In this document: one piece after another, positions 1 to 32,000 of the stretch
Layout of the letters: the number at the start of each line of letters is the position of its first letter
Numbering within the stretch: the first letter of the stretch is position 1
From: Promethearchaeia archaeon
GTDB lineage: Archaea > Asgardarchaeota > Lokiarchaeia > Sigyniarchaeales > SOKP01
Assembly (NCBI GenBank): GCA_046497275.1
Contig: JAWOFX010000176.1
Coordinates: forward strand, 1 to 32,000
Direction of reading: 5' to 3'
Length of the DNA stretch: 32,000 nt
Position numbers and translations under genes: made by a program
Notes under the pieces: generated by a model
What the model was told of the DNA's origin: nothing
The model's input: only the letters and a program-made list of their open reading frames with translations
Databases searched by the model: none

Positions 1-204
1 TTTATTATTTATTTAGTTTTTGAATAACTATTTGAAAATGCATTTAGGTTATATAAATAGTTTTATCTTAATAATTCCACGGTTAACTCAAGATAAGTTT
101 TACCTTCTTATACAGTCAATAAAAATATTTAAATATTAAAAAATCAAAAATATAGATTACAGATTTGTAAGATCTGTGAAATCTAAATATATATAGAAAA
201 GTGA

Positions 205-1659
205 ATGTGTATTGTTATGAAAAGTAAAACTAAAATAACAGTGATTTTAAGTCTTGTAATGATAATGGGACTTACTCCTTTGACGTTCATTAAATTCGGT
301 TCGGCGATAGAAGATGATATTCTGGCCAAGGCGTATATTCAAGATCTCGGAAATGGCAAAGAGCTTATGCACCTTGAAGGGACTCCATATGAAATGGGAT
401 ATCAACAAGGATATTTAGATCCAATAAGCGTCACAAAATTAGCGAGTCAAGATTGGTTCGAAGCAGTTATAATGAATCTCTTGGATGCTCCGGATTGGAT
501 TTTGTCAATAATTCTAGGAGATATTATGGACTATGGTCGCTTACAAGACGTTGTTGGAAGCGTGATTGATGATGTGTCCCTTCAACAACTTGCTGCCTCC
601 TCGGGTGATACTATCCACGATATGCTAGAAAAAATGATGGATTTATGTACATTACTCGCATGGGAAAATCTTCAATATGTTCCTATTGAATATATTGATG
701 AGATGTGGGGTGTCTACGATGGCGTGATTGATGCAGGTTATTACGTTCCATTTGATGATATATTGCTTTTAAATATGGGTATGGATGCAATGTTAGCATT
801 AGCATATCCCGTTGTTGAGCCTTGGCTCTTCTGGATGGATTTATTTGCCTTCCTTTCATGCAGCGGTTTTATTGCTGAGGATGATGCAACTGTGGGAGGT
901 CACACCATCATGGGTCGTCATTGGCAATTTACCAGTTATTTAATCAACGAAGAAATGATGTTTATGGAATTTGTCCCTGCTAATGGGTACTCATTCTTGA
1001 GTACATCTGCACCAGGATTCATAGGAGTTACTTCTGCGATGAATGACCAAGGTTTAGGTATCGGAAATGATATGGTTCCCGCACAAGATTGCAATCCTGC
1101 ACGTTTTGGTATGGGAACGCTTCTTACTGCCCGGCATGTAATGCAATATAAATCTCAATTGAGTGAAGCAATTAGTTATATTCAAAATTCTATAAGAGGT
1201 GTATCCTGGATCTATGGTATTGGAGATGGGCGTAATGGAGAGACTGGAGGAGTAGCACTAGAAACCTCAGAACATTATTGTTCTGTCCGTTCAATGAGTT
1301 ATGAACATCCTTGGTGGGCAATATTCTCACACAATCAAATCGAGCACAAAAACGATTTAATCACATATGCAAATCATTATATTTATCGCAGAATGAATGA
1401 TTGGGCAGATGCAACAGCTATCGATGATTCAAAAGATAGATATAGTTGGTTAACTAATGAAGCCTTAGATGTATATGGCTCTATAGATCTTGAGGTAGGG
1501 GCTGAATTAATGGATTATTTGCATCCTCCCAATTACAATTACTATGATGACCCAAATGGTCCAGTTGGAGTAGCCGTTACTTGTTGGGATCTAACCGCAT
1601 TACAAGCAAAAAGTCTTTTTGGTTATTATAACGATGCATGGGTTTATGCTTCATTATAA
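205..1659 (+). CDS. Secreted Ntn-hydrolase, C45 / acid ceramidase-NAAA-like family
   Basis: N-terminal signal/anchor (KITVILSLVMIMGLTPLTFI); alpha-chain motif LEGTPYEMGYQQG; predicted autocleavage nucleophile Cys219 (LS|CSGF, nt 859-861) followed by GRHWQF; SAMNDQGL, ANHY and SKDRY motifs. Alternative start ATG 217. Confidence 0.85.
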   Translation: MCIVMKSKTKITVILSLVMIMGLTPLTFIKFGSAIEDDILAKAYIQDLGNGKELMHLEGTPYEMGYQQGYLDPISVTKLASQDWFEAVIMNLLDAPDWILSIILGDIMDYGRLQDVVGSVIDDVSLQQLAASSGDTIHDMLEKMMDLCTLLAWENLQYVPIEYIDEMWGVYDGVIDAGYYVPFDDILLLNMGMDAMLALAYPVVEPWLFWMDLFAFLSCSGFIAEDDATVGGHTIMGRHWQFTSYLINEEMMFMEFVPANGYSFLSTSAPGFIGVTSAMNDQGLGIGNDMVPAQDCNPARFGMGTLLTARHVMQYKSQLSEAISYIQNSIRGVSWIYGIGDGRNGETGGVALETSEHYCSVRSMSYEHPWWAIFSHNQIEHKNDLITYANHYIYRRMNDWADATAIDDSKDRYSWLTNEALDVYGSIDLEVGAELMDYLHPPNYNYYDDPNGPVGVAVTCWDLTALQAKSLFGYYNDAWVYASL

Positions 1660-1686
1660 CTGCATGTATTGTTTTAATACACCATA

Positions 1687-1698
1687 TTTTTTTTTTTT
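1687..1698 (+). terminator. Oligo-T (T12) archaeal-type terminator after the C45 gene
   Basis: Run of 12 T, 27 nt after the stop codon, in a convergent intergenic region. Confidence 0.55.
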
Positions 1699-1773
1699 AA
1701 TTTCAAGGATTAGATTTTTAATTTCATTGCTTTTAATCAATCCATAAAAAATTTTAATAGAAACGAGCAAGTC

Positions 1774-2289
1774 TTATTCCTCAATATAAAATTCCCATGC
1801 GCAATAATACTCTTCGGGATGCTCATCTGGAGGGCAGCAGATACACTTTGTTTTTATTCTTGGATCAATAGTTTTCGCAAAAAAACCGTATTCTACTAAT
1901 CCAACTGGTTTGCAAGGAAAATCAGGTAAATTTCTTTGTTTTCGAGCATATTGAACCCGACAATTATTCATTCGATAGGTGCATCTTTTTTCAGACACTT
2001 TTACAAATTCCCATTCATTTATATTGGCATACACCCTAAATTTTAAAGCTTTTATAAGAGCCGGAATGCCTCCTTTCTCTTTAATATTAAAACGCTCCAT
2101 AATTCGTTTTGCTTCTATTACAGTGAAACGTTTCCATTGGGCGACATCGATCTCTATTGCTTTTTCTAAACCGTACTCTTTTTCAACTTGCTGAAACCAG
2201 GTTCCATCAATGGCGAGCCAATTTTTCGATATATCTTCAATATAATCAATCAATTCTTCTTTAGTGAGCTTTAACAATTCCTTATTCAT
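1774..2289 (-). CDS. DUF6125 family protein (Cys-containing, V4R/H-NOX-like small-ligand-binding fold likely)
   Basis: WLAIDGTWF, CRVQYARK, FPCKPVG and CICCPPD...CAWEF motifs. Start moved from 2430 to ATG 2289 (MNKELL, 171 aa) because the longer N-terminus is AT-rich low-complexity sequence. Confidence 0.75.
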   Translation of the reverse strand: MNKELLKLTKEELIDYIEDISKNWLAIDGTWFQQVEKEYGLEKAIEIDVAQWKRFTVIEAKRIMERFNIKEKGGIPALIKALKFRVYANINEWEFVKVSEKRCTYRMNNCRVQYARKQRNLPDFPCKPVGLVEYGFFAKTIDPRIKTKCICCPPDEHPEEYYCAWEFYIEE

Positions 2290-2507
2290 AAAAACAACAA
2301 ATATTTTTTTTAGTTGTATGAATAAATGATTAATCAATAAATTAATTTTAAGAAAATAAGAGACTTTAACCAATGATTCAATTAAAAAATCCTTAAGCTT
2401 TGTATTATTTTTTATAAAGAAACTAGCCAAAGTTTTAGATTTTATTAAATTGATTCACAATATGTAAAAGAAGTTGTTTTTTTAATATAGAACTTCAAGT
2501 ATTGGTT

Positions 2508-3365
2508 TTAAAGTTCCAGATTCTGACCCTTAATATCATCTGAGTGGTCAAAGTTTTCAATTAAAACAGGAGTTCTCATATCGATCTTGTAATCTTGACA
2601 AGCATAAAAAACTGCTTTCTTCATTTGGAAATCAAATTTAGGAATAACTTTACTGTTATTTATAAAAACATTCAACCTATATTGAACGGCATTATCCAGA
2701 AACTCAAAAACATCCACTCGTGGTTGAGGAAATTTAAGCACATTCGAAAATCGTTCAGCTGTTTCTAATAATGCTTTTTCAACTAATCTAGGATCAACAT
2801 TATAGCCCGCAGTCATAAGAACTTCTCGTCTTAAAATTTTATGTTTCCCAAAATTTTGGATCTCTGTTTTTAAAAGTTTTTGATTAGGAATAGAAATCTT
2901 AACACCATTAATTTCTTCTAAAATGGTATAAATCAGTTTGATATCAACTACATCAGCAATTTTTCCTAAAAAGAAAATTCTATCTCCCACTCTAAACGGT
3001 TTACTCATAATAATTATTATTCCCGCAATTAAATTCCCAAGTGTATTCATCGATGCGAATCCTATGACCGTACCTGCAGAAATAGTGGCAAGACCCGCAA
3101 ATACACTTAGAGTATCAGCGAATTGAATCAATAGTATCGCTAGAACAATTATAAAGATGATTAATTTCAACAATCTTAAAATATTCTTCCCTGTTGATTC
3201 ATGTATTCGTTCTTTTCTTTGTAATCGTGATATTTCTCTCTTAATTAAAAAATAAATAAAATAAGCAATTATAATCGTTAAACCAGACATAATTAAAGTC
3301 CAGATGTTTTCCCAAAACCAATCTGAAATCCCTTCAAATATTTCTAATATTTGTATTTTTATCAA
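2508..3365 (-). CDS. mscS: Small-conductance mechanosensitive channel MscS family
   Basis: Three N-terminal TM segments; GFASMNTLGNLIAG...KPFRVGDRI motif; ISIPNQKL and cytoplasmic alpha/beta domain; TTG start. Confidence 0.9.
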   Translation of the reverse strand: MIKIQILEIFEGISDWFWENIWTLIMSGLTIIIAYFIYFLIKREISRLQRKERIHESTGKNILRLLKLIIFIIVLAILLIQFADTLSVFAGLATISAGTVIGFASMNTLGNLIAGIIIIMSKPFRVGDRIFFLGKIADVVDIKLIYTILEEINGVKISIPNQKLLKTEIQNFGKHKILRREVLMTAGYNVDPRLVEKALLETAERFSNVLKFPQPRVDVFEFLDNAVQYRLNVFINNSKVIPKFDFQMKKAVFYACQDYKIDMRTPVLIENFDHSDDIKGQNLEL

Positions 3366-3506
3366 CTCGTTAAATATTAAGTTATTATAGATTTGAACCT
3401 TTTATAATTATCATTAATCATTTCTTAACAAAGCAAGGTAAATGATTCTCGCTTAATATTAAAATTTTTTTTTTTAATATTAATTGCATTTTCCTTTAGA
3501 ACGAGT

Positions 3507-3515
3507 AAAAAAAAA
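3507..3515 (-). terminator. Putative oligo-T terminator of the lysine cluster (A9 on + strand)
   Basis: T9 on the minus strand about 100 nt after the kamE stop and before mscS. Confidence 0.35.
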
Positions 3516-3612
3516 TCATATCACTAAAATTTAAAGAAAAGTGTGTAAATGTAAAATTTAATCAATGTTTTTTTAATTTTGAACTTTCTATGTTTAAATT
3601 ATAAAAAGTCTG

Positions 3613-4419
3613 TTAACTCTTACTATGATTTAGTTTTCTTTTGCATAATTCTTTTACAAAATATGTAGCAACCATCTCAGGAGTGGTTCCTGAGCCAAAG
3701 CCTGCATCATATCCTAATTCTTTTGCTAATTTATTTTCAATTCTTGCTCCACCGCAAATCAATATAATTCTATCTCTTAGACCCTCCGCCTCTAATAAAT
3801 CAACTAAATTGGTTAAGTTTTCCACATGAATATTTTTTTCAGTTACCGTTTGAGAAACTAAGAGCACATCAGTATTTAGTTCTATAGCTTTTGCCGCAAA
3901 TTTTTCATTGGAAACTTGGGCTCCCATATTATATGCTTCAATCATCTCATATCGTTCCAAACCATAATGGCCGGCATATCCTTTCATATTCATGATCGCA
4001 TCAATACCAACTGTATGAGCATCCGTTCCAGTAGATGCCCCTAAAACAATTATTTTTCTTCCTAAATGATTCTTGATATATTCATTAATTTCTTTGAAGG
4101 ACATTACATCTGAATCAATAGAATCTATTTTAATCTTAGTATAATTAATAAAATGGTCAACTTCCCCATAAATAATAAAGAAAGTAAATCCTTTATCTAG
4201 TTTCTTATGATATGTAATCAGTGGATCTTGTATTCCCATTTTTATAGCTAAGATCTTAGCTGCTTCTAACGCTTTAACATCTTCTTGGAGTGGAAGAGTA
4301 AAACTAATTTGAACTTTTCCATCATTCATAATATCTCCATAAGGTTTAACCCTCGTTAAATCCAAATTTGCCCTTAGATCTTTATTTTCTTTTAAATTAA
4401 AATTATTAGCCATATTCAT
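3613..4419 (-). CDS. kamE: D-lysine/beta-lysine 5,6-aminomutase beta subunit (AdoCbl-binding)
   Basis: VKPYGD..NDGKVQISFTLP dimerisation domain; DAHTVG base-off B12 motif; MNMKGYAGHYGLE containing the PLP-binding Lys; ATGA overlap with kamD. Confidence 0.97.
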   Translation of the reverse strand: MNMANNFNLKENKDLRANLDLTRVKPYGDIMNDGKVQISFTLPLQEDVKALEAAKILAIKMGIQDPLITYHKKLDKGFTFFIIYGEVDHFINYTKIKIDSIDSDVMSFKEINEYIKNHLGRKIIVLGASTGTDAHTVGIDAIMNMKGYAGHYGLERYEMIEAYNMGAQVSNEKFAAKAIELNTDVLLVSQTVTEKNIHVENLTNLVDLLEAEGLRDRIILICGGARIENKLAKELGYDAGFGSGTTPEMVATYFVKELCKRKLNHSKS

Positions 4420-6002
4420 CCCTCATTAAACAATTCTCTTTTCATTAAATCTATAAATGGATTATAATAATTGGGATCTTTCTTAATTATTCCTTCAAAA
4501 CCTTTTCCTCCCTCTAATTTTCTGCTAATCCCAGCAAAAATTCCATTTTCAATTGTTCTGAAAATACCGATTTTTTCAATTTTTTCTAATAATTCAAAAG
4601 CTCCATATAAAACATTCTCTGCCCTCTTTTGAATAATACCATCCTCCTTAAATGATATCTCTTCTCCAAATGACTTCATGTTATTGAAGATATACTGAGC
4701 ATTTTCAATTGATAATGCTCTATCAGAAAGAAAAGGCGTATGTATCGCTTCGGTTAGCATGCCAAGTAAATGGATTTTTTGATGGGTTAAAATTGTAATC
4801 ATATTGAAAAGGGCATCTTGGATATGTGCTTTATAAATATTACCTGTTTTGAACTTTGTAGGAGGCATATATTTAAGTGGGGCATTTGGAAAGATTTCTC
4901 TTGACATTTGAGCTTGTGCTAGTTCATATAGAAACCCATTTTCAATAGCTGGATCCATTTCAAAAGCATGTCCTAATCCCATCTGTTTTTCTTTCAAACC
5001 TGCAAGAAGAGCAAATTGTTCATTAATAAATTGAGATGCTAATACTGTATGAGCATTTTCAAATGCATCAGAAGTTTTTAAATAGTTATCCTCTCCAGTA
5101 TTTATAATGATTCCAGCATAAGCATTTAACATACGGGAAAAATGTTGATCAATTAAGGTTCTTTTCATATTAATATCTCGGAATAATATTCCGTATAAAG
5201 CATCATTAAGCATAACATCTAATCGTTCAAGTGCTCCTATTGCCGCAATTTCAGGCATACATAATCCAGAACAATAATTAGTCAATCTAATATATCTTCC
5301 AATCTCTTCGCTAACCTCATCGAGAGCAGTTCTCATTAATCGAAAATTTTCCTGAGTTGCATAAGTTCCACCGAAACCTTCGGTAGTTGGACCATAAGGA
5401 ACGTAATCCAAAAGACTTTGAGCTGTAGATCTAATTACTGCAATTATATCTGCTCCTTGTCTTGCAGCAGCTTGTGCTTGAACTATATCCTCATAAATGT
5501 TTCCAGTAGCTACAATCACATATAAATATGGTCCTTGTTTTTCTCCATATCTATGAATTAATTTATTCCGTTTTTTTTTATTATTCTTGATGATTCTTAA
5601 TGTTTCTTTTGCTTTTTCCTCAACCACTTGTTTTATATCATTTATATTTTCGAATGGTAATTTAGTTATATTTAGTTCATTTTCAGAAATACGTTGTGCG
5701 ATTTCTTGAAATGTGATGTTTTTTTGTATGACAGCATTTCCTAAGAATAAAGCTACTCCCTGACCTAAGTCTGAATTTTTTTTAATATGATCTACAATTA
5801 TGTTTGATAAAGGGATATCATATTTATCTACTCCATCTATACCGAGTAATCTACAAATCGTTCTTTCAATCGTAGTAGTTGTATATTTATTTATTTTTTT
5901 CTGAGTATTTAGTGCTATATTTTTTGCTAAATTTCTAGCCCTATCTACTAAGGCGAAGTCTAAATTTAATTTACTTCTTCTGAATTTATTCTCTCTATCC
6001 AT
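4416..6002 (-). CDS. kamD: D-lysine/beta-lysine 5,6-aminomutase alpha subunit
   Basis: TTTTIERTICRLLGIDG, YVIVATGNIYED, IAVIRSTAQSLLDYVP, NYCSGLCMPEIA, GEDNYL and KYMPPTK motifs; 528 aa. Confidence 0.97.
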   Translation of the reverse strand: MDRENKFRRSKLNLDFALVDRARNLAKNIALNTQKKINKYTTTTIERTICRLLGIDGVDKYDIPLSNIIVDHIKKNSDLGQGVALFLGNAVIQKNITFQEIAQRISENELNITKLPFENINDIKQVVEEKAKETLRIIKNNKKKRNKLIHRYGEKQGPYLYVIVATGNIYEDIVQAQAAARQGADIIAVIRSTAQSLLDYVPYGPTTEGFGGTYATQENFRLMRTALDEVSEEIGRYIRLTNYCSGLCMPEIAAIGALERLDVMLNDALYGILFRDINMKRTLIDQHFSRMLNAYAGIIINTGEDNYLKTSDAFENAHTVLASQFINEQFALLAGLKEKQMGLGHAFEMDPAIENGFLYELAQAQMSREIFPNAPLKYMPPTKFKTGNIYKAHIQDALFNMITILTHQKIHLLGMLTEAIHTPFLSDRALSIENAQYIFNNMKSFGEEISFKEDGIIQKRAENVLYGAFELLEKIEKIGIFRTIENGIFAGISRKLEGGKGFEGIIKKDPNYYNPFIDLMKRELFNEG

Positions 6003-6046
6003 AATATATTCAATTCATTTTTTATTATTCTACTAATTAAGCTATT

Positions 6047-7081
6047 TTATTGAATCCCTATATCAAATACAGGTATTTTGGTTTTCAATTTTAATTTTTT
6101 CATAAATTTAGAGCTCTCAAACCTATATCCGTAAGGTGATGTTGGATTTATGGCTATTGCTATTAAATTAATAGCTTTCATAACTTTTATTTCATTTCTT
6201 GTCTGTAGGAAATTTGAAAAAACGTTCCTTTCTACAAATAACTTTGTTGCATCTTCTATTATAATGGTAATATTCTTTTTATATCTGTGTTCTTTTATTA
6301 GCATTTTTAATAATTTATCTGTTAATGCTCCTCTCACTACTAAATAATTAGTATCTTCATTTATTCTGTCTAAGATTTGCTTTTCATGTCCTAGTAAGGT
6401 TGATATATTTAGGTAAATTGTTTTATAAGAATTGTCTATAAACCCTACTTTTGATTTCTTGAAAATATCTTTCGTAAGTTCTCTTATTTTTATGCTCTCC
6501 TCTCTGGGAAGTGTTAGAATGTTAACGGTATGTATGGTTTTATCTATGACAACCTCCATTTTCTCCGATACAGATGCACCCGTAGAAAGGATAACATAAT
6601 CGGAAATCAGAGGTGTTGCATATGATTTTCTATCAAAAGCTCCATCAATTAGTATAAGATCACATCCTAATTTCTTAAATTCTCCAATAATAGCAAACAA
6701 TTGATTATTAATCGAAGGACCCGCTAATTCTATGAATCCATCATTGATGGCTTCAACTATTTTTATATATCCTAGAGGGGTATTATAAGGAGAAGTTTTA
6801 ATAGTTCTTACTTTTACTTGACTTGCTTCAATCGTATCCTCGGCTGTAGCTATTATGGTATTCTTTTTTATAAATATAAGTGGTTTAGGTAAATTTGTAA
6901 TAATATCGTAGGGCTCTCCATCTCTTCCTATTGAACTTATTCCCAATTTAGTGTTTTTATTAAGATTTTTAATAATATAATTTAATATTGTGGTTTTCCC
7001 AGAATTTTTTGCTAATCCGACTATTGATATTACTTTACATTTTTTTTTAGTTAAGTCAAAAAAAAATTCCATGAAATCCAT
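6047..7081 (-). CDS. kamB: Lysine 5,6-aminomutase reactivating factor subunit KamB
   Basis: Walker A-like GLAKNSGKTT, SIGRDGE, AGPS, LIDGAFDRK, ILSTGAS, EDATKLF and INPTSPYG; lies directly after kamA. Alternative start 7072. Confidence 0.85.
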   Translation of the reverse strand: MDFMEFFFDLTKKKCKVISIVGLAKNSGKTTILNYIIKNLNKNTKLGISSIGRDGEPYDIITNLPKPLIFIKKNTIIATAEDTIEASQVKVRTIKTSPYNTPLGYIKIVEAINDGFIELAGPSINNQLFAIIGEFKKLGCDLILIDGAFDRKSYATPLISDYVILSTGASVSEKMEVVIDKTIHTVNILTLPREESIKIRELTKDIFKKSKVGFIDNSYKTIYLNISTLLGHEKQILDRINEDTNYLVVRGALTDKLLKMLIKEHRYKKNITIIIEDATKLFVERNVFSNFLQTRNEIKVMKAINLIAIAINPTSPYGYRFESSKFMKKLKLKTKIPVFDIGIQ

Positions 7082-7108
7082 TTCTCAAATAACCACCAAC
7101 TAATTGAT

Positions 7109-8353
7109 TTATTTAGTTAGCTTTTTTCTTCTTAATTTTCTTTTAAGATCTTCAGGTTCTATCGTGAGTTTATCTCCATTGAGTAAACCAGCAACTCCTA
7201 TTAATGGCTCTTTATTTTCATTATCACATTTGGGTTCATAATTTTTTGGTTCTTCATAAGTTGTTATAACACCTTCAAAATTTCTTAATACAACTCTCTG
7301 ATTCCCTTGTGATATTGTGTAATCAGGCATAACAGGAATTTTTCCACCACCACCTGGAGCATCTACTACAAATGTTGGAACACATAATCCAGAGGTATGA
7401 CCTCGTAGCCCTTCAATTATTTCAATTCCTTGAGCAATTGTGGTTCTGAAATGTTCTAAACCCATAGATAAGTCGCATTGATACATATAATAAGGTCTAA
7501 CTCTGATCTTTACTAGTTCATGAACTAATTGCTTCATAATATATGTACAATCATTAACCCCTCTCAAGAGAACTGATTGATTTCCCATAGGAATACCACT
7601 ATCTGCTAACATCTCACAAGCTCGTTTCGATTCCTCAGTTATTTCATTAGGATGATTAAAATGAGTATTAAACCATAATGGATGATATTTTTTAAGTATT
7701 TCACATAATTCGGATGTGATTCTTTGAGGCATAACAACGGGCGTTCTAGAACCTATTCGTATGATCTCTACATGAGAAATTGCTCTTAACCTTTTTAAAA
7801 TTTCTTCCAATTTTTTGTTTGAAATAAGAAGAGCATCACCTCCAGATAATAAAACATCTCTGACGTCTGTTGTTTTTTCAATATATTCTATACAGTTATC
7901 TATTTGCGATTGTGGAGGCGCTTGGTCATGATGGCCCGCGAATCTTCTACGAGTGCAATGACGACAATACATAGAACAATTTTCAGTGACTAAAAATAGA
8001 ACTCTGTCTGGATATCTATGAGTTAATCCTTTAGTTGGTGAGTCTATATCTTCATGAAGAGGATCCTCTAGATCTGCCGGTGATTTATATAATTCCCTAA
8101 TAGAGGGAACAGCTTGTTTACGTATTGGATCATCTGGATCATTAGGATCAATTAAAGAAAGGTAATAAGGTGTTATTGCCATCCTTAATTTTTCCAAACA
8201 TTTTCTAATATCTTGTTCCTCTTTGGCAGATAGAGGTAAATATCTCTTTAATTCTTCTATAGTCGTTATCCTATTTTTAACTTGCCAGTGCCAATCATTC
8301 CAATCTGAATCATTAACATCTTTAAATAACTCATATCTTCTATTTATCTTCAT
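7109..8353 (-). CDS. kamA: Lysine 2,3-aminomutase (radical SAM, PLP)
   Basis: [23 protein letters not shown], CxxxCxxC (CSMYCRHC, C126/C130/C133), LLSGGD, NTHFNHP and PGGGGKIP (PLP Lys). Confidence 0.98.
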
Positions 8354-8389
8354 ACTTAAACCAATTCTCCATAATTCTTAATATATAAA
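8354..8389 (-). promoter_or_regulatory. Possible internal promoter and RBS of kamA
   Basis: On the minus strand, TTTATATA (8389-8382) about 30 nt before the ATG and GGAGA about 12 nt before the ATG, within a 171-nt kdd-kamA gap. Confidence 0.4.
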
Positions 8390-8524
8390 TTAATTTAAAT
8401 CACTTTAATTAATAAATAAATGAAAGAAAGGATAATATTTCTAATTTCGGTATAGGTTGGGATATTTGTGGGAATTTAAATATGAAAAGATATTTAAATA
8501 TAGGAAAAAGTAAATCACATCTGA

Positions 8525-9562
8525 TCAGGTATATCTTTCTTTAAGGATCTGATATAATTTTTCATTTTCTCTAACTAGATCTAATGCAATATTAGCATGA
8601 TTTTTTGTATAGCCATTTCCTATAATCATATTGACATCTTTTCCAACTCCTTCTGCTCCTAAAGCAGCTTTGGTAAAACTCGTAGCCATAGAAAAGAAAT
8701 ATACAATACCCCCGTCTTTTGCGGGTAGGATAGTTGACATCTCTGTATTAGGGATGCTAAGACAATTAATTGATTTATCCACCTCTTCTCCATTGTTAAC
8801 TCTCAATGTTTTTTCTAAAACATCAATAGGATTTAATACTTCTGCAATTATTACTTCATCACAGAAATTCGTACTTCTTAAAAAATCTGCTCTTTCTTTA
8901 TTTCTTGCTTCACCAATGACTAATCCTTCTTCCCCGACTAATTTTTTTGCCATACAACAACACATTAAGCCAGATTTACCAGTTGCGCCTAATATTAGTA
9001 CTCTATCATTTTTTTTGACTAATTTTTTAATTTGTGCTGGAGCACCAGCGACATCGAATATTGCTAAAGCTAAAGTTTCATTAAAATCCGCAGGTAATTT
9101 TGCATAAATTCCACATTCAAATAAAATTGCTTTTCCTCTAATTTTGACTCTCTCGATTTCTGGTTCAATTTTTATAATCTCCTTTATTTTAAGAGGAGTA
9201 AGAGAAAGTGATACCAATGTCGCAATCTTATCTCCAATTTTTAAATCTCTCGTATTTTTAAGATCTCTACCAATATCTTCAATTGTCCCAATAAGCATTC
9301 CTCCAGAACCTGTAACTGGATTTTGCATCTTCCCTCGTTCTTCCACAATTTCCATAATTCTAGTTTTAACTTTTTCTAAATCATTTTTTGACTCTTTCAT
9401 TAATTGAGTAAAAGAGGCAGAGTCAATATTTAAATAATCCACATCAATTAAGATCTCATTATCATAAAGTTCCATCTTATTAGATATTTTATCTGCTGCT
9501 TGAGGTAAAGTTCCTTCTGGTTCAATTACTCGATGAGACCCATACTTGTTTTCTTTCAACAT
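8525..9562 (-). CDS. kdd: L-erythro-3,5-diaminohexanoate dehydrogenase
   Basis: KYGSHRVIEP.GTLPQAA, LNIDSASFTQL, GKMQNPVTGSGGMLIG, TLVSLSLTPL, ILGATGKSG (NAD binding) and FFSMATSFTKAALGAEG. Confidence 0.97.
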   Translation of the reverse strand: MLKENKYGSHRVIEPEGTLPQAADKISNKMELYDNEILIDVDYLNIDSASFTQLMKESKNDLEKVKTRIMEIVEERGKMQNPVTGSGGMLIGTIEDIGRDLKNTRDLKIGDKIATLVSLSLTPLKIKEIIKIEPEIERVKIRGKAILFECGIYAKLPADFNETLALAIFDVAGAPAQIKKLVKKNDRVLILGATGKSGLMCCCMAKKLVGEEGLVIGEARNKERADFLRSTNFCDEVIIAEVLNPIDVLEKTLRVNNGEEVDKSINCLSIPNTEMSTILPAKDGGIVYFFSMATSFTKAALGAEGVGKDVNMIIGNGYTKNHANIALDLVRENEKLYQILKERYT

Positions 9563-9615
9563 TTTTTTTAATTATTATTAATCAATGAATTAATTATGAA
9601 TTTATGATTAAATAT

Positions 9616-16894: not shown

Positions 16895-19534
16895 TCAAGA
16901 TTCTTTATTATCACTATTAATTTTCGCTTCTGGAATTTGTAAATTGGTTATTTTCTGAGGTTCTGTATTATATCCATTTTTTTCCATAATATTATATAGT
17001 TTTTCTGTATTCTTCTTTAAGGAGGATTCCATTATCTCTTCAGCAAGTAACACATATGAGAATCCAGTTAAGAAAGGAATACCCCAAAAAAATACTAATG
17101 TCATAAAAAACCCAAAAACTATATTCATAACTTCTCCTTGAAAAAATCCTGAAAAATCTACAGTTGAGAAAAATTGAATGAAAGTAATTATCGCAGAGAT
17201 TCCTGCTACTCCCTTAATTATGCTCTGAGCCCAAATACTGATTGGTTCTATATCCGCTGGCTGACGATGGCTTTTAGGCTGGCGAAAATACACTAATCCG
17301 GTATCATCTAATAGGAAGTTCCCCGATATGAAAAACGAGAATACAATATAGGTTAATATCATTGGTAAGATGCAGAGTAAATTGAAGCCTACTATAAAAT
17401 TGAAAAATTTTTCAGTTGCAAATTGATCAAATCCCGTTGGATATCCTAAAATGGGGGCTATAGTATTATAAGTATAGAAACCTATCGCGATAGATAATAA
17501 CAAAGGTAAAAGAATTCTTTTTAATTTTAATAATAATCCTAACTCATCTCTTCCTTCCATATCTAGCACAATTATATCATTATAGTATCTTTTCGAAATT
17601 TTGAATGAGAGATCTCTCAACTTTATAAAGAAATAAGCAAAGTTTGGGGCGAAATAATTGTAAATAGCAGCGGTGAGAGGTAATAAAGTATACCAAATTA
17701 TGGTTGTGGTCAAATATACTGTCGAAATTTGAGTCATATAATGTCCAGTTATTAATGTCTGGTTAAACACATTGATTTGAAGTAAGAACAATAAAAATGT
17801 TAAAGTCATGAGAGAGATGATCACAATGTTTACAATTACTGCCAATTTTCGTTTCTTTAAGTTTTGAAGCACTTCTCCGCGCCTAACTTTGAGTCTTTTA
17901 CCATTTCGTATTACCAGATACAATCCAATTAATAGCATCGCAATTATGATAATAAAAACAGGAATCCCTAGGGGGAAAATGTTTGAAAGAAATATAGGAG
18001 TTGGGGCTTGCGAAGATAATGTCATAATTGATTGCCAACTGAAAATCAGAAGATCATTTTCACCATCTCCGTCGAAATCCTCCATTGTTTGCCATGTGTC
18101 AGCCCATTGATCTGTATTTATAATTGCTAAATTTTTTTTAGTGAGTGGATTGATGATATAATATCGAGTAACATCATTTGGGGAGAGTAATGGATAATGA
18201 GGTTTCATTAAGACAATTTCACCTAAAGAATCATCATCAAGATCCTCATTAAGGGGGAATATTTTTGCTTCTCCATTAGAAAATACTTGTTCGTATTCCC
18301 AGAGGTATTCTTCACTGAAATTATAAGAATCAATTTCTTGTATAAAAGCCTTAATTTTATTCGTTCTTGGTTCTTTATAACCCCTTAATAATATAAGGAT
18401 GTAGGTTTTATTATTATCTTCTGTGTATCTCAGTTCATTAATTGTAGCATCATGATAATCAAAATCATCATCATTAGTTATATTATACGAAGCTCTGAGA
18501 GATCCATCTATTCCATCATAAATACTTAGATTCAACCCTTCATTTTCAAAATATTTAGTAAAAATAAGAAATTCATCAGTACCATCCTCATTTTGATCCT
18601 TAATTATCCTAAAATCTGATATCTGTTGTTGAAAACTTGCTATTAGGGAACTATATATCGGATTGAATGGTTCTAAGGTAGTTCGATTTAAAAGAGCAAA
18701 TTTAGCATGATCAATATACATAATATGTTCCTCTCCATGATGTAAAAATAATTCTAACCGTGGTAAATTATTTTCTACGTAAAAACCATGTGAATCGTAT
18801 TCCGAACTCATATAATAATTTAGTTTCTGCGTCCCATTTATAAAATAACTTGTTATATTAACATCATAGTTATCGAAACCTTCTATCGAACCATTAAAAA
18901 ACTCTAAACAAATTAAATCCTCTGCTCCATCCTCAAAATTATCGAAACTCAACAAATCAATAAAACCAGTTTTTGGAAAGTCTTCAGATGGCCCATATAT
19001 TAGATCTGAACCATTCTTACCTGATATAATCTTATTCGTGAATTGATCAATGAACATATATGCTCTCCAATCACCTCCTCCATTATGGGAATCAAAATAC
19101 CAACTTTCATTCACTTTAGCAACATTTATGAAGTAATCTTGAATCGCATCCCCATCTAAATCAGGTATTGGAAATACTTTTTTTACTGGTCCTTGGAAGG
19201 ATTTATTCCATATGGTCTTTCCTTTTAAACCATTAATTGCAACTATAGCACCATATTGAGGTGTATCATATAATATTTCGTCTGAATTCTCTCTATAATC
19301 GATATCTGCATAGGAGATAATATCTCTTTTTCCATCACCATTAATATCATCTGTTTCAAATCCTTTTAAATTGATTGAATAGGTTCCTTGAAGATCATCC
19401 CAGAACCAACCGGGTTGTAGCTCCATTTGAGTGATGAAGATCATACTTAACCCTCCCAAAACCAAAAAAGAAATTCCTACAAGTAACCAATTTATAGGCT
19501 GTGATTGTGTTTTTTTATTCTTACTTAAATTCAT
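16895..19534 (-). CDS. Membrane protein: N-terminal anchor, extracellular FG-GAP/VCBS-like beta-propeller and about 7 C-terminal TM helices
   Basis: DxDxDG-type motifs at aa 63, 125, 198, 313, 431 and 486; 10 N-glycosylation sequons in aa 140-410; hydrophobic segments at about aa 15-35, 521-543, 565-587, 607-629, 674-696, 714-738, 772-790 and 803-830. Confidence 0.75.
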   Translation of the reverse strand: MNLSKNKKTQSQPINWLLVGISFLVLGGLSMIFITQMELQPGWFWDDLQGTYSINLKGFETDDINGDGKRDIISYADIDYRENSDEILYDTPQYGAIVAINGLKGKTIWNKSFQGPVKKVFPIPDLDGDAIQDYFINVAKVNESWYFDSHNGGGDWRAYMFIDQFTNKIISGKNGSDLIYGPSEDFPKTGFIDLLSFDNFEDGAEDLICLEFFNGSIEGFDNYDVNITSYFINGTQKLNYYMSSEYDSHGFYVENNLPRLELFLHHGEEHIMYIDHAKFALLNRTTLEPFNPIYSSLIASFQQQISDFRIIKDQNEDGTDEFLIFTKYFENEGLNLSIYDGIDGSLRASYNITNDDDFDYHDATINELRYTEDNNKTYILILLRGYKEPRTNKIKAFIQEIDSYNFSEEYLWEYEQVFSNGEAKIFPLNEDLDDDSLGEIVLMKPHYPLLSPNDVTRYYIINPLTKKNLAIINTDQWADTWQTMEDFDGDGENDLLIFSWQSIMTLSSQAPTPIFLSNIFPLGIPVFIIIIAMLLIGLYLVIRNGKRLKVRRGEVLQNLKKRKLAVIVNIVIISLMTLTFLLFLLQINVFNQTLITGHYMTQISTVYLTTTIIWYTLLPLTAAIYNYFAPNFAYFFIKLRDLSFKISKRYYNDIIVLDMEGRDELGLLLKLKRILLPLLLSIAIGFYTYNTIAPILGYPTGFDQFATEKFFNFIVGFNLLCILPMILTYIVFSFFISGNFLLDDTGLVYFRQPKSHRQPADIEPISIWAQSIIKGVAGISAIITFIQFFSTVDFSGFFQGEVMNIVFGFFMTLVFFWGIPFLTGFSYVLLAEEIMESSLKKNTEKLYNIMEKNGYNTEPQKITNLQIPEAKINSDNKES

Positions 19535-19662
19535 ATTAAATAAATATTCGGTTAGAAGTTATTAAATCTGTGCTTGAAATAAGAGTACATGGTTTTAAAC
19601 TATAAGAATAGAGTTAAAGTTATATAAAATAGATTAAATTAATTAGGGCTTCTATAAGAATA

Positions 19663-20856
19663 TTACCTGAAAGGATATAAATTCGTAAAGGAACTACATC
19701 CTTTCCCTATTTCTGGAGTCATTCTTCCGATAATTCTGAAAATAATTCCTTCTCTACCACATTCTTCGCATTTATTAAAATCTACAATTTCAATAATATC
19801 ATCAAGTAAAATAGCAACTCCTGCGTAAGAATTTACACCATAAGGAGTTATAAATTCTGCTACACCAGGTTCGTTAACTTTATTAATTCTCTCTAAACTA
19901 TCCATATCTCTAAGAATCATATAAGCTTTCTCCTTTTCAAGATGAAAAAGAAAATCTTGATATTTTTCACTCCAATGCCCTCCACAAGCCACTGGAATTT
20001 CGGTAGCTCCATAATTATCAATAATATTTTGATAAGGAATGTTAAAGAAATCTGAAACTTTTTCCATAAATTCTGATTTTTCGACTGGATTCTCAAGTTT
20101 AACCCTTCCTTTTACTCCTTGCCAACCGCCTCCTCCTAACTGAACTCTAAAGCTATTATCCATATCAAAACCAGTTTTATATTTTTTTTTATAATCCATG
20201 AAATTCTTATACATGAGAGGCACAGAATTAGCAATTAAGGTGGGAGTTTTATTCTCTTCAACCTCTTTGAGAGCTTTTTTCATTTTCTTAGCATTAATTT
20301 CGATAAAAGCTTTTGGCTTAAAATGAGTAATGAAATAGAGGATAAATTTCAATTTTTTAAATTCTAAAAGATAATCTATATCATAATCTTCCCAAATTTC
20401 CGCTATATCACGATAAAAGAGATAACCACGCTTTCCTAACCATTCCCCGGGCATTCTGTTCATAAATGCAATAGAAGGGGCGAATAGAATCAATCTCTTA
20501 ATATTTTTCATATTTGAATAATCTTCAAATACATCCTTATAATTTTTCTTAAAAACTTCTATATCTTTTGGTCCTCTGCCAACTACACTAGGATCTCCTG
20601 ACGTAGATGAACTAATAGTCCAATGTGATAATTCTTCAAGAGGAATTCTTAACAGTTGGTCAAAAGTCCCATTAGATTCTTTGAAATAATTCCAATTGAC
20701 AAAGGGGATTTCTTCCAAATTTGATTCTTTGACAGTTTGGTCGAAATTATAATCTTTCTCTTCGCATAAATTTCTATAAAATTCACATTCTTCAGCAGTT
20801 TTCTTTATTTCAATTCTGAGATCGTTAAAAAACGAATCTGATGAGCTCTCATTCAT
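19663..20856 (-). CDS. LuxE-like acyl-protein synthetase / ANL-superfamily ligase
   Basis: ISSSTSGDPS (P-loop-like), LGGGGWQG, DNYGATE, LLDDI and FRIIGRM...GKGCS, all typical of the LuxE family. Confidence 0.75.
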   Translation of the reverse strand: MNESSSDSFFNDLRIEIKKTAEECEFYRNLCEEKDYNFDQTVKESNLEEIPFVNWNYFKESNGTFDQLLRIPLEELSHWTISSSTSGDPSVVGRGPKDIEVFKKNYKDVFEDYSNMKNIKRLILFAPSIAFMNRMPGEWLGKRGYLFYRDIAEIWEDYDIDYLLEFKKLKFILYFITHFKPKAFIEINAKKMKKALKEVEENKTPTLIANSVPLMYKNFMDYKKKYKTGFDMDNSFRVQLGGGGWQGVKGRVKLENPVEKSEFMEKVSDFFNIPYQNIIDNYGATEIPVACGGHWSEKYQDFLFHLEKEKAYMILRDMDSLERINKVNEPGVAEFITPYGVNSYAGVAILLDDIIEIVDFNKCEECGREGIIFRIIGRMTPEIGKGCSSFTNLYPFR

Positions 20857-21047
20857 AATTAAATAAATATGTAATTTAATAAAAATTTTAATTATTTAAA
20901 GAGGTAATAGTTTAAATATAGTGTGTTAAAATTTTGAATAAATGAATTTTCAGAATATTCTTATTATTAATCCTTGCTTAAATTTAAATAGCTTTTAAGC
21001 AAACTTATAATCTAATAAATAAAAAAAAATATAGATTCATAAATAAA

Positions 21048-21458
21048 ATGTTGAATATTATAATAGCAATTTTACAAATATTGCTTGCCTTAGGATTTAT
21101 TGGCTTTTGGATTTTTTTCTTCGTAGTTGAGAATAGAAATCCTGAAAATACTGAAATTTACTTAGCTTTCGAACGCTCATTCCCGGTACCTGACTTAGGA
21201 TGGATTACACCATGCTTATTTGTAGCTGCTATAGGATTAATTTTAGATGAAACTTTTGGAATTTTTTTTACCATTATTGCAGGCAGCGCATTGATATTTT
21301 TAGGTTTATTGGACATATCCTTTAATATCCAAAATGGAGGATATAAAAAATCCCCTTCTGAAACAATCATGAACTTGTTTATTAATCTTATATGTGTAAT
21401 ATTGGGGCCAGTTTTTCTTTGGTATGCATGGAGCATTATTTCTACCATAAAAATATGA
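21048..21458 (+). CDS. Hypothetical 4-TM membrane protein
   Basis: Four hydrophobic segments with conserved-looking polar motifs FERSFP.PD and LLDISFN; stop codon overlaps the next ATG (ATGA 21455-21458). Confidence 0.8.
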   Translation: MLNIIIAILQILLALGFIGFWIFFFVVENRNPENTEIYLAFERSFPVPDLGWITPCLFVAAIGLILDETFGIFFTIIAGSALIFLGLLDISFNIQNGGYKKSPSETIMNLFINLICVILGPVFLWYAWSIISTIKI

Positions 21459-22333
21459 ATAGAAGTGAGATTATGACTAAGAAAAAATTATTAAAAAAGC
21501 AACCGTTCAAAGATAAAAGTGCAATTATATGCGGAGCTAGTGAGGGTTTGGGCTTAGCTACAGCAAAAGAGTTTGTGAAATTAGGAGGAAGTGTATGTAT
21601 TAATGCTCGAAGAGAAGAGAAGTTGAATAGTGCTAAATCGGAATTAGAAACCTTAATATCAGATGAATCTCAATACATTGAATCAATCTCATGTGATGCC
21701 ACAGAGATGATAAAATTAAAACCATTAATCGAGGAGTTCATAAAAAAAAGAGGAGTTCCAGATTATTTAATAAATGTAGTAGGTATGGCAATGCCTGAGT
21801 ATATCGAGAATTTATCACTTGAGGATTTTAAAAAACAAATGGATGTAAATTATTATGGTCAAGTTGTTCCAACCTTAATTTTACTCCCACATTTTATAGA
21901 AAGAAGAAAAGGTCATATTTCGTTCGTTTCTTCTGCTGGGGCTTTTCTTGGTCTCATTGGATATGCCGCATATACTCCAACAAAAGCAGCACTCTTAGGA
22001 TTTGCTGAAGTTTTAAAAAATGAACTATCACCCTACAAAATAGATATTTCTGTTATATTACCCGGTGATATGGACACAGAAGGTTTTAAAAGAGAGAATG
22101 AATCAAAACCAGAAGAAAATAAAATAATTTCAGAAAAAAGTAAACTGATGCCACCAGAAGAAGTTGCTGAATCTTTTGTAGAAGGAATCCTGGATAAAGA
22201 TTTTTATATCACTCCCGGAGATGTGGGTTTTTTGTTTTGGGCAAAAAGGCACCTCCCCAAATTGGTTTTTAATATCCTTGATAAAGATCTTAAGAAAGCC
22301 AGAAAAAAATTAGGAAAAAACACAGATTATTAA
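21455..22333 (+). CDS. SDR, KDSR/TSC10 (3-ketodihydrosphingosine reductase)-like subfamily
   Basis: CGASEGLG, NARR (NADP-type), FVSS, YAAYTPTK and PGDMDTEGFKRENESKPEENKIISE resembling the KDSR-specific segment. Start moved from 21392 to ATG 21455 (or 21473). Confidence 0.8.
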   Translation: MNRSEIMTKKKLLKKQPFKDKSAIICGASEGLGLATAKEFVKLGGSVCINARREEKLNSAKSELETLISDESQYIESISCDATEMIKLKPLIEEFIKKRGVPDYLINVVGMAMPEYIENLSLEDFKKQMDVNYYGQVVPTLILLPHFIERRKGHISFVSSAGAFLGLIGYAAYTPTKAALLGFAEVLKNELSPYKIDISVILPGDMDTEGFKRENESKPEENKIISEKSKLMPPEEVAESFVEGILDKDFYITPGDVGFLFWAKRHLPKLVFNILDKDLKKARKKLGKNTDY

Positions 22334-22342
22334 TTTTTTTTT
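22334..22342 (+). terminator. Oligo-T (T9) terminator after the KDSR-like gene
   Basis: T9 immediately after the stop codon, followed by further T-rich sequence. Confidence 0.45.
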
Positions 22343-22385
22343 ATTTTATTTAAGAATCTTATTACATTTTAACTAAAAGATAAGA

Positions 22386-22769
22386 TTAATCTCCTTTTTT
22401 CACTACACCCGAGAATTCAGAGAACTGTTTAAATATTTTGGGGTCTTTTCCTTCAATTTTCGCAAAAACATTTACAGCTGACGCCGCTTTTGGCTTATCA
22501 CTTGTACTTGCGGGAGTTTTTCCAAAAAATATACAGAAACCGCTTCCACTCATCCAATAACCAACATCTCCAACTTCACATTCTAATTGTGAGTTTTCTG
22601 CATCAATCTCAACAGGAATAGGCCCATATAATTCTTCACCCCATCTTGAGAGGTTAATTTCAAAGGGTAAGAAATCCCAAATAACTTTGCAAGTTTTCGG
22701 ATTTTTTTCTTTCAATAATATTGCTTTAATTTCTCCAATCTCTTCATTTTCAATTATTATATATTCCAT
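22386..22769 (-). CDS. Cyclophilin-like fold protein (DUF369 family)
   Basis: RWGEELY..IPV, VGDVGYW..G.GFCIFFGKTPAS and AASAVNVFAKI. Confidence 0.88.
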   Translation of the reverse strand: MEYIIIENEEIGEIKAILLKEKNPKTCKVIWDFLPFEINLSRWGEELYGPIPVEIDAENSQLECEVGDVGYWMSGSGFCIFFGKTPASTSDKPKAASAVNVFAKIEGKDPKIFKQFSEFSGVVKKGD

Positions 22770-22880
22770 TTCTAAAAACTCTCTATTTATTTGAGAAAAT
22801 TTAATAAACCCAACTAAATAAGGATTATTTTTTTAAAATATTAAAAGATTTAAATTCAAGAAACTCTAAATTATGATATA

Positions 22881-23300
22881 TTGAATAAACCAAAATTAGA
22901 GGTGAAAAATTTGGATAAAGAGACCTATTATGTATATTTGTTTAAGATTGGTGGGATATTTAACTGGATTATGGCTTTATCATTTTTGATTTTGAGTCTT
23001 ATTTTACCAAATGTTTTTGAATTATTTGGATCATCACAGCCACCGACATTGTTTTTTTTACATTCATTATTAGGATTAATTTTTGTATATGGAATTGGAT
23101 ATTTTATTGTAGGTATGGATATCAATAAAAATCGGGGATGCGTTTGGTTAGGAATATTAAGTAAGCTGACATTTTTTAGTTTTTGTGTGATATATTTCGC
23201 AGTAGGAGATTTAACATTCATAATAGTTTTATTGGGAACCTTGGATTTCATATTTGCATGTCTATTTATTGAGTTTTTAGTCAATTATAAGCAAAAATGA
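22881..23300 (+). CDS. Hypothetical 4-TM membrane protein
   Basis: Four hydrophobic segments (GGIFNW, FVYGIGY, GILSK, GTLDFIFA); TTG start. Confidence 0.7.
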   Translation: MNKPKLEVKNLDKETYYVYLFKIGGIFNWIMALSFLILSLILPNVFELFGSSQPPTLFFLHSLLGLIFVYGIGYFIVGMDINKNRGCVWLGILSKLTFFSFCVIYFAVGDLTFIIVLLGTLDFIFACLFIEFLVNYKQK

Positions 23301-23395
23301 GCATTTGAAAACCAATATGAAGATTTATTACTTATTTTTTTTTATTTCTTTTAATCAGATAAGCTTACTTAATTCATTATTAAAGGATATAACAT

Positions 23396-25426
23396 ATGAA
23401 TGAAAATCAAAATTCAAAGAACCATTCAGAGTTTCCATTTAGAGATGAAAACTTTAGTGTTGAAGAGAGAATCGAAGATTTATTGAAGAGATTAACTATA
23501 AAGGAAAAATTTAAATTATTAACTGGACGCCATCAATGGGAAACAAAACCTATTAAGAGATTAGGAATTGAACCTTTTTTAATGACTGATGGACCACATG
23601 GAGTAGCACCCCATAGTTCTGGAGGGAGGGAATGTACATATTTTCCAGTAGGGATCTGCAGAGCCGCTACTTGGAATCCAAGCCTTTCTTTTGAATTTGG
23701 AAAAGCCTTAGCCGAAGAAGTTAGAGAAATCGGTGCTCATATGATTTTAGGTCCAGGAGTAAATATTGACAGAACACCGCTTTGTGGTCGAACATTTGAA
23801 TATCAAACAGAGGATCCTTATCTAAATAAAAAATTAGCATTACCAGTTATAAAAGGAGTTCAGGGTGAAAGAATTGCAGCATGTGTTAAACATTACATTT
23901 GCAATAATCAAGAAAAGAATAGATATACATACAGTGCAGTCGTTAGTCAAAGAGCATTGGAGGAAATTTATTTCCCTGCATTTAAAGCGGCTGTGAAGGA
24001 AGCAGATGTTTGGTCTGTTATGGGATCATATAACAAAATAAATGGGATTTATGGATGTGCTCATGAAGAATTAATTAAAAGAAATCTTATGGAAAAATGG
24101 GGATTTAGAGGGTTTGTTGTAAGCGATTGGAATGCAACACACAATATAGAAAATGTTGAGGATTGTGTTAAAGCTGGATTATCCTTAGAAATGCCTCGAG
24201 CAAAGATATATAAACGCCGATATTTAGAAGAGGCTTTTTCTAAAGGACTTTTTGAAGAAAGAGATTTAGATGAAGATATAAAGCGTCTCTTAAGAGTAAT
24301 GTTCTTGGTGGGAATATTTGACAAAAAAGAAAGTTTACCATTAGGATGTAGAAATACTGCTGAACATAAAAATATCTCTAGAAAAATTGCCGAAGAGGGG
24401 ATTGTTCTTCTTAAAAATGAGGGGGGATTACTTCCTTTAGATGCAAATAAAATTAAGACAATTTCAATAAAGGGATCTAATGCAGATAGAGAATTTGCAA
24501 AGGGCGGTGGGAGTTCTGCCGTAAAACCTCCTTATGAAATCACCCCATTTGAAGGCATAAGACAGAAAATAGCTAGAAATATTAAAGTAATTGACGATGA
24601 ATCTCAAGCTGATGTAGTAGTATTAGTACTTGGACTCAATCATGAAGAGAATAATGATATTGAGAATTGGGACAGAAATTCTCTTGAATTACCTCAAAAT
24701 CAATTAAACTTAATCGATCAAGTTGCTAAACAAAATGAGAAGATTATTATAGTATTAATTAATGGTAGTCCAATTACAATGGATAATTGGATTGATAAAG
24801 TAGACGCAATAATAGAAGCATGGTATCCCGGCCAGGAAGGCGGGAAAGTAATCGCAGATATAATTTTTGGAGATGTCAATCCTTCTGGAAAATTACCGCT
24901 CACTTTTCCTAAAAGGCTAGAGGATTCTCCTGCTCATATTTCTGAGAAAAGATATCCAAGCAATAAAAAGGTTATCTATGATGAGGGTATTTTTGTGGGT
25001 TATCGTTACTTTGATAAATATAGTATTGAACCATTATTTCCATTTGGTTTTGGTTTATCTTATACTTCTTTTAAATATACAAATCTCAATATTAGTAAAA
25101 ATCAAATTAAAGATACTGAGGAATTAGAAATCTCTCTCGAAATAGAAAATATTGGTGATAAATCGGGGGCAGAAATCATTCAATTATATATCCAAGAGAT
25201 AAATCCTAAAGTGGAACGTCCTCTAAAAGAGCTAAAAAGATTTAAAAAAGTGTTTTTAACTTCAAGGAATAATAAAGAAATAAATTTTGGAATAAATAAG
25301 GATGATTTAGCATATTTCGATGAGGAGTTGAATTCTTGGAATACAAATGAAGGAAAATACAATATTTTAATAGGAAGTTCTTCTCGTGATATAAAACTGC
25401 AAAAATCGTTTGAATATAAAAAATAA
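23396..25426 (+). CDS. GH3 beta-glucosidase/xylosidase with C-terminal fibronectin III-like domain, cytoplasmic
   Basis: MTDGPHG, GRTFEY..EDP, KHYICNNQE, VMGSYN, VVSDW (nucleophile Asp), WYPGQEGG, PSGKLP.TFP, EGIFVGYRY and FPFGFGLSYT; no signal peptide. Confidence 0.95.
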   Translation: MNENQNSKNHSEFPFRDENFSVEERIEDLLKRLTIKEKFKLLTGRHQWETKPIKRLGIEPFLMTDGPHGVAPHSSGGRECTYFPVGICRAATWNPSLSFEFGKALAEEVREIGAHMILGPGVNIDRTPLCGRTFEYQTEDPYLNKKLALPVIKGVQGERIAACVKHYICNNQEKNRYTYSAVVSQRALEEIYFPAFKAAVKEADVWSVMGSYNKINGIYGCAHEELIKRNLMEKWGFRGFVVSDWNATHNIENVEDCVKAGLSLEMPRAKIYKRRYLEEAFSKGLFEERDLDEDIKRLLRVMFLVGIFDKKESLPLGCRNTAEHKNISRKIAEEGIVLLKNEGGLLPLDANKIKTISIKGSNADREFAKGGGSSAVKPPYEITPFEGIRQKIARNIKVIDDESQADVVVLVLGLNHEENNDIENWDRNSLELPQNQLNLIDQVAKQNEKIIIVLINGSPITMDNWIDKVDAIIEAWYPGQEGGKVIADIIFGDVNPSGKLPLTFPKRLEDSPAHISEKRYPSNKKVIYDEGIFVGYRYFDKYSIEPLFPFGFGLSYTSFKYTNLNISKNQIKDTEELEISLEIENIGDKSGAEIIQLYIQEINPKVERPLKELKRFKKVFLTSRNNKEINFGINKDDLAYFDEELNSWNTNEGKYNILIGSSSRDIKLQKSFEYKK

Positions 25427-25449
25427 ATGAATTAAAAAGGATTTATCAA

Positions 25450-26334
25450 TTAGTCTTGATTTTTTTTATCATAAATCTCTTTTTTGGATTCTTCAATATT
25501 AATGAGTAATTTTCCTACTAAGCGGTGACTAAAGATTTGCAAGAAAGAAATAATCCACCACCATCTAGGAACGAAGATTTCCCTTTTATACTTTCGAGAT
25601 GCTTTTAGAACTCTTTCCGCGATATCTTTAGGTTCTATAAGTTTGTAAAGTCCACCTTTTTCCTCGTAAGCTTGAACCCATTCTCTTAAAGCAGGGTCCG
25701 AATCCCAGAATCTAGATTTCGTGGGAGCTGGACAAACAGTAATTACTTCTATTCCTTGATCAGCCATACGATATTCTCTTCTTAATGAATCTGCTAATCC
25801 TACAATCGCAAACTTACTTGCGCAATAAGCACCCATATTTGGAACACCCGTTTTTCCTCCAGAGCTGGAAGTAAAAATTAATTGACCTTCTCTTCGATTG
25901 GGATTTTCTTTAGTTGGGGTGGGATGTCCTATATATGGAAGTGCTGCTTGAAGGACTAACCACATTCCATCGACATTTATTGACATTATCTTTCTATATT
26001 CTTCAAATGTTCCTCCATTCGTGATTGAAACCATTTTACCAATTCCAGCATTATTATGAATTATATCTATATATTTTTCCTTTTTCCCAATGGATTTTAT
26101 TACACTTTTCACTTCTTCTTGATTCGTAACATCCATTTCCATTATATCGACACTCTCTGCTCCCAGCTCATCTAATTCTTTTTTTAAACTACTTAAATCT
26201 GCTCCAGGAATATCTAAAAGATACATTCGCATCCCTAAGGGCGCAAATACTCGACAAACTTCTGAACCTATATCTCCTCCCGCGCCGGTTATTACAAATA
26301 CTTTTCCTTTATACCAATTCTTTTTATGTCCCAT
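25450..26334 (-). CDS. Classical SDR oxidoreductase
   Basis: TGAGGDIG, LLDI, NNAG, FTSS, YCASK and VCPAP. Confidence 0.9.
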   Translation of the reverse strand: MGHKKNWYKGKVFVITGAGGDIGSEVCRVFAPLGMRMYLLDIPGADLSSLKKELDELGAESVDIMEMDVTNQEEVKSVIKSIGKKEKYIDIIHNNAGIGKMVSITNGGTFEEYRKIMSINVDGMWLVLQAALPYIGHPTPTKENPNRREGQLIFTSSSGGKTGVPNMGAYCASKFAIVGLADSLRREYRMADQGIEVITVCPAPTKSRFWDSDPALREWVQAYEEKGGLYKLIEPKDIAERVLKASRKYKREIFVPRWWWIISFLQIFSHRLVGKLLINIEESKKEIYDKKNQD

Positions 26335-26441
26335 AATTTTTTCACCTCTATTTTAATATAATCAATTTTTCTATGACAAGCGATAATTTAAATTTATTTT
26401 TCAAACTAATAATAATTTTATTCAATTAGCAGAATTTATAA

Positions 26442-27266
26442 TTGATAAGGATGATCATCGAAAAAACAATCGAAAAAATTACAGAAAAATTGGACGAAAG
26501 TAAAGTAACACCTCCAAAAGTATCAAAAGTGGTGATTGGATTGGGTTATACTGGTGTTGAACTAAATTTTAGTGGTGTCCCCCCTCAATTAGGCGTGGCT
26601 TTTACCCTTCCAGAATTACTTCAAAATAAGGCTTGTTCAAAAATTAATTATGCGGGAAAATTAACTGAAAAAAAAGCTCAAGAATTATTAAATTGGGCTA
26701 AAAATGAGCCAAGTTTGGAAAAAGTTATTGGTATTGCGACTTTAAATGCTTTTTCTCAATATATTTTACAGAGCAAAACTTCTGAATATAAATTTTTAAA
26801 TAAAGATCTAAGAAAATATCTAGGTCTGAATAATCATACGAGGGTCACCTTTATTGGATTAATAGAACCTATGATAAGACAATTTTCTAAAATAACTAAA
26901 AATATATTGATTATTGAAAAAAATTTGGAATTCTCGCAATTCTTTGAAAATTTTAAGCTCTTAAGAAGCATTGATAAGATTTCTCAAGATGATTTAGATA
27001 CAGATATATTAATTTGTACAGGGACATCAATAATAAACGACACTTTAGAAAAAATTATAGATACATTTAGGAATAAGGCGAGTTTTATAGCTCTAATAGG
27101 TCCAACTGCAAGCATGATCCCTGATATCTTTTTTGAGTATGGTATAGATCTAATCGGTGGGATGAAATTTAAAAATTCAGAAGCGAGTTTTAGGGTTCTG
27201 CAAGAAGCTGGAGGCACAAAATTCTTTAAAAAATATGCTATTAAATATAATCTTGTATCTGATTAA
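26442..27266 (+). CDS. DUF364 family protein (N-terminal DUF4213-like plus Rossmann-like domain)
   Basis: VVIGLGYTGV, GIATLNA, FIG...PM, ICTGTSIINDTL, LIGPTAS and GAKF-like GTKF. Alternative start ATG 26451. Confidence 0.88.
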   Translation: MIRMIIEKTIEKITEKLDESKVTPPKVSKVVIGLGYTGVELNFSGVPPQLGVAFTLPELLQNKACSKINYAGKLTEKKAQELLNWAKNEPSLEKVIGIATLNAFSQYILQSKTSEYKFLNKDLRKYLGLNNHTRVTFIGLIEPMIRQFSKITKNILIIEKNLEFSQFFENFKLLRSIDKISQDDLDTDILICTGTSIINDTLEKIIDTFRNKASFIALIGPTASMIPDIFFEYGIDLIGGMKFKNSEASFRVLQEAGGTKFFKKYAIKYNLVSD

Positions 27267-27386
27267 CTAAGATTCGAATTTATGCTTCTAAAACTCAAAC
27301 AATCTTTTGATAGTAATGAAAAAGTTTTTTTATAAAAGCATCTATTTCTAATGTAATTTAGAAAAAAGATATCCATATTTAAGATC

Positions 27387-29576
27387 ATGAAAACAAGAGG
27401 ATCTATTAAAAAATTAAAAATTTTACTACCATTCATCATATTATTCGTTATTCCATTGACCCTTAATGTTTTTGGAAGTTTTAAGACAGAAAATCACACA
27501 TCAGTTTTTATTTCTCCAGAAAACTCAAATTTGTTTTCTTCTGATTCAGAAATGAATGGAAGCGAATATTTAATTATTACTCATGAGAATTTCTCTGATA
27601 CTATAAAAATTTTAGCAGAAGATAAGATTAAACACGGAATATCGACTAAAATTGTGAATTCATCTTCTATTTGCGAGAATCCCACTCCAGAGAATATTTC
27701 TGATTATATTCAGAATGCTTATGATACCTGGAATCCGAAACCAAAATACATTTTATTAGTAGGAGATGTTGAATATATCCCAGCTCATACTGGTGCGGTA
27801 TATGATGTAAGTACAGATCTATATTATGCGACGGTTAACGGATCGGATTATTTTCCTGATTTATATGTCGGCAGATTTCCCGTTAAAACTAATGAAGAAC
27901 TTGAAATAATTATTAATAAAACGATAAATTATGAAGAGAATTATGATCCTTCAAAAGCTATGTTCTCAGATGTTCTTTTAGCAGCCTATGACCAATATGG
28001 AAGATATTATATAAACACTTCTGAATCAATTAGAGAATTTTTAGAAAATAATTCATATACAACCACTTGCGTTTATACAGGAGGGGATTACACGGGAACA
28101 ACAGAAGATATTATTAATTGTATAAATCAAGGGGCACTTTTGTTAAATCATAGGGATCATGGGGGAGTCAATGGGTGGAGTTATCCTTCATTTACAATCT
28201 CCGATATTGATGATCTCAATAATAGTCACTTTCAACCCGTTATGTTTTCTATTAACTGTCTAAGCGGATCTTTTGATTATCCATCCGATTGTTTTGGAGA
28301 GGCTATTCTAAAGACAGAAAATAAAGGAATAAGTGCTTTTATTGGAGCATCTACCGTGAGTTATAGTGGATACAATGATGAATTAAATAAAGGATTATTT
28401 GCTTCGATTTGGCCAGATTATTATCCAAATTATTCCAATGGTAATGTCACTCGAACTACAGAATTAGGAGGAATTTTGAACTTTGGAAAAATGTTTATGT
28501 ATGATAAATATTACCTCACGAATGGAGAGGGTTATATATGGTCAGCATCAGAATCTACTACACGCTTACAATTTGAAATTATGAACCTTTTAGGAGATCC
28601 CGAGTTATCTGTAATAGATAACAAAGCTCCCGAGATACATAATTTATCATTGAATTCAGATAATTTATTTTATGGTGAAACCCAAAAATTAAGTTTCAAT
28701 GTGAGAGAGAAATTTGCATTGGACTCTATTAATATAACAATAGATAATGATAGCTATTTATTAACTAATCTCACAGAAGAATTTTATGAATTTAGCTTTC
28801 AGCCAAATAAAATAGGAAAAATAATTTATAAAATTGAAATAAATGATACTTCGGGAAATACTGTTAATTTCACAGGTGATTTTATCGTAAATCCTCAACC
28901 AATGAATATAGAGACCTCTAAAACTCTGCTAAACATATTAGGCAACAGTTATTTTTTATTAGATATCAATTTAACGGGCTCCATCTCTGGATTACTTTCT
29001 GGACCAGCTAATATTTCTACGGATTGGTCTAAGGATTATAATGTCATAAATCATAATAATGGAACATTTACCCTTGATTTTTCTACTGCTGATCTTCCTG
29101 AAAGCGGAATAACAGAATCTTATACAATAGAAATCTATGCTAATAAAACAAATTATATAAGTACATCAAAATCTTTAAAGATCTCAATCAATCCAATTCA
29201 AACATTAGTTAATTTAAATATTTCTATTTTAAAGGTTTATATTAATCAAACTTTTAATCTTAAAGTAAATTTCACAGAGGAAGTATCCGGGCAACTGATA
29301 TCTAATGCTAATTGTTCTGTAAATTGGCTAAAGAATGCTAATATCACCAGAGTGTCAAGTGGATTTATTATCTCATTTTCAACATTAGGACTTGAAAAAG
29401 GCAATTACACTGCTGTAATTACTTTAGATAAACCAGGTTATGAAACATCTTTTAATAACATTAATATTATTATTGAGGAATCCCCTCCAAATCTAAGGAT
29501 TGATTTGGTTTTTGTTCCGACCATTCTGATTGGTGTTGCGGGGGTATCAATAGTGATAATTAAGAAACTTTATTAA
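27387..29576 (+). CDS. Membrane-anchored C25 (gingipain-like) cysteine peptidase with Ig-like stalk
   Basis: YLIIT, YILLVGD, TDLYY, DLYVGRFP, NHRDHG (His), INCLSG (Cys), AFIGAS and LLGDPEL; N-terminal signal/anchor; two about 100-aa Ig-like repeats; C-terminal TM followed by KKLY. Confidence 0.92.
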   Translation: MKTRGSIKKLKILLPFIILFVIPLTLNVFGSFKTENHTSVFISPENSNLFSSDSEMNGSEYLIITHENFSDTIKILAEDKIKHGISTKIVNSSSICENPTPENISDYIQNAYDTWNPKPKYILLVGDVEYIPAHTGAVYDVSTDLYYATVNGSDYFPDLYVGRFPVKTNEELEIIINKTINYEENYDPSKAMFSDVLLAAYDQYGRYYINTSESIREFLENNSYTTTCVYTGGDYTGTTEDIINCINQGALLLNHRDHGGVNGWSYPSFTISDIDDLNNSHFQPVMFSINCLSGSFDYPSDCFGEAILKTENKGISAFIGASTVSYSGYNDELNKGLFASIWPDYYPNYSNGNVTRTTELGGILNFGKMFMYDKYYLTNGEGYIWSASESTTRLQFEIMNLLGDPELSVIDNKAPEIHNLSLNSDNLFYGETQKLSFNVREKFALDSINITIDNDSYLLTNLTEEFYEFSFQPNKIGKIIYKIEINDTSGNTVNFTGDFIVNPQPMNIETSKTLLNILGNSYFLLDINLTGSISGLLSGPANISTDWSKDYNVINHNNGTFTLDFSTADLPESGITESYTIEIYANKTNYISTSKSLKISINPIQTLVNLNISILKVYINQTFNLKVNFTEEVSGQLISNANCSVNWLKNANITRVSSGFIISFSTLGLEKGNYTAVITLDKPGYETSFNNINIIIEESPPNLRIDLVFVPTILIGVAGVSIVIIKKLY

Positions 29577-29994
29577 TGAAATTTAAAAATAAAAACACTC
29601 AATTTTCTTTTCAGGTTTTTTTTTCTGATCATTATAGAAGTATTATAGATTATCTAGTCCAATTCTCTGAACAAATATGAGTAGATTTTTACTCAGTTGT
29701 CAAAATAATTAAATTTTTATAATTTTTTAAAAATAGATTTAAATATAAGAATAATCTTGTTTTTTTATGTTTATCACTTAGAGTTCTATAGCTTATACTG
29801 TTTATTTAGTATAAAATATAAGGAAAAACTAAGATAACGGGGAAAACGATACTAAGAATTAAAACAGAAATTAGTAATTTATAAATATAAAATTATGATA
29901 CTAATGATTAGAGATTTTATGATGTAAAATGGGGTTTTATTACGGAAGTAAAGACAAAAAAAATATAATTTATCTAAAAATAATTTAGCTAAAA

Positions 29995-32000
29995 ATGTTG
30001 AGAAAAAAACATCTAATTATAAGTCTCTTTTTTATCATTTTTTTATCCTTTACAATCTCAATATTCTTTACTCAAAAGACTCATGAATTTCCATATTCCC
30101 AAGATAAGGATAAATTTAATCATATTAATACTTCTTCTGATGATCTTGTTTTAGCCGAAGGTGTTAATGACCCATTAAATATAACGGATAAAGCAATGCT
30201 TTATGATAATCAAGAAATTATATTAACGGGACAAAATGAGGAGAATTTATCGTATTATTTGGCAGATGAGTGGGAAGCTACCAAAATAGAAACAAATTTA
30301 ATTAATATATCTGATAAATGGAATTGGGTTGAAAATGGTGACTTATTTCCTATAGATACATTCACTGTAAATGAGAGTTATGAAAGTACTCATACATTTA
30401 GCAGTCAAATAGACTATGACCCTACGGTCCCAAGCAATATACAATCAAATATAACTGTCAGCGGAGCAATTGCAATAAGAGTACACTTTAAAAATATCTC
30501 ATTCGCTGCTGATAAAGATTACTTGTTTATGTATAATAATAATTATACGCTAATTTATCATGAGGGTGGAAATGGAAGAGTGAGGCAAAATTTCTATTCT
30601 CCATGGATAAAAGGAAACCAGACGTTAATCACAATTAATTCAGAAGGAGGAACTTCCAGTGATGGTTATTATATCGATTATTATGAGTTTATAAATGGAA
30701 GCTCTCAATATTATAACAATTCAGAATATTGGAATGAAAATAGTTATACGCTAGGGAGTGAAGAAAGAACATTTTCCGGTTATGGTGATATAAAGGATGA
30801 AGCAGGGATGTACGCTAATCTAATTGGAACAATTAAAGAAAACCCAGCAAAATTCCAAGCAGAATATGAGAGTGGAGATTACATTGAATTATATCAAAAC
30901 CTAAGTATCCCAAGAGGAAGGACAATTGACGGATCAATTTCATTTGATTTTTTACTCGAATTTGGAGTTTCTACAGATCAGATTATAATGTATGTGGAAA
31001 TAAATGATCAAGTAATTTATTCCAAAAGATTTAATGATATTGTAAGTCAAGGAAAGAATCAATGGTTTTCTACTGGTAAAGTAACCATGAATTCATGGGA
31101 TGTTATTCCAAACGTATTTGATAATGCGCTTAATAATGAAAATATAAAGATTTCGCTTGGAATAAAAACAACTGATAATTTAGAATTTGATCAAGAAGAA
31201 CAAGGCGAACAATTAATATGGTTTGATAATATAAATTTAGAGTTAACAACCTTAGTAAATTCGACTCAAAGCGATATAAATCTCACCATTAATAATTATA
31301 ACCTTATTGATTCCGATGAATGGGGAAAATCATCTATTACTCTAAATGAAACTTGGACAGAAGATCCTATTTTATTATCAATAAATAGTTCAACCCCTTA
31401 TTTGATCTTTGACATAAGTATTTCAGTTAGTTTATATCATTATTCTTCAACTTTATTAAATGAATTCCAAGATGAAGGAATATCATATGAAATTTTAGAG
31501 AATGGAACCATATATTGGGAATTCCTTCATAATTTTGGTAAACCAAGTTTATATGATGATTTTGAAATTTTTATTCAAAAACCTAAAGACTGGAGTTTCA
31601 TTCAGGTACTAGACCCAATTTTTTCCGAAATACCCTTTGAAGGGGGAACTTCCAATGACAAATACCTATTAATTAATGAATCATATACTATAAATTCAGG
31701 AACGTGGAGATTTAAAGCTACCTCACCTAATTATATAAATATTTCGAATACAAAATTATGGAAAAATGGTGTTTTGGGTGATGATACGTTCTTATCTGGA
31801 GATAATTTAAAAATATCTACTCAAATTAACTTTTCTGGATATATTCCCCGAAATGTAGAAGAGACTTCAGCAAAATTAGCCTTAACTTTTCCGAATGGTA
31901 CAATATGGTATCAAGAAAGTCTTACTGTAGGTACCGATGGATATGTAAATTTTACTGAATTATCCTTAACTCCATATTTGTTGGCTGGAATATACAATTT
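29995..32000 (+). CDS. Large surface glycoprotein with CUB-like domain (partial; runs off the window end; not in the ORF track)
   Basis: My translation: ATG 29995, MLRKKHLIISLFFIIFLSFTISIFF (signal/anchor), open for 668 codons to the edge; CUB-like segment ESTH...GAIAIRVHFKNI...DYLFMY...YSPWIKG...DGYYIDYYEF (30382-30690); about 22 NxS/T sequons; WRFKATSPNY motif. Confidence 0.9.
   Translation, partial: MLRKKHLIISLFFIIFLSFTISIFFTQKTHEFPYSQDKDKFNHINTSSDDLVLAEGVNDPLNITDKAMLYDNQEIILTGQNEENLSYYLADEWEATKIETNLINISDKWNWVENGDLFPIDTFTVNESYESTHTFSSQIDYDPTVPSNIQSNITVSGAIAIRVHFKNISFAADKDYLFMYNNNYTLIYHEGGNGRVRQNFYSPWIKGNQTLITINSEGGTSSDGYYIDYYEFINGSSQYYNNSEYWNENSYTLGSEERTFSGYGDIKDEAGMYANLIGTIKENPAKFQAEYESGDYIELYQNLSIPRGRTIDGSISFDFLLEFGVSTDQIIMYVEINDQVIYSKRFNDIVSQGKNQWFSTGKVTMNSWDVIPNVFDNALNNENIKISLGIKTTDNLEFDQEEQGEQLIWFDNINLELTTLVNSTQSDINLTINNYNLIDSDEWGKSSITLNETWTEDPILLSINSSTPYLIFDISISVSLYHYSSTLLNEFQDEGISYEILENGTIYWEFLHNFGKPSLYDDFEIFIQKPKDWSFIQVLDPIFSEIPFEGGTSNDKYLLINESYTINSGTWRFKATSPNYINISNTKLWKNGVLGDDTFLSGDNLKISTQINFSGYIPRNVEETSAKLALTFPNGTIWYQESLTVGTDGYVNFTELSLTPYLLAGIYN

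What the first reader, a model, noticed from the sequence alone, without database searches (positions are those of the whole stretch)
19663..22333. Divergon of a LuxE-like acyl ligase, a 4-TM protein and a eukaryote-like 3-ketodihydrosphingosine reductase (KDSR) homologue
Seen: the SDR carries PGDMDTEGFKRENESKPEENKIISE (22061-22135), FVSSAGAFLGLIGYAAY and GMAMP. It is translationally coupled (ATGA) to an uncharacterised 4-TM protein, and both diverge from a LuxE-like gene across a 191-nt promoter region. Established (from memory): human KDSR has [24 protein letters not shown] and FVSSQAGQLGLFGFTAY; KDSR/TSC10 performs step 2 of eukaryotic sphingolipid synthesis, whereas characterised bacterial sphingolipid pathways use a different reductase; LuxE activates fatty acids. 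Inference: a module that activates a fatty acid and reduces a long-chain keto-amine/ketone lipid at the membrane, potentially relevant to the origin of eukaryotic sphingoid-base chemistry.
Basis: partly seen in the sequence, partly recalled or inferred. Interest (0 to 1): 0.72.

Follow-up and report, generated by a model that had tools for sequence, protein, structure and literature searches.

The report
Lokiarchaeal KDSR-like reductase with membrane partner
This Asgard archaeon has a real relative of the eukaryotic sphingolipid enzyme KDSR. Its lasting partner is a small four-helix membrane protein found beside it, or fused to it, in archaea and bacteria; the fatty-acid ligase next door is a recent insertion, and the genome lacks the enzyme that starts sphingolipid synthesis.

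Summary
The genome is a Lokiarchaeote (98.9% complete). All three genes are real. The SDR belongs to the KDSR/TSC10 family (38% identical to platypus KDSR; family clade 100/99) but is soluble. The three-gene module fails: LuxE lies beside the SDR in only 1 of 30 Lokiarchaeia loci plus one sister species, inserted between two genes that face each other in other relatives. The ATGA overlap is private to this genome. The conserved unit is the 4-TM protein (DUF8058-like) plus the SDR: adjacent in 16 of 30 Lokiarchaeia loci (including MK-D1), linked in 20 of 48 bacterial 4-TM loci (18 with a 3-beta-HSD-type SDR), and fused in one protein. The genome has no SPT-like gene, nor do most bacteria with this module, so lipid salvage is likelier than de novo sphingolipid synthesis. 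The 4-TM model resembles EBP/sigma-2 (EXPERA fold), inconclusively. Trees favour a bacterial sister for eukaryotic KDSR but do not reject the Loki clade (AU p=0.40); no credible copy was found in 83 Heimdallarchaeia genomes.

The parts
21473..22333 (+). KDSR/TSC10-family classical SDR, 286 aa, soluble, probably NADP(H)-dependent; likely start 21473 (21455 is a private upstream ATG)
21048..21458 (+). DUF8058-like four-helix membrane protein with conserved W21, Y38, E42, F45, D49, D89, N113; conserved partner of the SDR; possible EXPERA (EBP/TMEM97)-like fold
21459..21472 (+). 14-nt spacer with a GTGAG ribosome-binding-like motif conserved in close relatives
   Evidence: function inferred
19663..20856 (-). 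LuxE-like acyl-protein synthetase, intact motifs; recent insertion, not part of the conserved unit; one of three paralogues in the genome
20857..21047 (.). 191-nt AT-rich divergent intergenic region; no promoter signal above chance
16895..19534 (-). FG-GAP-type membrane protein; faces the 4-TM gene directly in relatives that lack the LuxE insertion (marks the insertion site)

Best explanation
The functional unit is a two-gene operon: a DUF8058-like 4-TM protein and a soluble KDSR-family oxidoreductase. Shown: family membership, the catalytic residues, the lack of membrane anchors in the SDR, conserved linkage across two domains of life, a natural fusion, and independence from SPT. Inferred: the 4-TM protein supplies in trans the membrane part that eukaryotic KDSR carries in cis. 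It binds or presents a long-chain lipid through conserved intramembrane acidic residues, and the SDR interconverts its 3-keto and 3-hydroxy forms with NADP(H). Since the cell has no recognisable source of 3-ketodihydrosphingosine, the substrate is most likely a scavenged lipid (a sphingoid base or similar long-chain amino-alcohol from sediment biomass), remodelled or prepared for degradation. In bacteria a 3-beta-HSD-type extended SDR completes the unit, giving an oxidase/reductase pair around a 3-keto intermediate; most Lokiarchaeia lack that third gene at this locus. The LuxE-like gene is an unrelated recent insertion.
For: 4-TM gene directly upstream of the SDR in 16 of 30 loci from two Lokiarchaeia families and within 1.5 kb in 14 of 30 loci of a second, overlapping sample, including MK-D1. 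KDSR-like SDR within 1.5 kb in 20 of 48 bacterial 4-TM loci, 18 of them also with a 3-beta-HSD/OleD/HpnA-type SDR; SPT-like genes 0 of 80 and LuxE 0 of 80. Fusions: 4TM-KDSR (P0248, followed by the extended SDR gene), SDR-4TM (P0303, P0361) and extended SDR-KDSR (P0417). No hydrophobic segment in the SDR, and it lacks the N-terminal anchor and C-terminal hydrophobic insert of eukaryotic KDSRs. No SPT-like gene in this genome, in 0 of 54 family members, or in 13 of 16 other prokaryotic genomes (15 bacteria and Methanolliviera) with the module, against 5 of 5 positive controls. LuxE insertion.
Against: No substrate or activity was measured. Linkage is not universal: about half the Loki SDR loci lack the 4-TM neighbour, and several Loki 4-TM genes sit beside other genes. 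Related genomes are not independent, and several MAGs are incomplete. This genome has no orthologue of the bacterial extended SDR (best 70 bits against 450-600 for typical members). No neutral ceramidase or S1P-lyase-like gene was identified to support sphingolipid catabolism (the ceramidase search had no positive control). The closest bacterial relative (Anaerolineae, 55%) sits beside an SPT-like gene.
Confidence: 0.45

Rival explanations
1. The unit modifies sterols or hopanoids: a 3-beta-HSD-type dehydrogenase, a 3-ketosteroid reductase and an EBP-like isomerase or scaffold. This echoes the eukaryotic NSDHL/HSD17B7/ERG28/EBP set (composition recalled from memory).
For: The 4-TM model aligns over 135 of 136 residues with human EBP (Z 11.8, rmsd 3.0) and with the sigma-2 receptor (Z 10.3). 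Profile alignment to 8 actinobacterial EXPERA proteins scores 20.7, above all 100 within-helix shuffles (mean 11.9, max 20.4). By eye, Y38-x3-E42, D49 and N113 resemble EBP Y104-x3-D108, E122 and N193 (residue list from PMC4263179). The partner extended SDR hits HpnA, OleD and SdmB models below cut-off.
Against: EBP ties with MS4A/FceRI-beta (Z 11.6-12.0) and generic four-helix bundles (about 11), all below the Z of about 13 needed for helical bundles. Foldseek E-values are 0.2-0.4, there is no PF05241 hit, and HHalign probability is 4%. No acidic residue in helix 1 matches EBP E80. The SDR groups with KDSR, not with a sterol reductase, though none was in the tree.
Confidence: 0.2
2. The SDR is a true KDSR in de novo sphingoid-base synthesis, fed by an unlinked or unrecognised SPT.
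For: KDSR family membership. Members of the same clade sit beside SPT-like genes in bacteria. In the family of MK-D1, 5 of 5 sampled genomes have both an SPT-like and a KDSR-like gene, and MK-D1 itself has both, unlinked.
Against: This genome's sole alpha-oxoamine synthase is Kbl/BioF-type beside a threonine dehydrogenase-like gene. In this family 29 of 54 genomes keep the SDR while 0 of 54 have an SPT-like gene.
Confidence: 0.12
3. First reader's module: LuxE activates a fatty acid, which the 4-TM protein and the SDR convert at the membrane.
For: The three genes share an intergenic region here and in one sister species at 88-94% protein identity. LuxE motifs are intact.
Against: Absent in 29 of 30 SDR loci and in all 80 4-TM loci from other genomes. 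The seven closest LuxE orthologues (48-69%) have neither gene within 1.5 kb. In relatives at 73-85% identity the FG-GAP gene abuts the 4-TM gene directly.
Confidence: 0.05
4. The 4-TM protein is a general membrane accessory of several SDRs, or is merely co-regulated; the KDSR-like enzyme has an unrelated substrate.
For: DUF8058 also lies between or fuses to two other SDR types in Aminicenantes and Eubacteriales clusters, and beside other enzymes in some Loki genomes.
Against: Those clusters are themselves lipid-type by eye (UbiA-like, DAG-kinase-like genes), and a direct 4TM-KDSR fusion exists.
Confidence: 0.18

Closest known systems
Eukaryotic 3-ketodihydrosphingosine reductase (KDSR/FVT1, Tsc10p; PDB 8JAT)
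   Same: Same SDR clade (100/99), 35-39% identity to named eukaryotic KDSRs, catalytic residues and the family-specific loop after YxxxK.
   Different: No N-terminal anchor or C-terminal hydrophobic insert; loop reads PGDMDTEG instead of PPDTDTPG; paired with a separate 4-TM protein; no SPT in the genome; activity untested.
Bacterial KDSR-type SDRs beside alpha-oxoamine synthases (Anaerolineae pair L095; Sinorhizobium pSymB PKS-AOS-SDR capsule locus, rkpA/G/H by my recollection)
   Same: Same family; the Anaerolineae copy is 55% identical and nests in the Loki-dominated clade.
   Different: Those are linked to SPT-like enzymes; this class is linked to DUF8058 and a 3-beta-HSD-type SDR and mostly occurs without SPT.
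Bacteroides KdsR BT_0972 (NF049977; PMC9278070)
   Same: Classical SDR that reduces 3-ketosphinganine.
   Different: A different SDR subfamily: 87.5 bits against a cut-off of 400; KdsR-like sequences fall in the outgroup.
EXPERA proteins (EBP sterol isomerase, TMEM97/sigma-2; PMC4263179)
   Same: Four TM helices with a short helix between TM1 and TM2, conserved acidic residues, Asn in TM4; top-ranked or tied structural match.
   Different: 9-15% identity, no Pfam hit, score tied with unrelated four-helix bundles; no E80 equivalent seen.
LuxE acyl-protein synthetase (PF04443)
   Same: Above the Pfam cut-off; SSSTSGDPS loop and C-terminal GCS motif present.
   Different: No LuxC/LuxD neighbours; three paralogues in the genome, usually in other gene contexts in Lokiarchaeia.

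Membership tests
KDSR/TSC10-like SDR family | Classical SDR motifs (GxxxGxG, catalytic S and YxxxK, basic residue typical of NADP(H) use) | tested here: met
   GASEGLG, NARR, FVSS, YTPTK align with eukaryotic KDSRs; the cofactor reading is inferred
KDSR/TSC10-like SDR family | Family loop PPDTDTPG..E.N..KP.E...IS after the catalytic helix | tested here: met
   Present with substitutions; consensus form in most Loki orthologues
KDSR/TSC10-like SDR family | Groups with eukaryotic KDSR apart from other SDRs | tested here: met
   97-row clade 100/99 against 7 outgroup SDRs, LG+C20 PMSF; small outgroup
Eukaryotic KDSR proper | N-terminal and C-terminal membrane segments | tested here: not met
   Max 19-residue hydropathy 1.44; segments absent in alignment
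Eukaryotic KDSR proper | Reduces 3-ketodihydrosphingosine with NADPH | not testable with these tools
   Needs an enzyme assay or complementation
De novo sphingoid-base pathway | Serine palmitoyltransferase in the genome | tested here: not met
   One AOS only, best model BioF/Kbl-type, beside a Tdh-like gene; genome 98.9% complete
De novo sphingoid-base pathway | Ceramide synthase (bCerS or LAG1 type) and CerR | not tested
   No search run
Asgard ancestor of eukaryotic KDSR | Loki clade is sister to the eukaryotic clade | tested here: inconclusive
   Best tree gives an Actinomycetota/Spirochaetota sister (93/72; 276 of 300 bootstrap trees, Loki clade 1 of 300); AU p=0.399 for Loki+eukaryotes
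Asgard ancestor of eukaryotic KDSR | Present in Heimdallarchaeia | tested here: not met
   1 of 83 genomes, on a short contig 86% identical to a Loki copy with the same neighbour gene, probably contamination; not found outside Lokiarchaeia in the phylum sample
Bacteroides KdsR (NF049977) | Score above curated cut-off | tested here: not met
   87.5 against 400 bits
DUF8058 (PF26247) | Sequence match to the family | tested here: inconclusive
   No direct hit in the Pfam copy scanned; homologues at 45-49% identity carry PF26247, and Atlas neighbours score 0.93-0.94
EXPERA (EBP/TMEM97/TM6SF) | Core of four TM helices | tested here: met
EXPERA (EBP/TMEM97/TM6SF) | EXPERA fold | tested here: inconclusive
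   EBP Z 11.8, rmsd 3.0, 135 aligned; tied with MS4A and generic bundles
EXPERA (EBP/TMEM97/TM6SF) | Conserved acids at EBP E80 and D108 | tested here: inconclusive
   E42 (86%) is a plausible D108 equivalent by eye; no helix-1 acid conserved; no residue-level superposition available
EXPERA (EBP/TMEM97/TM6SF) | PF05241 profile match | tested here: not met
LuxE acyl-protein synthetases | PF04443 above cut-off; ATP loop and acylated Cys motif | tested here: met
LuxCDE fatty acid reductase complex | LuxC and LuxD partners | tested here: inconclusive
   Only a weak partial PF05893 hit on another contig; LuxD not searched

The most novel reading that the evidence does not exclude
DUF8058 is a prokaryotic EXPERA-fold lipid-binding or isomerase protein that forms a membrane complex with a soluble KDSR-family reductase (and, in bacteria, a 3-beta-HSD-type dehydrogenase). 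Lokiarchaeia, including cultured MK-D1, would then use a prokaryotic forerunner of ER lipid-modifying machinery on eukaryote-type lipids, and their KDSR clade could be the source or sister of the eukaryotic enzyme.
Probability: 0.12. Interest if true: 0.8.

Novelty: new variant of a known kind. Interest (0 to 1): 0.45.

Why it matters
Asgard affinity of sphingolipid metabolism has been claimed at pathway level (PMC12872458; 10.64898/2026.05.08.723234 names GBA2, SGPL1 and SGPP1, not KDSR). This case shows that a KDSR homologue in an Asgard genome is not evidence of sphingolipid synthesis: here it occurs without SPT, in a different conserved module. It gives an uncharacterised membrane family (DUF8058) a defined partner and a fold hypothesis. 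It also makes the question testable, because cultured MK-D1 encodes the pair and, unlinked, an SPT-like enzyme.

Tried and rejected
Complex prediction of the SDR dimer with the 4-TM protein gave no verdict (score 0.00); it is not used as evidence. The only RNA run for the MK-D1 locus is held as contigs covering the whole genome, so it says nothing about transcription. No viral homologue of the SDR was found. The LuxE protein has no significant PDB hit. Profile searches of the 4-TM family against PDB sequences and Pfam gave nothing consistent, and the Atlas structure search gave only unnamed or generic four-helix clusters. The promoter scan was at chance level. Supplements of two eukaryogenesis papers do not mention KDSR; paper searches for Asgard SPT and for rkpH returned nothing; the Caulobacter ceramide paper was not held. 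Rejected: the 'Hodarchaeota' and 'Thorarchaeota' labels on P0096, P0098, L150 and L154 as evidence of a wider range (Loki-type neighbourhoods in L150 and L154; P0096 nests among Loki sequences), and the single Heimdallarchaeia hit. My first guess of a recent transfer from Chloroflexota is not supported either: the Anaerolineae, Spirochaetota and Methanolliviera copies nest inside a Loki-dominated clade whose deepest branch is lokiarchaeal. The tree has no fungal, plant, cyanobacterial or named myxobacterial-family KDSRs, and one of the four identified eukaryotic groups rests on Dictyostelium alone.

Full report
Setting. The window is contig C155 of a 3.85-Mb genome, 98.9% complete. Named homologues of its proteins are from Promethearchaeota/Lokiarchaeota, and the same order contains Promethearchaeum syntrophicum MK-D1 (locus L135 has the coordinates of genome G038).

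Observation. The three ORFs, the 191-nt divergent gap and the quoted motifs are present. The upstream gene passes the LuxE cut-off and keeps its ATP loop and C-terminal Cys motif. The ATGA overlap exists, but the sister species and other relatives lack it and start the SDR at the equivalent of 21473, behind a conserved GAGTGA-like motif. Translational coupling is therefore not supported.

The SDR is a KDSR-family protein. TSC10 (8jat) is the best single-domain PDB hit. I collected eukaryotic KDSRs; the window protein is 35-39% identical to the named ones and shares the catalytic residues and the family loop. In a 104-sequence LG+C20 tree the eukaryotic, bacterial and lokiarchaeal KDSR-like proteins form one clade (100/99), with Bacteroides-KdsR-type SDRs outside. 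The protein lacks the membrane segments of eukaryotic KDSR.

LuxE is a bystander. Among 30 SDR loci in 29 Lokiarchaeia genomes, only this one has LuxE beside it; the same holds in a second sample and in 80 4-TM loci from other genomes. One sister species at 88-94% identity shares the arrangement. At 73-85% identity the FG-GAP gene faces the 4-TM gene directly. The closest LuxE orthologues lie in other contexts.

The conserved unit is 4-TM plus SDR. The 4-TM gene directly precedes the SDR in 16 of 30 loci across two families, including MK-D1. It is DUF8058-like. In bacteria (Dehalococcoidia, Smithella/Syntrophaceae and other deltaproteobacteria, with further cases in Spirochaetota and Actinomycetota) 20 of 48 4-TM loci have a KDSR-like SDR within 1.5 kb, and 18 of these also have a 3-beta-HSD/OleD/HpnA-type extended SDR. 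Natural fusions join 4-TM to the KDSR-like domain in the same order as here (P0248), 4-TM to a second SDR type (P0303, P0361), and the extended SDR to the KDSR-like domain (P0417). These genomes are related and the counts are not independent events, but the link recurs across several phyla and both domains.

No SPT. The genome has one alpha-oxoamine synthase, best matched by BioF/Kbl models and next to a threonine dehydrogenase-like gene. In its family 29 of 54 genomes have the SDR and 0 of 54 an SPT-like gene. Of 16 other prokaryotic genomes with the 4-TM- or extended-SDR-linked form, 3 have an SPT-like gene, against 5 of 5 controls whose KDSR-like gene is SPT-adjacent. Bacterial KDSR-like SDRs thus fall into an SPT-linked class and a DUF8058-linked class, and the lokiarchaeal genes belong by context to the second. 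The family of MK-D1 is an exception, carrying both genes unlinked. All SPT-like scores are below the curated cut-off, so 'SPT-like' is a best-match statement.

The 4-TM fold. Two confident models (pLDDT 94 and 97) put human EBP first or tied first (Z 11.7-11.8, 135 residues, rmsd about 3) and the sigma-2 receptor close behind (Z 10.3). MS4A/FceRI-beta and generic bundles score the same. A profile comparison with actinobacterial EXPERA proteins beats 100 of 100 shuffles but has 4% probability. W21, E42, F45, D49 and D89 are 86-99% conserved in 103 diverse members, which suggests a ligand site or catalysis rather than a plain anchor. EXPERA kinship is a lead, not a result.

Ancestry. The Loki-dominated clade is strong (100/99), its deepest branch is lokiarchaeal, and a few bacterial copies nest inside it, so the gene looks old in Lokiarchaeia. 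The eukaryotic clade's sister is an Actinomycetota/Spirochaetota group in 276 of 300 bootstrap trees (93/72), while a Loki+eukaryote clade is not rejected (AU p=0.399). The family was not found outside Lokiarchaeia in a 251-genome phylum sample (only the top 14 candidates per genome were scored), and the one hit in 83 Heimdallarchaeia genomes looks like contamination. An Asgard origin of eukaryotic KDSR is neither shown nor excluded, and the distribution argues against it.

Mechanism. Most likely the 4-TM protein holds a scavenged long-chain lipid in the membrane and the soluble SDR interconverts its 3-keto and 3-hydroxy forms; in bacteria a second dehydrogenase works on the same carbon. Family, architecture, linkage, fusion and SPT independence are shown. 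Substrate, direction and physical interaction are inferred. A sterol or hopanoid substrate is the main rival. An earlier scan note (e1-1353525) reads a similar extended SDR as CerR-like, which would fit a sphingolipid substrate; I did not test that.

Verdict. Observation partly confirmed, interpretation partly supported. A new variant of a known enzyme family in an undescribed two- to three-gene module; interest 0.45.

Noticed in passing
L104, L113, L114, L115, L118, L119 (Asgard family f8, genus g49): An SPT-like alpha-oxoamine synthase (best model NF047600, below cut-off) lies next to an SDR best matched by the Bacteroides KdsR or PRK06179 models. This is a better candidate for Asgard sphingoid-base synthesis than the present window.
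   Followed up: partly
L348 (G038 = MK-D1, C1:2881285-2882457): Cultured MK-D1 encodes an SPT-like gene, unlinked to its 4TM-KDSR pair.
   Followed up: partly
own genome C44:42000-58000: Two more LuxE-like genes lie among U32-peptidase-like, B12 radical SAM, sulfotransferase-like and CDP-alcohol-phosphotransferase-like genes (by eye); similar U32-LuxE neighbours recur in other Loki genomes. Possible lipid-modifying cluster.
   Followed up: no
L130, L131 (Ca. Methanolliviera hydrocarbonicum): Loki-type SDR-4TM-KDSR block at 59-65% identity, nested in the Loki clade: transfer or bin contamination.
   Followed up: partly
L156, L157, L160-L162, L164, L165, L170, L171, L098: Aminicenantes/Eubacteriales/Acidobacteriota cluster: UbiA-like, DAG-kinase-like and ThiL-like genes, SDR, DUF8058, SDR, radical SAM; an uncharacterised lipid pathway (the first two labels by eye).
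   Followed up: no
window 22386-26334: Cyclophilin-like gene, an unnamed 4-TM protein (about 22911-23300), a GH3 glycosidase and another SDR travel with the pair in close relatives; the glycosidase could serve glycolipid breakdown.
   Followed up: partly
own genome C168:6097-6924: Orthologue (62%) of the second SDR that flanks or fuses with DUF8058 elsewhere; unlinked here.
   Followed up: no
own genome C84:55076-55480: Weak second hit to the 4-TM profile (E 0.0004), possibly a distant paralogue.
   Followed up: no
window 3613-11557: Lysine fermentation cluster (lysine 2,3- and 5,6-aminomutases, beta-keto acid cleavage enzyme) with an inserted methyltransferase.
   Followed up: no
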